Assembly (NCBI GenBank): GCA_046704665.1
Contig: JBJKRJ010000057.1
Location: forward strand, 12,030 to 76,029
Source of the DNA: Thermoplasmata archaeon
GTDB lineage: Archaea; Thermoplasmatota; Thermoplasmata; Lutacidiplasmatales; UBA184
Direction: 5' to 3'
Length of the DNA: 64,000 bases
Positions within the stretch are counted from its first letter, which is position 1, and each line of letters opens with the position of its first letter. The translations under genes were made by a program, and so were the position numbers. The notes below the pieces were generated by a model that made no database searches, was not told where the DNA came from, and was given only the letters and a program-made list of their open reading frames with translations. Positions 1 to 64,000 of the stretch are shown piece after piece.

Positions 1-362
1 GAACCGCTCGAGCCGGTGGCGGTCACGGGGATAGAGGACGGCCACGCCGGCCTCCGTGAGTCGCTGTCGCAGGCCCCGGTCGGCCGTCACGACGGTCGCC
101 TGGAGCCGCCGGGCGGCCGCGACGACGGCCGCGTCCCCGCGGCCCGGGACCGCGAGGCGGAGGTACCTTTCGGCCAACGCCCGGGCCGCGGGGGCCTCGG
201 GCGTCGCCCGGGCCACGAGCCGATCCAGCTCCCGGAAGGTGGAGGAAAGGACGCACAGTGTGTATCCCGGACAGAGCCGGTCGACCTCCCGCTCGAGCGG
301 GAAACCCGTGCGCACCGGCAGAAAGAGGGCGTTCGTATCGAGGAGAACGAGCCGGTCCGTGG
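1..362 (-). CDS. PIN-domain (VapC-like) protein, partial. It runs off the window start and no canonical start codon was found.
   Basis: Own minus-strand translation gives ...DRLVLLDTNALFLPVRTGFPLEREVDRL...ATVVTADRGLRQRLTEAGVAVLYPR, which has PIN-like acidic-residue spacing. The frame stays open to position 1. It is absent from the supplied ORF track because it has no ATG/GTG/TTG start. Confidence 0.3.
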
Positions 363-376
363 GGCCGGAGGCCCCT

Positions 377-2056
377 CTACGGCTTCCGGACGATGACCCC
401 GAGCTCGTCGCGGTCGTAGACGACCCCTCCCGTCCGCTCGCGAAGGACAAACCGCTGGGCCTTCAGGTTCGCCGTCTTCGGGATCTCGTCCAGGAATTCG
501 AGGTACTTCGGGACCATGAAGAACGGCAGATGTTCCACGCAGAACTCGAACAGCTCCTTCGGCTCGGCCGAGCTCCCCGGTTTCACCTGGACGAACGCCT
601 TCACGTCCTCCTCACCGAGGGGAGAAGGGACGCCGACGACCACGGACTCGAAGACCGCGGGGTGCCGGTTCAGGACCGTCTCGACATCGTAGGGGGCGAG
701 GTTCTCGCCGCGGCGACGGATGACGTCCTTCTTCCGGTCGACGAAGTAGTAGTACCCGTCCGCGTCGCGGGTCACGTAGTCGCCGGTGTGGAACCAGAGG
801 TTCCGCCAGGAATCGACGGTCTTCTCGGGCTTGTTGAGATAGCCGGAGAACATCGAGAAAGGGACCTTCGGACGAACGATGAGCTCCCCCCGCGTGTCGG
901 GGGGGACCGGTCGGTCGTCGTCGTCCACGACGTCCGCTTCGACGAACTCGAGCGGAGTGCCGACGGAGCCGACGCGGATGCGGTCGGGAGGGTTCATGAG
1001 CGTGCAACAGCCGCATTCGGTCATCCCGTAGAGCTCCACGATCGTGAGGCCGAAGCGTCGTTCGAAGTCGCCCCAGATCGCCTTCGTGGTCCCGGCCGTG
1101 AGCGCGGTCCGGACCCGATGGCGCGTGTCGCTCTCCTTCTCGGGTTGCTTGAACAGGACATTGATCATCGAGACGAGGAGCGAGACGTGGGTGGCTCCAA
1201 AGCCGGTCGCGACCTCCCAGTACGTCGACGCGTGGAACCGATCGTCGAAGGCCGCCTCGAGGTCGTTCAGGAGCGCGGTCAGCAGGGTCATCTCCTGGGC
1301 GTTGCAATGGAAGAGTGGAAGGGCGGTGAAGAGGACCGCGCCGGGCCGCAGGCGGCTGCGACGACCGATCTCGTACGGCGTGATGATCTGCTTCTCGTGG
1401 GGGATGATCGCGCCCTTCGGCGGCCCGGTCGTACCGCTCGTGTACATGATCGAGAGCGGGTCGCTCGGTCGGATCTCGGGCACCGGACGGAGGGGCGGAT
1501 CCGCCGGTAGCTCCGAGAAGGACCTCGTGCCGGCCGGGAGGTCGTTCCCCGTTCCCTCCACGTCGGCGACCCACTCGAGCCCGATCCGAAGCGCATCGCG
1601 CAGCGGTGCGTACGTGGCCCAGAGACGCCGGTCGAGGACGACTCCCTTCGGTGCACAGTCCGAGAGCTCGTAGCGAAGGATCTCGCCCTTGAGCGCGGTG
1701 TTGAGCGGCACCAGAACGATGCCGGCCTTCGCCGCACCGAACCAGAGGAGCGGAAACTCCGGTGAATTGAACAGGAGCGCCGCCACGCGGTCACCGGCGC
1801 GCAGGCCGGCGCGGACGAGACCGGCGGCGATCCGCTCCGTCTCCCGGTCGAGCTCGCGGTACGTGATCGTACGGTGCGCGAAGTGGAGGGCGGGCCGGTC
1901 CTCGTTCTTGTCCGCCTTCTTTCGGAGCAGCGTCGCGAGGTCATGATACTCCTCGCCGGGCTCGAGCATCGGATTCCGCCGAGGCAACCTCGCGGATAAG
2001 GATAGGGTTTCGGTCGAGCCCATCGGGGACGACGCGCTCGACCTCGGTGACTTCAT
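377..2056 (-). CDS. AMP-dependent synthetase/ligase (acyl-CoA or fatty-acid-CoA ligase). The true start is probably internal, near 1969 (MLEPGEEYHDL).
   Basis: 559-aa ORF with the AMP-binding signature YTSGTTGPPKGA and a C-terminal lid (GEEDVKAFV...). It has the typical acyl-CoA synthetase length. Confidence 0.85.
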   Translation of the reverse strand: MKSPRSSASSPMGSTETLSLSARLPRRNPMLEPGEEYHDLATLLRKKADKNEDRPALHFAHRTITYRELDRETERIAAGLVRAGLRAGDRVAALLFNSPEFPLLWFGAAKAGIVLVPLNTALKGEILRYELSDCAPKGVVLDRRLWATYAPLRDALRIGLEWVADVEGTGNDLPAGTRSFSELPADPPLRPVPEIRPSDPLSIMYTSGTTGPPKGAIIPHEKQIITPYEIGRRSRLRPGAVLFTALPLFHCNAQEMTLLTALLNDLEAAFDDRFHASTYWEVATGFGATHVSLLVSMINVLFKQPEKESDTRHRVRTALTAGTTKAIWGDFERRFGLTIVELYGMTECGCCTLMNPPDRIRVGSVGTPLEFVEADVVDDDDRPVPPDTRGELIVRPKVPFSMFSGYLNKPEKTVDSWRNLWFHTGDYVTRDADGYYYFVDRKKDVIRRRGENLAPYDVETVLNRHPAVFESVVVGVPSPLGEEDVKAFVQVKPGSSAEPKELFEFCVEHLPFFMVPKYLEFLDEIPKTANLKAQRFVLRERTGGVVYDRDELGVIVRKP

Positions 2057-2082
2057 AGCCCGGGACCCGCTCGGACGCGGTC

Positions 2083-2610
2083 ATGGCATCCCGGGGAGGA
2101 GCGTACCGGCCCGAGGCACCGATTGCTTCCGAGCTCGCGGCCGGTGTGGTGCTCGTCCACTCGCGGAACCGGGACCTCCTGCTCCTTCACCACGGGGAGG
2201 AGGACCGCTGGTGCCTTCCCAAGGGGCACGTCGACCCCGGCGAGTCGCTTCCCGACACCGCGCTGCGAGAGACCCGAGAGGAGACCGGGCTCCGCAAGGT
2301 CCGCCTTGCCGGGGAGATCGGAGAGGTCTCCTACCGGTTCTACCGGGAGCGGGATGCCCGTAACGTCTACAAGAGCGTCGTGTACTTCCTTGCCTTCACG
2401 CGGGAGCGGACGCCCCGCCTCGAGACGACGTTCGATCGGTATGCCTGGCTCTCCCTGAAGGGGGCGCTCCTCCGGGTTCCCTACGAGGAGGACCGACGCA
2501 TGCTCGTCGCGGCCCGACGACATCTTGCGGGCCGATCCGCGCGAGGGGATCCGGGTCGGAGGGTCTCGCGGAACCGTACGCGGGCCGGGCGCCGGAGGGG
2601 CTCGTCGTAG
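2083..2610 (+). CDS. NUDIX hydrolase
   Basis: Nudix box GHVDPGESLPDTALRETREETG in a 175-aa ORF. Confidence 0.8.
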   Translation: MASRGGAYRPEAPIASELAAGVVLVHSRNRDLLLLHHGEEDRWCLPKGHVDPGESLPDTALRETREETGLRKVRLAGEIGEVSYRFYRERDARNVYKSVVYFLAFTRERTPRLETTFDRYAWLSLKGALLRVPYEEDRRMLVAARRHLAGRSARGDPGRRVSRNRTRAGRRRGSS

Positions 2611-2682
2611 CGACGGGAAACGGACCGAAGGGGTTCGGTGGACCCGAAGCGGGGTCCACCCTCGGCGGACCACCCTCTCGCG

Positions 2683-4128
2683 TTACCGAGGCCAGTTCGG
2701 GTCCCGGACCGGCTCCGGTCGCTGGACCGAGTCCGCCGGACCCGGTTCGGAGGGCGGCGCGATCACGGCGGGAGGTATGCCGTTCGGATCGTATCCGACG
2801 GTGGGATTGGCCGCGCGTGACGCCGCACGCCGGCGAGCGTACGAGCGCCACCCGACTACACCGAGAACCACGACCACGGCGGCGGCCGCGACCAGGAGGT
2901 CGACGAGAACGGCCCGGACTCCGGTGTGGGACGTAACGCCGAACGCGCTGGGCCCCGCGATCTGGTTCGACTCGGCCTGGGCCTGGGCGACGCTCAGGGG
3001 TTGGGCCTCGACCATCCCGGTCGGGTTCATCCCGAGCGCCGCGGGCGAGGCCCCCGAGGTCTCGAAGCCACCCTGGTAGCCCATCATTCCCTGGTTGACG
3101 AAGGCATCGTCGGCACCGAAGCTGCTCGCCGCGGCGCCCAGCCGCGGGCCGCCGGGGCCTCGGCTGAAGTACAGTGTCTCCCCGGGGTTCATCGTCGCCG
3201 AACCCATCTCGTTCGCGGCGAACACCGGGCTCGCGCCGCCGAACATGTCGAAGTCGTGCGGCACGAGGACGAACCCGTCCCGAAGATCAAACGGTCCTTG
3301 GAGCACGAGGACGATACCGACCCGCGGTACCTGGTCGCTGAACGGGTGCGGGTTCGCGGGGGCTATGAACCCGGTCAGGCGAACGGGGAGCGTCCCGCTC
3401 AGGTTGCCCGAATGCGAGCGCGAGGCCGTCGCGGTCGTTCCGTTGAGTGTCGTGTGGCTCCAGGTCCAGTCCACCTGCCAGGCCGCCGACACGCTGGCGA
3501 CCGACGTCGAGTTCCAGTGGGTGACGTTCGTCAGGCTCAGGGGGATCAGTCCGAGTCCCGGAGAGAACGCGACCGAAGCGTTCGACCTTCCGTTCACGGA
3601 CAGCGAGGAGCTGGCCGTCGCACCGCCCACGGTGCGGCTCAGCGTCTGTTCCTGCGAGGACTGGTCGAACGTGGAGGCATTGAGGAGGCCGAGCGCACGC
3701 ACCGGCTGGCCGGCGGCGTTCACGGTCGAATCGTTCGTCACGTTCGCAAAGGCGACATCGATCTCGACGGCCCGGTAGTGGTACGTCATCGTCTGGGCCG
3801 GGCCCGAATACGTCGCCGAGATGCTCACTCCGAGCGTCCGATTCACCTCCAGCATCTGTACGCCGGGTGTCGTGTTGGTGGCGTGGAAGATCGTGCACAA
3901 CGCGAACGTCGCGTTCCAGCTCAGGGATGCGTTGCCGAATGTCAGCGTATTGTTCCTCGTCTGGTTCCCGCAGTACGCCCACGGGAGCTGGTGCGTGATG
4001 GGGGAGGCCCCTCGGGGGCCCGGCGTGGCGTTGGCGGCGCCCGAAAGCGCCGGAACGGCCACGAAGGCCAGCAGGAGCGCCACCCCGATCGTCACGACCC
4101 AGCTCTTGGTTCCGCCGAGTCCTTTCAT
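2683..4128 (-). CDS. Secreted, membrane-anchored surface glycoprotein. It has an N-terminal signal peptide, a C-terminal TM anchor and a very high density of N-x-S/T sequons.
   Basis: MKGLGGTKSWVVTIGVALLLAFVAVPALSGA looks like a signal peptide, and VLVDLLVAAAAVVVVLGVVGW near the C-terminus looks like a TM helix. There are more than 25 NxS/T sequons (NAT, NQT, NNT, NAS, NTT, NRT, NVT, NDS, NST, NGT, NLS...). The protein is Ser/Thr-rich. Confidence 0.65.
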   Translation of the reverse strand: MKGLGGTKSWVVTIGVALLLAFVAVPALSGAANATPGPRGASPITHQLPWAYCGNQTRNNTLTFGNASLSWNATFALCTIFHATNTTPGVQMLEVNRTLGVSISATYSGPAQTMTYHYRAVEIDVAFANVTNDSTVNAAGQPVRALGLLNASTFDQSSQEQTLSRTVGGATASSSLSVNGRSNASVAFSPGLGLIPLSLTNVTHWNSTSVASVSAAWQVDWTWSHTTLNGTTATASRSHSGNLSGTLPVRLTGFIAPANPHPFSDQVPRVGIVLVLQGPFDLRDGFVLVPHDFDMFGGASPVFAANEMGSATMNPGETLYFSRGPGGPRLGAAASSFGADDAFVNQGMMGYQGGFETSGASPAALGMNPTGMVEAQPLSVAQAQAESNQIAGPSAFGVTSHTGVRAVLVDLLVAAAAVVVVLGVVGWRSYARRRAASRAANPTVGYDPNGIPPAVIAPPSEPGPADSVQRPEPVRDPNWPR

Positions 4129-4283
4129 GGTTCCTACCGGCGGAACGGATTCCGCCGGGGGGGACTCGGGAACCCCCGTGATAAGGGAGGGGCTCGGCGT
4201 CCCCGAGGGGTATTGGACTCCATGCTACGGCATCGCACGCTCGGCCGTTCCGGCCGCGCGAGACCGAGCGAGAGGGGCCCGCA

Positions 4284-5945
4284 CTACGGGATGCGGAAGC
4301 GTGCGGTTCGGGCGAGCTCCATCGACTCCGGGTATCCGGCGTCCGCGTGCCGGGCGACCCCGATGCCCGGGTCGTTGTGGAGGACCCTCCCGATCCGTCG
4401 GTCGGCGTCCGGCGTCCCGTCCGCGACGACGACGAGGCCGGCGTGGATGGAGTTGCCGATCCCGACCCCACCCCCGTGATGGACGGAGACCCAGGTCGCT
4501 CCGCTCGCCACGTTGAGGAGCGCGTTGAGGATCGGCCAGTCCGCGATCGCGTCGGACCCGTCGCGCATCGCCTCGGTCTCGCGGAACGGGCTCGCGACGC
4601 TGCCCGTGTCGTGGTGATCTCGACCGATCGCAACGGGCGCGGAGACCTGCCCGTCCCGGACGAGCCCGTTCACAAGGTGGCCGAACTTCTCGCGCTCTCC
4701 GTAGCCCATGTAGCAGATGCGCGCCGGCAGGCCCTGGAACTTCACCCGCTCCCCGGCGAGACGTATCCACCGGCAGAGGTGTTCGTTCTCCGCGAACTCG
4801 CTCAGGATCATCCGGTCGATGCGCTGGATGTCGTCGGGTTCCCCGCTCAGGGCGAGCCAGCGGAACGGACCGCTGCCCACGGCGAAGAGCGGACGGATGT
4901 ACTTGGGGACGTAGCCTCCGATGTCAAAGGCGTTCGCGACCCCCGCATCCCGTGCCTGAGTGCGGAAGTTGTTCCCGTAATCGAACGCCTTCGAGCCGCT
5001 GCGGATCATCTCGAGGATCGCGCGGGCCTCCACGGCGATCGAGGCCCGGACCCGCGCGAGGTACCCCGGCAGGTCCGCGGCGCGCGCCCGCTCGGCCTCT
5101 TCCACCGTCAAGCCCTGGGGAATGTATCCGACGCGGAGGTCGTGGGCCGCCGTCTGGTCGCTCACGACGTCCGGGACGACCCCGCGTCGCACGATCTCAG
5201 GATAGATGTCGGCGGCGTTGGCCCGAAGTCCGATGGAGAGCGGGCGACGTTCGGCGACCGCCCGTCGCACGAGCTCGAGCGCCTCGTCCAGGGAATGGGC
5301 CTCGGTGTCCAGGTACCGGTGCTCGAGACGCCGGGAGATCGCCCGCGGGTCGACGTCGACGATCAGCCCGACGCCGTTCAGCAGCGTGATGGCGAGCGGT
5401 TGGGCACCGCCCATCTCGCCGAGACCCGACGTCAGGACCCACCGCCCGGCAAGATCGGGGGCGCCGAACTCGATCCGCGCGATCGAGGCCATCGTCTCGT
5501 AGGTCCCCTGAAGGATCCCCTGGGTCCCGATGTAGACCCACGAGCCCGCGGTCATCTGGCCGTACATCGTGAGCCCACGGCTCTCGAGCTCCCAGAAGAT
5601 GTCGTCCGTCGCCCACCGCGGAACGAGTAGGGCGTTCGCGATCAGCACGCGAGGCGCGTCCCGATGCGTGGGGAATATCCCCACCGGTTTTCCGGATTGG
5701 ACGAGCAGCGTCTCCTCCTCCGTGAGCGATTTCAGGGCCTCCACGATCCGGTCGAACGACTCCCAGTCCCGGGCGGCCTTGCCCCGACCCCCGTAGACGA
5801 TCAGATGCCGGGGGTCCCGGCCGACCTCCGGGTCCAGGTTGTTCATCAGGAGACGGAGGGCGGCCTCGGTGCCCCAGCTGCGGCAGTGGAGCTCCCGGCC
5901 GCGCGGAGCGGTCACGACGCGATTGGACTCGAGCGTGCGGGCCAT
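4284..5945 (-). CDS. hutU: Urocanate hydratase (urocanase)
   Basis: [30 protein letters not shown] and [15 protein letters not shown] closely match the HutU N-terminus. The start was moved to MARTLESN (ATG 5943-5945) to match HutU N-terminal spacing. The track ORF runs 4284-6002. Confidence 0.9.
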
Positions 5946-6049
5946 CGACGCCGGAACGTGGGACCCGCCTATACCTTTGGCCGCGCGAGTCCGGGTTCCC
6001 ACGAAGCAGGATTAAGAACCCGCGGCGGGATTCGAGCGTTCGGTTCGAT

Positions 6050-6122
6050 GCCGCCGTAGCTCAGCAGGTAGAGCGGCTGATTTGTAATCAGCAGGTCGGG
6101 AGTTCGATCCTCTCCGGCGGCT
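6050..6122 (+). tRNA. tRNA-Thr (anticodon TGT)
   Basis: GCCGCCGTAGCTCAGCAGGTAGAGCGGCTGATTTGTAATCAGCAGGTCGGGAGTTCGATCCTCTCCGGCGGCT. The 7-bp acceptor stem is GCCGCCG/CGGCGGC, there are D and T arms (GGTTCGATCC-like), the anticodon loop is TTTGTAA, and no CCA is encoded. Confidence 0.85.
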
Positions 6123-6341
6123 GTCGGGCCCCGACCGCGAGACGACCGCCGACCGGTGGTCCTCGCCCGCGGACTCCCGGCCTCCGGTCGATCCGGACCG
6201 GGACGCGCAGAGCGACCCGAAACTGGGGCCGTGCTCGGCGCTCCGTCCTTCTGGGCCGGAGCCGTGCTGGGGCGCTAGGCCGAGAGAAACGAAGCCACCT
6301 TGTCGGGCGTGAGCTCGGCAAGCCCCTCGAGCCGCTGGCCG

Positions 6342-6869
6342 TCACTGCGGAGCAGGACCGGGAATCCGCGCTGATGGTGTAGGTGTTCCTCGATGTACTT
6401 CCTCGGGCCGGACTCCTTGCCGACATCGACCAGGTGCAGCGTCATGCCGCGTTTCCGGGACCAGATGGAGGAGCGTCCGGATTACCGTCCGCTCTTCTTC
6501 CGAGAACTCGTGTTCGATGATCGGCTTTCCACCGAAGTTTCCGGAGTCAAAGGCGGTGGTTCCCGGGGAGGCCGCGTGGCCCCACCCGGCCGCGGCGCCG
6601 GCATACCCGAAGGTGTAGAACCCCCCCTCGTGCATGCCCTTGATGACCCCATCCCGATAGTCCGGGGGAAGAGCGCGCACGATCCGCTCTGAGTTCACGT
6701 AGAGGGTGACCTCGCGCCGGTCGAGAGCAGGTCGACCCACAACGATCCCAAGAGCCGAGCGGACCTGCACCTTTATGGAGCTTCCCGCCGCGCTCGAACG
6801 GCCGACGCGACCCGGGGTCGGGTCCCTCGGATAGGAACGCGGGGACCCAAACCGGGACGGTGGCCCCAC
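6342..6869 (-). CDS. Hypothetical protein, apparently frameshifted. A 57-aa glutaredoxin-fold-like tail (MTLHLVDVGKE...FPVLLRSDGQRLEGL) continues in the +1 frame down to about 6286.
   Basis: The ORF (…GFYTFGYAGAAAGWGHAASPG…KPIIEHEFSEEERTVIRTLLHL) terminates at 6342. A second short frame with a Grx-like C-terminus but no CxxC overlaps its 3' end. Confidence 0.3.
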   Translation of the reverse strand: MGPPSRFGSPRSYPRDPTPGRVGRSSAAGSSIKVQVRSALGIVVGRPALDRREVTLYVNSERIVRALPPDYRDGVIKGMHEGGFYTFGYAGAAAGWGHAASPGTTAFDSGNFGGKPIIEHEFSEEERTVIRTLLHLVPETRHDAAPGRCRQGVRPEEVHRGTPTPSARIPGPAPQ

Positions 6870-7034
6870 CGGACTCCCTCACCGCATCTCAGAAGGTTCT
6901 CGCGGTAGGGAGACCCCGGTCGACCCGACGGTCCGCGCGCGAGCCCGCGAAGCTTCCCTGGGCATGACGACCTGCGCCATGCCGGCCCGCGCCCGAGGAT
7001 CTCGCGACCCGCGGTCGATACGGTCGGTTGCGGC

Positions 7035-8225
7035 CTAGGGGGCGTGGGGCCGTCGCACCCACGTCCCGCCGATGACCCAGGGCGGCTCCGGGCCGATCGG
7101 GTCGACCATGTCCGAGCGGAATCGGTCGACGGCGCCCTCGTCGACCTCGACGCCGAGCCCCGGCTTCTTCGGGATCGCGAACTCTCCCCCCTCGATGGCG
7201 TACCCGCGAACGAGGGAGCGCTTCCAGTCCGGCCAGCTTGCCTCAAAGCTCTCCTGGAGGAAGAACGTCGGCAGGACCGCATCGATCTGCAGGGTCGCCG
7301 CCGTCTGAACGGGACCGAACGCGTTGTGGTAGGCGACGGGTGCGCCGTGGGCCGTGGCGACCCCTGCGATCTCGCGTCCGTAGCTGAACCCTCCCGAGTT
7401 CGTGATGTCCGGCTGGAGGATGTCGACAAGTCCCCGGTTGAGGAAGCTCTCGAAGTCGGCGGCGGTGAGAAGCCGCTCGCCGAGGGCGACCGGCGTCCGG
7501 ACCGCCCGGCGGAACTCTGCCAGCGCATCCGTCAGCTCGGGCAGGACCGGCTCCTCCATGAACCTCGGGTGGAACTCGTCGAGCGCCCGCCCGGCCCGCA
7601 TCGCTGCCTCCGGAAGGAACCGCCCGTGGTACTCGATCAGGAGGTCGACCGAGTCGCCGACCGCCGCCCGGACCGCGGCGACCCGGTCCGCTGCGGCCCG
7701 AAGTCCGTCGGTCGATAGGGTGCGGTACTGGTCGCCGAACGGATCGAACTTGAGCGCGTGGAAGCCTTCGCGGACCATCGCCCGCGCCTTCTCGGCGAAC
7801 TCCTCCGGGGCGATGCAGTCGGAGTACCAGCCGTTCGAGTAGGCACGTACCTTGGATCGAATCGCGCCGCCGAGCAACGTCGAGATCGGGGCCCCGAGCT
7901 CGTGGCCGATGAGGTCGTGGCACGCGATGTCGACACCCGAGAGCGCGCTCGTCGCCTCCATGGACCGGGAGCGGTAGAACGAATACCGCTCGAACTCCCG
8001 AAGGGCCACGGCGTGATCGGCGAGATCGCGGCCCGCGTAGAACCGCCCGACCTCTCGAACGCTCTCGCGGACCGGGTGGGTCATGAGCGTCGTCGGCGAC
8101 TCGCCCCATCCGACCGCTCCGTTCGCCGTCGTGACCTTGACGAGGATGACGGTCGAGCTCCACGGCGACGACAGCTCGTCCGACGGTGCAGCGACCTCGA
8201 TCGGCTCAACCGACTGGATCTTCAT
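7035..8225 (-). CDS. Enolase-superfamily enzyme (mandelate racemase / muconate lactonizing enzyme family)
   Basis: N-terminal capping domain MKIQSVEPIEV...VKVTTANGAVGWGE and a TIM-barrel portion with metal ligands (…LKFDPFG…, …LLIEYHG…). 396 aa. Confidence 0.8.
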   Translation of the reverse strand: MKIQSVEPIEVAAPSDELSSPWSSTVILVKVTTANGAVGWGESPTTLMTHPVRESVREVGRFYAGRDLADHAVALREFERYSFYRSRSMEATSALSGVDIACHDLIGHELGAPISTLLGGAIRSKVRAYSNGWYSDCIAPEEFAEKARAMVREGFHALKFDPFGDQYRTLSTDGLRAAADRVAAVRAAVGDSVDLLIEYHGRFLPEAAMRAGRALDEFHPRFMEEPVLPELTDALAEFRRAVRTPVALGERLLTAADFESFLNRGLVDILQPDITNSGGFSYGREIAGVATAHGAPVAYHNAFGPVQTAATLQIDAVLPTFFLQESFEASWPDWKRSLVRGYAIEGGEFAIPKKPGLGVEVDEGAVDRFRSDMVDPIGPEPPWVIGGTWVRRPHAP

Positions 8226-8312
8226 GGTGCCCTCGCGGGGCCCACCCGGTTCAGCTATAGACCGTTTGCCGGAGCGCTCGGAGGCGCCGCTCGTCGAGAT
8301 GAGGAACCCGGC

Positions 8313-8780
8313 TCACGAGCTCGGGTGGGCCGAAAGTCGCTCGAGCGCGCGACGCACGTGCGGGCCCGGCAGGATCCCTTCGAGCCGATCCTCCACCCGA
8401 CCGTAGGGGTCGAGGAAGAACGTCACGCGCTTCGCGACGCCGAAGAGCCCCAGGACCCCGTACCGCTCGGCGATCGACCGGTCATGGTCGGCGACGAGGG
8501 GGTACGGGATCGAGCACCGTTCCTGGAACTTCGCCTGAGACTCGACCGTGTCGACGCTCACGCCGACGACCGCGACGCCGGCGCGGGCGAACTCGGAAAA
8601 GTGATCGGTGAACCCTCGGGCCTCCTGGGTGCAGCCGGGGGTGTTCGCCTTGGGATAGAAGTAGAGGACGATCGGTCGGCCGCGCAGGGACGAGAGGGTG
8701 AACGAGGATCCGTTCGACGTGAGACCGGTGAAGTCCGGGGCCTCGGCGCCTACGGTGAGCATGCCGGAAGAGTCCGACAC
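8313..8780 (-). CDS. bcp: Peroxiredoxin, Bcp-type (thiol peroxidase)
   Basis: GAEAPDFTG...LYFYPKANTPGCTQEA carries the peroxidatic Cys motif (TPGCT). Confidence 0.85.
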   Translation of the reverse strand: MSDSSGMLTVGAEAPDFTGLTSNGSSFTLSSLRGRPIVLYFYPKANTPGCTQEARGFTDHFSEFARAGVAVVGVSVDTVESQAKFQERCSIPYPLVADHDRSIAERYGVLGLFGVAKRVTFFLDPYGRVEDRLEGILPGPHVRRALERLSAHPSS

Positions 8781-8782
8781 CC

Positions 8783-9790
8783 CTATTTAGCGCCGGGTCC
8801 ACGGAATTCGTCGCCCCGCGGGTCGGGACCCGCTCCTTCCAGAAGAGCGAGCTCCTCGGAGTCCAGGGGCGCCGCCTCCGCCGCGGAGAAGATCTCTTCC
8901 CAGCGTTCCGGCGGCGGAAGCGGGACGAGCACCGAAAGCGTCTCCGCGCGCTGCAAGAGGTAGCGGAGAGCGGCCATGGCGAGGGTGCGTTTCCGCTGCC
9001 GTGTGAGGAATCCCAGTCGAAGGACCGGCGCGAACTCCTCTCGAAGCTCTCGGAGTTCGCGGGGCGGCTGTCCCGCGCGGCGGTCTCCGATCCCCTGCGC
9101 GAAGAGGGAACCGTCGAGCCGACCACCCGCGAACGGGTCGCGGACCAGCAACCTGGGGCCGCTCGGCCCCGTCTCCCGCGCGATCGGTCCGAGGGCCGGT
9201 GCATCGAGCAGGGAGAGCTCGCTCGACACGACCGGGGAGCCGAGACCATCGATCGGAGCCCCGGCGAGCAGGATTTCCCGATCGACCCGTGTCGACCAGG
9301 CCAGCACCTCCCGCTGCGCGGCCAATGGACCGAGCGCGGCGGCGGACCGTATCTCCCGGCCCTCCCGGGAACGAAGACGGGCCTCCGGAACGATCGATGC
9401 GCCCGGGGGAAGACGCGGACGGACCTCTGCCAGCCAGGCCCTCACCTCCGCTTCCGACCATCTCCCCTCCGTCCCGGTTCCTGTCCGAGCGGCCCCCGCA
9501 AGGGGGCGCCCTGCCGAAGGCCCGGCGCCTAGGCCGACCACGACGATGATACCTGCGTCCGGCTCCGGAAACGCGGTGCGCAGCAGCCTTTCCGCACGGG
9601 ACGAGGAACGCGCTCCCGCGACATCGTACAGCGTGATCCCGAGGGCTCGAGCCCGGCGGAGAGCTCCGACCTGCGGCCGGTCGATGGACGGCACGGGGAC
9701 CGGGTCGGGGTCGAGCGCGATGCCGAGTTCGGAGACGCGCGTCTCGCTCCCCGGGACAGTCCGATGCCCCACGCGCTTCAAGGAACTCAT
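8783..9790 (-). CDS. Aldo/keto reductase family oxidoreductase
   Basis: GITLYDVAGA... is AKR-like. The start is trimmed to MSSLKRVGH (ATG 9788-9790) so it does not overlap the convergent rfcL; the track ORF extends to 10366. Confidence 0.7.
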   Translation of the reverse strand: MSSLKRVGHRTVPGSETRVSELGIALDPDPVPVPSIDRPQVGALRRARALGITLYDVAGARSSSRAERLLRTAFPEPDAGIIVVVGLGAGPSAGRPLAGAARTGTGTEGRWSEAEVRAWLAEVRPRLPPGASIVPEARLRSREGREIRSAAALGPLAAQREVLAWSTRVDREILLAGAPIDGLGSPVVSSELSLLDAPALGPIARETGPSGPRLLVRDPFAGGRLDGSLFAQGIGDRRAGQPPRELRELREEFAPVLRLGFLTRQRKRTLAMAALRYLLQRAETLSVLVPLPPPERWEEIFSAAEAAPLDSEELALLEGAGPDPRGDEFRGPGAK

Positions 9791-9896
9791 CGCCGCCTCA
9801 CGTCCAGGGGCCCCACGCGAATAGCGTGCGCGCCCCCCGGGGGTCGATGCGCCCGAGACCCGCAACCCATTATCCGCCCCGGAACCTGACGGAACG

Positions 9897-11576
9897 ATGC
9901 CTCCGTCCGGGCCTTCTCGGCTCCCGCTCACCGAACGCGTGAGACCGACGCATCTCGAGGAGTTGATCGGGAACCCACGGGCCCGGGCCGACCTCCGTGC
10001 CTGGGCGGACCGGTGGCGGGGGGAGCGACTGCCCTCCCGCCGCGCCGCGGTCCTCTCCGGGCCGGCCGGGGTCGGGAAGACGACGGCGGCCTGGGCGGTC
10101 GCGAACGACCTCGGCTGGACCGTGGTCGAGATGAACGCTTCCGACGCGCGGAACGAGCGGGCGATCGAGCGGGTCGCCGGTCGAGCGAGCGTGACCCATA
10201 CGCTCGACGAGAGGTCGACCTCCCGTTCGAAGTCCCGCGCATTGATCCTGCTCGATGAAGCGGACTGCCTGACCGGCCGAGCGGCCGAGTCCTCTCCGAC
10301 GAAACGGGCACCGCCCTCCCTGCGGGAGTATCTGCGAGGCCGGTACCGTTCGATCGAGTCGCTCAACGCGGCCTACGGCCTGAAACCGTCGACCAAGCCT
10401 GCCCCCTTCAAGGACTGGGAGTCGGTGCCCAGATCTCCCGGAAACTACGCGTGGGCGCGTCTCCCGGCGGCCCGTGCCGACATTGAGGACTGGAGGAGCT
10501 CCGCCCAGGCGCCGGACGTGTCCGATCGGGGAGGGATGGCGGCGATCGCACGCCTCGTCCGCGGGACGCTCCAGCCGGTCGTGCTGACCGTCAACGACGA
10601 GGAGGTCCTGACCCGCTACTCCCCCATCTTCCGGAACTCGGTCACCCGGATCCGCTTCTATCCGGTGCGGTACGACGAGCTCCGCCCCCGGCTCGACCAG
10701 ATCGCTCGGTCCGAGAAGATCCGGCTCGCTCCGGGGGTGATCGAGGCGATCGTCCAGCGCGCACAGGGCGACGTGCGCGCCGCGCTGAACGACCTCGAAG
10801 CGATCGCGCCGATCGAAGCCGGACCCCTCCAACTGAGCGTACTCGGTGCCCGGGACCTCGGCGCGGATCTCGCCGCGATGACCGAGGAGGCCCTGAGCGC
10901 TCCCCGATTCTACCGTTCGGTCGAGGTCCAGAGCCGTCTCGATACGCCGCCCGACGATCTCCTCCCGTGGATCGAAGAGAATCTTCCCCACTTCGCTCCC
11001 GACGCCGAGCGGAGGGCCGACGCGTTCGAGGTCCTCGCCACGGCCGAACGATTCCTCATGCACGCCCGGCGAGCGCGGGTCTGGAGCCAGTGGAGCTACG
11101 CCTCCGAGCTCCTGACCGGAGGCGTCGGCCTCGCCCTTCGCGACCGACCGATCCCCCGGTCGAACGGGGCCGCCTTCCCGCGATTCCTCAGCGAGATGGG
11201 CCGTTCGAAGGCGTTTCGGGCGACCCGGGACGCTCTCACGGCCAAAGCGAGCACCCGGTTCCATCTCTCCCGAAGGAAAGGTCGCGAAGTCGTCGTTCCG
11301 TTCCTGGAGCGCATCTTCGCGTCGGTGGCCGGAGTGCGTCGGTCACCGGAGTTCGGCAGCCTCGCCCGAGCGATCGCCTCCGAGCTTGAGCTCACTCCCG
11401 AAGAGGTCGCGTTCCTCGTCCGTCGCGAGCCGGACTCGAGAGAAGTCCACCGGATCCTCGGGCCACCGGAGGCCGACGAGACGGAGGAGCGATCGGACGC
11501 GGAGCGGGATCCGTCACCGAACCCCTCCGGGGGAGCGCGACCCAAGCAGCGACAGCTCTCCGAGTTTGGGGGCTAG
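9897..11576 (+). CDS. rfcL: Replication factor C large subunit
   Basis: LEELIGNPRA...AAVLSGPAGVGKTTAAWAVANDLGWTVVEMNASD is a clamp-loader Walker A and matches the archaeal RfcL domain order. 559 aa with an acidic C-terminal tail. Confidence 0.85.
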   Translation: MPPSGPSRLPLTERVRPTHLEELIGNPRARADLRAWADRWRGERLPSRRAAVLSGPAGVGKTTAAWAVANDLGWTVVEMNASDARNERAIERVAGRASVTHTLDERSTSRSKSRALILLDEADCLTGRAAESSPTKRAPPSLREYLRGRYRSIESLNAAYGLKPSTKPAPFKDWESVPRSPGNYAWARLPAARADIEDWRSSAQAPDVSDRGGMAAIARLVRGTLQPVVLTVNDEEVLTRYSPIFRNSVTRIRFYPVRYDELRPRLDQIARSEKIRLAPGVIEAIVQRAQGDVRAALNDLEAIAPIEAGPLQLSVLGARDLGADLAAMTEEALSAPRFYRSVEVQSRLDTPPDDLLPWIEENLPHFAPDAERRADAFEVLATAERFLMHARRARVWSQWSYASELLTGGVGLALRDRPIPRSNGAAFPRFLSEMGRSKAFRATRDALTAKASTRFHLSRRKGREVVVPFLERIFASVAGVRRSPEFGSLARAIASELELTPEEVAFLVRREPDSREVHRILGPPEADETEERSDAERDPSPNPSGGARPKQRQLSEFGG

Positions 11577-11604
11577 CGAACCCCCGAGCCCCAGGATTCG
11601 GGGC

Positions 11605-12042
11605 TCACTCGAGGCGTGCGTGGACCGAGATGGCGACGTTCCCCTTGAGCGCGCCCGAGATCGGGCAGCCCTGGCTCGCCGCCGTCGCCGCGGCCTCGAA
11701 CTCGGAGGGGGAGATCCCCGGGACCCGGCCGACCACGCCGAGCTCCATCGTCGTGACCTTCCACGCCTCCCCGACCTTGTCGAACGTCGCGGTCGCGGTG
11801 ACGCTCAGGCGCTCGGGTGGTTTCTGCTGGCGACCCAGTCCCGCCGATAGCGCCATGGAGAAGCACGCCGCGTGCGCGGCCGCGAGCAGCTCCTCGGGAC
11901 TCGTCTTGCCGCCGGGGGTCTCCGTGCGTGCGGCCCAGCTCACCGCAAGTTCCCCGAACGCTCCGCTCGTGCCCTTGACCGTTCCGTGCCCGTGGACAAG
12001 ATCGTGTTCCCAGACCGCCTCGGCCGTCCGTTTCGCCACCAT
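11605..12042 (-). CDS. OsmC/Ohr family peroxiredoxin-like protein
   Basis: ...SPEELLAAAHAACFSMALS...GCPIS... is an OsmC fold with the conserved Cys pair. 145 aa. A TATA-like box lies 27 nt upstream. Confidence 0.85.
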   Translation of the reverse strand: MVAKRTAEAVWEHDLVHGHGTVKGTSGAFGELAVSWAARTETPGGKTSPEELLAAAHAACFSMALSAGLGRQQKPPERLSVTATATFDKVGEAWKVTTMELGVVGRVPGISPSEFEAAATAASQGCPISGALKGNVAISVHARLE

Positions 12043-12065
12043 GCGGCGAAGAACCCCGGTCGCAA

Positions 12066-12072
12066 TTTAAAA
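12066..12072 (-). promoter_or_regulatory. Archaeal TATA-like box (tttaaaa, palindromic) about 27 nt upstream of the osmC-family ATG at 12042. It could also serve the plus-strand gene that starts at 12133.
   Basis: This AT-rich heptamer sits in 70% GC DNA at the canonical -26/-27 distance from a start codon. Confidence 0.45.
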
Positions 12073-12132
12073 GCGTGCCCCACGTCGGCCGGCGAGAGCC
12101 AAAGTTTTTGCCGACCGACGGATAGGAAGGAC

Positions 12133-12579
12133 ATGGCGCTCGCTCTCCAGGACCTCCCGAAGTACATGGTGATCGAGCCCTCGTCGACATTGCGTCTCGA
12201 CATGCGCCTCGACAGCCCCGCCTGCGAGATCGACATCTCGCTCGACAACCCGAAACCGGGTCGCTCCTTCGTACTGATGATCGGGCACCCGGGGGGACCG
12301 TACGTGCAGCGCGTGCGTCTCGCCGGCAAGGCCCGGGTCTTCTTCGACCCTCAGTCTCCGGGGAACTACGTGCTCCTCCTCTCCAACCCGGACCGCGCCC
12401 CCATCGTGCTGCGTCTTCGGGGTCGTGGCATCGGCGCTCCGCGGGTCGTGAAGCGGCCGGGTCGGCGCCGAAAGACCCGGCCTCGCGCCGAGCGGGGAAC
12501 GGAGCGGCCGGTCCGCCTGGCCCGTTCGAAGCCAGCGTCCTCGCCGTCCGCTCCGGAGTCCGACGGAGCGTCCCTTTGA
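12133..12579 (+). CDS. Hypothetical protein (148 aa) with a basic Arg/Lys-rich C-terminal tail
   Basis: An ATG at 12133 is in frame with track ORF 11872-12579. An earlier start is excluded because it would overlap osmC. Confidence 0.4.
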   Translation: MALALQDLPKYMVIEPSSTLRLDMRLDSPACEIDISLDNPKPGRSFVLMIGHPGGPYVQRVRLAGKARVFFDPQSPGNYVLLLSNPDRAPIVLRLRGRGIGAPRVVKRPGRRRKTRPRAERGTERPVRLARSKPASSPSAPESDGASL

Positions 12580-12628
12580 CCCGCGTCTTCGTCCGTTTTC
12601 CCCGGGCGCTCGGGCGCCGCCGGGCCGC

Positions 12629-13411
12629 TTGTCGGAAACGATGATCGCACCGACGATCCCGGTCTCCCGGGCCCGGGCCTGGCGTCGCCGATGGGATCGA
12701 CAGCAGCAAGGGCTCCTGCCCCGGCGAGAGCAACGCTTCGGAGCGATCTCCTACTCCCTGGGCCTCGCGCTCGGGTCCCGGTTCCGGGTACTGGACCTCG
12801 GGTGCGGCACGGGTTCCTTGTCGGAGCGGATCCTCGCGGAGTACCCGCACGCGCGCGCGGTCGCCCTCGATTACGACCCGGTGCTCCTCGCGCTCGGCCG
12901 AAAAGGCCTCGGAGCCGTCGGAGGGCGCCTCACCTGGGTCGAGGCCGATCTCCGCCGTGCCGGGTGGGAGAGGGCGCTTCCCGCCGGACGGTTCGACGCG
13001 GTGGTTTCGAGCACGGCGCTCCATTGGCTGACCGCCCGCGAGCTCGCCCAGGTGTACCGGACGCTCGCGCGGCGACTGCGGCCGGGGGGACTCTTCCTCG
13101 ACGGAGATTGGATCGCCTTCGGCGGCGCATCCCTCCGGTTCCGCGCGATCGCGCGAAGGGCCGGTCGGCACTCCCGGGCGCCGGGGACCGGCCGCGGCGA
13201 GAGCTGGAACGAGTGGTGGCGCGCCGTGCTCCGCGACCCTCACCTCGCGGCGGAGGCGAAGCTCCATCGAAGCCGGTTCCCTCACGCCCACTCCACGGTC
13301 CAGACCCCGGACCTGCCCGGGCACCGTCGCCTGCTCCGGCGCGCCGGGTTCCGAGAGGTCGAGGTCGTCTGGTCGTACTGGCAGAACCGGATCCTCGGGG
13401 CCGTCCGTTGA
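12629..13411 (+). CDS. Class I SAM-dependent methyltransferase
   Basis: The VLDLGCGTGSL motif I is followed by LHWL; this is a methyltransferase fold. Confidence 0.75.
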   Translation: MSETMIAPTIPVSRARAWRRRWDRQQQGLLPRREQRFGAISYSLGLALGSRFRVLDLGCGTGSLSERILAEYPHARAVALDYDPVLLALGRKGLGAVGGRLTWVEADLRRAGWERALPAGRFDAVVSSTALHWLTARELAQVYRTLARRLRPGGLFLDGDWIAFGGASLRFRAIARRAGRHSRAPGTGRGESWNEWWRAVLRDPHLAAEAKLHRSRFPHAHSTVQTPDLPGHRRLLRRAGFREVEVVWSYWQNRILGAVR

Positions 13412-13537
13412 CCCCGTGCCGGCCCGGACCCCCTCGTCCGTCCCGAGACCGGGCCTGCCCGAAGACTTGAAGGGAGGGGATGCTCCCCCTCGAGCCATCG
13501 CGCGGATCGGGCGGAGGACGGAACCGAGGAGGATCGA

Positions 13538-14170
13538 GTGAGCGACCTTGCGTTCTACGCGGCGGTGATCGTCAGTCTCTTCGCGATCGTCGACCCGATC
13601 GGGACGCTCCCGTTCTTCGTCGCGCTGACGGACGGCTTCGACGAGGACGATCGACGGATCATCCTGCGCCGGGCGGTCATGGTGCTCGGGGGGCTCCTTA
13701 CGGTCTTCGCGCTGGTCGGTCGGTTCGTCTTCGCCGCGTTCGGGTTCTCGCTCGGTGCGTTCGAGATCGCCGGTGGGATCCTCTTGTTCGTGATCGCCTA
13801 CGACATGCTGCAGGGCGAGATCGGGCGGACCCGGCTCTCGGCCCAGGACCGGGAGGAGGCGATCGCCCGCCGGGACGAGATCTCGGTCATGCCGCTCGGG
13901 ATCCCCCTCCTGGCCGGGCCCGGAGCGATCTCGACCGTGATGATCTACGAGGCGAACGCGGGCAGCGACCCGTTCCTCATCCCCGCGACGTTCGTGGGGG
14001 TCCTCACCACCACGGTCGCGACGTTCTTCATCCTGCGCTACGGCCAGCGGATCCTTCGGGCGATGGGCCGTGTCGGCGTGATGGCGCTGACGCGCGTCCT
14101 GGGCCTTCTCCTCGCGGCGGTCGGAGTTCAGTTCGTCCTCAACGGGATCGCCGCCTTCCACCCGCTCTGA
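13538..14170 (+). CDS. MarC family integral membrane protein
   Basis: The N-terminus YAAVIVSLFAIVDPIGTLPFFVALT is MarC/UPF0056-like, with 6 predicted TM helices. Confidence 0.8.
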   Translation: MSDLAFYAAVIVSLFAIVDPIGTLPFFVALTDGFDEDDRRIILRRAVMVLGGLLTVFALVGRFVFAAFGFSLGAFEIAGGILLFVIAYDMLQGEIGRTRLSAQDREEAIARRDEISVMPLGIPLLAGPGAISTVMIYEANAGSDPFLIPATFVGVLTTTVATFFILRYGQRILRAMGRVGVMALTRVLGLLLAAVGVQFVLNGIAAFHPL

Positions 14171-14819
14171 CCGCTCGGGCGGGACGAGTCCGCGCCGGGC
14201 GACGGGCCTGGCGGCCCGGGGCGGAGGGCGCCGGCCGACGGCCCCGCCGCGCGAGCATGAGGCTCGAAGGGGTCCGGGGGTTCCGTTCGGCGGCCCAGAC
14301 CTTTTCGCCCGCGCGGACCGGCACCGGTAAATCGTTCTCGGCGGGAGGGAAGCCGCACTCGTAGTCGTCGGTGTAGGCGCAGTACGGGTTGAACGCGCGA
14401 TTGAAGTCGAGGTCGTACTCGTCCGACTCCGTCAGCTCGAGCGTGAGGTACCGTCCGGGCCCGTAGCTATCCCGGCCGCTTGTCGCATCCCGGAACGGCA
14501 CGAAGACCGACGTGCCCACCCCTTCGCCCGCGTGGTAGACCCGGAGGCGGAGCCCACGTCGGCGCAGGGTGAACACGAGGTCCCCCAGGTAGCGCATCAC
14601 CGCCTGGTTGTCCCGGTTCGTCCGCAGGTATGCCTCCTCCGGGGCCGGGACCCGCTCGAGGCGCGCGGCAACCCGGAACCGGGGGTCGAGGGGGAAGTAC
14701 TGGAGCGGGTGGAACGGCACCCGACCGGCGACAAAGGGGGACTCCGGGTGGCGCGCCATGAACTCGTCCTTCATCGTCCGCTCGGTCTCGAGCTCCCGGT
14801 GCCATCGGTCGTCGCCCAT
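14139..14819 (-). CDS. DUF1684-like protein
   Basis: ...FPLDPRFRV...YLGDLVFTL...YCAYTDDYECGFPPAEN is similar to the DUF1684 family. Confidence 0.55.
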   Translation of the reverse strand: MGDDRWHRELETERTMKDEFMARHPESPFVAGRVPFHPLQYFPLDPRFRVAARLERVPAPEEAYLRTNRDNQAVMRYLGDLVFTLRRRGLRLRVYHAGEGVGTSVFVPFRDATSGRDSYGPGRYLTLELTESDEYDLDFNRAFNPYCAYTDDYECGFPPAENDLPVPVRAGEKVWAAERNPRTPSSLMLARRGRRPAPSAPGRQARRPARTRPARAVRAGGRRRSR

Positions 14820-14843
14820 CGCCGAGCCGAGCCGGACTTCGGT

Positions 14844-15428
14844 TTAACGCTTCGCGGGAGCTTCGGACCGGTCGTCGAACAGGAGAACCATCTCGTCCTC
14901 GTCGAGGTACTCCCCGCTCCGGCGGACCGCCCGGGGGAGATGGCCGGAGTCCACGAACCCGAACCGAGCGTAGAGCCGCTTCGCGGCCTGGTTGACGGTG
15001 AAGACGGAGAGGCGGACCACCCGGAAGTGGTCCCGGGCCTCCCGGAGGGCATGCCGAAGCAGGGCGGTGCCGACGCCCTTCCCGCGGTGGTCTTCGTCCA
15101 CCAGGATCCCCAGCACACCGACATGGGCCTGTTCGGACGACGGGCTTGGGCCGAGACGCCCGATGTGGCAGTTGCCCACGACCCGTCCGTCCCGTTCCGC
15201 GACGGACCAGACGTCGTCCCCCCGGACGACCCGGGCGTACTGCTGGGAGAACCAGCCGACCTCGTCGGCGAGTGACGGACGTTCCCGAAAGAGCGTGATC
15301 CCGATCCGGTCCCCTCGGTCGCGTTCCTCGTAGAGATGGTAGTAGGTCTCCCGAAGGTCGTCGAAGTCCGTCCACCGGACGCTACGAACGACGAGCGGGG
15401 TCGCGCCGTTCTCCCTGGTCTCCGCCAC
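14844..15428 (-). CDS. GNAT family N-acetyltransferase
   Basis: ...VGVLGILVDEDHRGKGVGTALLRHAL... is an acetyl-CoA binding motif (Q/RxxGxG/A). Confidence 0.8.
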   Translation of the reverse strand: MAETRENGATPLVVRSVRWTDFDDLRETYYHLYEERDRGDRIGITLFRERPSLADEVGWFSQQYARVVRGDDVWSVAERDGRVVGNCHIGRLGPSPSSEQAHVGVLGILVDEDHRGKGVGTALLRHALREARDHFRVVRLSVFTVNQAAKRLYARFGFVDSGHLPRAVRRSGEYLDEDEMVLLFDDRSEAPAKR

Positions 15429-15449
15429 CGGCTACCGGGCCGTGCCCTC

Positions 15450-15845
15450 TCAGGCGTACCCGAACTGGCGCTTGGCGAAATCGCTCATCCGCTCCGGAGT
15501 CCAGGGCGGGTCCCAGATCAGGTCGACCGTCGCCCCCTTCACATTCGGGACCTTCTCGATCGCCATCTTGATCTCCTCGGCAAGGATGCCGGCGACCGGA
15601 CAGCCCGGGGCGGTGAGGGTCATCTTCAGGGTGACCGAGTCGCCCGCCCACTCGAAGCCGTAGATGAGCCCGAGGTCGACGATGTTCATCGGGATCTCGG
15701 GGTCGTAGATCTGCTTGAGATTCTCGGTGATCAGTCGTTCGCGCTCGGCGTACGCTCCCGAGGGCGCTGCGGCGTCGGGATTCGGCGCCTCTTCCTTATT
15801 GGCGGAGGGGGCGGGCGGGGTCGGCGTGCTCATGCCTCCGTCCAC
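15450..15845 (-). CDS. DUF59 (MIP18/SufT-like) Fe-S cluster assembly protein
   Basis: NIVDLGLIYG...TLTAPGCPVAGIL... is the DUF59 signature with a conserved Cys. Confidence 0.8.
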   Translation of the reverse strand: MDGGMSTPTPPAPSANKEEAPNPDAAAPSGAYAERERLITENLKQIYDPEIPMNIVDLGLIYGFEWAGDSVTLKMTLTAPGCPVAGILAEEIKMAIEKVPNVKGATVDLIWDPPWTPERMSDFAKRQFGYA

Positions 15846-15909
15846 CGCCCGACCCCCTAAAAGAGCTACGTTTCGACCGAGTTGCCCTTACGTAAGTGGC
15901 CCGAACCTG

Positions 15910-15916
15910 TTTAAAT
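15910..15916 (+). promoter_or_regulatory. Archaeal TATA-like box (tttaaat) 26 nt upstream of the mptA ATG, implying a leaderless transcript
   Basis: The box is gtttaaatgg; the ATG at 15939 lies 26 nt from the box centre. Confidence 0.5.
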
Positions 15917-15938
15917 GGAACGGCCCGTGGCACGACCG

Positions 15939-16847
15939 ATGCGCGATATGCACGCCGAGGCTCCCGCCCGTGGCCGCCTCAAGCTGAGGTCGGTGGGGAT
16001 CTCGGGGATCCGCAAGCCGCTCGTGGTCCAGCGCCCCGACCGCCAAGTGACGCTCGCCGTCACGTTCCGGGTCTCGGTCGACCTGCCGTCGGACAAGAAA
16101 GGCTCGGACCTCTCCCGGAACGCCGAGGTCCTGGCCGAGGTGGTCGACTCGACCGTGACCCAACCGGTCGACGGGCTCGAGTCCGCCTGCTCGGCGATCG
16201 CGGCGGAGCTCCTGGACCGCCACGCCTATGCGAGCGAGGCCTCGGTCGAGGGCTCGGCCGAGTACTTCCTGAGGAAGGGGATCTCGGAGGAGCGGCGGAG
16301 CTTCGAGGACTATACGCTGCTCGCCGAGGCGGTCGCGGTCCGAGGCGCGGACGGAAAGGTCCATCTGCGCCGGGCGGTCGGGGCCGAGGCGGTCGGGATG
16401 ACGGCGTGCCCCTGCGCGATGGAGACCTGCCGCGCCGAGCTGGTCCGCGAGTACCCGTCGCTCGCCGGGACCGAGCTCGAGAGCCTGCCGATGATCACGC
16501 ACAATCAGCGGAACCGGACCCGCCTGATCTTCGAGCTCGAGGACTCGGGGGAGGTCGAGGTCGACCGGGTCATCGAGACGATCGAGGCCGCCCAGTCGAG
16601 CCCGACGTATGCGATCCTGAAGCGCGGGGACGAAGGCGAGCTCGTCCTCCGCGCGCATCGCCGCCCGAAGTTCGTCGAGGACGTGCTGCGCGACCTGCTC
16701 TCGAGCGTTCCCGAGCGGTTCCCGAACCTCGCCGATGCGACGATCGTTCGGGCGAGCACCCTGAGCGAGGAGTCGATCCACAAGTACAACGTGGAGGCGG
16801 CGCATCGGATCCTGCTCGGAGAACTCCGACAGCCGGGTGATCGATAG
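15939..16847 (+). CDS. mptA: GTP cyclohydrolase MptA (FolE2 family, archaeal type)
   Basis: ...SVDLPSDKKGSDLSRNAEVL...GMTACPCAMETC... is the FolE2/MptA family. The start was moved to MRDMHAE because the track ATG at 15915 lies inside the TATA box. Confidence 0.8.
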   Translation: MRDMHAEAPARGRLKLRSVGISGIRKPLVVQRPDRQVTLAVTFRVSVDLPSDKKGSDLSRNAEVLAEVVDSTVTQPVDGLESACSAIAAELLDRHAYASEASVEGSAEYFLRKGISEERRSFEDYTLLAEAVAVRGADGKVHLRRAVGAEAVGMTACPCAMETCRAELVREYPSLAGTELESLPMITHNQRNRTRLIFELEDSGEVEVDRVIETIEAAQSSPTYAILKRGDEGELVLRAHRRPKFVEDVLRDLLSSVPERFPNLADATIVRASTLSEESIHKYNVEAAHRILLGELRQPGDR

Positions 16848-16865
16848 GCACCCGAGGAGACGACG

Positions 16866-18161
16866 GTGCGCTACGCCTGGGACGCGATCCGACGGCGCCC
16901 CCGCCGTTCTGCGATGACCGCGCTCGGCATCGGCCTCGCGGTCGGTCTCGTCGTGATGCTGTTGTCGCTCTCGAACGGGATCACGGACAGCGCCACCGAG
17001 CTCGCCACCCAGAGCGGGGTCGACCTCATCGGCGCGGCGCCGAACACTTCCCTCACGTCCACCGCCTTCCCTCCGATCGCGGACGCGCACTCGCTCGCCA
17101 CCCGCGTCCCCCTGGCCGACCCGAACGTGGTGACGGCGAGCCCGTGGCTCATCGCGAATCTCGTCTTCGGCAACGCTTCGCTGAGGGCGGCGGCCGACAA
17201 CGGGACCGCCCCCTCGAGCTGGGTCCCCACGGGGTCGGGCGTGGTCGGATGGATCCCATCGAACAACGGAGGGCTCGAGACCCCCACCGTGTACAACGGG
17301 ACGGGGTTTTCGATCGCGGGGGACCCTCACTTCGCGAACGGGACCTACCAGGGCCCGGAGACCCACGAGATCGTGCTCGATCGGGCGCTCGCCCAGGTGT
17401 TGCAGGTCAGCGTGAACGACTCCGTCTGGGCGAGCCCGACGACGCCCGGTACGGGCACCTCGCTCTCCTCGTGGTACGCGAACGCGACCGAGTTCCGGAT
17501 CGTCGGGGTCTCGGGCCCCTTCTTCCTGATCCCTTCCGCGTTGCTCGCCTTCACCTACCTTTCGGAGCTGCAGTCGCTGCTGGGCAGTTTCTACACCTAT
17601 CAGGACTACGCCTCGCTGCTCCTCGTCCACCTCCATGACCCTACCGTGGCCGCGAGCGATCAGGCGAAGCTCTTCGCGGCGTTCCCCCAGCTCTCGTGGA
17701 TCACCCTCTCCCAGGTCCTCGGGGCGATCGAGCACGTCGTGAATCTCTACCGCACGTTCGGGACGCTCATCGGCGTGATCGGGATCGTGGTCGCCGCCCT
17801 CTTCACGACGACCGTCCTGCAGATGTCGGTCGACGACCGGAGCCGTGAGCTGGCCCTCCTTCGGGCGATCGGTCAGACCCGGGCTTCCGTGGGCCTCGCG
17901 ATCGTGGAGGAGTCGATCCTGCTCGCTGCGATCGGGTTCGTGATCGGTCTCCCGGTCGCCTATCTCGGAGCGAGCGGGGTCAACCTCCTCCTGCTACGGC
18001 TCGTGGAGGGGCTCCCGACGGCCTTCTCGTTCATCGTGTTCAATACCGGGATCATCCTGGACGGCATCCTCCTCGTGCTCGCGGTCGGGCTCGTCGCCGC
18101 GATCGCCCCCGCCGCCCGGGCGATGCAGCTGCCGGTGGCGGAGGAGCTGCGCGCCCCATGA
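16866..18161 (+). CDS. ABC transporter permease, FtsX/MacB-like, with a large extracytoplasmic domain
   Basis: An N-terminal TM is followed by a periplasmic-like domain and a C-terminal 3-TM FtsX-type bundle. The stop overlaps the next start by 4 nt. Confidence 0.75.
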   Translation: MRYAWDAIRRRPRRSAMTALGIGLAVGLVVMLLSLSNGITDSATELATQSGVDLIGAAPNTSLTSTAFPPIADAHSLATRVPLADPNVVTASPWLIANLVFGNASLRAAADNGTAPSSWVPTGSGVVGWIPSNNGGLETPTVYNGTGFSIAGDPHFANGTYQGPETHEIVLDRALAQVLQVSVNDSVWASPTTPGTGTSLSSWYANATEFRIVGVSGPFFLIPSALLAFTYLSELQSLLGSFYTYQDYASLLLVHLHDPTVAASDQAKLFAAFPQLSWITLSQVLGAIEHVVNLYRTFGTLIGVIGIVVAALFTTTVLQMSVDDRSRELALLRAIGQTRASVGLAIVEESILLAAIGFVIGLPVAYLGASGVNLLLLRLVEGLPTAFSFIVFNTGIILDGILLVLAVGLVAAIAPAARAMQLPVAEELRAP

Positions 18162-19411
18162 TCAGCCTCGGACGCGGCGGCTCGCTCAAGCACGCGCGGC
18201 TCCAGCTCGTCCTCACGGTCGCCGCCATCGCCGCCGCGGTCGCCCTCCCGGTCGTCCTGATCAGCGTCGGCGGAGGGGTATCGGCCCACGAGCTCGCGAA
18301 CCTCCAGAACGCGGGCTACCAGATCGTGGTCAGTGCGGCAGGGATCAATGGGATCTCCCATGCCCATACCCTCACCCACGAGATCCGCGGAGTGGGTTCG
18401 GTGACGGTCGCGTCGCCGGTGCTGAGCGTGCCGGTCGATGCCTACACCAGCGGAAACACCACGGGCTCGTCCGCCGTACTCGCGGAGGGGATCATCCCCG
18501 ATCAGTTCACTCCGACGCTCGGGCCGGCCGAAAAGGGGCTCTTCCCCTCTCCCCTTCCGTTGGGGGATCCGACCGACATGGTCCACTTTGCGAACGGGAC
18601 CTACGCGGGACCGGCGACGTACAGCGTCATCGTCTCGACCCCCTACGCCCTCTCGCACCGCGTGGCGCTCGGGGACCATATCCTGCTCAGTCCGAGCGCG
18701 AACCGCAGCCTCGGGATAGAGTACAATGTCACGGGCCTCTTCGGGGTGGCCCCCACCCTGCTGAGCCCCACCGGCGCCTTCGCGATCCTTCTTCCGCTCT
18801 CCGACCTTCAGATGATGACCGGCTACGGCCCCGCGGCGTCGGCCTCGGTGCCGGACGCGGCCGACACGATCCAGGTCGCCGTCACCGGTCCGGTCGCCAC
18901 GAACCCCTCGGCCCTCACCCAAGTGAGCGACCAGATCCAGTCGCTCGTCCCGTACTACGAGGTGAGCTCGCTCACCCAGGAGGCCGCGCAGCTTCAGTCG
19001 GCGAGCGGCGTCCTCACCGGTTTCTACCTCGCGCTGTCGTCGGTCGGCCTCACGATCGGACTGCTCTTCCTCGCCCTCGTGCTCCTTCGGCGCGTGGAGG
19101 CGGATCAGCGTTCGATCGGGATCCGGCGCGCCCTCGGGCTCCCCGGGCGCATGATCGCCCGCGAGATCGTCCGCGACGGTCTCGTCCTCGCGGCCCTCGG
19201 GTCGGTCGCCGGGATCTTCGCCGGATATTTCGTGGTCGAGGGCCTCGCTACCTGGGCGAGCTCGACCGTGCAGGAGGCCGCCCAGCTCGCGGTGTTCGAT
19301 CCCATCATCCTCCTCGAGATCGCGCTGGGGGTCGCGGGCCTCTCCCTGCTCGCGAGCGCGGTCGCGACCCGCTCGGCGCTCCGGGTCGACATCGTGGAGG
19401 CGCTCCGATGA
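18158..19411 (+). CDS. ABC transporter permease, FtsX/MacB-like (second copy)
   Basis: Same architecture as the preceding gene. It overlaps the ATPase start by 4 nt. Confidence 0.75.
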   Translation: MISLGRGGSLKHARLQLVLTVAAIAAAVALPVVLISVGGGVSAHELANLQNAGYQIVVSAAGINGISHAHTLTHEIRGVGSVTVASPVLSVPVDAYTSGNTTGSSAVLAEGIIPDQFTPTLGPAEKGLFPSPLPLGDPTDMVHFANGTYAGPATYSVIVSTPYALSHRVALGDHILLSPSANRSLGIEYNVTGLFGVAPTLLSPTGAFAILLPLSDLQMMTGYGPAASASVPDAADTIQVAVTGPVATNPSALTQVSDQIQSLVPYYEVSSLTQEAAQLQSASGVLTGFYLALSSVGLTIGLLFLALVLLRRVEADQRSIGIRRALGLPGRMIAREIVRDGLVLAALGSVAGIFAGYFVVEGLATWASSTVQEAAQLAVFDPIILLEIALGVAGLSLLASAVATRSALRVDIVEALR

Positions 19412-20121
19412 GCAGCCCGGCCGAGGTCCGCGCGCCGGCGGTCGCGCTCGAGAACGTGAGCCGGACGTACCTCGCGGGAACCGCGGAGGAGGTGCGGGCC
19501 CTTGCGACGATCACCTTGCACATCGACTCGGGCGAGTTCGTCTCCGTCGAAGGTCCGAGCGGCTGTGGGAAGACCACGCTCCTCAACCTTCTGGGTCTTC
19601 TCGACACTCCCTCCTCCGGAGAGATCCGGTGGGACGGGCGGGCGGTGGGCTCCCTCTCCGACCGGGAGCGGGCCCACCTTCGCCTGCGCGGCGTCGGGTT
19701 CATCTTTCAGCGATTCTACCTCCTCCCGACCTTGACGACCCGAGAGAACGTGGAACTGCCGATGCGGGCGCTCGGCCTGCCCCGCGCCGAGCGGACGCGC
19801 CGCGCCTCCGACCTCCTCGCCGAGGTCGGCCTATCGGGTCGGGAGCGCGCGTTCCCGCACCAGCTCTCGGGCGGCGAGGAGCAGCGGGTCGCGGTCGCGC
19901 GCGCGCTCGCGAACCGCCCCGGCCTGATGCTCGCGGACGAGCCGACGGGCGAGCTCGACACGGGGAACTCGCGCGCGATCCTCGACCTGCTGGAGAAGGT
20001 CCGTCGTGCCCATGCGACCACGCTCGTGCTCGTCACGCACAATCCCGGTGTCGCGGCCCGCGCGAACCGACATCTCACGATGCTCGACGGCGCGGTCGTG
20101 CGCGACGTCACCGGAGCGTGA
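19408..20121 (+). CDS. ABC transporter ATP-binding protein (MacB/LolD-like)
   Basis: Walker A GPSGCGKTT, signature LSGGEEQRVAVARAL and Walker B LMLADEPTGELD are all present. Confidence 0.85.
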   Translation: MSSPAEVRAPAVALENVSRTYLAGTAEEVRALATITLHIDSGEFVSVEGPSGCGKTTLLNLLGLLDTPSSGEIRWDGRAVGSLSDRERAHLRLRGVGFIFQRFYLLPTLTTRENVELPMRALGLPRAERTRRASDLLAEVGLSGRERAFPHQLSGGEEQRVAVARALANRPGLMLADEPTGELDTGNSRAILDLLEKVRRAHATTLVLVTHNPGVAARANRHLTMLDGAVVRDVTGA

Positions 20122-20127
20122 TCGTCC

Positions 20128-21906
20128 GTGGCCCGTATCGCGATCCTGCTCACCGACCGCTGCCACCCGAAGGAGTGCCAGTGGGAGTGCCAGGCCTACT
20201 GCCCCCCGGTGCGGATGGGTCAGGAGTGCATCGTCGAGGGTCCCCTCGGCCGCCCGGTCATCTCCGAGTCGCTCTGCATCGGTTGCGGGATCTGCGTCCA
20301 CAAGTGCCCGTTCGACGCCATCAAGATCCTCAACACCCCCGAGGCGGACGAGTCCGAGATCGTCCACCGGTACGGCTACAACGGGTTCCGCCTCTACCGC
20401 CTCCCGGTCCCGCCGGCGGCAGGGATCACCGGCCTCCTCGGTCCGAACGGGACCGGCAAGTCGACGGCGCTTCGGCTCCTCGCCGGGGTCGAGACCCCGA
20501 ACCTCGGCGCCTTCGAAACGCCGGGTGACTGGGCGAAGGTGCTGGAGCACTACCGCGGCACCGCCCTGCGCGCCCACTTCGAGCGGGTCGCGAAGGGCGA
20601 TCTACGAAGTGTGGTGAAGCCCCAGTACGTCGACCGGATCTCCGATGAACCCGTCACGGTCTCCGAGTACGTGGCGGGAGCCGGGGGAGCGACGGCGCGG
20701 GCGCTCGAGGACGTGGGGCTCTCGACCCGGGCCTCGCGGAAGCTCAGCGAGCTCTCGGGAGGAGAGCTCCAGCTCACCGCGATCGCGCGGACCCTGGCGA
20801 CCGACGCGGACCTCTACCTCGTCGATGAACCATCGAGCTACCTCGACATCATCCACCGGCTCCGCGTCGCGCGCGTCCTCCGACGGCTCGGAGCGACCAA
20901 GAGCGTCCTCGTCGTCGAACATGACTTGGGGCTCCTCGACTATCTCGCCGACACCGCGCACCTCCTCTACGGAGAGTCGGCGGCGTTCGGGGTCATCAGC
21001 CACCCGATCCCGATGCGGACCGCGATCAACACCTATCTCGGGGGCTATCTCAAGGACGAGAACGTCCGGTTCCGGACGGAACCGGTGCGGTTCGTCGCCC
21101 ATCCGCCGAAACCGCCGGCCCGGCAGAACGCGCTCGTGACGTTCTCCGTCCTCGAGAAGGAGTTCCCCGCCTTTCACCTCGCGGTCGGCGAGGGGATCCT
21201 CGCGAAGGGCGAGACCGTGGGGATCGTCGGGCCGAACGCGACCGGGAAGACGACGTTCGTACGCATGCTCGCCGGCGTGGAGACGCCGACCCGGGGGACG
21301 CCTCCGCCGGGAGTCACGGTGAGCTACAAGCCCCAGTACCTGCGCGCCACCCAGGAGGCGAGCCTCCGGGCGCGAGCCGAGGCGCTCGCGGGGGACCCGA
21401 CGTTCGACGCCAAGCTGTTCGAGCGCGAGCTCGTCCCCGGTCTGCACCTCGACGGGATCCTCGATGTCGCGCTCCCCGATCTCTCGGGCGGCGAGCTCCA
21501 GCGCGCCGCCGTCGCCCTCTCCCTCGCCCGGCCCGCGACGCTGTATCTCCTCGACGAACCCTCCGCCTACCTCGATGCCGACGAGCGCATGTCGATGGCC
21601 CGCCTCATCCGGCGCCAGGTCGAACGGCAGGCCGTGAGCGCGCTGGTCGTCGACCACGACGTCTACTTCGTCGACCTCGCCTGCGACGCCCTGATGGTCT
21701 TCCGTCCCGAGTCCGAGGACGGCTCGCGCGGCCGCGGCGATGGGCCGTTCCCGATGCGGGAGGGGATGAACCGGCTCCTTCGGACGGTCGATATCACCTA
21801 CCGCCGCGACGCCGAGACGCTCCGGCCCCGGATCAACCGCGAAGGTTCGGCGCTCGACCGCGAGCAGCGAGCGAAGGGCGAGTACTACTACGAGGCGGCC
21901 GCCTGA
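20128..21906 (+). CDS. ABCE1 / RNase L inhibitor (ribosome recycling factor)
   Basis: N-terminal 2x[4Fe-4S] domain (CHPKECQWECQAYCPP...CIGCGICVHKCP) followed by two ABC domains. This protein is archaeal/eukaryotic-specific. Confidence 0.9.
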   Translation: MARIAILLTDRCHPKECQWECQAYCPPVRMGQECIVEGPLGRPVISESLCIGCGICVHKCPFDAIKILNTPEADESEIVHRYGYNGFRLYRLPVPPAAGITGLLGPNGTGKSTALRLLAGVETPNLGAFETPGDWAKVLEHYRGTALRAHFERVAKGDLRSVVKPQYVDRISDEPVTVSEYVAGAGGATARALEDVGLSTRASRKLSELSGGELQLTAIARTLATDADLYLVDEPSSYLDIIHRLRVARVLRRLGATKSVLVVEHDLGLLDYLADTAHLLYGESAAFGVISHPIPMRTAINTYLGGYLKDENVRFRTEPVRFVAHPPKPPARQNALVTFSVLEKEFPAFHLAVGEGILAKGETVGIVGPNATGKTTFVRMLAGVETPTRGTPPPGVTVSYKPQYLRATQEASLRARAEALAGDPTFDAKLFERELVPGLHLDGILDVALPDLSGGELQRAAVALSLARPATLYLLDEPSAYLDADERMSMARLIRRQVERQAVSALVVDHDVYFVDLACDALMVFRPESEDGSRGRGDGPFPMREGMNRLLRTVDITYRRDAETLRPRINREGSALDREQRAKGEYYYEAAA

Positions 21907-21966
21907 CGCGGCCCCGAAACAGGGCGAATCCTTACGTCACCCGAGGCTAGCCGTAGGGATGGTAGG

Positions 21967-22593
21967 ATGACGATGGCTGCTCGGACCTCTCCCGCCCCCC
22001 GACGCCCCCCGGTATCGAAGGACGCCCCCCCGAGCGTGCGTTCGCGGATCGACCCGAAGGGGCGCTACCACGCCTGGGGGCAGATCTCCTACACGATCGT
22101 CGGGGCGTACGTCTTCCTGTTCGTGGTCTTCCTGTTCCTCTTCGATCGGTACGCCGGCGCCGTCTGGTGGGCCCCCTGGCTGATCTCGATCCTTCTCCTC
22201 GGCTCGCTGGTCCGGTACGTTTCCACGCACTACCGGATCGACGAGCTCCATCTCGTCGCGTCGAAGGTGCTCGGCGGGGCACGGATCCGCCTTGACGAGG
22301 TGCGCCGGATCGAGTATCTCTCGCTCCGGGACCTCGCGCCCACAGCCGGTATCTTCGGCTCGTGGGGATGGAGGGGACGGATGTGGAGCCCCATCATCGG
22401 CCGGTTCGATGCGGTCTACACCGACTCGGCCGTGGGACTTCTCGTCACCGCGGGAGAGGTTCCGCTCTATCTCTCCCCCCGGGACCCCGGGGCGTTCGCC
22501 CGGGAGCTCTCCCGGAGGGTCCGGTCGTACACGGGCCGGCTCTCGGTCGACGTCGGGGACCCCCTCGCGGGCTCGGAGCCGGCGGCCGACTGA
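21967..22593 (+). CDS. Membrane protein with a bacterial-type PH (YdbS/YdbT-like) domain
   Basis: Two N-terminal TM helices precede a PH-like region (...YRIDELHLVASKVLGGARIRLDEVRRIEY...). Confidence 0.5.
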   Translation: MTMAARTSPAPRRPPVSKDAPPSVRSRIDPKGRYHAWGQISYTIVGAYVFLFVVFLFLFDRYAGAVWWAPWLISILLLGSLVRYVSTHYRIDELHLVASKVLGGARIRLDEVRRIEYLSLRDLAPTAGIFGSWGWRGRMWSPIIGRFDAVYTDSAVGLLVTAGEVPLYLSPRDPGAFARELSRRVRSYTGRLSVDVGDPLAGSEPAAD

Positions 22594-22643
22594 GGCCGGG
22601 CGGCCCTCGGCCGGCCCGGCGCCGCCGCCCCACCGCGTGCGTC

Positions 22644-24128
22644 TCAGTAGGAGAGGACGCTCGGGTCGACGCGCTCGGCCCACGCCTGGAGCCCGCCGCG
22701 CAGGTTCCGTACGTTCTGGAAGCCGAGGTCGAGGAGCGAGCGGACCGCGTAGGCCGAGCGGGTGCCGACCGAGCAGATCAGCACCACCGCGCGGGCCCGC
22801 GTGAGCTCGTCCAGGCGTTCGGCGAGCTCTCCGCGCGGGATGCGCAGGGCCCCCGGGAACTGCGAGAGCTCCCATTCCATCGGCTCGCGCACATCCACGA
22901 CCAGCGGAGGGTCCGAGGAGGCGAGCGCCGTCGCGAGCGCTTCCGGCTCGATCGACGGCACGGAGCGGCCGACCGACTCCGCATCGATCCCCGCGACGCC
23001 GCAGAACGCCGGGTAGTCGATGAGGCCCTTCTGCGTCGCCTTCGGACCGCAGAGGACGCAGTCGGGGTTCTTGCGAAGCTGGAGCTCCCGGAACCGGAGC
23101 CCGAGGGCATCGAACAGCAGGAGACGGCCGAGGAGCGGCTCGCCCTGGCCGAGGATGAGCTTCACGGTCTCGGTCGCCTGGAGCACTCCGATGACCCCGG
23201 GCAGGACCCCGAGCACTCCCGCCTCGGCGCACGACGGGACGAGGTCGGGCGGAGGAGGTTCCGGGTACAGGCACCGGTAGCACGGGCCCCGGCGGGCGTC
23301 GAAGACGCTCACCTGGCCCTCGAAACGGTAGATCGAGCCGTAGACGTTCGGCTTCCCGAGGAGGACGGCGGCGTCGTTGATGAGGTAGCGGGTCGGGAAG
23401 TTGTCGGTCCCGTCCACGACCACATCGTAAGGGCGCAGGACATCGAGCGCGTTCTCGGAGGTGAGCCGCTCCTCGTGCCGGTGGATCCGAACGCCGGGAT
23501 TGAGGGCGGAGAGACGTTCCCGCGCGGCGTCGAGCTTCGGTCGGCCGATGTCGGCGGTCGTGTACAGGACCTGGCGCTGGAGGTTCGTCACATCGACGCG
23601 ATCGAAGTCGACCAGGCCGATCTCTCCGACGCCGGCCGCCGTGAGATAGAGCGCGGCCGGTGCGCCGAGACCGCCGGCCCCGACCAAGAGCACCTTCGCG
23701 TGTTGGAGCTTTTTCTGGCCGGCGACCCCGACCTCGGGGAGCAGGAGATGACGGCTGTACCGACGCAGCTCCTCGGGCGAGAACTTCTCGCGCGCGCTCT
23801 CGGGCAGCGGGTCCGCGACGTCCCGGGGGATCGAGGGAGCGCTCGCGGGGGCCCCGCCGGCGATCGCGGGCACGATCGACACGACGTCGCCTTCCTGCAC
23901 CGGCGTCGCCTCCCGCTCGAGGTACCGGACGTCCTGGTCGTTCAGGTACAGGACGACGAAGCTCCGGAGCCGGCCCTCGGGGCTGAAGAGATGGCGTTTC
24001 AGCTCGGGATGGACGTTCGTGAGCTCCTGGACGAGCCCTCCGACGGTCGACCCCTCCACGGGGACCTCGGCCTGGCCGCCCGTGAACGTGCGCAGCGGGG
24101 TCGGCACCCGGACCGTTACCTTGGACAT
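22644..24128 (-). CDS. Fusion protein of a CysO/MoaD-type sulfur-carrier domain (ending ...AIAGG), a linker, a MoeZ/MoeB-like E1 adenylyltransferase and a rhodanese domain
   Basis: Residues 1-92 (MSKVTVRVPTPLRTFTGGQAEV...VVLYLNDQDVRY...GDVVSIVPAIAGG) closely parallel M. tuberculosis CysO. The E1 domain has the nucleotide-binding loop [13 protein letters not shown] and two CxxC Zn motifs (CYRC, CVLC). The rhodanese domain has the active-site CSVGTRS. The start is set at MSKV (ATG 24126-24128); the track ORF continues upstream to 24851. Confidence 0.8.
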   Translation of the reverse strand: MSKVTVRVPTPLRTFTGGQAEVPVEGSTVGGLVQELTNVHPELKRHLFSPEGRLRSFVVLYLNDQDVRYLEREATPVQEGDVVSIVPAIAGGAPASAPSIPRDVADPLPESAREKFSPEELRRYSRHLLLPEVGVAGQKKLQHAKVLLVGAGGLGAPAALYLTAAGVGEIGLVDFDRVDVTNLQRQVLYTTADIGRPKLDAARERLSALNPGVRIHRHEERLTSENALDVLRPYDVVVDGTDNFPTRYLINDAAVLLGKPNVYGSIYRFEGQVSVFDARRGPCYRCLYPEPPPPDLVPSCAEAGVLGVLPGVIGVLQATETVKLILGQGEPLLGRLLLFDALGLRFRELQLRKNPDCVLCGPKATQKGLIDYPAFCGVAGIDAESVGRSVPSIEPEALATALASSDPPLVVDVREPMEWELSQFPGALRIPRGELAERLDELTRARAVVLICSVGTRSAYAVRSLLDLGFQNVRNLRGGLQAWAERVDPSVLSY

Positions 24129-24154
24129 CGCTCGGTATCCTCTCCGCGCCCCTT

Positions 24155-24639
24155 TTAGGGCCTTGCTAACCCCTTCGCCACCGGTCCCGCCCCGGTGGGA
24201 GCTCCCTCGGTCAAGAGCGGGACCTCCTCGAAGACCTGCCGGTCCGGGTCGAGCTCGAACGCGCGGGTGTCGGCGACGCGGCGTGCGGCGACTCCGAGCA
24301 CGAGATAGGAGTACCACGGCCAGGCGTGCTCCTGGTCGAACTGCGAAGGGCGGGCGGGATGGTCCGGGTGGGAGTGGTAGAACCCGACCACGAGCCGGCC
24401 GGTCCGCTCGTTCCGTTGTTCGGCGGCGCGGAGCTCCTCCGGCCGGACGAGGAAACGGCGCCGTCGCTCCCCCTCGAACTCGTTCGGAGCGGGTTCGACC
24501 GCGACGATCGATCGCGGCTCGGCAGGATCGGTCGGATCGGCCGCGGCGATCAGGAAACCGCAACACTCGTCCGGGTAGGTCTCGCGGGCGTGGGCCTCCA
24601 TCGCGTCCCGGAGCTCCCGGACGACCCGGACGGGTCTCA
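24155..24639 (-). CDS. JAMM/MPN+ metalloprotease (Mec+-like deubiquitinase-type isopeptidase)
   Basis: The JAMM motif GFYHSHPDHPARPSQFD (HxHx7Sx2D) is present with an upstream Glu, in a 161-aa protein. The ATG overlaps the cysM stop (ATGA). The track ORF 24155-25444 is an over-extension. Confidence 0.8.
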
Positions 24640-25533
24640 TCGCGCCTCTCCGGCGGGGAGGGTGTGGCCGGAGTCCGGAAGGATCGTGACGACCACCGAA
24701 CCGGGGACGGACGCGCCGATCGCCGAGGCGACGAGGACGGCCGCCGCGGCGGACATGCCCACCTCGAGTCCTTCCTCCCGGGCCAGGCGAGCGCGCATCT
24801 CCTCGGCGGGCTCGGTGTCGATCCGGACCGTCCGGTCGACCACGCGCGCATCGTACGTCGAGGGCCGGGCGGCTGTCGGCAGATGCTTCAATCCTTCGAG
24901 CCCGTGCATCGGCCCGGTCGGTTCGACCCCGACGACCTCGAGGGAGGACCGTTGCTCCTTGAGATAGCGACCGGTCCCGGTGACCGTGCCGCCGGTGCCG
25001 ACCCCCGCGACAAAGTGCGTGATCCGGCCCTGGGTCTGCCGCCAGATCTCGGGTCCGGTCGAAGCATAGTGGGCCGCCGGATTGGCCGGATTGTTGTACT
25101 GGTCCGGGTAGAAGTACCGGTTCGGGTCCTCCCGGGCGCGGCGCCGTGCCTCCCGCTGTGATCCGTCGGTCCCTTCCAACGGATCCGTGAAGACGATCCG
25201 CGCACCGAAAGACTGGATCCGTTCGACGCGGGTGGGGTGCGCGTTCCTCGGTAGAACGAGCTCCACCGGGAAACCGAGCCGCGCCCCCAGCATGGCGTAG
25301 GCGACCGCGGTGTTCCCGCTCGAGGCGTCGATGAGCGTCCGCGCCGGGTCCAGCCGGCCGTCGGCGATCGCCTGCCGGACGATACCGAACGCCGCGCGGT
25401 CCTTCACCGAGCCGGTCGGGTTGCGGAACTCGGCCTTTCCCCACAGCTCGAAGCCCCCTCCGAGCGCGTCCGCGATGCGCTGCAACGGTACGAGCGGCGT
25501 TCCGCCCACCGAGCGGAGGAGCGGGTCGTCCAT
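24637..25533 (-). CDS. cysM: Cysteine synthase, CysM-type (PLP-dependent; O-phosphoserine or O-acetylserine sulfhydrylase)
   Basis: The PLP-Lys motif NPTGSVKDRAAFGIV and the Gly-rich loop GVGTGGTVTGTGRYL are present. The start is chosen at MDDPLLRSVGGTPLVPLQ (ATG 25531-25533). An alternative start at M95 is possible. Confidence 0.8.
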   Translation of the reverse strand: MDDPLLRSVGGTPLVPLQRIADALGGGFELWGKAEFRNPTGSVKDRAAFGIVRQAIADGRLDPARTLIDASSGNTAVAYAMLGARLGFPVELVLPRNAHPTRVERIQSFGARIVFTDPLEGTDGSQREARRRAREDPNRYFYPDQYNNPANPAAHYASTGPEIWRQTQGRITHFVAGVGTGGTVTGTGRYLKEQRSSLEVVGVEPTGPMHGLEGLKHLPTAARPSTYDARVVDRTVRIDTEPAEEMRARLAREEGLEVGMSAAAAVLVASAIGASVPGSVVVTILPDSGHTLPAGEAR

Positions 25534-25651
25534 CCGAAGGTCCGAGCGGGGAGCGGGGAACGCACCCGTGCCCGAGGGTCGAAACGTACGAGGATCGGAG
25601 GCTGGCATGGGATTCGTTCGAACGGACGGTACGACCGGAGAACGACCCACC

Positions 25652-26380
25652 CTAGTCGGCCCGCATCCCGACGTGGGACTCTCGCGCACCCGGGGGCCGG
25701 GCCTCCAGACGGAACCGTTCGGTGGGGAAGGCGGCGAGGATCGGGACGAGATGTGTGCACCGTACCCCGCCCCGTCCGATCGAGTCCTGAAGGTCGACCC
25801 CCACCTGGCCGAGCAGGGCCTCGGTGAGGTGCTTATCGAAGACATCGCACAGGAGGTACGGGTGCGAGAGCGCGCTGTGGCGGAAGACACAGTTCGTCCG
25901 GACGATGCGGAGCGTGCCGTCCTTCGTTTCCTGCGACGTGCAGCGGAACCCGAGGCGATTGAGCGATTTCACGAGGTTCCGGATCCGTTCCGCCGGCGTC
26001 CCGGTCTTCGGGATCTCCTTCGCGATCACCCGGGCCATCCGGCGGGCCGATTCCGCGAAGAGCGCACTGACGTACCCCTCGCCCTCCCGGTCGAGGAGCT
26101 CTTCGACGACGGTGTCGAGGATGAGGTCGTACTGCTTCGGGAAGAGCTCCTGGCCCTCGCCGGTCAGCATGTACCGCTTGCGAGGGCGACCGACGCCTTC
26201 CCGATGGAAGGCAGCGACGACCAGCCCGCGGCCCTCCATCCTCTCGAGGTGACCGCGCGCCGCGCTCTCTTGGATCCCGATCTTCTTCGCGAGGTCCCGC
26301 GCCGTCCGCGGTGCCAGCGCCAGTTCTTCGAGGATCCTTCCGCGCGTCCCTTCGAGCAGCTCTTCCTTCGAGATCGTCAT
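25652..26380 (-). CDS. ArsR/DeoR-type winged-helix regulator with a C-terminal four-Cys domain (SufR-like, putative [4Fe-4S] sensor)
   Basis: N-terminal HTH (...RGRILEELALAPRTARDLAKKIGIQESAARGHLERMEG...). The C-terminal cysteines are spaced C-x16-C-x13-C-x29-C. It is divergent from sufC and heads the cysM operon. Confidence 0.6.
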   Translation of the reverse strand: MTISKEELLEGTRGRILEELALAPRTARDLAKKIGIQESAARGHLERMEGRGLVVAAFHREGVGRPRKRYMLTGEGQELFPKQYDLILDTVVEELLDREGEGYVSALFAESARRMARVIAKEIPKTGTPAERIRNLVKSLNRLGFRCTSQETKDGTLRIVRTNCVFRHSALSHPYLLCDVFDKHLTEALLGQVGVDLQDSIGRGGVRCTHLVPILAAFPTERFRLEARPPGARESHVGMRAD

Positions 26381-26430
26381 GTCCCGAGCTCCTTTCCCCG
26401 GCCCCGAATCAATTTACACACCACGCCATG

Positions 26431-26438
26431 CTTAAATA
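26431..26438 (+). promoter_or_regulatory. Archaeal TATA box (cttaaata) about 27 nt upstream of the sufC ATG (leaderless). It sits in a divergent promoter region shared with the SufR-like regulator.
   Basis: The sequence is atgcttaaataacgg...22 nt...ATGGTC. Confidence 0.55.
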
Positions 26439-26461
26439 ACGGTATCGGCTGGATTCTTCGA

Positions 26462-27241
26462 ATGGTCGCGACGTCACTGCCGACCGGGCACACCCTGGTC
26501 GTCGAGGACCTCCACGCCGAGGTCGCCGGGAAGGAGATCCTCCGGGGGGTCGATCTCACGCTGAAGAGCGGGGAGCTCACGGCCCTCATGGGGCCGAACG
26601 GCTCCGGAAAGAGCACGCTCGCCTATGCCCTGATGGGGCATCCGAAGTACAAGGTGACGAAGGGTCGCGCGCTCCTGGACGGCCAGGACCTCCTCGGGCT
26701 CAGCGTGGAGAAGCGATCCCGCGCCGGCCTGTTCCTCGGGTTCCAGTACCCGCAGGAGGTCTCGGGGCTCTCGCTCTCCAAGTTCCTCTGGACCGCCTAC
26801 ATGCAGCGGCACACGGCGGAGACGGCCGACACGAAGCACTACGACGACGAGCTGCGGACGCACCTCGACTACCTGGGGATGGACCCGGCGCTATTGAAGC
26901 GTTCGCTCAACGAGGGATTCTCGGGGGGAGAGAAGAAGCGTGTCGAGGTCCTCCAGATGGCGACCCTCCATCCGGTCTTCGCCATCCTCGACGAGCCGGA
27001 CTCGGGGCTCGATATCGACGCGGTGCGGGCGGTCGGGGAGACCGTCGCGAAGCTCCACCGGCCCGACGCGGGGATCCTGGTCATCACGCACTACCAGCGG
27101 ATCCTGAAGTACCTGAAGCCCGACCGGATCCACGTCATGGTCGATGGCGCGATCGCGCGCTCGGGCGGGCGCGAGCTCGCCGAAGAGCTCGAAGCGAAGG
27201 GATACGACTTCGTTCGTCCACTGGTCTCGACGCAAAGCTAA
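26462..27241 (+). CDS. sufC: Fe-S cluster assembly ATPase SufC
   Basis: Walker A GPNGSGKSTL, signature FSGGEKKRVEVLQ, and the HYQRILKYL motif typical of SufC. The start is MVATSLP; the track ORF 25310-27241 is over-extended. Confidence 0.9.
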   Translation: MVATSLPTGHTLVVEDLHAEVAGKEILRGVDLTLKSGELTALMGPNGSGKSTLAYALMGHPKYKVTKGRALLDGQDLLGLSVEKRSRAGLFLGFQYPQEVSGLSLSKFLWTAYMQRHTAETADTKHYDDELRTHLDYLGMDPALLKRSLNEGFSGGEKKRVEVLQMATLHPVFAILDEPDSGLDIDAVRAVGETVAKLHRPDAGILVITHYQRILKYLKPDRIHVMVDGAIARSGGRELAEELEAKGYDFVRPLVSTQS

Positions 27242-27284
27242 GGAGTCCCCCGGGGCGCTCGACCGGGCCAAGAGGGTCGGAGCG

Positions 27285-28541
27285 ATGGATGTCGAACGGA
27301 TCCGCAGAGACTTTCCGCTGCTGTCCCGATCGGAGAACGGCCGGCCCCTGATCTACCTCGACTCCGCGGCGACCTCGCAGAAGCCGGATTCCGTCATCTC
27401 CGCCGAAGGCCGGTTCTACGAGCAGGTCAACTCGAACGTGCGGCGCGGTGTCTACGCCCTCAGCGTCGAAGCGACGGAGGCGTGGGAAGCGGCTCGCGAG
27501 CACGTCGCCCACTTCCTGCGCGCCCGTCGATCCTCCGAGGTCGTGTTCCTCCGGGGGACGACCGAGGCGCTCAACGTCCTCGCGACCAGCCTCGGTCGAT
27601 CGGTCCTCGGCAAGGGCGATCGGGTCGTCGCTACGGTGATGGAGCACCACTCGAACATCGTCCCGTGGCACTTCCTGAGAGAGTACGCGGGCATCGACCT
27701 CGCCTTCGTCGGGATCGACGACGACGGGAAGCTCCGGCTCGGGGAGCTCGATCGGCTGCTCGATCGACGGACCAAGGTGGTCACCGTGACCCATGTCTCG
27801 AACGTGCTCGGCACCGTCAACCCGATCCGCGAGATCGCGGACCGGGCCCACGCGGTCGGGGCGCTTGTCATCCTGGACGCCGCGCAGTCGGCGCCGCACC
27901 TTCCGATCGATGTCGAAAAGCTCGGCGTCGACTTCCTCGCGTTCTCCGGTCACAAGGTCCTCGGTCCGATGGGGATCGGCGCGCTGTGGGGGCGCGCCGA
28001 GCTCCTCGAACGACTGCCTCCGTCGGTCGGAGGGGGGGAGATGATCCGGGAGGTCCACCAGGACCGGGTGAGCTACGCGGAGGTTCCGGCCAAGTTCGAG
28101 GGGGGCACCCCGAACGTCGCCGGTGCGATCGGCCTCTCGGCGGCGCTCGCCTACCTCGAGCGGATCGGCTGGGAGGACCTGCGCGCCCACGAGCAACGAC
28201 TGCAGACGACCGCGTTGCGGCTGGGCTCCGAGCGTCTCGGCGACGGCTTCCAGGTCGTCGGCCCCGCGGATCCCCGGGAGAGGGAGGCCGTCCTCGCGTT
28301 CCAGCTGAAGGGGGTCCACCCGCACGACATCGCGAGCCTCCTCGACGCGCGGGGGATCTGCGTGAGGGCCGGGCACCACTGTGCGCAACCGCTGATGGAC
28401 CGTCTCGGCGTGCCGGCGCTCACGCGCGCGAGCCCGTACCTCTACAACACCGAAGCGGAGATCGAGCAGCTGTTCGATGCGCTCTCGGAGATCTATCAGC
28501 TGTTCCGACGCTCGTCGTCCCCCGCGCCCACCGCCGCGTGA
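27285..28541 (+). CDS. sufS: Cysteine desulfurase SufS (class V aminotransferase)
   Basis: PLP-Lys AFSGHKVLGPMG and active-site loop RAGHHCAQPL. The start is at MDVERIRRDFPLL. Confidence 0.85.
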   Translation: MDVERIRRDFPLLSRSENGRPLIYLDSAATSQKPDSVISAEGRFYEQVNSNVRRGVYALSVEATEAWEAAREHVAHFLRARRSSEVVFLRGTTEALNVLATSLGRSVLGKGDRVVATVMEHHSNIVPWHFLREYAGIDLAFVGIDDDGKLRLGELDRLLDRRTKVVTVTHVSNVLGTVNPIREIADRAHAVGALVILDAAQSAPHLPIDVEKLGVDFLAFSGHKVLGPMGIGALWGRAELLERLPPSVGGGEMIREVHQDRVSYAEVPAKFEGGTPNVAGAIGLSAALAYLERIGWEDLRAHEQRLQTTALRLGSERLGDGFQVVGPADPREREAVLAFQLKGVHPHDIASLLDARGICVRAGHHCAQPLMDRLGVPALTRASPYLYNTEAEIEQLFDALSEIYQLFRRSSSPAPTAA

Positions 28542-28674
28542 CCCGGTCCGATCGGAACGCGCGAGGAGCCCGAACGCTCTCGGGCGCGACCCCGTCCGGG
28601 CGCCGATGTCGCGACGGAGCGACGCCCACGCTCCCCTCGAGCGAGCGTCCGTCGCGTCCGGGACGACCTCCAAT

Positions 28675-28682
28675 TTAAATAC
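28675..28682 (+). promoter_or_regulatory. Archaeal TATA box (tttaaata) upstream of sufB
   Basis: caatttaaatacactg lies about 35 nt before the sufB ATG at 28714. Confidence 0.5.
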
Positions 28683-28713
28683 ACTGATGTGATGGAATTC
28701 ACCGAGGTCATGT

Positions 28714-30123
28714 ATGGCGCAGGCGGGTGACATCGCTCCCATCGATTTCTCTCGGTACGACTTCAAGAATCCCGAGACCTACCGGCTGCGGATCCCGAAG
28801 GGTCTCTCCCGGGACGTCGTCGCGCAGATCTCGAAGTTCAAGAACGAGCCGGACTGGATGCTCGAGTACCGGCTTCGCGCCTACGACCACTTCGTCGAGC
28901 GGGCGATGCCCGACTGGGGACCCAGTCTCTCGGACATCGATTTCGACGCCTACACCTACTACGCGAACCCCCTGCTCGAGGGGGAGACCAAGCGGAAGTG
29001 GGAGGACCTTCCGGCCGACATCAAGAACACCTTCGACAAGCTCGGGATCCCGAAAGCGGAACGGGAGTTCTTCGGCGGCGTCGGCGCCCAGTACGACAGC
29101 GGTACCGTCTACCACAAGATCCGCGAGGACCTCTCCGCGAAGGGTGTCATCTTCTGCGACACCGACACCGCGGTGCGGGAGCATCCCGACATCGTCCGCA
29201 AGTACTTCGGGAAGATCGTTCCGTACAACGACAACAAGTTCTCGGCCCTCAACAGCGCGGTCTGGTCCGGGGGCAGCTTCGTCTACGTTCCGCCCGGCGT
29301 CGACGCGGGCATCCCGCTCCAGGCGTACTTCCGCATCAACGCGAAGAACGTGGGCCAGTTCGAGCGGACGCTGATCATCGCCGACCAGGGGGCCAAGGTG
29401 CACTACCTCGAGGGATGCACGGCACCGATTTACTCGACCGACTCCTTGCACGCGGCCGTCGTGGAGGTAGTGGCCGAGCCGAACGCGCGTCTGCGGTACA
29501 CCACGGTCCAGAACTGGTCGAAGAACGTCTACAACCTCGTCACGAAGCGCGCGGTCGCCTACGAGAACGCGCTCGTCGAGTGGGTCGACGGCAACATGGG
29601 CTCGAAGGTGACGATGAAGTACCCGTCGGTCTACCTTCGCGGCCGGGGCGCCCGGGCCGACATCCTCTCGGTCGCGTTCGCGAGCGAGGGGCAGGTCATC
29701 GATTCCGGTGCGAAGGCCGTCCACTCCGCCGCGGACACCTCCAGCAAGATCATCTCGAAGTCGATCGCGATCCGGGGGGGCCAGACGAGCTACCGCGGCC
29801 TGCTCCACGTCGCGCCCGGGGCGACCGGGGTCAAGGCGGCCGTCCGCTGCGACGCGCTCCTTCCCGACGAACGGGGCCGTTCGGACACCTACCCCTACAA
29901 CGAGATCCACGAAGAGGACGCCACGATCACGCACGAAGCGGTCGTCGGGAAGATCGGCGAGGAGCAGATCTTCTATCTGATGAGCCGCGGACTCTCCGAG
30001 TCCGATGCGATCCACCTGATCCTGATGGGATTCCTCGCGGAGTTCTCGAAGGAGCTTCCCGTCGACTACGCCCTCGAGCTGAACCGATTGATCCAGCTCG
30101 AGATGATCGGCGCGGTCGGGTAG
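28714..30123 (+). CDS. sufB: Fe-S cluster assembly protein SufB
   Basis: 469 aa. The SufB/SufD domain includes ...LIIADQGAKVHYLEGCTAP... and the C-terminal ...FYLMSRGLSESDA... motif. Confidence 0.9.
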   Translation: MAQAGDIAPIDFSRYDFKNPETYRLRIPKGLSRDVVAQISKFKNEPDWMLEYRLRAYDHFVERAMPDWGPSLSDIDFDAYTYYANPLLEGETKRKWEDLPADIKNTFDKLGIPKAEREFFGGVGAQYDSGTVYHKIREDLSAKGVIFCDTDTAVREHPDIVRKYFGKIVPYNDNKFSALNSAVWSGGSFVYVPPGVDAGIPLQAYFRINAKNVGQFERTLIIADQGAKVHYLEGCTAPIYSTDSLHAAVVEVVAEPNARLRYTTVQNWSKNVYNLVTKRAVAYENALVEWVDGNMGSKVTMKYPSVYLRGRGARADILSVAFASEGQVIDSGAKAVHSAADTSSKIISKSIAIRGGQTSYRGLLHVAPGATGVKAAVRCDALLPDERGRSDTYPYNEIHEEDATITHEAVVGKIGEEQIFYLMSRGLSESDAIHLILMGFLAEFSKELPVDYALELNRLIQLEMIGAVG

Positions 30124-30167
30124 ATCGCCCCCCGTGGGGGCCGCTCCTACGCGCTCCTCCGCGGAGC

Positions 30168-31562
30168 TCACCGGAGCTTGGTGTCGAACCGCCACTCGGG
30201 GCTCGTGTCGGTCCCCGTGACGGAGAGCGCCGGCAGCGCCGGGAAGTGGCCCGGCTCCCAGACCACGTCGCGTCCCTCCCAGCGGCTCGCGAGCGTCGGG
30301 TACAGGATCTCCCGTAGCCCCGAGATCGGGGCCCGCTCGTGCACGTAGGAAAGGAAGCCTTCTCCGATCATCCGGACCGCATCGTCCCGGGACATCCCGC
30401 GCGACTCGAGGTAGAAGACCTTCTCCGGGTCGACCGGGGCGACGGACGTCGAATGGGTCGCCTTCACGTCGCGGCAGAGGATCTCGAGGATCGGGATCGT
30501 GTCGGACCGTGCGCCGCGGGAGAGCAGCATCGCATGCTCGGAAACGTAGGCGACCGTCTTGTTCGCGCTCGGCTCGATGCGGACGAGCCCCCGGCTCATG
30601 CCCCGGGCCTGGTCGGTGAAGACCCCGCGCGTGATCGACTGGGCGTGGGTGTCGGTACCGACGTGGGTCACGTCGACCGAACTGTCGTACGACTGGTCCC
30701 TCGCCCCATAGAACGTCTGCAGGTCGTCGGCGGCCGACCCCTGGCCGGCCATCGTCGTATGGTTGCGCACCCGCGTGCGGAAGCCGCCGAGGCCGTTCCA
30801 GATCCAGGCGAGCCGGGCGTCGGCCCCCACGGTGGCGTCCCGACGGTAGACCGAGACGGTCCGCAGGTCCGGCGCATGAAGCGTGAGGTAGGCGACCTTC
30901 GAGCGGACACCGAGGTCGAGGTCGGTCGCCGATGCGTAGAGTCGCTGGCCGTCCGGAACCGGCGAGGTCGAGTAGGCCTCTTCGGTCAGGAGGACCTGGG
31001 TCTCGGCCCCGGCCCGGACCGAGCGACGGACCGAGATCGCCTCGTGGGGACGGGAGAGTACGGTGAACTCCTGCACGCGGATCGGCGCGGCGTGACCGTC
31101 CGGTACCTCGAGCCGGTACCCTCGGTTCAGGAGGGTCATCGCGAGAGCGGAGAGCCGGTCCTCGAACGACTCGGATCCCCGGAGGAACGCGGCCAGCTTG
31201 CCGTCCGACGCATTCCAGAGCTCGGAGAGCGTTTCGACCCTGACCCCGGCCGCGCGCAGCCCCTCGGGCAGGTCGACCCGGGTGCCCGACGCGTCGTGCA
31301 CGACCCGGAGCGCGCCGGGGAGCGCGGGGGGAAGTTCGACGGGAGAGGAACCGAGCTCAAGGTCGATCCCGGCCAGGTCGACGCCGGCGAAGTAGCCGTA
31401 GCCCCGGTAGAGCGGGTTCGGCTCGAGCGGGAGTTCTCGGAATCGCTCATACGATTCGACCCGTCGGCGGCCGAACGGCGCGGGATCGCCGAGCTCCCGG
31501 GAGAGCGCACGCACCTGCTCGAAGGAGAGCCAGTCCCGGAACCGTGGTGCCGCGGAAGCCAT
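30168..31562 (-). CDS. sufD: Fe-S cluster assembly protein SufD
   Basis: SufB/D fold (…KVFYLESRGMSRDDAVRMIGEGF…). The start is set at MASAAPRFRDW (ATG 31560-31562), 26 nt downstream of a TATA box. It is convergent with sufB. Confidence 0.8.
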   Translation of the reverse strand: MASAAPRFRDWLSFEQVRALSRELGDPAPFGRRRVESYERFRELPLEPNPLYRGYGYFAGVDLAGIDLELGSSPVELPPALPGALRVVHDASGTRVDLPEGLRAAGVRVETLSELWNASDGKLAAFLRGSESFEDRLSALAMTLLNRGYRLEVPDGHAAPIRVQEFTVLSRPHEAISVRRSVRAGAETQVLLTEEAYSTSPVPDGQRLYASATDLDLGVRSKVAYLTLHAPDLRTVSVYRRDATVGADARLAWIWNGLGGFRTRVRNHTTMAGQGSAADDLQTFYGARDQSYDSSVDVTHVGTDTHAQSITRGVFTDQARGMSRGLVRIEPSANKTVAYVSEHAMLLSRGARSDTIPILEILCRDVKATHSTSVAPVDPEKVFYLESRGMSRDDAVRMIGEGFLSYVHERAPISGLREILYPTLASRWEGRDVVWEPGHFPALPALSVTGTDTSPEWRFDTKLR

Positions 31563-31584
31563 TGGATTTAGACACTCGGATGTG

Positions 31585-31591
31585 TTTATAA
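31585..31591 (-). promoter_or_regulatory. Archaeal TATA box (tttataa, palindromic) 26 nt upstream of the sufD ATG
   Basis: The box gtgtttataacttg is centred at 31588; the sufD start codon is at 31562. Confidence 0.5.
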
Positions 31592-31689
31592 CTTGAACGG
31601 CGCGACGGCGGTTCTGAGGGGAGTTCTCCCAGCCCCGGGCCCGGCGGTACCGGAAGTCTCGGTCGAGGAGCGCCGGCCCGGCCGACAGG

Positions 31690-32820
31690 GTGATTCCCTG
31701 GACCCGCATCGGGGCGCGCATGGACGTCGACCTGCCCGGACCCGAGCGGCCGGAACCGCCGTACGGACGAACCGGCCATCCGTACTTCCTCTACGACATG
31801 ATACGATCCCAGCCGTCCGCGGTCCGCACCACCGTGCGGGCGACGGAGCAGGCCGTCGCCGAGTTCCCGGCGCCTCCCTCCGATCGGCCGCTCCTGTTCG
31901 TCGGGATGGGAACCTCGTTCCACGCGGCGCGCGCCTGCGCATGGGCCGCCGGGGAGGCGTTTGATTACCGGCAGCCGGTGCGGGCCATCGACTCCTTCGA
32001 TCTCCTCCTCGAGCCGACACTGGTCCGCCGCGCCGGGATGGCGGTCGTGTTCTCCTCCTCCGGCGAGACCGCCCTTACCCAGAGGGCGCAGTCCGCGCTC
32101 CGCGCCGCAGGCGTGCCCCAGGTGCTCCTCACGGGGAGCGAGCGCAGCCGCTCGGTCGAACTGGCCGACCGGGTCGTCCTCACGAAGGAAGCGGTCGAGA
32201 AGGCCTGGGTGCACACGGTGAGCTTCACGACCGCGATCGCCGCGGGCCTCACCCTCCTCTCCCGCTGGTCCGGGAGCCCCTCCCTCGCTCCCCGGGAGGT
32301 CGACCGGCCGCTCTCCTCGGTCGTCGATCGGGACGACGACTGGCACCGCCTCGCGGACCGGCTCGAGGACCGATCGAAGTTCCTCCTGCTCGGGAGCGGG
32401 CCGGCGAACGCGACCGTGCGCGAGGCGTCGCTCAAGCTGCGGGAAGGCGCCGCCCGGTTCGTTGCGGCGTGCGGGGTCGAAGAGTTCCTGCACGGGACCC
32501 TTCCCTCGATCGACGCCGATCGGACCGCCGTGCTCGCGGTCGCCACGACCCCGCTCGACCGACGGAGGGCCGCGACCGCCCTCCGCTCCGCGGCGCGCGC
32601 GGGGGCGAAGACCGCCCTGCTCGCCCGTGGACCCCCCGACCGGGAAGCCGAGCTCGCGTTCGAGCTTCCCCCGGTCGCCCTCGCCGCGAGCCCGATCGTC
32701 GACATCGTGCCGTTCCAGCTGCTCACGTACCGGCTCGCACTTGCCGCCGGTCGCAACCCGGACGTGATGGGATACGATGACCCACGGATCTTCGCCGCCC
32801 GCGAGATGTACGGCATCTGA
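31690..32820 (+). CDS. SIS-domain sugar-phosphate isomerase (GlmS C-terminal-like; glucosamine-6-phosphate deaminase or AgaS family)
   Basis: There are two SIS repeats (…LLFVGMGTSFHAA…, …FLLLGSGPANATVREASLKLREGA…) and no glutaminase domain. Confidence 0.7.
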   Translation: MIPWTRIGARMDVDLPGPERPEPPYGRTGHPYFLYDMIRSQPSAVRTTVRATEQAVAEFPAPPSDRPLLFVGMGTSFHAARACAWAAGEAFDYRQPVRAIDSFDLLLEPTLVRRAGMAVVFSSSGETALTQRAQSALRAAGVPQVLLTGSERSRSVELADRVVLTKEAVEKAWVHTVSFTTAIAAGLTLLSRWSGSPSLAPREVDRPLSSVVDRDDDWHRLADRLEDRSKFLLLGSGPANATVREASLKLREGAARFVAACGVEEFLHGTLPSIDADRTAVLAVATTPLDRRRAATALRSAARAGAKTALLARGPPDREAELAFELPPVALAASPIVDIVPFQLLTYRLALAAGRNPDVMGYDDPRIFAAREMYGI

Positions 32821-32890
32821 GCGGGCGGGACCGGCGCGGTCGGTCCGCTAGGCACCGGCACCGCGGCCCCGACCGGCAGCGTCGTTGCGC

Positions 32891-34270
32891 TCAGCGCGCC
32901 CGCTTCGGACGGAATCGCGCCGTGAAGTGGGGGAGGCGCTCCGGGCGGTACGACATCTCGTAGCCTCCGATCGACGACCTCCGCGCGTAGACCCGGGCGA
33001 TGACGTCCGCGACGTAGGCGAGGTGGCTCGCCGTGTAGGTGCGCCGGGGGATCGCGAGCCGCACCAGTTCGAGCGAGCGGCCCGTGCCGTCCGGTCCCGG
33101 CGGGAACATGATCGACCCGATCTCGACCGATCGCACCCCTCCCTCGCGATAGATCTCGACGGTGAGCGCCTGGCCCGGAAGGTCGTCGGTCGCGAGGTGG
33201 GGAAGGAACCGGCCGACGTCGAGGTAGACCCCGTGCCCCCCGGCCGGACGGAGGATCGGGACGCCGGCCCGCTCGAGCCGCTCGGCAAGGAACTGTACCT
33301 GGCCGATCCGGTGGTCGAGGTAGTCGAGGTCCATCGCCTCCTCGAGCCCGACCGCGATCGCTTCGAGGTCCCGGCGGGCGAGGCCGCCGTACGTCGGGAA
33401 CCCTTCGTAGAGGATCAGGCTCTCCTTCATGCGGTCGGCGAGCGTCGCGTCCCGGGTCGCCACGAACCCGCCGATGTTGACGAGCCCGTCCTTCTTGGCG
33501 CTCATGGTCGCGCCGTCGGCGAGATCGAAGAACGCCCGCCCGATCTCGGCGATCGACTTCGACTCCATCCCCGGCTCCCTTCGGCGGACGAAATAGGCGT
33601 TCTCCGCCCAGCGGCACATGTCGAGGTAGACCGGGATCCGGTGGGCCCGGGCCAGTCGCGCGACCTCGCGGAAGTTCGCGAGAGCGACCGGTTGGCCGCC
33701 GCCGGTGTTGTTCGTGATCGTGACCATGACGAGCGGGATGCGGTCCGCCTGCTCCCGGTCGAGGAGCGCCTCGAGCGCCCCGAGGTCCATGTTCCCCTTG
33801 AACGGGAAGTCGCTCTCGAGGTCGTACGCCTCCGGGCCGGCGAGGTTGACCGGCGTCGCCCCCTGGTGGACGACGTGGGCCTGGGTCGTGTCGAAGTGCA
33901 TGTTGTTCGGGATGATCGTCCCGGGACGCGCGAGGGCCTCGAACAGGAGGTGTTCGGCCGCCCGGCCCTGGTGCGTCGGGAGGATGTAGGGAAAGCCGGT
34001 GATCGACCGGACGGTCGCTTCGAAGCGGGCGAAGTTCCGGCTCCCGGCGTAGGTCTCGTCCCCGACCATGAGCGCCGCCCACTGGCGATCGCTCATCGCC
34101 CCGGTACCGGAGTCGGTGAGAAGATCGATGCGGATGTCGTCGGAGCGCAGGTTGAACAGGTTGAAGTGGGCCCGCTCGAGGGCCCGGTCCCTCTCCTCCC
34201 GTGACGGATTGGGCAGGTGCTCGACGACCTTGACTCGGTACGGTTCGAACGGAAGCTCGGGAGCCCTCAC
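32891..34270 (-). CDS. tnaA: Tryptophanase / tyrosine phenol-lyase (beta-eliminating lyase family)
   Basis: …PEPFRVKVVEHLP… at the N-terminus, the PLP-Lys region …SAKKDGLVNIGG… and an overall length of 459 aa match TnaA/TPL. A GTG start sits 26 nt from a TATA-like box. Confidence 0.8.
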   Translation of the reverse strand: MRAPELPFEPYRVKVVEHLPNPSREERDRALERAHFNLFNLRSDDIRIDLLTDSGTGAMSDRQWAALMVGDETYAGSRNFARFEATVRSITGFPYILPTHQGRAAEHLLFEALARPGTIIPNNMHFDTTQAHVVHQGATPVNLAGPEAYDLESDFPFKGNMDLGALEALLDREQADRIPLVMVTITNNTGGGQPVALANFREVARLARAHRIPVYLDMCRWAENAYFVRRREPGMESKSIAEIGRAFFDLADGATMSAKKDGLVNIGGFVATRDATLADRMKESLILYEGFPTYGGLARRDLEAIAVGLEEAMDLDYLDHRIGQVQFLAERLERAGVPILRPAGGHGVYLDVGRFLPHLATDDLPGQALTVEIYREGGVRSVEIGSIMFPPGPDGTGRSLELVRLAIPRRTYTASHLAYVADVIARVYARRSSIGGYEMSYRPERLPHFTARFRPKRAR

Positions 34271-34468
34271 GATGGCGGCGAACGGCGCCCGGTATTTGAC
34301 CCGCGCGCGCCCCGACGCAGTTCCGCGCCTCGTGGCGGCGTACCCTCGCGGACGGGAGCGCTCGTGCGCCTTCGGGCCGTTCCGGCCCGTGCGTCACGCC
34401 GCATCGCCGGCCGCGCTGCACCGAGACCTTTAGTACCGCCCGCGGGCTAGCCGGATCGAGGACGACCC

Positions 34469-34861
34469 ATGGCCTGGGACATGTACCAGGAGATCATTCT
34501 CCAGCACTATCGTTCGCCGAGGAACTTCGGCCCGCTGGAGGGAGCGGACCATGAGGGGGAGGAGTCGAATCCGCTCTGCGGCGACCATATCACGATCCGT
34601 CTGAAGGTCGATCCGTCGACCCAGAAGATCGATGCCGTGAAGTTCGACGGGGACGGCTGCGCGATCAGTGTCGCGAGCAGCTCGATGCTCACCGAGAAGC
34701 TCCAGGGGCTGACGCTGGAGGCCGCGGGAAAGCTGACCCGCGACGATGTCCTCCAGATGCTGGGGATCCCCCTCTCTCCGATCCGCGTGAAGTGTGCGCT
34801 GACCGGCTTCTCCGCCCTCGGTCGAGCGCTCCACCCGGAAGCGGTCACGGCCGCCCCGTAG
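34469..34861 (+). CDS. sufU: SufU / NifU-N-like Zn-dependent sulfur transfer protein
   Basis: NPLCGDHITIRLKVD...FDGDGCAISVASSSML...VKCALTG has the three conserved Cys and the SufU-type insertion. Confidence 0.8.
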   Translation: MAWDMYQEIILQHYRSPRNFGPLEGADHEGEESNPLCGDHITIRLKVDPSTQKIDAVKFDGDGCAISVASSSMLTEKLQGLTLEAAGKLTRDDVLQMLGIPLSPIRVKCALTGFSALGRALHPEAVTAAP

Positions 34862-34890
34862 AGCGCCCGGAAGGACGCGATCGTTCCCCC

Positions 34891-35091
34891 ATGGTCGTCG
34901 CGGTCGACGAGGACATCTGCGTCCTCTGCGGCCTGTGTACCGGGGTCTGTCCCCCCAACGCGCTCGAGCTGACGCCGAGGCGTCTCGTGGTCCTCCCGAA
35001 CTGCACCGGGTGCGGCTGGTGCGTGCCGTACTGTCCGGTCGGCGCGATCTCGGGGGGCCGACCGGTCCGAGGCCGGTCCCGTACGACCTGA
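34891..35091 (+). CDS. Small 2x[4Fe-4S] ferredoxin
   Basis: CVLCGLCTGVCP and CTGCGWCVPYCP motifs. The internal ATG at 34891 was chosen within track ORF 34792-35091. Confidence 0.6.
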   Translation: MVVAVDEDICVLCGLCTGVCPPNALELTPRRLVVLPNCTGCGWCVPYCPVGAISGGRPVRGRSRTT

Positions 35092-35293
35092 GCGACGAGG
35101 ACCGGCGCCCCGGCCCGGGTCGGGTGGGGCGGCGTTCAAGCTGTCTCGGGCCGGCCGTGGATCGGGCAGGGACGTCTCAAGCGGCAGAAGCGGCACTTCT
35201 CCCGCCGTACCGGCGGGATCGGCTTCTGCATCCGGCCGTACTTCCGACGAGGCATCGGGGTCGGGCCGCGGAGGCGGTGCGTCGGATTTCACG

Positions 35294-36469
35294 ATGGCGC
35301 GTGCCGGTACGGTCCTCTCGGGCGGGGGTGGAGCTTTTCTAGCTCCGTGTGCCCACCGACGCGTGCCGGCCCTACCGGGGCGGGCGACGGTGGAAGGGAC
35401 CTCCCGCTTCCGGGAACGGGGGGTGAACGACCGTCGCCTTCCGTCCGAGCATTTCCGCGAGGCGCCGGCCGGCCTCTACCTGAGCTCGATCGGTCTCGGC
35501 ACGTACATCGGCCCCCCGGACTCGGCCACGGACCGGGCCGTCGAGCAGGCCGTTCAGATCTGCGTCTCCTCCGGTCGGGTGAACGTCCTCGACACCGCGA
35601 TCAACTACCGCTACCAGCGCGCGGAACGCAGCATCGGTCGCGTGCTCTCGCTCCTCGTGCACGATGGCCGGGTCGCACGGGAGGAGCTGTTCCTGGCCAC
35701 GAAGAACGGCTACCTTGCCCCGGACGGTGAGGCGAAGGTCCCTTCCCAGCAGTGGATCGAGGACGAGCTCGTCCGGCCCGGCCACCTCGACCCGAACGAC
35801 ATCGTGGACGGCTGCCACGCGATGAGCCCTTCGTACCTCCGGGACCAGTTCGCGCGGAGCCGCGCCAATCTGGGCGTGGAAACGATCGATCTTCTCTACC
35901 TCCACAACGCCGCCGACGCCCAGATCCCGTCGGTCGGTCGGGCCCGGTTCCTGGAGCGGCTCGAGGAGGCGTTCCGGCTCTACGAAGGGTTCCGCGACGA
36001 CGGAACGCTCGGTGCCTATGGGCTCGCGACGTGGGACAGCCTGCGCGAACCCCGCTCGCGCCCGGGCTACCTCTCGCTCGAGGAGGTCGTCCGGGTCGCA
36101 CGGAAGGTGGGCGGCGCGGACCACGGCTTCCGCTTCGTGCAGTTCCCGTTCAACCTCGCGATGCCGGAGGCCGCGAAGCTCGCCAACCAGCCGGTTGACG
36201 GAGAACTCTTCGACCTCTTCGCCGCCGCCCGTAAGCTCGAGGTCGCTCCGTTCACGAGCGTGCCGCTCTTCCAGGGACAGCTCGCTCGGGCCGGTCCGAA
36301 GCGGGACGGCCTCACCGCGGCGCAGACCGCGCTTCAGTTCGCGCGATCGGCACCCGGGAACATCGCAGCGCTGGTGGGCCAGAAGACCACCGAGCACCTC
36401 TCCGAGAACCTCGAGGTGGCAAGCCATCGACCCTGGACGGTCGAGAGCTACCGCGGGCTGCTGGCGTGA
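35294..36469 (+). CDS. Aldo/keto reductase
   Basis: …LGTYIGPP…VNVLDTAINYRYQRAERSIG… is the AKR catalytic tetrad region. The start is uncertain and may be a GTG near 35423. Confidence 0.75.
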   Translation: MARAGTVLSGGGGAFLAPCAHRRVPALPGRATVEGTSRFRERGVNDRRLPSEHFREAPAGLYLSSIGLGTYIGPPDSATDRAVEQAVQICVSSGRVNVLDTAINYRYQRAERSIGRVLSLLVHDGRVAREELFLATKNGYLAPDGEAKVPSQQWIEDELVRPGHLDPNDIVDGCHAMSPSYLRDQFARSRANLGVETIDLLYLHNAADAQIPSVGRARFLERLEEAFRLYEGFRDDGTLGAYGLATWDSLREPRSRPGYLSLEEVVRVARKVGGADHGFRFVQFPFNLAMPEAAKLANQPVDGELFDLFAAARKLEVAPFTSVPLFQGQLARAGPKRDGLTAAQTALQFARSAPGNIAALVGQKTTEHLSENLEVASHRPWTVESYRGLLA

Positions 36470-39132
36470 ACCCCGGGCCCGTTCTCTTGGGAGGACGGGT
36501 CGGATGCGTCGAGCGTACGACGGGGACGACCCCGTCCGGCCGCCCGGGCGGAGCGCGGGTGCGAGGCCGGCCCTTCGGCCCGGGACACGGGAGCCACCCC
36601 GTCCGTGGTCGGAGAGAGCTGCGAGCGGCCGTGCTCCTTGGTCACGCGGACGACCCGGTCGGCGATCCCGGCAAGCTCCGCCTCGTGGGAGACCAGGATC
36701 ACCTGGGGCAGCCCGAGCTCGTCCAGGAGCTCTCCCATCCGAACGACCTGCTCCGGAGAGAATCCGTCGGTCGGTTCGTCGAGGAGGATCGTGTCGAGCT
36801 GAAGGCTCCCCAGGCTCCGTACGACCTCGGCGAGGGCGAGCCGGAAGGCGAGGGCGAGGCTCGTCCGTTCTCCCCCGCTCAGCGCCTCGGCCGGGGTCCA
36901 CTCCCCCTCGATCGACACCGCCGGAGTGAACGCGACGTCCGTCCGCGCGAGGAGCGCCGGGTCGTCGATCAAGGAAGCGAAGTAGCGGGCGAACCGACGC
37001 TCGAAGGCGCTCTGCGCGTGGGCGAGCAGCTTCTGCTCCATCGTCAGTACCGCGGTCCGGAACGGTCCCGAGACCCACTCTGCCTTCTGACCGAGATCGC
37101 TCGCCTCGGCCAAGATCGCGGCGCGCTCGGCCCTCCCCTTCTCCGCGGCGCGAAGGCGTCGCGCGGCCTCCTCGACCCGGGCCTCGAGCCGCGCCGCGAC
37201 GACCCGTTCGGACTCGAGCGCCGAACGCGCGGCCGCATCGACAGCCTGTGCATCGAGGTGGAGGCGGACCTTCGCTTCCCAGCCCTCGAGCGTGCGCCGG
37301 AGGGTGGCGGCCCGCTCCTCGCGTGTCGCGGCCCGCTCGCGCGTCTGCGCGAGGTCAGAGTCGAGGCGGCGGAGTTCTTCCTCTAGGGACCGTACGGTGT
37401 CGGTCGTCGATCGCACGCGCTCGGCCGCCGCCGTCGCGCGCTCCACAGCGCGCGCGAGCTTCCGGTAGTCCTCCTCGGACACGGCGAGCTCCTCCCGGAG
37501 CCGTCTCTCCTCCTGATCCGCCGCGGCCAGCCCGGCGGCGCGGTCGGCCGCGGCGTCCCGGGCGGCACCGGCCGAGTCGACCTTCGCACGCGCCTCCGCC
37601 AGCGTCGCATCGGCCCGCTCCACCGCGGCCCGGGCGAGTCCGCGTCGCTTCTCGACCTCCTGCCAGCGGTCGCGCGCCCGCTCGTACCGCTCGCGTGCCT
37701 GCCGCTCCTCCTCGAGCTTCTGACGGGCCGAGGTCGCCTCCCCGAGCTTCGCTTCGAGGCCCGAGGTCACCGATCGCGCTTCCTCCCGGTGGCCCTCGAA
37801 ATCCTGCGGGCGCACCGCCTGATGGCAGCGCGGGCAGACCCCCGCGGCCAGGAGCTCGTCGAGCTCCCCGAGGGCGCTCCGGCTTCCCGCGAGGCGTGTC
37901 AGCAGATCGCGTTCCACCTCCCGGGCCTGTAGGAGGTCGTGGTCGAGATCGGAGAGGGACCTCGCGGTAGGGGTCGGGGGTTCCCGGGTCGGGCCTTCCC
38001 GCCCGGTGCTTTCGGCCTCCCGGGTCCGGGCCTCTCGGTCCCGTACCGCGTCCCCCAGGGCTGCCTGCGCCTCCTCCGCCCGCCGGGCGGCGGCCGCGAG
38101 CTCGGCCCGGGCCTCCGCGAGCGCCCGGAGGGCCGCGGCATGCGCGTCGACGGCGTCCCTGGTCCGGCTGCGACGCGCATCGGCCGCCGTCAGGGCGGTC
38201 CGTCGGGCCTCGAGCTCGGCCGCTTCCCCCGCGGCCTCCTCGCCCGCCCGAAGCCGGCCCTCACGTTCCCGGAGCCGGTCCGATCGCGCCCGCTCGATCT
38301 GGTCCGCCCGCTGCCGGTCGTCCGCCTGCTCCCGTTCGAGGCTCGCGAGCTCTCGCCGATCGGCCTCCCCTCGACGGACCGTCTCTTCGGCCGCCGTCAG
38401 CGCCGCTCGCGCGGTCTCCGCCGCGGCCTCGCGGTCCCGGATCGAGGCGTCCAGCGAGCGACGCTCGAGGTTCCAGCGGTCGATCTCGGCCGTCGCCTCC
38501 GCCGCCTCCACATCGAAGTGGCGCATGCGCTCGGCCTCCGCCTGCCGGCCCCTCAGGCTCCTCCGAAGGTCGGCGGCCAGGTCGAGCGCGTTCTCTGCCG
38601 CGATACGGTACCGCTCGACCCCCAGGGCCTTACGGACGGTCTCGAGCCGCTCCTGCGGCCGGGCCGCCAGGATGTCCCGCATCCGCTCCTGGGGGACGTA
38701 GACCGCCCACCGCCAGAGGTCGGAATGCGCCTGAGGGTTCGGATTGTCGGGGAACCCGAGGAGTTCGATGACCCGTTGCCGGAGCTCGGTCGCCGAGTAG
38801 GTCGTCTCGGCGCCGTCGACGCGGAAGGTGATCCGCTCGGGCTCGAACGTCTCCTTCCCCCGCCGACGCACGCGACGGAAGCGGCGGGCGATCGTGTACC
38901 GATGCTCCGCATCCTGGAAGTCGACCTCCGTCTCGGCATGGGTCGTCCCGTGCCGGACGAGATAGGCCGCGTCGACCTCCGCGACCCCGAAGAGCGCCAT
39001 CTCGATCGCGTAAAGGAGGCTCGTCTTGCCGGCCCCGACGTCCCCGGCCAGCAGGGTCGTGCCGGGCGTGAACTCGACCTCGCCGGCGTCGTAGCTGCGG
39101 ATGTTCCGGACCCGAAGGCGGCGGAGCTGCAC
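36448..39132 (-). CDS. rad50: DNA double-strand break repair ATPase Rad50
   Basis: N-terminal Walker A GDVGAGKTSLLYAI, a long coiled coil with a CPRC zinc hook, and C-terminal signature SGGERTSLALAF plus Walker B/D-loop LLDEPTDGFS. Confidence 0.85.
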   Translation of the reverse strand: MQLRRLRVRNIRSYDAGEVEFTPGTTLLAGDVGAGKTSLLYAIEMALFGVAEVDAAYLVRHGTTHAETEVDFQDAEHRYTIARRFRRVRRRGKETFEPERITFRVDGAETTYSATELRQRVIELLGFPDNPNPQAHSDLWRWAVYVPQERMRDILAARPQERLETVRKALGVERYRIAAENALDLAADLRRSLRGRQAEAERMRHFDVEAAEATAEIDRWNLERRSLDASIRDREAAAETARAALTAAEETVRRGEADRRELASLEREQADDRQRADQIERARSDRLREREGRLRAGEEAAGEAAELEARRTALTAADARRSRTRDAVDAHAAALRALAEARAELAAAARRAEEAQAALGDAVRDREARTREAESTGREGPTREPPTPTARSLSDLDHDLLQAREVERDLLTRLAGSRSALGELDELLAAGVCPRCHQAVRPQDFEGHREEARSVTSGLEAKLGEATSARQKLEEERQARERYERARDRWQEVEKRRGLARAAVERADATLAEARAKVDSAGAARDAAADRAAGLAAADQEERRLREELAVSEEDYRKLARAVERATAAAERVRSTTDTVRSLEEELRRLDSDLAQTRERAATREERAATLRRTLEGWEAKVRLHLDAQAVDAAARSALESERVVAARLEARVEEAARRLRAAEKGRAERAAILAEASDLGQKAEWVSGPFRTAVLTMEQKLLAHAQSAFERRFARYFASLIDDPALLARTDVAFTPAVSIEGEWTPAEALSGGERTSLALAFRLALAEVVRSLGSLQLDTILLDEPTDGFSPEQVVRMGELLDELGLPQVILVSHEAELAGIADRVVRVTKEHGRSQLSPTTDGVAPVSRAEGPASHPRSARAAGRGRPRRTLDASDPSSQENGPGVHASSPR

Positions 39133-39146
39133 GACCCCGCTCCCTC

Positions 39147-40427
39147 TCAGGCCCCGGGGTCCTCCCGGACCTCGAGCAGTCGTCGGGCGCCCGTAAGGCG
39201 CGCGTTCGCGTAGTCCTGCCGGGACTCCCCCTCCCCCTTCGGGATCCCGAGCTCGCGCAGGAGCTCACGGACGCGCCGATCGCCGTCCGGGCCCTCGAGC
39301 CACGGCGCGCGGGGCCGCGTGTCGGTCAGCAGCGACTCGAGCTCCTGCCGTTCCACTTCGGACTCCGTGAGCGCCGGGGAGCCGTCCGGTCCGGGCGGCA
39401 CGAGGTCGCGGACATCCCAGTGGACCGTCCCGGCCCCTTTCCCCGCCGCCCGGGAGACCTCGCTCAGCGCGAGGCTCGCCAGCGTCCCGTCGGTGAGGGT
39501 CCCGTGGACCCGGGGAAAGACGAGCGACCCGGGGGCCGACTCGTCGAGCACCCGGCGGCGCAGCTCGTCCCGCGCCTCTTCGGAGCTCTTGCCCGAGACG
39601 TCGACGTCGACCAGCCGAACCGTGTCGCGGGGCGTGGTGTCGACATACTCGGCGGACGGCCGACCGTCCCGCACCGAGACGATGACGATCCCCTGGTGGG
39701 TGCGGCCGGCCTGGCCGTTCTCGAGGTCGGTGCGGCTCGTGCCGAAGACGGCGCCGGGATTGACCAGGAGTCCTCCGCCCGGCCCGGTGCCCTCGTAGGT
39801 GTAGTGGATGTGTCCCCCCGCGTAGTAGTCGCAGCCGACCGGGAGGTCCTCGACCCGGATCCCGTGGATGTGCTCCCGCAGCGCCGGGGGAAGATAGTCG
39901 TCGACCGCCGCGTGGAACTGGAAGACCTTGAAGCCCGGTGCCGCGCGGAACGACTCGGAATCGACGGAGCGGAAGTACTCCCGGTCGAGCCCGTGCGAAC
40001 GGCCCGAGATTCCCGCGATCCGCGCCCCCGTCGGCTCGTCCAGGACGAACGGAAGGGTGAACCGGGTCCCCTCGGAACGGACCGCCTCGGGGGCGACCCG
40101 GAGAAAGACCCCGGTCTCGGCGAGGACGTCGAGCCAGCTCGTGCGGTGCGCGACGTAGTCGTGCGAGCCGTAGATCACGTAGATGCGTATCCCCCGGTCG
40201 ACGAGCCGGCGGAGCGCCGCGGCGACCGGCGCGACCTCGGCCGGGTCCGGCACGGGGGTGTGAAAGAGATCGCCCGAGATCAGCAGGAACTCGACCGAAC
40301 GCTCCTCGGCGACCTCGAGGGCGCGCAGCAGGCTCGACCGGAGCGCCGAGCGGATCGCCGGGTCCCTCGGCCAGGCCCCGACATGCGCGTCCGCGAGATG
40401 GGCGAAGACGAAGCTAGCCGAGCCCAT
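39147..40427 (-). CDS. mre11: DNA repair nuclease Mre11 (calcineurin-like phosphoesterase)
   Basis: FAHLADAHVG...LISGDLFH...YVIYGSHDY are phosphoesterase motifs I-III. It sits immediately upstream of rad50. Confidence 0.85.
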   Translation of the reverse strand: MGSASFVFAHLADAHVGAWPRDPAIRSALRSSLLRALEVAEERSVEFLLISGDLFHTPVPDPAEVAPVAAALRRLVDRGIRIYVIYGSHDYVAHRTSWLDVLAETGVFLRVAPEAVRSEGTRFTLPFVLDEPTGARIAGISGRSHGLDREYFRSVDSESFRAAPGFKVFQFHAAVDDYLPPALREHIHGIRVEDLPVGCDYYAGGHIHYTYEGTGPGGGLLVNPGAVFGTSRTDLENGQAGRTHQGIVIVSVRDGRPSAEYVDTTPRDTVRLVDVDVSGKSSEEARDELRRRVLDESAPGSLVFPRVHGTLTDGTLASLALSEVSRAAGKGAGTVHWDVRDLVPPGPDGSPALTESEVERQELESLLTDTRPRAPWLEGPDGDRRVRELLRELGIPKGEGESRQDYANARLTGARRLLEVREDPGA

Positions 40428-40436
40428 CCGGCCCCC

Positions 40437-40850
40437 TCACGGAGACTTCGAGCCCGAGGTCGTGCGTCGATCGGATTTCGGCGGGGACGGAGCCAGATCC
40501 TGCATCCGTTTCGTCATCGCCGCGAGAAGCCCGGCGCCGGCCCCCATCGCGAGGATGCCGAGCAGAAAGAAGTCGTCCCCCGCGGTCGCGGGGGCCGTAG
40601 GAGGGGCCTTCATGGGGGACGGCGGTGCGGGCCGCTCCATGACCGGGGGCGGCGACGGCGCCCGCATCATGGCCGAGCGGGCGGCCTCGCTCGCGCGGAG
40701 CATGCCGTCCATGAGGGTGTAGAGCTCGGTCGCCTCCTCCATGGTCATCTGGCGATTCCTCAGGCGAGCGACCAGGTAGACGTACCGTTGATTCCGTTGG
40801 CCGATCGGGGGGGGAGCGGTCATCGAGGCGGTCACCGTTTCGGGGAACAC
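40437..40850 (-). CDS. Hypothetical small protein with a C-terminal TM anchor, first gene of the mre11-rad50 operon
   Basis: 137 aa with a Pro-rich linker and TM FFLLGILAMGAGAGLLAAM. It stops 10 nt before mre11; a GGGGG Shine-Dalgarno-like element follows. Confidence 0.4.
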   Translation of the reverse strand: MFPETVTASMTAPPPIGQRNQRYVYLVARLRNRQMTMEEATELYTLMDGMLRASEAARSAMMRAPSPPPVMERPAPPSPMKAPPTAPATAGDDFFLLGILAMGAGAGLLAAMTKRMQDLAPSPPKSDRRTTSGSKSP

Positions 40851-40900
40851 GGCGTACGACCCAGAGCGCGCCGGCTCTTGAAGGGTGCCGGGCGGTCCCG

Positions 40901-41305
40901 GTGTTCGAGCGCAGCGTTATCTCTCGTCCCCGCCTGCCACGGAGGATGACCTCCTCGGATGCCTCCGGCACGGGCGAACGGGACCGCCACCTCCACGTAC
41001 GGCTCACGGACGACCGGAGCTCGATCTACGACCTGATCACGGAGTACCTCCAGGCATCGGGGAAGGCCCCCGACTGGTACTGGCGGACCGCCGGTCGTCT
41101 CGAGGGCACGGAGGGCGACAACTTCGAGGAGATCCTATCGAGCGCCTTCGAGGCAGGCGCGTTCGTCGCCCACGACCACCCCGAGGACCTCGAGTTCAAG
41201 TGGGTCTCCGAGGAGGAGTGCGAGCGCGAGCGGCGGCGCGAGGAGCGCGGGGCCCAGGGCGAGGCCGCGAAGAAGGAGCGCTCGAGCCTGAGCCACTACG
41301 CCTGA
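40901..41305 (+). CDS. Hypothetical protein with an acidic, Glu/Arg-rich C-terminus
   Basis: 134-aa ORF with no recognisable motif. Confidence 0.3.
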   Translation: MFERSVISRPRLPRRMTSSDASGTGERDRHLHVRLTDDRSSIYDLITEYLQASGKAPDWYWRTAGRLEGTEGDNFEEILSSAFEAGAFVAHDHPEDLEFKWVSEEECERERRREERGAQGEAAKKERSSLSHYA

Positions 41306-41323
41306 CGGGATCCGAGGACCCGG

Positions 41324-42100
41324 CTAATCGCGGCCGGCCCGCCAGCTCTGGAGCTCTCCCCCGTCGACGACGAGGGTCTCCCCCGTGATGAACCGCGCCC
41401 CACCCGAGGCGAGGAAGGCGACCGCGTGGGCGACGTCCTCGGGCTCTCCCCACCGGCCCCGCGGAATGCCGCGTTCGATCGCCGCCCGATGGGAGGGGTT
41501 CTCGTAGAGGCTCCGGGTCATGTCGGTGCGCACCCAGCCCGGGGCGACCGCGTTCACGCGGACGTGGGGCGCGAGGGCGAGCGCGAGGCTCCGCGTCAGC
41601 GAGATCACTCCGGCCTTGGCGGCCGCGTAAGCGACCTCCTCGGGGTACGAGATCATGCCCGAGATGGAGGCGACCAGAACCACCGAGCCCCGGTTCCGCG
41701 CGAGCTCGGGCGCCGCGGCACGAACCGTCGCGTAGGGGCCCACGAGCAGGGTCGCGAGGAGCTGCTGCCACTCAGTGGCGCTCGGGTTCTCCCAGCCCAC
41801 CGTCCCGACCGCTCCGGCGTTCGGGACCACCACGTCGAGCCTCCCGAGGGCCGAGAGGGCCTCCGCGACGAACCGCGCGCTGTCCTCTGCGTCGGCCGCG
41901 TCCGAGGCCCGGTAGTGTGCCGTCCGTCCGAGGGCGACGATCTCCCGGGCCAACCGCTCGGCCTCCTCGGCCGCGCGTCGGAACGTGAAGGCGACATCGT
42001 AGCCGGAGCGGGCGAACGAGAGCGCGATCGCCCGGCCGATCCCCCGCGACGCGCCGGTCACAAGCGCCACGCGCGGTGCGGAACGGGAGGAGTCGGTCAC
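41324..42100 (-). CDS. Short-chain dehydrogenase/reductase (FabG-like)
   Basis: VALVTGASRGIGRAIAL, a Rossmann loop and YxxxK (YAAAKAG). The probable GTG start overlaps the upstream SDR stop (GTGA). Confidence 0.75.
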   Translation of the reverse strand: MTDSSRSAPRVALVTGASRGIGRAIALSFARSGYDVAFTFRRAAEEAERLAREIVALGRTAHYRASDAADAEDSARFVAEALSALGRLDVVVPNAGAVGTVGWENPSATEWQQLLATLLVGPYATVRAAAPELARNRGSVVLVASISGMISYPEEVAYAAAKAGVISLTRSLALALAPHVRVNAVAPGWVRTDMTRSLYENPSHRAAIERGIPRGRWGEPEDVAHAVAFLASGGARFITGETLVVDGGELQSWRAGRD

Positions 42101-42849
42101 CGCAGTGCGATCCCTCCGTCCACTCCGAGGACGGTGCCGGTGACCCAGGACGCCTCGGGGCTCAACAGGTAGCGGACGGCCGGCGCTAGGTCGTCGACCT
42201 CGCCCCAACGCCCGAGCGGGGTGCGTCGCTCGATCTTCCTCCGGAACTCCGGGTCCTCGTGGCCGCCCCGGTTCATGTCGGTCCGGATGAATCCGGGGGC
42301 GAGCGAGTTGACCCGGATCTGGGGCGCGAGCTCGAGCGCGAGGGCCCGGGTCATTTGCTCGATCGCGGCCTTCGCCATCTGATAGGGCGCGGCGCCGACC
42401 CCGGGGTGGCTCCCGAAGACCGAGGAGAGCGTGACGACCGCCGGCTGCTCGCCCTTGCGCAGCCACGGCACGGCCGCCTGGACCGTGCGAAAGCTCCCTT
42501 CGAGGTCGGTGTGGATCACCTCGTCCCATTCAGCCGCGTCGACCTCTTCGAGCAGGGGCCCCCGGTAGACCCCGGCCGAGGTGACGAGCCCGTCGATGCG
42601 TCCGCGCCAAGCCCCTACCTCCCGGAGCAAGGACTCGACGTCCGTGCGCTTCCGGACGTCCGCGGCGAAGGTGCGCGCCTCTCGTCCCAGCTCGCGGACC
42701 GAGGCCGCCACCGAATCGGCTGCGTCGCCGCGCTCATGGTAGTGGATCGCTACGGCCGCGCCCGCCCGGGCCAGCTCGATCGCCACCGCGCGGCCGATCC
42801 CACGTGAACCGCCCGTGACGAGGACCACCCGGCCCGGAAGTTCGAACAA
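42097..42849 (-). CDS. Short-chain dehydrogenase/reductase (second, tandem)
   Basis: VVLVTGGSRGIGRAVAI...YQMAKAA. No ATG is in frame, so a TTG start is likely. Confidence 0.8.
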   Translation of the reverse strand: MFELPGRVVLVTGGSRGIGRAVAIELARAGAAVAIHYHERGDAADSVAASVRELGREARTFAADVRKRTDVESLLREVGAWRGRIDGLVTSAGVYRGPLLEEVDAAEWDEVIHTDLEGSFRTVQAAVPWLRKGEQPAVVTLSSVFGSHPGVGAAPYQMAKAAIEQMTRALALELAPQIRVNSLAPGFIRTDMNRGGHEDPEFRRKIERRTPLGRWGEVDDLAPAVRYLLSPEASWVTGTVLGVDGGIALR

Positions 42850-42996
42850 GGTAACCGGCCAACACCCCGAGCGAGAAAACTCCTCTGCCGGGTTCAGCGA
42901 GGGGTATCGTCCCCGATGGGGGAAAAGAGTTCACCGCGCGGACCCGCAGCCCACAGGCCCGCGCGGCGAGGGTCGACCGATCGCGGAGCGAGCGGC

Positions 42997-43038
42997 CTAC
43001 GGCTTCTTCTTCGACTTACACCCACAGGTGTCGCACAT
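42997..43038 (-). CDS. Candidate micro-ORF encoding MCDTCGCKSKKKP (13 aa). It is preceded by a TATA-like box and is upstream of the SDR pair.
   Basis: The ATG is about 38 nt downstream of ttttatac (minus strand). It could be a Cys-rich micro-protein or a uORF. This call is speculative. Confidence 0.2.
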   Translation of the reverse strand: MCDTCGCKSKKKP

Positions 43039-43164
43039 GTCGGGCGCCTCAACCCCACCCAGCGCCACACCCCGTATAAAACTGTGGGAAATGGTTGCAA
43101 CGACCGGCGCAGCGGCGCGGGGGGCGACCGACCGTCCGGTCCGAGGGACCCGCCGGTGTCGAGT

Positions 43165-45309
43165 CTAGATCGGGATCACCGAGCGCGCCACGATGAGCGC
43201 GACGAACAGGATCGAGATCGTGTTGACGACCTTGATCAGCGGATTGATCGCGGGTCCGGCGGTGTCCTTGGTCGCGTCGCCGACGGTGTCGCCGACGACC
43301 GCTGCCTTGTGGGCCTCCGACTTCTTCCCGCCGTAGTGGCCGCTCTCGATGTACTTCTTGCCGTTGTCCCAGGCCGCGCCGCCCGTCGTCATCATGAGGG
43401 CGAGGGGGAAGCCCGAGATGATCGTCCCGAGCAAAAAGCCGGCCAGGGCGACCGGTCCCAGAAGGAACCCGACCGCGAGCGGGGTGGCGACCCCGATGAT
43501 CGCGGGCACGGCGAGCTGCTGGAGCGCGGTGAGCGTCACGATGTCGACGCACTTGCCGTAGTCCGGCTTCGCCTTCCCTTCCAGGATCCCGGCGATCTCG
43601 CGGAACTGGCGGCGGATCTCGAAGACCATCTTCTCGGCGGCGATCCCGACCGCGCGCATCAGGAAGGACGTGAAGAAGAACGGCACGACGGCACCGATCG
43701 TCAGGCCCGCGACCACGAGCGGTTGCGAAAGCGTGAGCATGCTCGTGAACTCGTTCCAGGTGTGTCCGCCGCCCCAGTAGTTCGCCGCTGCGAACGTGTA
43801 GCCCGCGAACAGCGCGAGGGCCGCGAGGACGGCTGAGCCGATCGCATACCCCTTCGTGATCGCCTTCGTGGTGTTGCCGACCGCGTCGAGCGGGTCGGTG
43901 ATCGCCCGCGCCTCTTCGGGGAGCTGCGCCATCTCGGCGATGCCGCCCGCGTTGTCGGTGATCGGCCCGAACGCGTCGATGGAGATGATCATCCCGGTCA
44001 CGCTGAGCATGCTCGCCGCGGCGAGCCCGATCCCGTAGAGCCCCATGTAGGGGTCCGGCGCGCCCCCCCAGACAAAGCCGTTGAAGAAGCCCCCGGCCGC
44101 GAACGAGATCAGCGTGGCGCCGACCAGGACGAGCCCGGGGATCCAGGCCGATTCGAGACCGACGGAAAGGCCGTTGATGACGGTCGGCCCGGCCCCCGCC
44201 TGGGAGGCCTCGGCGATCTTCTGCACCGGGCGGTACTTCGTCCCCGTGTAGTAGTCGGTCGAGATCACGATCAGGACCATCACGAGGAGGCCGACGACCG
44301 TCGCGATGAAGATCCCGATGTTCCCGTTCATGAAGTAGTAGTCCAAGATATAGAGACCGATCACGCCGACCGCGGTGGTCGCGGCGAGCCCCTGGTACAG
44401 GGCGCCCATGATCGTCCCGCGAGCGCGCATGCGCACGAAGAACGTGCCGATGACCGTGGAGACGATCGCCCAGGCGCAGACGAGGAGCGGGAAGAGCACC
44501 GCGTTCGGGAAGAGGGTGACGATGGCGGTCACGCTCGCGTCCGTCGAGGCCGCGTTCTGGATCAGGTAGGCGAGCAGCATCGCCGCAAGCGCGGTGACCA
44601 CGTAGGTCTCGAAGAGGTCGGCCGCCATGCCGGCACAGTCGCCGACGTTGTCGCCGACGTTGTCCGCGATGACGCCCGGATTGCGTGGGTCATCCTCGGG
44701 GATCCCGGCCTCGACCTTGCCGACGAGATCGGTACCGACGTCCGCGCCCTTCGTGTAGATCCCGCCTCCGACCCGGGCGAAGAGGCTCATCAAGGAGGTG
44801 CCGAAGAGAAGACCGACCATGACCAGGACGTCCCCTCCGAAGGCCCAGTAGAACCCGACGAGCTCGAGGAGCGCGAGGCTGGCGACCGACATCCCGGTCA
44901 CGCTGCCGCCCCGGAACGCGAAGTTCATGGTCTCTGCGAGCTTGCCGCGCCGGGCGTGCGCGGCCGTGCGCACGTTCGCGCGAATGCTCACCACCATTCC
45001 GACCGCGCCCGCGAGAGCGCTGCCGGCGGCACCGAAGAGGAAGCCGGTCGCGAGCTTCCATCCGTCACCGGTGATGCCGAAGGCGACCGCGATGACGATC
45101 GCGAGCACGATCGCCACCATGAACATGAACATGTACTCCCGGCGCAGGAAGGCCATCGCGCCCTCCCGGATCGCGGCCGAGATCGACTGCATCCGCTCGT
45201 CACCCGCGTCCTCGCGGAGGACGAGCATCGTCTGGATGGCCGCGTAGACGACGCCCAACACTCCGGCCAGGAAGATCAGAAGCTCAAGCTGCCCGGTCGA
45301 TAGTCCCAT
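43165..45309 (-). CDS. hppA: Membrane-bound proton-translocating pyrophosphatase (K+-insensitive or V-type H+-PPase)
   Basis: GVIADNVGDNVGDCAGMAADLFETY, DNAGGIAEM and DTVGD motifs. 714 aa with about 16 TM helices. Confidence 0.9.
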   Translation of the reverse strand: MGLSTGQLELLIFLAGVLGVVYAAIQTMLVLREDAGDERMQSISAAIREGAMAFLRREYMFMFMVAIVLAIVIAVAFGITGDGWKLATGFLFGAAGSALAGAVGMVVSIRANVRTAAHARRGKLAETMNFAFRGGSVTGMSVASLALLELVGFYWAFGGDVLVMVGLLFGTSLMSLFARVGGGIYTKGADVGTDLVGKVEAGIPEDDPRNPGVIADNVGDNVGDCAGMAADLFETYVVTALAAMLLAYLIQNAASTDASVTAIVTLFPNAVLFPLLVCAWAIVSTVIGTFFVRMRARGTIMGALYQGLAATTAVGVIGLYILDYYFMNGNIGIFIATVVGLLVMVLIVISTDYYTGTKYRPVQKIAEASQAGAGPTVINGLSVGLESAWIPGLVLVGATLISFAAGGFFNGFVWGGAPDPYMGLYGIGLAAASMLSVTGMIISIDAFGPITDNAGGIAEMAQLPEEARAITDPLDAVGNTTKAITKGYAIGSAVLAALALFAGYTFAAANYWGGGHTWNEFTSMLTLSQPLVVAGLTIGAVVPFFFTSFLMRAVGIAAEKMVFEIRRQFREIAGILEGKAKPDYGKCVDIVTLTALQQLAVPAIIGVATPLAVGFLLGPVALAGFLLGTIISGFPLALMMTTGGAAWDNGKKYIESGHYGGKKSEAHKAAVVGDTVGDATKDTAGPAINPLIKVVNTISILFVALIVARSVIPI

Positions 45310-45439
45310 ACATCATCCCCCGAAAGGCTCGCCGACCGAGCGGGGTACGCAATTAAACATTGCCGGCGCCCGGGTCGTAAGGGCCGTCAATACGCATGCA
45401 CCATCGGTTTCATACGGGGCTATCCTCCCCCGGTCGATC

Positions 45440-45634
45440 GTGCAGTCGGCCCCGTCTCGAGAGTCCCTGGCGCGCCGACAGAGGATCCTCTGCCGGATCT
45501 GTGGCCGTCGGATCGAGATCCTCCGGATACGGGACCATTTGCGCACCGATCATCAGGTGGATTCGTCGACCCTCGAGAGGGCCTATCTGGACGCGCGGAT
45601 CGAGGCGAAGCGCGCGCAGCGCACGCGGGGCTAG
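45440..45634 (+). CDS. Putative small C2H2 zinc-finger protein (64 aa, GTG start)
   Basis: CRICGRRIEILRIRDHLRTDHQ has the spacing C-x2-C-x12-H-x4-H. It lies in the hppA-thrS intergenic region. Confidence 0.35.
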   Translation: MQSAPSRESLARRQRILCRICGRRIEILRIRDHLRTDHQVDSSTLERAYLDARIEAKRAQRTRG

Positions 45635-45646
45635 AGGACGCGCCGG

Positions 45647-47563
45647 CTACGGGTCGAACTCCCGCCGGCGGACCCGACCGCGGACGTACTCGCCGAACTC
45701 CGCCCGCGACATCGAACGGCTCTCCTTCGTGCCCCGCACCCGCACCGCGACCGTTCCCTCGCCGAGCTCCTTGTCGCCGAGGACCACGACATACGGGATC
45801 CGGTCGAGCTCCGCGGTACGGACCCGCTTTGAGAGCGATTCTTCGGTCCCGGTGACCTCGACCCGCACCTCGGCGGCCGCGAGCTCCTGGGCGAAGCCGT
45901 TCGCACCGGTCGCGTGCTGGTCCGTGACGGGGAGGACCCGGACCTGGACGGGGGCGAGCCACGGAGGGAAGCGTCCGGCGCAGTGCTCGATGAACACCCC
46001 GAGGAACCGCTCCCAGGTCCCGAGGATCGTCCGGTGGACCACCACGGGGTGGTGAAGCTGGCCGTCCGGCCCCTGGTAGACGAGGCCGAAGCGCAGCGGC
46101 TGCTGGTAGTCGAGCTGGATCGTCCCGGTCTGCCAGGGGCGACCAAGGGAGTCCCGGATGTGGATGTCGATCTTCGGGCCGTAGAACGCCCCCTCGCCCG
46201 CCGCGATCCGGTACTCGACCTTGGACTCCTTGAGCAGCGTGTCGAGGATCGCCTCGGCCCGGTCCCACTGGGCGATCTCCCCGAGGAACTTCTCCGGACG
46301 GGTCGAGAGCTCGTAGGACCAGTCGAGCCGGAAGGTCGAGAACGCTTCCCGGATCCAGTCGAGGAGGACCCGGATCTCGGGTTCGATCTGCTCCTCCGTG
46401 ACGAAGATATGGGCGTCGTCTTGGACCAGCTCCCGCACGCGGGTGAGACCGTGCAGCGTGCCGCTCGCCTCGAGACGGTGGAGCGGCGCGAACTCTGCGA
46501 GCCGCATCGGCAGCTCCCGGTAGCTCCGGGCCCGTGAGCGGAACACCAGCATCGACCCCGGGCAGTTCATCGGCTTCCAGCCGAAGGTCCGGTTCTCGAC
46601 CGTCGAGAGGAACATGTTCTCTCGATACAGGTCCCAGTGGCCGCTGGTCTCGTAGACCGACTGGGCGAACAGGAGCGGGGTACGGATCTCGGAGTACCCG
46701 GCGGCCCGGAGGTGCTCCGAGACGAACTTCTCGAGCTCCCGCACCATGATCATGCCCTTTGGGAGCCAGATCGGGAATCCGGGCGCCTCGTCGAGGAAGA
46801 GGAACAGCTCCTGGCGGGCGCCGATCGTGCGATGGTCCCGCGCTTCGGCCTCCGCGCGCAGCTTGAGGTACCGGTCGAGCTCCGGGCGGGTAGGGAACCC
46901 GACCCCGCGGATCCGCTGCAGCGGCACGGATCCCGGACCCTCCGGAGTGATCGCCGAAAAACCTAGGATGTGAACTCCTTCCAACCACCCGGTGTCGGGC
47001 ACGTGAGGGCCCCGGCACAGGTCGGTGAACGATCCGGTGTCGTAGACCGAGATCGGATCACCGGGGGGGACCTCCGAGATGTATCGGAGCTTGTGGGGGT
47101 TATCGGCGAAGGCCCGCTCGGCCTCCTCCCTCGGGATCTCGCGGCGGCGGAACGGTTCACGGGACCTCACCGACCGGTCCATCGCGGCGCGCACCGCATC
47201 CAGGTCGGAGGGGGTCAGGGGGCGAACATCGAAATCGTAGTAGAAGCCCTCCTCGGTCGGGGGGCCGACGGTCGGCCGCGCCTCGGGCACCGTCTCGACC
47301 AGGCCCTTCGCGACCAGGTGGGCGGCGGAGTGCTGGAGGATCTCGCGCCCGGCCCGGTCGGCGAAAGAGAGCGGTGCGAGGGCCCCCTCCTCGAGCAGAG
47401 GGGTGGCGAGATCTACCGGGCGCCCTTGCCAGAGCGCGGCCAGGAACTCCGCGGCCCTTTCCGGAGCCCACCGGCGCAGCGCCTCTTCGGCCGGGGTCCC
47501 AGGACTCACCGAAAAGTGGCGGCCGTCAGGGAAGGTGACCGTGAGCTCGGGGTCGTCGGACAT
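45647..47563 (-). CDS. thrS: Threonyl-tRNA synthetase (bacterial-type, with TGS and N2 editing domains)
   Basis: The TGS domain and the editing motif HSAAHL are followed by class II motifs (…FRLDWSYEL…, …GAFYGPKIDI…). The start is at MSDDPELTVTFPDG. Confidence 0.9.
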   Translation of the reverse strand: MSDDPELTVTFPDGRHFSVSPGTPAEEALRRWAPERAAEFLAALWQGRPVDLATPLLEEGALAPLSFADRAGREILQHSAAHLVAKGLVETVPEARPTVGPPTEEGFYYDFDVRPLTPSDLDAVRAAMDRSVRSREPFRRREIPREEAERAFADNPHKLRYISEVPPGDPISVYDTGSFTDLCRGPHVPDTGWLEGVHILGFSAITPEGPGSVPLQRIRGVGFPTRPELDRYLKLRAEAEARDHRTIGARQELFLFLDEAPGFPIWLPKGMIMVRELEKFVSEHLRAAGYSEIRTPLLFAQSVYETSGHWDLYRENMFLSTVENRTFGWKPMNCPGSMLVFRSRARSYRELPMRLAEFAPLHRLEASGTLHGLTRVRELVQDDAHIFVTEEQIEPEIRVLLDWIREAFSTFRLDWSYELSTRPEKFLGEIAQWDRAEAILDTLLKESKVEYRIAAGEGAFYGPKIDIHIRDSLGRPWQTGTIQLDYQQPLRFGLVYQGPDGQLHHPVVVHRTILGTWERFLGVFIEHCAGRFPPWLAPVQVRVLPVTDQHATGANGFAQELAAAEVRVEVTGTEESLSKRVRTAELDRIPYVVVLGDKELGEGTVAVRVRGTKESRSMSRAEFGEYVRGRVRRREFDP

Positions 47564-47879
47564 CGGAGAGGCCTCGGCTCGACCCACACCGCCATCAAAT
47601 AGCCTTCCCTGCCGACGACCGTAGGGCGGATTCCGCGGTGGCGGTCCCCTCTCCCCTACCCATCTCCGCCGGCTCGGGGCCGGGCGCGGCGACGTCGGTC
47701 CGGCGCTGGCAGGGCGTCCTACCTATGGGCCGGGGCGGACGAAGTGCGGATGCGGCGGTCCGGTAGGGGGGCACGCGGCCGGGGATACGCTCAGCTCGCC
47801 CATCATTCATCATGCGTCAGCCGGTTCTGGTTCTCATCATCGCTTCCCCGGCGCCCCACGGACGTGTCGAAACCTCGAT

Positions 47880-48515
47880 TCACTCCTTCCAACGATCGTA
47901 GAGGTCCTCCAAGTGGAAAACCCCTCCGGCCGCTCCGGCCTCCCCCAGGCGGGAGGTCTCCCTCACCGAGAACGACCCATCGACCCAGGTCGGGCCCTCG
48001 GCCGCGATCGCCCGTACGATCGACCAGTCGAATTCGGTCCCCCGCGGAGAGAGCACGACGTGGTCCGGGCCCACCGCACGCACGGTCCGTGCGAGCTCGA
48101 CCGGGTCCGAGGTTCCCCAGTCGGCCGCCGCCGGCAGGACCTGGGAGTGCTCGAGCTCGATCTCAAAGACGAGCTCGCTCGAGAGCCGCCAGGCACGCGC
48201 CAGCTGCTTCGGGGACCGGAGATAGGCGCTCGAGAGCACGGCGCGCCGGGCCCCCGTGATCAGGATGTCGATCGCCTGGTCGGCCGATCGGACCCCGGCG
48301 TCGACCCAGAGCGCCATGTCGCGCGCGATCTCCTGGAGGTAGTCGAGCTGGGGGTTCCCGTGCTCGATACCGTCGAGGTCGACGACATAGAGCAGGGAAT
48401 AATCCGGGGCGAGCCGGTCGACGACATCGAACGGGTCGAACGGCGTGCCGCCCGGCGTCGTGGCGACCGTCGGTCCGTCCGGGCCGGGTCGGAACACCCG
48501 TCCGCCCTTCAGCAT
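47880..48515 (-). CDS. HisA/HisF-family TIM-barrel protein
   Basis: …CLMLKGGRVFRPG…LYVVDLDG… resembles the HisA/HisF phosphate-binding N-terminus. Both the start and the function are uncertain. Confidence 0.5.
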   Translation of the reverse strand: MLKGGRVFRPGPDGPTVATTPGGTPFDPFDVVDRLAPDYSLLYVVDLDGIEHGNPQLDYLQEIARDMALWVDAGVRSADQAIDILITGARRAVLSSAYLRSPKQLARAWRLSSELVFEIELEHSQVLPAAADWGTSDPVELARTVRAVGPDHVVLSPRGTEFDWSIVRAIAAEGPTWVDGSFSVRETSRLGEAGAAGGVFHLEDLYDRWKE

Positions 48516-48603
48516 CAGACACGGCACGAGCGCCGGGTCACCCGGGACCTTCGAGCCCTCCCGCGGGACGGAACGAAGGGGAGCGCGGGGCGCCACGGGT
48601 CCG

Positions 48604-50100
48604 GTGAGGGGCGTCAAGGATTTCGTGCTTTGCGCCTCCGCTCAACTTATCCTTGGCGGCGGTGCTGGGAGTCCGGCGCCGGGCGAGAACGCACCGGCCT
48701 CGGACCGAATCGTGACGCCCTCCTCCGAGTCCGCTTCTCGCTTCGGGGCGCTGCTGACCGTGGTCCTCGCCCTCGTCGTGGTCACCGCGGGGCTCGCGGT
48801 CCGTTCGCAGACCGTATCGAGCGGGCCCACCTGCGCGACGCAGTGGCAGTCCGACCCCACGACGGCCACGCCCGTGAAGCACCTCTTCATCCTCGTCATG
48901 GAGAACCATGCCTTTGAGAACTACTTCGGGGACCTCCCGGGCGTCCTCGGGTATCCGCCGAGCGGCTCGTTCCCCGCTTCGTTCGGAGGAGGCGGGAACG
49001 TCTCGCCGTTCCCGTTGCCGGGCTACTCCACTCCCGAGCTGCCGCACGACGCCGCCTCCAACCTCATCGACTACAACCAGGGCCAGAACAACCTCTTCGT
49101 GGCCCAGGCGGCCGCCATGGGATCCGCGGCCCCGGCCGACGCGGTCGGTTACTACACCGCCCGCCAGCTCCCGGCCTACTATGCCTACGCCGAGAACTAT
49201 ACGCTCGGGGACCGGTTCTTCACGGGGGTGCTCGGACCAACGTTCCCCAACCGGGTCTTCGACCTGAGCGCGAACGTCGGGAACTGGAACGCCGACACCT
49301 TCCCCCCGGCCCAAGTCACCGATCAGCCGACGATCCTCGGAGAGCTCACCGCGCACAGTCTCCCATGGTACTACGGCTACGCGGGACCTCCCGAGTTCCT
49401 CGCCCCACGCTTGTTTCCCTCCCTCGCGCTCGACCCGTGCAGCTCGACCCGGATCGCCCCCGCGTCCGGCCTCGCGAGCGAGCTCACGAGCTCCTCTCCC
49501 CCTTCCGTCGTCTACCTCGACCCGTCGAACAGTGGGATGTACAGTGAGCACCCCCCCGAGAACGTCACCGTCGGAGAGGAGTGGAGCGTTGCCGCCGTCA
49601 ACACGATCTTCGAGAGCCCGGTCGCGAGCTCTTCGGCCGTCCTCATCTTCTTCGACGAGAACGGCGGGTTCTGGGACCCGGTCCCACCGCCCATGACCAG
49701 TACCGGGCGCGACGGTTTCCGAGTTCCGTTCCTGGTGCTGTCTCCGTGGACGCCCGCGGGGAAGGTCTGTTCAGAGACGGTCGACCCCGCATCGGTCCTT
49801 CACTTCATCGACGCGAACTGGGGACTGCCGTTCCTCACCTCGCGCGTCGCCCTCAGCTCCAACCTCTCCTGTTTCTTCGATTTCGCTCAGACCCCACGGG
49901 CTCCGCTCCTCCTTCCGACCCCGATCACGCTGGGGGAACCTCAGGCGACGGGATCGCACCGGGCGGTCGGCGCCGTGGCCGCCCCATCGCCGCCGGTCCC
50001 GGCATCGGAGCCGTGGCTCCTGGCCACTTCTCCGGAGGTGCGGGAGCCCTTTTGGCCCCCCACGCCCTGCTCGATCCGCCAGGAGGTGGAGGGCAGCTGA
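48604..50100 (+). CDS. Phosphoesterase family protein (phospholipase C / acid phosphatase AcpA family) with an N-terminal TM/signal anchor
   Basis: KHLFILVMENHAFENYFGDLPGV is the phosphoesterase-family signature; the N-terminal TM is FGALLTVVLALVVVTAGLAV. A GTG start is assumed because the track ORF start overlaps the upstream convergent gene. Confidence 0.7.
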   Translation: MRGVKDFVLCASAQLILGGGAGSPAPGENAPASDRIVTPSSESASRFGALLTVVLALVVVTAGLAVRSQTVSSGPTCATQWQSDPTTATPVKHLFILVMENHAFENYFGDLPGVLGYPPSGSFPASFGGGGNVSPFPLPGYSTPELPHDAASNLIDYNQGQNNLFVAQAAAMGSAAPADAVGYYTARQLPAYYAYAENYTLGDRFFTGVLGPTFPNRVFDLSANVGNWNADTFPPAQVTDQPTILGELTAHSLPWYYGYAGPPEFLAPRLFPSLALDPCSSTRIAPASGLASELTSSSPPSVVYLDPSNSGMYSEHPPENVTVGEEWSVAAVNTIFESPVASSSAVLIFFDENGGFWDPVPPPMTSTGRDGFRVPFLVLSPWTPAGKVCSETVDPASVLHFIDANWGLPFLTSRVALSSNLSCFFDFAQTPRAPLLLPTPITLGEPQATGSHRAVGAVAAPSPPVPASEPWLLATSPEVREPFWPPTPCSIRQEVEGS

Positions 50101-50402
50101 CGGTGGACCGCGTCGGCAACGACCGGCCGCTGAGGAAAGTCCCCTCTCCGGGAAACACGGGGTCGGGTGGGAGCCCGACGGGCGAGAGTCCGAGCTCCGG
50201 AGCAGAAACGACACAGCCGGATGGAACGGTGAAGAGGGTGCCTCGGAGACTCCATCGGGATATGGTGAAACGGCCGACTCCCCGGGAGCAAGCCCTGAGA
50301 GACGGGATGAGGAGTTTCCCTGACCGTCGAGGAGAGCGCGGAGTCGAATGCTGCCTGAAACGGAAAGGGGCTTACTACCACGACCTGGCCGGCACGTCAG
50401 TA
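50095..50402 (+). ncRNA. rnpB: RNase P RNA (archaeal type A-like)
   Basis: Conserved blocks are GAGGAAAGUCC (CR-I, 50132-50142), GGUGAAACGG, CCCGGGAGCAAGCCC (compare bacterial CCGGAGCAAGGCC) and ACGGAAAGGGGCUUAC (CR-V, P4 3' strand). The P4 pairing AAGUCCCC/GGGGCUU is possible. GC content drops locally. The boundaries are approximate. Confidence 0.6.
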
Positions 50403-50442
50403 AAATGACGTGCCGCCGGCCCGGAAACACTCGTTTCCGGGC
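50390..50442 (+). other. Two consecutive perfect hairpins (ggcacgtca-gtaaaa-tgacgtgcc and cccggaaac-actc-gtttccggg) at or after the 3' end of the RNase P RNA
   Basis: These are inverted repeats read directly from the sequence. They may be a 3' processing or terminator structure, or P1-proximal. Confidence 0.4.
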
Positions 50443-50631
50443 CGGGAACCCCGGAGGCTCGCGAGAACCGGTCGATCCCCGCGCTCTGTTCGGCCGGGTC
50501 GCCGCCGATCTAGTAGGTCGTTTCGACTAGGGTGCTTGGCGTCCTTTCTGACCTGCTCACAAAGCCAATCCATTGCCGGCGACCTAGTCTTTCGGGACAT
50601 TGAAATATGCTGAATCCGGTCCAGGGCGGCC

Positions 50632-51414
50632 GTGAATCTGCGTCAGGCATGGATCGTCGTCGCGTTGTGGCTGGCGACCGTCACCGCGTTTTACTTTTGG
50701 TTCGACTACGCTGCGGTAACCGCAATCTTCCATCAGGAGAAGGACATGGCGGGGAACACCCTGTTCCAAGTCCCGGGCTACGCAAACACCGTCTATCCAT
50801 TCACGTACGTGGGCGTTGCCGCCTCGCTGGTGGGCGTTGCCTGGTTCGTCTACGCTCAGGAGCGCGATCGAATTCCGAAGTGGGGGGCGGCGCTCCTGGG
50901 CGTCCTTGTCGCCAACGTCGCTTCTATCGGCATGATCGACGTCTACGAGCAGGCGTTCGTCACGCTGGGTTATTTCACGCCCCAGAGCCATGCCTCGGAC
51001 GCCGTCTGGCTCCAGCTGTATTGGGGGAACCCGTCCGCAGCCGCAGGGACCTTCGGCGGGATGGTGATCGTCCTATCGATACTGCCTTGGGTCCGAAAGC
51101 GCAATTGGCCCGGGGTCGCCCTATGTGGTGCCCTCACCGGCGTGGTCTTCGCGGTCTGGTTTGCCCGCGGATTCTGGTTTCCGCCAAACGGCGACGCGGC
51201 TGACTATTGGATGAACGCTCTCTCCCGTGTGGCGTCGCAGCTCGCACTCGTAGCGGCTGTCTCGAGCACGGATTGGGTTCAAGCTCTGGCTCGTTCGACC
51301 TTGCGCCCTTCGCGAAGACTCTTCGGGGGTATTCTTCGTCGCCCTCAAGATTTCGCGGAAGTGACCAACCCCGCCGCACGCCCGTCCGCTCCGGAAGACG
51401 GTTCGCGTTTCTGA
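50632..51414 (+). CDS. Hypothetical polytopic membrane protein (about 6 TM) in a lower-GC segment
   Basis: 260-aa ORF with hydrophobic Trp/Phe-rich segments. The start is GTG. Confidence 0.45.
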   Translation: MNLRQAWIVVALWLATVTAFYFWFDYAAVTAIFHQEKDMAGNTLFQVPGYANTVYPFTYVGVAASLVGVAWFVYAQERDRIPKWGAALLGVLVANVASIGMIDVYEQAFVTLGYFTPQSHASDAVWLQLYWGNPSAAAGTFGGMVIVLSILPWVRKRNWPGVALCGALTGVVFAVWFARGFWFPPNGDAADYWMNALSRVASQLALVAAVSSTDWVQALARSTLRPSRRLFGGILRRPQDFAEVTNPAARPSAPEDGSRF

Positions 51415-51642
51415 CGCGCTCCCTGAGGGGTGGATCGCCAGAATCCCGATGAGGCCCCGGTTTCCCGGGGACCGAAGTGCGTGGTCCTATGCCTTGAGCC
51501 GTCGAGGAGGGAGTGTCCGAAGGCGCGCGTCAACGATGAACTCGACGGCTCGCTTCGCCTTGATCCGGCTCATTACGGGCGCATTCTCTGACGTGTCCGC
51601 TGTAACGGGGCCTAGTACCGCGACCTCGCCGCTCCGGCGGGG

Positions 51643-52677
51643 TCATACCGCGAGCCGGCCCGCCGCGCGAAGCACATAGAGCGCGTCCGTAGTGACCCAG
51701 TCGTTCCTCCGCGTCGAGTGGGGAGCGCCCCAATCTACGAACTCGGCGCCGAACCGGTACTCCTTCGAGACACGGTAGTACCGTGCGTCGAGGGGCCATC
51801 CACCCCGTTCGAGCTCCCGGCCCTCGAGCCAGTCCAGCGCCTCGCGGCACCGGGGGTCGAGGATCCGCCCCAGGTCCGTCATCCCCTTGAGACCTCCGAG
51901 GACATCGTAGTGCCAGTAGAGCGGGTAGTGCAGTCTCAGGAAATCCGGTCGCATGACCCTACCGTCGGACCTTCGGCGGAAGAGCCCCCGTCCTAGGAAT
52001 ACCTCGGACGCGCGATACGCGGCGCGTCGGGCGCGGGACGACCCGCTCCGCTCCGAATAGGTAAAGAGGGCACGCATGGGGGTCAGCGTCTCCATGAACG
52101 ATGAGGTATCGGCCTCCGGCGACGGATCGCAGTTCCAGCCGCCGTCCGCCCACTGCCATCGCTCGAGCAGCGCAGAGAGTCGGTCGACCCGCGCATCGAG
52201 GTCGCCGAGCACGGTCGCATACAGCAGGGCGTTCCCCTGCTGCGAGGCGCACCGGCGGTACCGTCCTCGCAGTAGCGGCACCCCATCGTGCGGGCCCTTC
52301 CCGATCTCCGCGGCCGCAACGATGGTACGGTCGTAATGCGGGTGGGTCCACATCCCGAGCGCCCGGTCGAGCAACGGCGTGAGCGTCGGGTCGCCCGGTG
52401 GGTAACCGATATCGACCAGCGAGGTGAGCGCCCAGTGAATACCCTGCCAGTACCGGTAGATGCCTCCGGACATGCCCTTCCGATAGGGCGCGTTGCGGCG
52501 CGAGAGGATCGCCTCGACCCGGGAGGATCCTCGCACCTCTTCCTCGAGCCGTCGCACGCTCGCGCTCGAGCGAGGCTGCCCGAGGATCCGCACGCGGGTC
52601 CGCCACCGGACCGACGGGTCCGCAGATCGAGCCAACTCCCGGATCAGGGTGCGCCGCGTCGCCCTGCTCGCGGTCAT
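51643..52677 (-). CDS. Alpha/alpha-toroid protein with prenyltransferase/squalene-cyclase-type (QW-like) repeats
   Basis: The repeats are …RWQWADGGWNCD… and …GRELERGGWPLD… (Q/R-x2-3-GGW). 344 aa from MTASRATRR. Its ATG overlaps the upstream HAD stop. Confidence 0.55.
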   Translation of the reverse strand: MTASRATRRTLIRELARSADPSVRWRTRVRILGQPRSSASVRRLEEEVRGSSRVEAILSRRNAPYRKGMSGGIYRYWQGIHWALTSLVDIGYPPGDPTLTPLLDRALGMWTHPHYDRTIVAAAEIGKGPHDGVPLLRGRYRRCASQQGNALLYATVLGDLDARVDRLSALLERWQWADGGWNCDPSPEADTSSFMETLTPMRALFTYSERSGSSRARRAAYRASEVFLGRGLFRRRSDGRVMRPDFLRLHYPLYWHYDVLGGLKGMTDLGRILDPRCREALDWLEGRELERGGWPLDARYYRVSKEYRFGAEFVDWGAPHSTRRNDWVTTDALYVLRAAGRLAV

Positions 52678-53456
52678 GCGGAGGATCGGACCGAGCGGTT
52701 CGATCGGCGGATCCTCGCGGGCTGTCCTCGGCCCGGACGGCGCCGCGCGGGCCGGGGCGGACCGGGGCGCCACGTCCTTCCGCCCTCGTTTCCGGGGGCC
52801 GAGAGCCCTTCCGGCCGGAGCGCCGCGAGTGTACGGAGCCAGCGCACGGCGTCCCGCCCTCCCGTGACCCGATGCGCGCGGACCCCAACGCGACGCGCCG
52901 CTCGCACATTGGTGAGAGAATCGTCCAAGAAGAGCACCCGATCCGCCGGCACCCCGCCCCTCCGGAGCGCCACGCGGAAGAATGAGGCGCTCGGCTTCAG
53001 GGCCCGCACTTGGAACGAGAGTACCGCTCCGTGCGCCGCGTCGCCGATCGCGAAGCTCCGGTTTAGGCCGAGCCAGACCTCCCGTGACACGTTGCTCGTG
53101 ATCAGGATCCGAACCGGCGCCGAGGCACGAAGTCGCCGCAGCGCCGAGAGGACCGGCCGGACGGGGACGAGCGACGTTCGGCTCACCAACCGGTGGAAGC
53201 CGCGGTAGCCTATGGAGACTCCGAAGTCCCGGCGGAGGCGTTCGTGCATGGCCCGAAGGTCGATCGCACCCAGGTCGAGCGCGCGGCTCAGCCGGTAGTA
53301 GGCGGGTCCGAGACGCCGCGGGTCGAGCCGGTCCTGAGCGCACAGGCGGCGCACGACCATCGGCCGAGGATCTTGAAAGAGGACGCCGCCCAGATCGATC
53401 CATAGGACCCGGGCGTCGGCGGACATCGTCTCCGAACTGCGGTCTGTCCCGCTCAT
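52674..53456 (-). CDS. HAD-superfamily hydrolase
   Basis: Motif I is WIDLGGVLF, and the downstream Ser/Thr and Lys/Asp motifs are present (…FLDDSLTNV…). It overlaps its neighbours by 4 nt on both sides. Confidence 0.7.
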   Translation of the reverse strand: MSGTDRSSETMSADARVLWIDLGGVLFQDPRPMVVRRLCAQDRLDPRRLGPAYYRLSRALDLGAIDLRAMHERLRRDFGVSIGYRGFHRLVSRTSLVPVRPVLSALRRLRASAPVRILITSNVSREVWLGLNRSFAIGDAAHGAVLSFQVRALKPSASFFRVALRRGGVPADRVLFLDDSLTNVRAARRVGVRAHRVTGGRDAVRWLRTLAALRPEGLSAPGNEGGRTWRPGPPRPARRRPGRGQPARIRRSNRSVRSSA

Positions 53457-54709
53457 CCCGGAGCTTGGGTGGGACCCTCACTCGCCGCGCCATGGCCCGG
53501 GACTCGCTCGTCCCGCCGCTGCGAAGACGCAGGACCGGGCGGGAACTCGAACCGTGCCACGAACTCCCCGAGACCCGCCACCTCCACGCTCGACTGCCGG
53601 CCCTCCGCTCCCCCGTCGTATCGGTTGACAAAGGCGGTCCGGAAGCCGAGCCGGTCGGCGGTAGCGATGTCGTGCTCGAACGACCCCGCCACGTGCCACA
53701 CGGCCTCAGGGTCCGTTCCGGTCCGCTCGAGGAAGCGGATCCAATGGGGGGGTGCCGGCTTGTACGACCGTACCTCTTCCGCGGTGATCGACAGATCCAT
53801 GGCGAGTCCCTGGTGGGAAAGGGTCTGGTCCAGGAGGTCGCGGTCGATGTTCGAGAGGACGGCGAGGTGGACCCCCCGGTCCCGAAGGGTGCGTAGGGCG
53901 TCCGCGGCGTCGGGAAAGAGCGGCCACTGAGGAATCGAACCGACCACTTCCTCGGCCGCGGAGCGATCGAGTTCCGAGCCGAGCTCGCGTGCGGTCGCAC
54001 GGAGCGCCGCCTCCATCGTGGCACGGTAGCTCTGATAGGGCCCGGACTCGATCCTCCGTTCCTCTACGAGGTACCGTCGGAAGAACCGGTCGAACTCCTC
54101 CTTCGTCCGTAGGGGGATCCTGTGGTCGAGCGCGGTCCGAAGCCCCGCGCGCCAGTCGACGAGCGTACCGTAGCAGTCGAAGGTCACCCACCGTCCCGGC
54201 GACGCTCCCCCTTCCGCTACCGGGGCGACCGGGACGGCCCGGCCGCCCGTCGCTTCAAGGAGCTCGAGCGAGGTGAGGCGGCAGACCGCGTTGGGGGTAC
54301 CTGCCGCGGCCCATACCTCGGACTGCTCGAGGAGACGATAGTCGACGAACGTCGGTACCCGCTGAACGTGTCCCAACGGCGGGACTCCCCCGATCGCGAA
54401 ACCGGTCGCTGAGCGCACGAACTCGGGGTCCGCCCGACCCAGGCGCTCCCCGACGAACCGCTCCATCCAGTTCTCGTCGATCCGGTGATCCCCGCTTGCC
54501 AGCACCAGGACGGGGCGGGACGTCGTGGCCGTTCGGAAGACGATCGACTTCACGATCTGGCGGACCTCGCAGGAAAGGGCGCGCGCCGCGTCGGCGGCGG
54601 TGCGAGTCGACTCCGGTAGCTCGCGCACGCGATCATGCAGGCCGAGTTCGCGGAGCGTCGAGTCGACCCGTCGGGCCGACGGTTGGTCGGGGGTCTCGGA
54701 CTCCTCCAC
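53453..54709 (-). CDS. Fusion of a YbaK/ProX-type aminoacyl-tRNA trans-editing deacylase domain with a HAD-superfamily hydrolase (type II haloacid dehalogenase-like)
   Basis: The N-terminal domain (…VKSIVF…PVLVLASGDHRID…FAIGGVPPLGH…) is YbaK-like. The C-terminal domain has DCYGTLVDW (HAD motif I), SYKP and a Gly/Asp motif. Confidence 0.7.
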   Translation of the reverse strand: MEESETPDQPSARRVDSTLRELGLHDRVRELPESTRTAADAARALSCEVRQIVKSIVFRTATTSRPVLVLASGDHRIDENWMERFVGERLGRADPEFVRSATGFAIGGVPPLGHVQRVPTFVDYRLLEQSEVWAAAGTPNAVCRLTSLELLEATGGRAVPVAPVAEGGASPGRWVTFDCYGTLVDWRAGLRTALDHRIPLRTKEEFDRFFRRYLVEERRIESGPYQSYRATMEAALRATARELGSELDRSAAEEVVGSIPQWPLFPDAADALRTLRDRGVHLAVLSNIDRDLLDQTLSHQGLAMDLSITAEEVRSYKPAPPHWIRFLERTGTDPEAVWHVAGSFEHDIATADRLGFRTAFVNRYDGGAEGRQSSVEVAGLGEFVARFEFPPGPASSQRRDERVPGHGAASEGPTQAPG

Positions 54710-54948
54710 AAGAGGCCGTCAGCGGTCGGCCGACTATAGACTGTGCGGATGGGGCCGGGACGGCGGCTTCACCCTCGGAGACCCGCCCCGAGCCCGGGGT
54801 CTTGCGCCGTTCGCCAGAGTTTCCAACCGCATGGTGCCCTGTTTGAGCGCTTCGCAGCCCTTCTTGATGCTCGGCGAAAGAACTTAATCCCAGAAGCAAG
54901 TCCGTGCGCCGGGTTGGCATGGTGCGCGCTAGCGTAGGGAGGAATTAA

Positions 54949-56901
54949 ATGGCGGCCGCTGACGACAAGAAATTACGTCGCGAGCTGACTCGGTTTGACC
55001 TGCTCGGCCTATCGCTGGGAGGCATCATCGGGTCGGGCTGGCTCTTCGGGGTCAACAAAGCGGCCTACACCGCCGGGCCGGCGGCGATGGTCTCATGGAT
55101 CGTCGGCGCCATCATGGTCCTGCTGGTGGCTCTCACCTGGGCCGAGGTCTCGGCCGCGATCCCGCGATCGGGCGCCATCGTACGGTACCCGTACTACACT
55201 CACGGGAGCTACACGGGGTTCTACTTCGGTTGGGCGTACTTCCTGACCGCGGTCACCGTACCGGCGATCGAGGTCGAGGCTGCGCTCCTCGGTCTCAGCG
55301 CCGTGAACTCCCAGTGGTCGAACGCGCTCGCGCACGTCGGCACCGTCCCACAGGGCATGCAAGCACTCAACGGTGGCTCTTCGATCACGGAGCTCACCGC
55401 GCTCGGCACCGGTCTTGCGGTGCTCCTGTTCGTCTTCTTCTTCTTCCTGAACTATCTGGGTGTCCGGGTCCTCGGGAAGACCAACACCTACGTCACCTAC
55501 TGGAAGATCGTCATTCCCATCGTGACGTTCATCTTCCTGTTCACCCTCTTCAAGAGCGCGAACTTCACCACCCCCGCGTTCGCGACCAGCATCAACTCCC
55601 TTGGGATCAGTTCGAACGGAGGGTTCGCGCCGTTCGGGTGGAGCTCGGTCTTCTACGCACTTCCCACGAGCGGTGTCTTCTTCGCATACCTCGGCTTCCG
55701 TCAAGGTCTGGAGTACGGAGGAGAAGCGAAGCATCCCCAGCGGGACATTCCCCTCGTTACGATCGGCTCGATCTTGATCGCACTCGGGATCTACGAGCTT
55801 CTTCAGATCTCCTTCATCGGGGCGATCAACTGGTCCAACGCGGGGCTCGCGGTGGGCGACTGGCACGGGTTGAGCACCAGCGTTTGGGCAGGCCTGCCGC
55901 TCAAGTACGCGGTCGCGGCGGGCTCCGGGGCCGCCTATGCGTTCTTCGCGTGGGTGCTGGTAGCGGACTCGTTCATCTCCCCGACCGGGACCGGCTGGAT
56001 CTACCTGGGTACCTCGACACGAACGCTCTACGGTCTCTCGGTCGAGGGGTACTTCCCGCGCGCAGTACATTCGATCCACGAACGCTTCCGTGTCCCGTGG
56101 GTGGCCCTCGCGATCTCGTTCGTGATCGGGCTGATCTTCATGTTGCCGATACCAAGTTGGTACGCGCTCGTCGGGTTCATCTCGAGCACCTCGGCGCTGA
56201 CCTATGTTACCGGCGGGGCCCTGATCCCCGGTCTGCGCAAGTACGCTCCGAACCTCAAGCGGCCCTTCCGCCTGCCCGCGGTGTGGGTCCTCGCCGCGGC
56301 CAGCTTCACCGCAGCGGCGCTTGTGCTCTTCTGGAGCGGCTTCCTCCTGATGACCTGGGTGCTGATCGCGATCGACTTCGGTATCGCGATCTACATTGGC
56401 TACGCGATGCCGACCAAGCTCGGGGTCTCGAAGGGCGCATCGTGGGGACTCGCCGTGGTCGTCCTCGCGGTCCTCGGGGTCCTCGCGTACTGGGGCCCTC
56501 TCTGGTCGAACAACGGCACGACCACCTTCCTCTGGGACCCCGGGAACGGCGGTGCCGAGATCCTCTACTTCGTCCTCTTCGGGCTGATCACGATGGGTAC
56601 CTCGATCCTGATGTACTTCATGGTCCCGAAGCAGCACCGCCGCGAGATCGCGGCGGGCTTCTGGATCCAGCCGTGGCTCTTCGTCACCTACCTGGTGTCC
56701 TACATCTCGGCGTTCGGAGCCGCGGGCTACCCCGATGGCGCTCTTTCGGGTCTGCCATTCCCCGACGGAACCATCATCGCGGTGTTCGTCTCGATCGCCT
56801 TCTGGGCCTGGGCGGCGCTCTCGGCCTACCAGACCGAAGAGGCGAAGGTCATTGACCAGGAAGGCGGGCTCGTAGGAACGGAAGAGGCCGTACCGGCCTA
56901 G
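54949..56901 (+). CDS. APC-superfamily amino acid/polyamine permease
   Basis: GIIGSGWLFGVNKAAYTAGPAAMVSW is the APC N-terminal signature. About 13-14 TM helices. A GGAGG Shine-Dalgarno element lies 7 nt upstream. Confidence 0.85.
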   Translation: MAAADDKKLRRELTRFDLLGLSLGGIIGSGWLFGVNKAAYTAGPAAMVSWIVGAIMVLLVALTWAEVSAAIPRSGAIVRYPYYTHGSYTGFYFGWAYFLTAVTVPAIEVEAALLGLSAVNSQWSNALAHVGTVPQGMQALNGGSSITELTALGTGLAVLLFVFFFFLNYLGVRVLGKTNTYVTYWKIVIPIVTFIFLFTLFKSANFTTPAFATSINSLGISSNGGFAPFGWSSVFYALPTSGVFFAYLGFRQGLEYGGEAKHPQRDIPLVTIGSILIALGIYELLQISFIGAINWSNAGLAVGDWHGLSTSVWAGLPLKYAVAAGSGAAYAFFAWVLVADSFISPTGTGWIYLGTSTRTLYGLSVEGYFPRAVHSIHERFRVPWVALAISFVIGLIFMLPIPSWYALVGFISSTSALTYVTGGALIPGLRKYAPNLKRPFRLPAVWVLAAASFTAAALVLFWSGFLLMTWVLIAIDFGIAIYIGYAMPTKLGVSKGASWGLAVVVLAVLGVLAYWGPLWSNNGTTTFLWDPGNGGAEILYFVLFGLITMGTSILMYFMVPKQHRREIAAGFWIQPWLFVTYLVSYISAFGAAGYPDGALSGLPFPDGTIIAVFVSIAFWAWAALSAYQTEEAKVIDQEGGLVGTEEAVPA

Positions 56902-56976
56902 AGGGTCGGCGGAGGCACGAGCTCGAATCGGCGAACCCTCGAGAACGCCCTCTCCGGAGCCCGGGAGGGCGGAACC

Positions 56977-56996
56977 CCTTCTCCTTTCGTTTTCTG
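56977..56996 (+). terminator. Pyrimidine/T-rich tract (ccttctcctttcgttttctgg), an archaeal-type intrinsic terminator candidate downstream of the permease
   Basis: It is the only notable T-run in the high-GC 3' flank, about 75 nt after the stop codon. Confidence 0.35.
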
Positions 56997-57073
56997 GGAC
57001 GCGACCGGCGGGTCTTGGGGCTGGGGCGCTGAGTGCTCCCGATCGCGGAGCGGCCCGTGGAACCGATGGAGCT

Positions 57074-57931
57074 TCAGTGGCGACGGTCCCGCAGCAGGTA
57101 GAGCGAGGCCCGGCACTTGTCGCAGACCTCGGTATCTACGTTCGTCATGTACCGGGGGTGGGACTGGGCTCCGCACGTCGGGCACCGGATCCGGGGCACG
57201 GGGTAGAGCATGTTGGACTCGTCGGGAAGGTAGTCGACCGGTATCGGCTCGTGGCTTGCCGCCGGCAACCCTCGCAACGTCTCGAGCCGATCCAGGAACG
57301 ACGAGTACTGGCCGAGGAGCGGAGCGACCGCGACCGCCGTGTCCTCCCGGGGCTCGACCGTCACCGAAAGGATCGCCCCCATCCCAAAGATCGCGATCGT
57401 CGGCGATTCCGCGCGGCGCGGCCCGGCGGCCGCAGCATCGGTAAACATCCTCCGATACGTCGGGTCGCGCAGTGCGTCTCCGAGGACGGGGTCGAACGGA
57501 TAGACCGCCCAGCGGCGATCGAACTCCGCGTCGCCGGTCTTGGTCCCTTTCATGTCCCCCTCCCTCCTCCGATACCGCATGATGATGCGGTCGTAGTCGA
57601 GGTAGTTGCGGGAGAACACCCGCGGTCGGGGTCCGGCATAGTACCAGGGGACCGACTCCAGTTGCGAGGTCTTCGGGGGGACCAACCGGACCGAGGTGCT
57701 GAACCCGAGAATGACCTCGGGCGCGAACACCCGACCCCCGTAGAATGCGACCTCCCACCCCCGGCCGTTCGCCGTCCCGACGAGCCGCTTAGTCGACCGA
57801 GCGATCCTGTCCGCCTGGGGAGGAGGGGCACCTCCGGTGGTCAGCCCCGGATATCGACGGGAGAGCTCGGTCTTCGCACGACTCCAGAACTCGGCGGGAG
57901 AGAGAGGTTGGACCGAAGAACGCAGCGCCAC
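57074..57931 (-). CDS. Hypothetical protein with a C-terminal zinc ribbon (CPTCG…CDKC)
   Basis: 285-aa ORF with a Cys4 ribbon at its C-terminus. Confidence 0.4.
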   Translation of the reverse strand: MALRSSVQPLSPAEFWSRAKTELSRRYPGLTTGGAPPPQADRIARSTKRLVGTANGRGWEVAFYGGRVFAPEVILGFSTSVRLVPPKTSQLESVPWYYAGPRPRVFSRNYLDYDRIIMRYRRREGDMKGTKTGDAEFDRRWAVYPFDPVLGDALRDPTYRRMFTDAAAAGPRRAESPTIAIFGMGAILSVTVEPREDTAVAVAPLLGQYSSFLDRLETLRGLPAASHEPIPVDYLPDESNMLYPVPRIRCPTCGAQSHPRYMTNVDTEVCDKCRASLYLLRDRRH

Positions 57932-58075
57932 TTCCCGACCAGCCGCTCCAACCGACGGCGTGGCATAAGGTTCACCTCTCCTCTCGAGACTCTTCGGTCG
58001 AAGGCAGGCCGCCGGTCGGCGCGGCCGCTCGGCGCGGGAGGGGCGGGCAACGGGTCCGTAGAAAGGCAGGGGTCG

Positions 58076-58671
58076 CTAGCGATAGGGACGGATCCGGATC
58101 CGTCGGACGACGTGGGTGCCGCGCTTGCGCGTCGTCACCTCGCGGACGGTCACTAGGAGCCCGTGTTCTCGTGCGGCGTCGAGGATCGGACCGACGTCCG
58201 ATCGGGTAAGCGTCCCGTAGACGGCGCCAACTCCGGTAAAGAACAGATGCTGTTTCGCCTCGGCCCGCAGGTTCGGGTCCGGTGCCGGATCCTCGATCTC
58301 GAAATCCCAGCGAGGGTCGAGCCAGGGCAGGCGGACCGAACTCCCCGACCTCCGCAGGAACGTTGCTGAGTCCTCCCCCAGCGTGATCCGGGCGACCGGG
58401 TCGCGGAGGCCGCCGCGGTAGGTGAACCAGATGATCGAACCCCCCAGGACGGCGAGGAACGCCGCGATGAGCAGGTTCCCCCCGACCGTGCCCCCCGTCG
58501 AAAGAACGAAGAACTCGACCACCCCGATGGCCACAAAGGCCGAACCGATGGCGGTGCCCATCAGGAACGTCCGTCGTTGGTAACGGTAGCCGATCGCAGC
58601 CTCCCGCGTGAGGTCGATCACGCGGGTCTGGGAAGGGACTCGATCCGAGGAATGGCCAGGTTCGGGCGCCA
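58076..58671 (-). CDS. Membrane protein with two N-terminal TM helices and a PH-like (YdbS/YdbT-type) domain
   Basis: The start is trimmed to MAPEPGHSS, about 26 nt downstream of the TATA-like ttttcatat, which avoids overlap with dmpA. It resembles the 21967-22593 protein. Confidence 0.4.
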
Positions 58672-58835
58672 TCGGTCTGGGTCCGGCCACTCGGACCGAA
58701 TATGAAAATCCTCTGGAGACCCCCGGCGACCCGACGTGCTCGGCTCGCGCCCGCACGGGCCCTCGCCGCGAGGCGCGCGCCCGGTTCGAGGACGGTCCCG
58801 CCTCCGCTTTAGCCTCGGGACGCTCCCTCTCGGAG

Positions 58836-59909
58836 ATGATGGCCTCCTCGCCACGGCCGAGGGCGCGAGAGCTGGGGGTCCCGTTCGATGGCACGCCGGG
58901 CCCCTGGAACGCGATCACGGATGTGCCCGGGGTCGAGGTCGGTCAGCTGACGGTCGTCGCGGGAGAGTCGGTTCCCCCGGAGCGTCGCCATTGGGTCCGG
59001 ACCGGAGTCTCGGCCGTCCTTCCGAGAGGTCGGGACGATGCGGCGCCCGTGTTCGCGAGCGTCTTCGTCCTCAACGGCAACGGCGAGCTCACCGGAGCCG
59101 CCTGGATCGAGACCTCCGGTCGATTGGACGGACCGGTCATGTTCACGAACACCGATACGGTCGGACTCGTCCGCGACGCCGTGGTGCGGTGGGCCCGCGG
59201 CCGGGGCGTCGGCTTCGACCGGTGGTCCCTTCCCGTGGTCGGTGAGACGTGGGACGGCTGGCTCCACGACGTTGCCGGCCATCATCTCGGTGAGGAACAC
59301 GTTCGTGCTGCGCTCGAGACGACGCGCTCCGGGCCGGTCGAGGAGGGCAGCGTCGGAGGCGGGACCTCGGCGATCTGTTACGGCTTCAAGGGCGGCATCG
59401 GGACCTCCTCCCGACGGATCGACTCCGTGGGCCCGTTCCATGTCGGTGCCCTCGTTCAGGCGAACCACGGGCTTCGGGAACAGCTACGGGTCGCGGGCGT
59501 TCCTGTGGGGCGGCGGCTCGTTGCGAGGGACCCGGGTGGTCCGGAACGAGGGTCGATCGTGGGGTGCATCGCGACGGACGCACCGCTCCTACCGCACCAG
59601 CTCCAGCGGATCGCCCGGCGCGCGGTGCTGGGGCTCGCGCGCACGGGCAGCATCTCGGGCCACGGGTCGGGGGACTTCTTCGTCGCCTTCTCGACCGCGC
59701 GGGCCGAGCCCGCAGACCGTCCGCAGACCGTACGAGTACCGATGCTGGACAACGAGGCGCTCGATCCTCTCTTCGAAGCGACGGCCGAAGTGACCGAAGA
59801 GGCGATCGTGAACTGCCTCGTGGCCGGCGAGACGATGGTCGGCTTTCAGGACCACCGGGTGGAGGGCCTCCCCGTCGACCGGGTCCGCGTGCTCCTCGGA
59901 TCGGGGTAG
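58836..59909 (+). CDS. DmpA/OAT-family (peptidase S58) L-aminopeptidase / D-Ala-esterase-like Ntn hydrolase
   Basis: …SAICYGFKGGIGTSSRR… carries the self-processing Gly-Ser nucleophile region. The start is at MMASSPRP. Confidence 0.8.
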   Translation: MMASSPRPRARELGVPFDGTPGPWNAITDVPGVEVGQLTVVAGESVPPERRHWVRTGVSAVLPRGRDDAAPVFASVFVLNGNGELTGAAWIETSGRLDGPVMFTNTDTVGLVRDAVVRWARGRGVGFDRWSLPVVGETWDGWLHDVAGHHLGEEHVRAALETTRSGPVEEGSVGGGTSAICYGFKGGIGTSSRRIDSVGPFHVGALVQANHGLREQLRVAGVPVGRRLVARDPGGPERGSIVGCIATDAPLLPHQLQRIARRAVLGLARTGSISGHGSGDFFVAFSTARAEPADRPQTVRVPMLDNEALDPLFEATAEVTEEAIVNCLVAGETMVGFQDHRVEGLPVDRVRVLLGSG

Positions 59910-59954
59910 GCCCCGGCGCGCTCACGAGGGGGGCCGCCGGGCTCGAGGCGGCCG

Positions 59955-60881
59955 TCACTCCGGAGGGCTCGGAACCGCCGCGTCCGACGGTGCCTCGGGC
60001 TCCGGTGCCCGTGAGATCCCGTAGATGCTGAGCAGGACCAGGATGACCCCGACGAGCTGTACCGGGGCCAGGCGCTCTCCAAAGACGACCGACGAGGCCG
60101 CCAGCGCGACGACCGGCACGAGGAAGACGTAGGCGGAAAGCGTCGCGGCCCGGGTCCGACCCAGGAGCCAGAACCAGGCCGAGTAGGCGAGGGCGGTACC
60201 GAGGATTCCCAGCCAAAGGACCGGCAGGACGAGAGCGAGCGAAACGGTCGGGAAAGGGTACGGGGAGAGCACCGCGACGAGGACGAGGAGCCCCGCGGTG
60301 CCTCCGAAGAGCTGGAAGGCGTTCGCTTCGAGCATCTCCTTCCGATGGAAGCGGCGTTGAAACAGCACCGTCCCGATGGCCCACGAGACCGCCCCACCGA
60401 GGAGCTCCAGGACGGCCGTCGGGGAGGCGCCCACCGCGAGGATGTTCCAGGCCTCGGAGATCAGGACCACGCCGAGAAACCCGCCTCCGATCGCGATCCA
60501 GTGACGTCCGGTGAGCCGGTGCCCGAGCACGATCGGGGAGAGGATCGCGACCCAGAGGGGGAAGGTGTAGACTAAGACGGCGGCGAGCCCCGGGAGCACC
60601 GAGCGGATCCCCAGCATCACGAAGCCGTAGAACGCGGCCGTGTTCGGAAGGCCGAGAAGGAACGCGTCCCGCCGGCCCCGGGCGTCCAGCACCCCCCAGG
60701 CCCCGAAGGGGGAGAGGACGAGCGCCGTGGCGCCGGCCCCGATCGCCGCACGGAGGAGGGCGAGCCAGAGCGGGGTCGCTTCGGAGAGGCCCACGCGGAT
60801 GAAGATGAAGTTGAAGCCCCAGACGACGCTCAGGAAGAGGAAGAGAGAGCGGGTCGTCCACGGACCGGCGGACGAGGGCAC
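59955..60881 (-). CDS. EamA/DMT-family transporter
   Basis: 10 TM helices in two EamA repeats (…FLFLSVVWGFNFIFIRVGL…). Confidence 0.8.
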   Translation of the reverse strand: MPSSAGPWTTRSLFLFLSVVWGFNFIFIRVGLSEATPLWLALLRAAIGAGATALVLSPFGAWGVLDARGRRDAFLLGLPNTAAFYGFVMLGIRSVLPGLAAVLVYTFPLWVAILSPIVLGHRLTGRHWIAIGGGFLGVVLISEAWNILAVGASPTAVLELLGGAVSWAIGTVLFQRRFHRKEMLEANAFQLFGGTAGLLVLVAVLSPYPFPTVSLALVLPVLWLGILGTALAYSAWFWLLGRTRAATLSAYVFLVPVVALAASSVVFGERLAPVQLVGVILVLLSIYGISRAPEPEAPSDAAVPSPPE

Positions 60882-60986
60882 AGGGGGAGCCAGCCGGAAC
60901 CTCTCATAGCGCTTCGCGCGAAGCTTCGGAGGGAGGCCGGAGCTGCCCGGCCCGCCCTCGGCAAATCGAAATCGCCGGAGATAACC

Positions 60987-60994
60987 GCTTAAAC
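60987..60994 (+). promoter_or_regulatory. Archaeal TATA box (gcttaaac) 27 nt upstream of the pyrB ATG (leaderless)
   Basis: The sequence is ataaccgcttaaaccggagcc…ATG at 61018. Confidence 0.45.
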
Positions 60995-61017
60995 CGGAGC
61001 CACCTGCCGCTCACCGG

Positions 61018-61956
61018 ATGTCGCTCCGGGGCCGCGACCTGATCTCGATCCGAGATCTCTCGCGGGAGGAGATCGAAGAGGTTCTGGTCGCGGCGAAGAG
61101 GATGATCCCCGTCGCGGAAGGGACGAAGGTCGTCCATCCGCTGGCGGACAGGACCGTCGCGATGGCGTTCTTCGAACCGTCGACCCGGACCCGCCTCTCG
61201 TTCGAGTCGGCGGTGAGCCGTCTCGGCGGGAGCTGCATCACGATCGCGGACGCCTCGGTCACCTCGATGCGCAAGGGCGAGAGCCTCTACGACACGATCC
61301 GGATGCTGAGCTCGTATGCCGATGCGATCGTGATCCGGCATCCGAACGAAGGCGCGGCCCGCCTCGCGGCGCGCGCCTCCGACCGCCCGGTCCTGAACGC
61401 GGGCGACGGGGCCGGCCAGCACCCGACGCAGACGATCCTCGACCTCATGACGATGCGCGAGGTGTTCAACACCCTGAGCGGTCTCAAGATCGTGCTCCTG
61501 GGGGACCTCAAGTTCGGGCGCACCGTTCACTCCCTGACGCATGCCCTCGCCCTGTTCGGCTGCGAGATGGTGCTCACCTCGCCGCCCTCGCTCGCCCTGC
61601 CGGACCAGGTCCGCCGGCGGCTCGACCACCTGGGGGCCAAAGTCCGGGAGGAGCCGAACCTCCGGGCCGCGCTCCGGGACGCGGACGTCCTCTACGTGAC
61701 CCGGATCCAGAAGGAGCGCTTCGGCGACGAGGACGAGTACCTCGAGGTCGCCGACTCCTACCGGGTCGACAACGAGCTCCTGCGCGATGCGAAGCCGCGC
61801 CTTGCCGTCATGCATCCGCTCCCGCGGGTCGGGGAGATCGCTCCCGAGGTCGACGAGACCCCGCACGCCGTCTACTTCCGTCAGGCGTTTCTCGCGGTGC
61901 CGGTGCGGATGGCGCTCCTCGATGCGATCCTGGGCGGAGGGAGGAGGGGGGGCTAG
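61018..61956 (+). CDS. pyrB: Aspartate carbamoyltransferase catalytic subunit
   Basis: FFEPSTRTR (carbamoyl-phosphate binding), HPTQ and HPLP motifs are present. Confidence 0.9.
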   Translation: MSLRGRDLISIRDLSREEIEEVLVAAKRMIPVAEGTKVVHPLADRTVAMAFFEPSTRTRLSFESAVSRLGGSCITIADASVTSMRKGESLYDTIRMLSSYADAIVIRHPNEGAARLAARASDRPVLNAGDGAGQHPTQTILDLMTMREVFNTLSGLKIVLLGDLKFGRTVHSLTHALALFGCEMVLTSPPSLALPDQVRRRLDHLGAKVREEPNLRAALRDADVLYVTRIQKERFGDEDEYLEVADSYRVDNELLRDAKPRLAVMHPLPRVGEIAPEVDETPHAVYFRQAFLAVPVRMALLDAILGGGRRGG

Positions 61957-62421
61957 GTGTCCGCGCGCGAGCTCAAGATCACGCCGATCAAGAACGGCAC
62001 TGTCATCGACCACATCTCGAACGGACTCGCCCTCGAGGTCCTCAAGATCATCGGCGCTCACACGCTCGACAAGGACTCCACGGTCTCGGTCGCCCTCCAC
62101 GTCCGGTCGAACAAGCTCGGCTGGAAGGACATCGTGAAGGTAGAGAACATGGAGCTCTCGCCGCGGAAGGTCAACGCGATCGCGCTGATCACACCGACCG
62201 CGACGATCTCGATCATCCGGGACTTCAAGGTCCGTGAGAAGCGCTCGGTCGATCTCCCCGAGCGGGTCTTCGGCATCCTGAAGTGCCCGAACACCAACTG
62301 CATCTCGAACCAGAACGAACCGATCGAGAGCGAGTTCGTGGTCTCCTCGCGCCGCCCCGTGATCCTGACCTGCGCCTACTGCGACCGCGAGGCGACAGAT
62401 TTTCTGCACCACCTCGCTTAG
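61957..62421 (+). CDS. pyrI: Aspartate carbamoyltransferase regulatory subunit
   Basis: The N-terminal allosteric domain is followed by a C-terminal Zn domain (CPNTNCISN…CAYCDRE). The start codon abuts the pyrB stop. Confidence 0.9.
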   Translation: MSARELKITPIKNGTVIDHISNGLALEVLKIIGAHTLDKDSTVSVALHVRSNKLGWKDIVKVENMELSPRKVNAIALITPTATISIIRDFKVREKRSVDLPERVFGILKCPNTNCISNQNEPIESEFVVSSRRPVILTCAYCDREATDFLHHLA

Positions 62422-62439
62422 CCGGCCCGGGTTCGGCTC

Positions 62440-63063
62440 GTGGTCCTCGGGTTCCTCACCGGATTCGCCATCGTCTTTCTCGTCGTCGGAGGACTCGAGC
62501 TCTTCGACCGGACGAGCTTCGCGACGATCGCCCTGTCCCTGCATGCCCACGCGCGCGGCACCTGGGGCGGGGCCGCGACCGCCTTCGTCGTGACGAGCGC
62601 CATCTCGGTGACGATCGGGCTCGCGCTGGTCACGGCTCTCGGTCCGGGCAACCTCGGCTACCTCCGGGTCGGCGGGGGGGCCTTCCTGATCGCCTACGCG
62701 GGCTGGGTCTACTTCCATCCGGAGGAGGACCGCGCCCCCGAACTGCGCCCCGATGCGCGGTCGTCGTACCTCACCGCGCTCGTCACGATCCTCCTGATCG
62801 AGCTCGGCGACACGACGATGATCTTCATGATCCTCTTCGTCCCGGTCTGGGGGGGCCTCCTCGTCTTTGTCGCGGGGGCGCTCGCCCTCGTCCTCGTCGC
62901 GACCTGGAACGTCCTGCTCGGCCACGTCCTCCTGGGTCAGAAGCTGGGGGCGCGACTCCCGCCGCGGCTCTTCAATCGGATCGTCGTCGTCGTGCTAACC
63001 GTGGTGGGGGCCCTTACGATCCTCTACGGACTTGCGCCGGGGGCGTTCCCGTCGCTCGCGTGA
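62440..63063 (+). CDS. GDT1/TMEM165 (UPF0016) family cation (Ca2+/Mn2+)/H+ transporter
   Basis: The signature is present twice, as E-L-F-D-R-T-S and E-L-G-D-T-T (E-x-G-D-[KR]-[TS]). 6 TM helices. Confidence 0.75.
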   Translation: MVLGFLTGFAIVFLVVGGLELFDRTSFATIALSLHAHARGTWGGAATAFVVTSAISVTIGLALVTALGPGNLGYLRVGGGAFLIAYAGWVYFHPEEDRAPELRPDARSSYLTALVTILLIELGDTTMIFMILFVPVWGGLLVFVAGALALVLVATWNVLLGHVLLGQKLGARLPPRLFNRIVVVVLTVVGALTILYGLAPGAFPSLA

Positions 63064-63978
63064 GGGGCTGGGTTCCGGCTCGGCCGGGGAAGGGAGCGGG
63101 CCCCCTCCGTTCTCGCTGGCCGGCGCCAGGCGATCGAGCTGCCCGATCCAGGACGACGCTCCGCGAGGCAGGGCCCCGGAGAGCTCGGGCTCCCGGAGCC
63201 GTGCCGCGAGCTCTTCCGCCCGGTCGGGTCGGAGCGGGTACTCGAGCAGCGCGAGGCGGAGGACCGTTTCGGCACGGATTCGGGGGATCGTCGTCGGGCC
63301 GGCTTCCTCCACGATCGCCTCCCAGCGGTCGCGCGCGGGATCCCGCAGATCGTTGAGGGCCGCCTGTCGACCCTCGAGAAGCCAGAGCCGAAGAAGGGCC
63401 GGAGAGGGTGGCAGCAGGTGGAGGTTCTCCGCGATCGTGTGGGCGCGTTCGAGCGCCTGCTCGACCGCCCGAGAAGCTCCCTGGTCCAGAAGGATCTCCG
63501 CAATTCCGAGCTGCTGGTAGAGCTCGAGCGAGATGAGCCGGTTCCGCTGGAGGGCCGGGATGCTCCGCTCCCGCACCTCGCGGGCTCGCTCGCTCTCGCC
63601 CCGGGCCTGCAGAAGGCGGGCTTCAAGGTCCTCCGCCAGGGCGTCGAGCTCCCAGCGGCGGGTCCGGCCGAAGAGGTGTCGTGCGGAATGGAGGAATCGG
63701 CCGGCGAGCTCCTGATCGTCGGCATTTCCCTCGATGCGCGAGAGCCCCACCGCGAGGAGCGCCAACGCCTGGAGATGCCCCTCGGGGAGCTTGCGGGCCA
63801 GGACGGCCGCCCGGTCCGACTCGTGGCGAGCTTTCTCGGGCCAGCCACGTTCGGTGTGGAACTCGGCGACGAGCGCCTCGAAGAGGACCTCGATCTCGAC
63901 CATCTCGGCGTCGTGGCAACGCTCGATGAGCTCGAGCAAGGTCGTCGCGAGGGACGGTCGGGGTCCGACCACTCGCAT
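62995..63978 (-). CDS. Hypothetical helical-repeat (TPR-like) protein. The N-terminus is near the window end and the 3' end overlaps GDT1 by about 70 nt.
   Basis: 327-aa ORF, Leu/Ala/Arg-rich with helical repeats and a Pro/Glu-rich C-terminal tail. Confidence 0.35.
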   Translation of the reverse strand: MRVVGPRPSLATTLLELIERCHDAEMVEIEVLFEALVAEFHTERGWPEKARHESDRAAVLARKLPEGHLQALALLAVGLSRIEGNADDQELAGRFLHSARHLFGRTRRWELDALAEDLEARLLQARGESERAREVRERSIPALQRNRLISLELYQQLGIAEILLDQGASRAVEQALERAHTIAENLHLLPPSPALLRLWLLEGRQAALNDLRDPARDRWEAIVEEAGPTTIPRIRAETVLRLALLEYPLRPDRAEELAARLREPELSGALPRGASSWIGQLDRLAPASENGGGPLPSPAEPEPSPSRERRERPRRKSVEDRKGPHHG

Positions 63979-64000
63979 CGTAAGGAGGAGCGGCTCGACC

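Follow-up and report, generated by a model that had tools for sequence, protein, structure and literature searches.

Three genes lie consecutively on the minus strand of the window, by which we mean the whole 64,000-nucleotide stretch of Thermoplasmata DNA analysed here: a cysM-like gene, a JAMM protease gene, and a gene in which a CysO-like carrier, a linker, an E1 adenylyltransferase and a rhodanese are joined in a single frame (Table 1). Gene order and the overlap of the first two genes had been noted in an earlier sequence-only reading, and the coordinates match exactly. The fusion gene starts 26 bp past the JAMM stop, with a GGAGAGG motif 10 nt ahead of its ATG. Reading in the same direction, an ArsR-family gene starts off the region 118 bp ahead of cysM and divergently from sufC-sufS. 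It recurs at this place in the Thermoplasmata loci L001-L005 and L007, and its product is a possible regulator of the carrier/JAMM/cysM module. In Thermoplasmata, the module adjoins the SUF operon.

Table 1 Genes and domains of the carrier-E1 fusion locus (window positions).
Feature	Position	Strand	Details
cysM-like PLP-dependent cysteine synthase	24637-25533	-	298 aa; first of three genes
JAMM/MPN+ (Prok-JAB) metalloprotease gene	24155-24640	-	161 aa; ATG overlaps cysM TGA as ATGA
Fusion gene: CysO-like carrier, linker, E1 adenylyltransferase, rhodanese	22644-24128	-	494 aa + stop
Carrier domain, residues 1-92 (ThiS/MoaD/CysO beta-grasp)	23853-24128	-	ThiS PF02597
Linker, residues 93-115, APASAPSIPRDVADPLPESAREK	23784-23852	-	low conservation, predicted disorder
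E1 (ThiF/MoeB/MoeZ-type) adenylation domain, ~residues 116-380	22989-23783	-	ThiF PF00899
Rhodanese domain, ~residues 385-494	22647-22976	-	Rhodanese PF00581
ArsR-family HTH regulator	25652-26380	-	HTH_5, E 2.4e-6; membership in module uncertain

Domains of the fusion protein and its neighbours

Profile checks against Pfam matched all five expected families (ThiS, ThiF, Rhodanese, Prok-JAB and PALP). The reading of the first 92 residues as a CysO-like domain ending in AIAGG was borne out both by the ThiS match (residues 6-92, E 2.4e-15) and by an alignment of residues 3-92 with Mycobacterium tuberculosis CysO that runs end to end (3dwg_C positions 2-93, E 7e-18), in which Gly91-Gly92 coincide with the CysO C-terminus. 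The domain ends in P87-A-I-A-G91-G92, with the GG codons at 23853-23858, and both glycines are invariant across close homologues (120/120) and fused loci (64/64). Across relatives, positions P6-P1 follow the pattern P-[S/A]-I-A-G-G, and P1' is S, A or T in 84%. Since a further 402 residues follow Gly92 in frame, the carrier Gly-Gly carboxylate is not free in the protein as translated. Among solved structures, the third-best hit to the carrier (E 5e-11) is the MoaD-related protein 1v8c of Thermus thermophilus. Its beta-grasp likewise finishes in AGG, at residue 87, with another domain behind it in a chain of 168 aa, but that C-terminal partner is a small domain, whereas here it is an E1.

Beyond the GG, conservation drops. 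Linker positions 93-94 are still comparatively conserved (frequency of the commonest residue, 0.62-0.84), but from position 95 on this frequency is just 0.17-0.44 among close homologues, and AlphaFold2 pLDDT stays <50 across residues 88-113. The unconserved, disordered stretch thus spans about 23 residues (93-115), shorter than the approximately 35 first proposed. Among fused loci the linker is A/P/S/E/T-rich and varies from 3 to 32 aa, and in eight relatives a stop codon falls within it.

A MoeZ-like E1 with a Rossmann loop and two CxxC pairs, followed by a rhodanese with its active-site cysteine, had also been proposed, and the Pfam domains and invariant residues agree with this assignment. 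The ThiF match covers residues 124-357 (E 7e-86), and solved relatives of the E1 include Uba4 (6yub, E 2e-60), ThiF (1zfn, E 9e-59) and MoeB (1jw9, E 2e-56). Across 73 homologues, the glycines of the Rossmann loop GAGGLG (G150/G152/G153/G155), the cysteine pairs C283/C286 and C357/C360, and the crossover-loop cysteine C300 are all invariant, as are C452, G455 and R457 of the rhodanese active-site loop C452-S-V-G-T-R457. The rhodanese match (residues 397-485, E 6.5e-16) aligns with the rhodanese domain of Uba4. The MoeZ model NF005902 scores the fusion protein at 464 bits, under its equivalog cut-off of 647.

The JAMM protein matches Prok-JAB (PF14464, E 3.2e-22), with a Mov34/MPN/PAD-1 family protein as its best solved relative (2kcq_A, E 4e-22). 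Read from the sequence, its motif is intact (E25 ... H88-S-H90-x7-S98-x2-D101) when compared with the consensus quoted in PMC8832034. The cysM-like protein matches PALP (PF00291, E 1.2e-69) and contains the PLP-lysine motif SVKDR. Its best NCBIfam model is cysM TIGR01138 (300 bits, under the 394 cut-off), and it is nearer to the enterobacterial enzymes (Salmonella/E. coli CysM, 2jc3, E 3e-64, its best solved relatives) than to M. tuberculosis CysM Rv1336 (3dwg_A, E 2e-49), whose C-terminal tail region it lacks (aligned to residue 282 of 323).

Fused, tailed and free carriers across genomes

Comparison with other genomes does not support rarity of the carrier-E1 fusion: stretches of GTDB species genomes that match it number at least 594, and it is spread over many bacterial phyla. 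It is found in Thermoplasmata, Acidobacteriota, Gemmatimonadota and other phyla; these matches are mostly bacterial, and among the matches listed those closest to the Thermoplasmata proteins come from bacteria. The architecture is common to 120 or more protein clusters, of which 119 are 67-88% identical to the fusion protein and carry the same three Pfam domains. Public annotation labels the fusion proteins 'MoeB'.

These counts bear on whether the fusion could be an assembly, frameshift or gene-calling artefact of a gene that normally stops after GG. A stop does separate carrier and E1 in 11 of 76 related loci, but the same open frame runs uninterrupted in the 120 or more clusters and in 65 of the 76 loci, across several phyla, and the 494-aa product is itself on record (P0001, 100% identical). 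The recurrence of this layout across hundreds of independently made assemblies excludes chance and assembly error, and an artefact of any of these kinds is vanishingly improbable.

The 76 loci are those with both carrier and E1 parts among the best 80 genome loci. Besides the 65 in-frame fusions, eight are split with 3-14 residues kept past the GG, and in three the carrier ends exactly at GG. In a neighbour-joining tree without support values, the split forms with an extension make up a single clade nested within the fused forms. No second CysO-like ORF was found in the 64-kb window, as the sequence-only reading had also observed, nor within 10 kb at the 76 related loci.

A genome search for other CysO-MoeZ-type fusions with a JAMM neighbour proved productive: the carrier has a JAMM homologue as its immediate upstream neighbour at 58 of the 63 fused loci and at all eight loci with a post-GG extension, but at none of the three whose carrier already ends in GG, a contrast confounded by the absence of CysM from those three loci. 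At three of the 63 fused loci, JAMM is absent within 10 kb. CysM is upstream in 49 of the 63 and elsewhere within 10 kb in two more; Thermoplasmata loci L003 and L005 carry arsR-JAMM-fusion without cysM, so cysteine may not be the sole or main product. Polyproteins of the forms JAB-ThiS-Rhd-ThiF and JAB-Ubl-ThiF-Rhd also exist, with the GG kept at the carrier end.

Proposed release of the carrier and probable thiocarboxylate relay

The argument that the carrier has to be released holds on chemical grounds: an internal glycine cannot be adenylated, and a carrier fused to its E1 requires a proteolytic maturation step. The predicted cleavage site lies after Gly92. The invariant GG, the variable disordered linker, the tailed orthologues, the JAMM adjacency and the polyproteins all favour JAMM-dependent release, with the caveat that adjacency is expected from a Mec+ role (CysO-Cys hydrolysis) as well and is alone no proof of precursor processing. 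We consider it probable that the operon is a thiocarboxylate relay of the M. tuberculosis CysO/MoeZ/CysM/Mec+ type in which the carrier is an N-terminal pro-domain released by the JAMM protein. The 494-aa precursor would fold as three domains on a flexible linker, and the adjacent JAMM metalloprotease would cut the Gly92-Ala93 bond and so leave two products, a carrier of 92 residues whose Gly-Gly carboxylate is free and an E1-rhodanese enzyme resembling MoeZ; this cut is suggested by the chemistry, comparative genomics and the precedent of MoaD-MoaE fusions. By analogy with the characterised mycobacterial pathway, the E1 domain would then adenylate the carrier C-terminus, and the adenylate would be converted to a thiocarboxylate by way of the Cys452 persulfide of the rhodanese (or by sulfide). 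Via the CysM-like PLP enzyme, the thiocarboxylate would act as nucleophile on a serine-derived aminoacrylate, with O-acetylserine or O-phosphoserine as candidate substrate, and after an S-to-N acyl shift the same JAMM would hydrolyse carrier-Cys to cysteine and regenerated carrier. Fusion would ensure 1:1 synthesis of carrier and E1 and tie carrier activity to the protease.

Could the beta-grasp domain instead never be released, serving in docking, regulation or as a pseudo-substrate, with a free ThiS/MoaD protein elsewhere as the actual carrier and the JAMM only recycling carrier-Cys? Iyer et al. (2006) suggested such docking, regulatory or pseudo-substrate roles for Campylobacter-type Ubl-ThiF proteins and, because solo ThiS usually co-occurs with Ubl-ThiF fusions, a different role for the fused Ubl (PMC1779556); the inspection for a solo carrier in the present genome spans 64 kb, and JAMM is missing nearby at three of 63 fused loci. 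The Campylobacter-type domain was described as distinct from ThiS, however, whereas the present one is a full-length CysO homologue; an uncleaved domain would gain nothing from retaining an invariant GG ahead of 3-32 freely varying residues, in some orthologues the carrier has a gene to itself, either short-tailed or tailless, and the 76 loci have no solo CysO-like gene within 10 kb. A permanently attached domain is thus unlikely.

A housekeeping protease or self-cleavage could also free the carrier, leaving the JAMM a Mec+-like hydrolase of the carrier-cysteine adduct only. The same three JAMM-less fused loci would fit this scheme, but JAMM is tied to the fusion more tightly than CysM (58 against 49 of 63), persists where CysM is absent, and is covalently joined to carrier and E1 in some relatives. 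To our knowledge, no proteases other than JAMM enzymes have been shown to cleave behind the GG of ThiS/MoaD-type domains. M. tuberculosis MoaX, which becomes active only after cleavage at GG (PMC4326299), is a point in favour of a different protease, but overall we regard release by another protease as very unlikely.

The main output might also not be cysteine, but sulfur for molybdopterin, tRNA thiolation or Fe-S-linked trafficking, or SAMP-like conjugation with the JAMM as deconjugase. The cysM-less loci L003 and L005 and the SUF operon adjoining the module in Thermoplasmata are in line with this, as are the roles of mycobacterial MoeZR in both the Moco and cysteine pathways (PMC3227635) and the dual function of archaeal SAMPs (PMC2948915). 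Against it, CysM is here the immediate upstream partner, with a 4-bp JAMM overlap, and is upstream in 49 of 63 fused loci; the family is mostly bacterial, no E2-like gene is found among the annotated neighbours of the module, and models for SAMP1 (NF041918, 45 vs 60 bits), UbaA (NF047750, 329 vs 450) and desampylase (NF041370, 71 vs 130) all score under cut-off. We consequently judge a principal product other than cysteine to be unlikely. The SAMP-like setting invoked by the sequence-only reading is not supported, given the scores of the same three models and the bacterial affinity of the nearest relatives outside Thermoplasmata. Equivalog identity with SAMP/UbaA/HvJAMM1 was likewise rejected on these scores.

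More speculatively, translation of the carrier attached to its own E1 could amount to zymogen-type control in which JAMM gates the free carrier of a regulated, multi-output sulfur/ubiquitin-like module, an idea to which we give little credence. JAMM would then perhaps answer to the ArsR-family regulator and act in concert with the neighbouring SUF Fe-S machinery, and the Thermoplasmata carrier would serve beyond cysteine, for example in Fe-S/tRNA sulfur supply or SAMP-like tagging.

Relation to known systems

The operon of the probable JAMM-matured relay shares four functional parts with the M. tuberculosis system of CysO (Rv1335), CysM (Rv1336), Mec+ (Rv1334) and MoeZ (Rv3206c), namely a GG-ending carrier of ThiS/MoaD type, an E1 carrying a rhodanese at its C-terminus, a hydrolase of the JAMM family and a PLP enzyme of the CysM type. 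Unlike in M. tuberculosis, carrier and E1 form one covalent chain, the E1 is encoded by the operon itself and not at another genomic site, and the host is archaeal. Extra residues blocking a carrier GG are also known from the QbsE/QbsD and HcyS/HcyD pairs, in which operon-encoded JAMM enzymes (QbsD and HcyD) cut after the GG to remove them. Those extensions are 1-2 residues long, and the pathways yield a siderophore or homocysteine. The PdtH/PdtG operon type 4a (PMC1779556) belongs with these short-tailed carriers. Eight relatives in the present family have this tailed form, with 3-14 residues after GG, whereas the 'extension' in the fusion protein is a 402-residue enzyme.

The compact cysM-JAMM-carrier order follows the actinobacterial operon (operon types 4c/4d), and Iyer et al. 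(2006) had already listed an operon type of ThiS/MoaD, E1-rhodanese, JAB and cysteine synthase and suggested that cleavage by JAB frees the C-terminus of fused ThiS/MoaD (PMC1779556), so that the idea of JAMM release is not new, contrary to the first impression. Experiments have established that JAMM enzymes cut linear MoaD-MoaE and SAMP1 fusions and thereby expose the C-terminal glycine (PMC8832034): DRJAMM (on Deinococcus MoaD-MoaE) and HvJAMM1 (on Haloferax SAMP1-MoaE) are JAMM/MPN+ enzymes that cut after GG, as needed for activity (PMC8832034, PMC4443979). As in MoaD-MoaE, SAMP1-MoaE and MoaX, a ThiS/MoaD-type domain with internal GG here precedes an enzyme of the same pathway. In MoaD-MoaE-type fusions, however, the partner is the downstream sulfur acceptor MoaE, whereas in the present protein this place is taken by the E1, the activating enzyme acting upstream, which is consequently synthesised already joined to its own substrate.

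Ubl-E1 fusions, with a beta-grasp domain similarly N-terminal to the E1 Rossmann domain, were reported in 2006 (PMC1779556) and 2010 (PMC2948915), including in Thaumarchaeota, and a Pelobacter Ubl-ThiF sits with cysteine synthase and O-acetylhomoserine sulfhydrylase (PMC1779556). The Campylobacter type is described as combining a Ubl distinct from ThiS with solo ThiS alongside and a thiamine context, and none of these Ubl-E1 fusions was reported with a rhodanese plus an adjacent JAMM; the present domain is of the CysO/ThiS family, with invariant GG and no solo carrier within 10 kb. Identity with this type was rejected on account of the CysO-like domain, the lack of a solo carrier in the window or within 10 kb at the 76 loci, and the lack of thiamine genes among the annotated neighbours of the module. 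We found no experiment on a carrier-E1 fusion in the literature.

Operon type, chemistry and processing idea are all established, and the locus represents no new class of system; the fusion operon is a widespread, uncharacterised variant of a known cysteine-synthesis system. The label 'MoeB' hides the carrier and the likely role in cysteine synthesis, so that this sulfur-assimilation route may be missed in metabolic reconstructions of Thermoplasmata, Acidobacteriota and Gemmatimonadota. The series of fused, tailed and free carriers offers a ready experimental set for JAMM specificity. If JAMM cuts the carrier off its own E1, the family would represent a prokaryotic ubiquitin-like protein that is made joined to one of its own pathway enzymes and then matured by JAMM, formally the same logic as that of eukaryotic ubiquitin precursors and DUBs.

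Architecture of the fusion locus

Gene calls and Pfam searches returned the same coordinates, gene order and domains for the three-gene locus as a sequence-only reading had proposed (see table). The carrier-E1-rhodanese architecture itself is near-certain, with ThiS, ThiF and Rhodanese matching residues 6-92, 124-357 and 397-485 of the product. Residues 3-92 align without end gaps with M. tuberculosis CysO (3dwg_C, E 7e-18) and an Amycolatopsis ThiS/MoaD protein (4n6e_B, E 1.5e-16), whose C-termini coincide with Gly91-Gly92, which bears out the earlier suggestion of a CysO-like domain ending in a diglycine. Searches with the E1 part hit Uba4, ThiF and MoeB (E 1e-56 to 1e-60). The E1 Rossmann loop, CxxC pairs (C283/C286 and C357/C360) and crossover-loop Cys300 are invariant across 73 homologues, as is the rhodanese loop C452-x2-G-x-R. 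The JAMM protein, whose best solved relative is 2kcq_A (Mov34/MPN/PAD-1 family), carries E25 and H88-S-H90-x7-S98-x2-D101, corresponding to the MPN+ consensus as quoted in PMC8832034. The CysM-like protein scored below the cysM equivalog cut-off; its match to enterobacterial CysM (E 3e-64) is stronger than that to Rv1336 (E 2e-49).

Features of the fusion locus and its surroundings in the window
Feature	Positions	Strand	Description
ABCE1/RLI gene	20128-21906		
Bacterial-PH-domain membrane protein gene	21967-22593	+	convergent with fusion gene
Fusion gene	22644-24128	-	494 aa; 26 bp past JAMM gene, GGAGAGG before start
JAMM gene	24155-24640	-	161 aa, Prok-JAB (Pfam); ATG overlaps cysM TGA as ATGA
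cysM-like gene	24637-25533	-	298 aa, PALP (Pfam)
ArsR-family HTH gene	25652-26380	-	co-directional, upstream of cysM
sufC-sufS-sufB cluster	26441-31571	+	divergent from ArsR-family gene
Beta-eliminating lyase gene	32891-34270	-	tryptophanase/tyrosine phenol-lyase family
NifU/IscU-like scaffold gene	34469-34861	+	

The content of the window is archaeal, because it includes the ABCE1/RLI gene and the closest homologues are named Thermoplasmata archaeon; G+C content is 64-74% across the window and ~70% near the locus. A SAMP-like reading, raised initially from this archaeal setting, is unsupported: the archaeal equivalog models for SAMP, UbaA and desampylase all fell below cut-off and, among the matches listed, the closest relatives outside Thermoplasmata are bacterial. 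A separate cysO or moaD gene serving as the real carrier was likewise sought in the window through GG-ending ORFs, tblastn and the family HMM, and none was found; the sole weak match (34092-34262, E 0.23) lies inside the beta-eliminating lyase gene. Nor does the window, or the 10 kb around any of the 76 related loci described below, contain a second CysO-like ORF.

Distribution and natural forms of the family

Protein searches returned an identical 494-aa entry and at least 119 clusters at 67-88% identity (483-504 aa), all composed of ThiS+ThiF+Rhodanese, while a GTDB scan of one genome per species gave at least 600 matching stretches, at least 594 of them confirmed. The best 80 of these stretches were compared as loci. 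Archaeal hosts among them are Thermoplasmata, Sysuiplasma and Methanomassiliicoccales, and the many bacterial hosts include Gemmatimonadota, Acidobacteriota (Bryobacterales, Solibacteraceae and others), Eisenbacteria, Armatimonadota, Ignavibacteria and Actinomycetota. The N-terminal carrier is present in about a dozen clusters of the top 150 representatives at 50% identity. An assembly, frameshift or gene-calling artefact is out, the same in-frame architecture being present in at least 120 protein clusters, many genomes and most loci. NCBI labels these fusion proteins "molybdopterin-synthase adenylyltransferase MoeB" because they pass the PRK08762 model cut-off, and do so through the E1 part alone. 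The window gene is an unexceptional member of a large family that is publicly visible and mis-annotated.

E1-rhodanese homologues at 61-67% identity without the N-terminal carrier occur in Thermoplasmata YP1.bin82 (L055, 10001-11131), two Planctomycetia (L075, L077) and Caldarchaeum (L076). These four loci also have no JAMM neighbour; CysM is still directly upstream in both Planctomycetia.

Carrier and E1 were both found in 76 of the 80 loci, where the carrier is fused in frame, tailed (a stop inside the linker, 3-14 residues past GG) or stops directly after GG. Neighbours were counted by profile searches of six-frame ORFs, with a 10 kb reach and only for loci with upstream sequence.

Carrier forms and gene neighbours across related loci
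Form	Loci (of 76)	Loci with upstream sequence	JAMM directly upstream	JAMM elsewhere within 10 kb	No JAMM	CysM upstream
Fused in frame	65	63	58	2	3	49
Tailed	8	8	8	0	0	7
GG-stop	3	3	0	0	3	0

The tails after GG are ARK, ASK, LKE, CVNRAG, AGNKRAR, LRGENIGD, CCPCGCCCCPR and one more. The eight tailed forms group as a single clade within the fused forms in a rough neighbour-joining tree, which suggests secondary fission within a dispensable linker. In QbsE/HcyS systems a tail on the carrier is trimmed by a JAMM enzyme, and the tailed carriers here similarly bear residues past GG. The Cys-rich tail, from a Terriglobales locus (L045, ~5280-5660), stands apart from the other short tails; it may bind metal or be redox-active, or may reflect a sequencing quirk.

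Further arrangements were found among the proteins: JAB-ThiS-Rhodanese-ThiF (P0136, 634 aa), JAB-Ubl-ThiF-Rhodanese (P0157, 619 aa), ThiS-Rhodanese-ThiF (P0122, 486 aa) and ThiS-ThiF without rhodanese (P0135, 377 aa). In all four the carrier domain still ends in GG, and the fusions, which involve two E1 layouts, seem to have arisen independently. Another internal GG is seen in a Thermus thermophilus MoaD-related protein (PDB 1v8c_A, 168 aa). Its N-terminal domain, a match to the carrier at E 5e-11, closes with AGG at residue 87, and a further domain comes after it.

The junction and proposed carrier release

Across 120 close homologues VPAIAGG hardly varies, with G91/G92 invariant, whereas the top residue at positions 95-115 reaches a frequency of only 0.17-0.44; positions 93-94 are more conserved, and conservation picks up again at F116...LRRYSRHLLLPEVG. 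In 64 fused genome loci, P6-P1 reads P-[S/A]-I-A-G-G, P1' is S/A/T in 84%, and the A/P/S/E/T-rich linker spans 3-32 residues (median 12). AlphaFold2, run on a 73-sequence alignment, gave three confident domains with pLDDT <50 at residues 88-113; since monomer pTM was 0.55, the inter-domain arrangement was left out of the interpretation. Conservation from F116 and pLDDT together put the linker here at about 23 residues, shorter than the ~35 first estimated.

E1 enzymes adenylate only a free C-terminal carboxylate, as established for MoeB/ThiF/Uba4 chemistry, and the fused domain therefore cannot function as a carrier before Gly92 and Ala93 are separated. The adjacent JAMM enzyme would make this cut, releasing a 92-residue carrier. 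By analogy, the later pathway would be as in M. tuberculosis: the E1 would adenylate the released carrier, a rhodanese persulfide or sulfide would serve its thiocarboxylation, and CysM-catalysed addition and an acyl shift would yield carrier-Cys for hydrolysis by JAMM. JAMM-dependent release, as put forward in the sequence-only reading, is plausible and strengthened by the comparative data: an invariant GG adjoins a disordered linker that varies freely, some orthologues have tailed or free carriers, JAMM linkage is very tight, and some polyproteins contain the protease itself. The suggested search for other CysO-MoeZ fusions beside a JAMM gene found many, with JAMM directly upstream in 58 of 63 fused loci.

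This adjacency is also explained by the recycling role of Mec+, the JAMM hydrolase that releases cysteine from CysO-Cys. The GG-stop loci might seem to prove a maturation role through their missing JAMM genes, and we downgraded this contrast as confounded because they also lack CysM and lie in a different, thrC-like/thrB-like context. One of them, from Gemmatimonas aurantiaca (L080, 7181-11474), has a free 91-aa ThiS-family carrier with the E1-rhodanese gene 4 bp on, and upstream a ThrC-like PALP gene and a GHMP (homoserine-kinase-like) gene, without JAMM or CysM nearby; L048 and L078 are the other two. Against the scheme stand the few fused loci without JAMM (3/63) and some archaeal relatives without CysM. 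On balance, JAMM-mediated release of the carrier is quite probable, the whole scheme of release and cysteine relay is rather likely, and cysteine is somewhat likely to be the module's main product.

Precedent for the first step, carrier release, comes from DRJAMM, which cuts Deinococcus MoaD-MoaE so that a C-terminal Gly is exposed and on which Moco synthesis depends (PMC8832034), from linear SAMP1 fusions cleaved by HvJAMM1 (PMC8832034), and from MoaX, which is active only once cleaved (PMC8832034, PMC4326299). Iyer, Burroughs and Aravind (2006, PMC1779556) defined operon type 4c, which combines ThiS/MoaD, E1-rhodanese, JAB and cysteine synthase and occurs for example in Solibacter usitatus and Salinibacter ruber; they also noted Ubl-ThiF fusions, one of them in Pelobacter beside cysteine synthase, and proposed that JAB cuts fused ThiS/MoaD so as to free its C-terminus. 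Makarova and Koonin (2010, PMC2948915) listed Thaumarchaeota Ubl-E1 fusions as shared with bacteria. The proposed mechanism is thus one specific instance of a prediction already in print. Our literature search found no explicit description of, or experiment on, a CysO-type carrier-MoeZ-type E1 fusion, though Burroughs et al. 2009 on the E1-like superfamily may contain a prior account, nor an experimental study of any other carrier-E1 fusion; Borg/jumbo-element papers mentioning CysO/JAMM or ThiS-ThiF were irrelevant to it.

Thermoplasmata context and significance

The order arsR / (cysM) / JAMM / fusion beside SUF is kept in six Thermoplasmata loci (L001-L005, L007), which suggests that the module is co-regulated with Fe-S cluster assembly; the PH-domain gene downstream is kept in L001-L003 and L005. 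Two of these loci (L003, 8857-11452; L005, 8794-11440) carry arsR-JAMM-fusion but lack a cysM gene within 10 kb. The core that is conserved is therefore the JAMM-fusion pair, which may have uses besides cysteine synthesis. The window gene represents a known sulfur-carrier system in fused form. Its family offers a natural series in which JAMM maturation can be tested cleanly, together with a correction of "MoeB" annotations.
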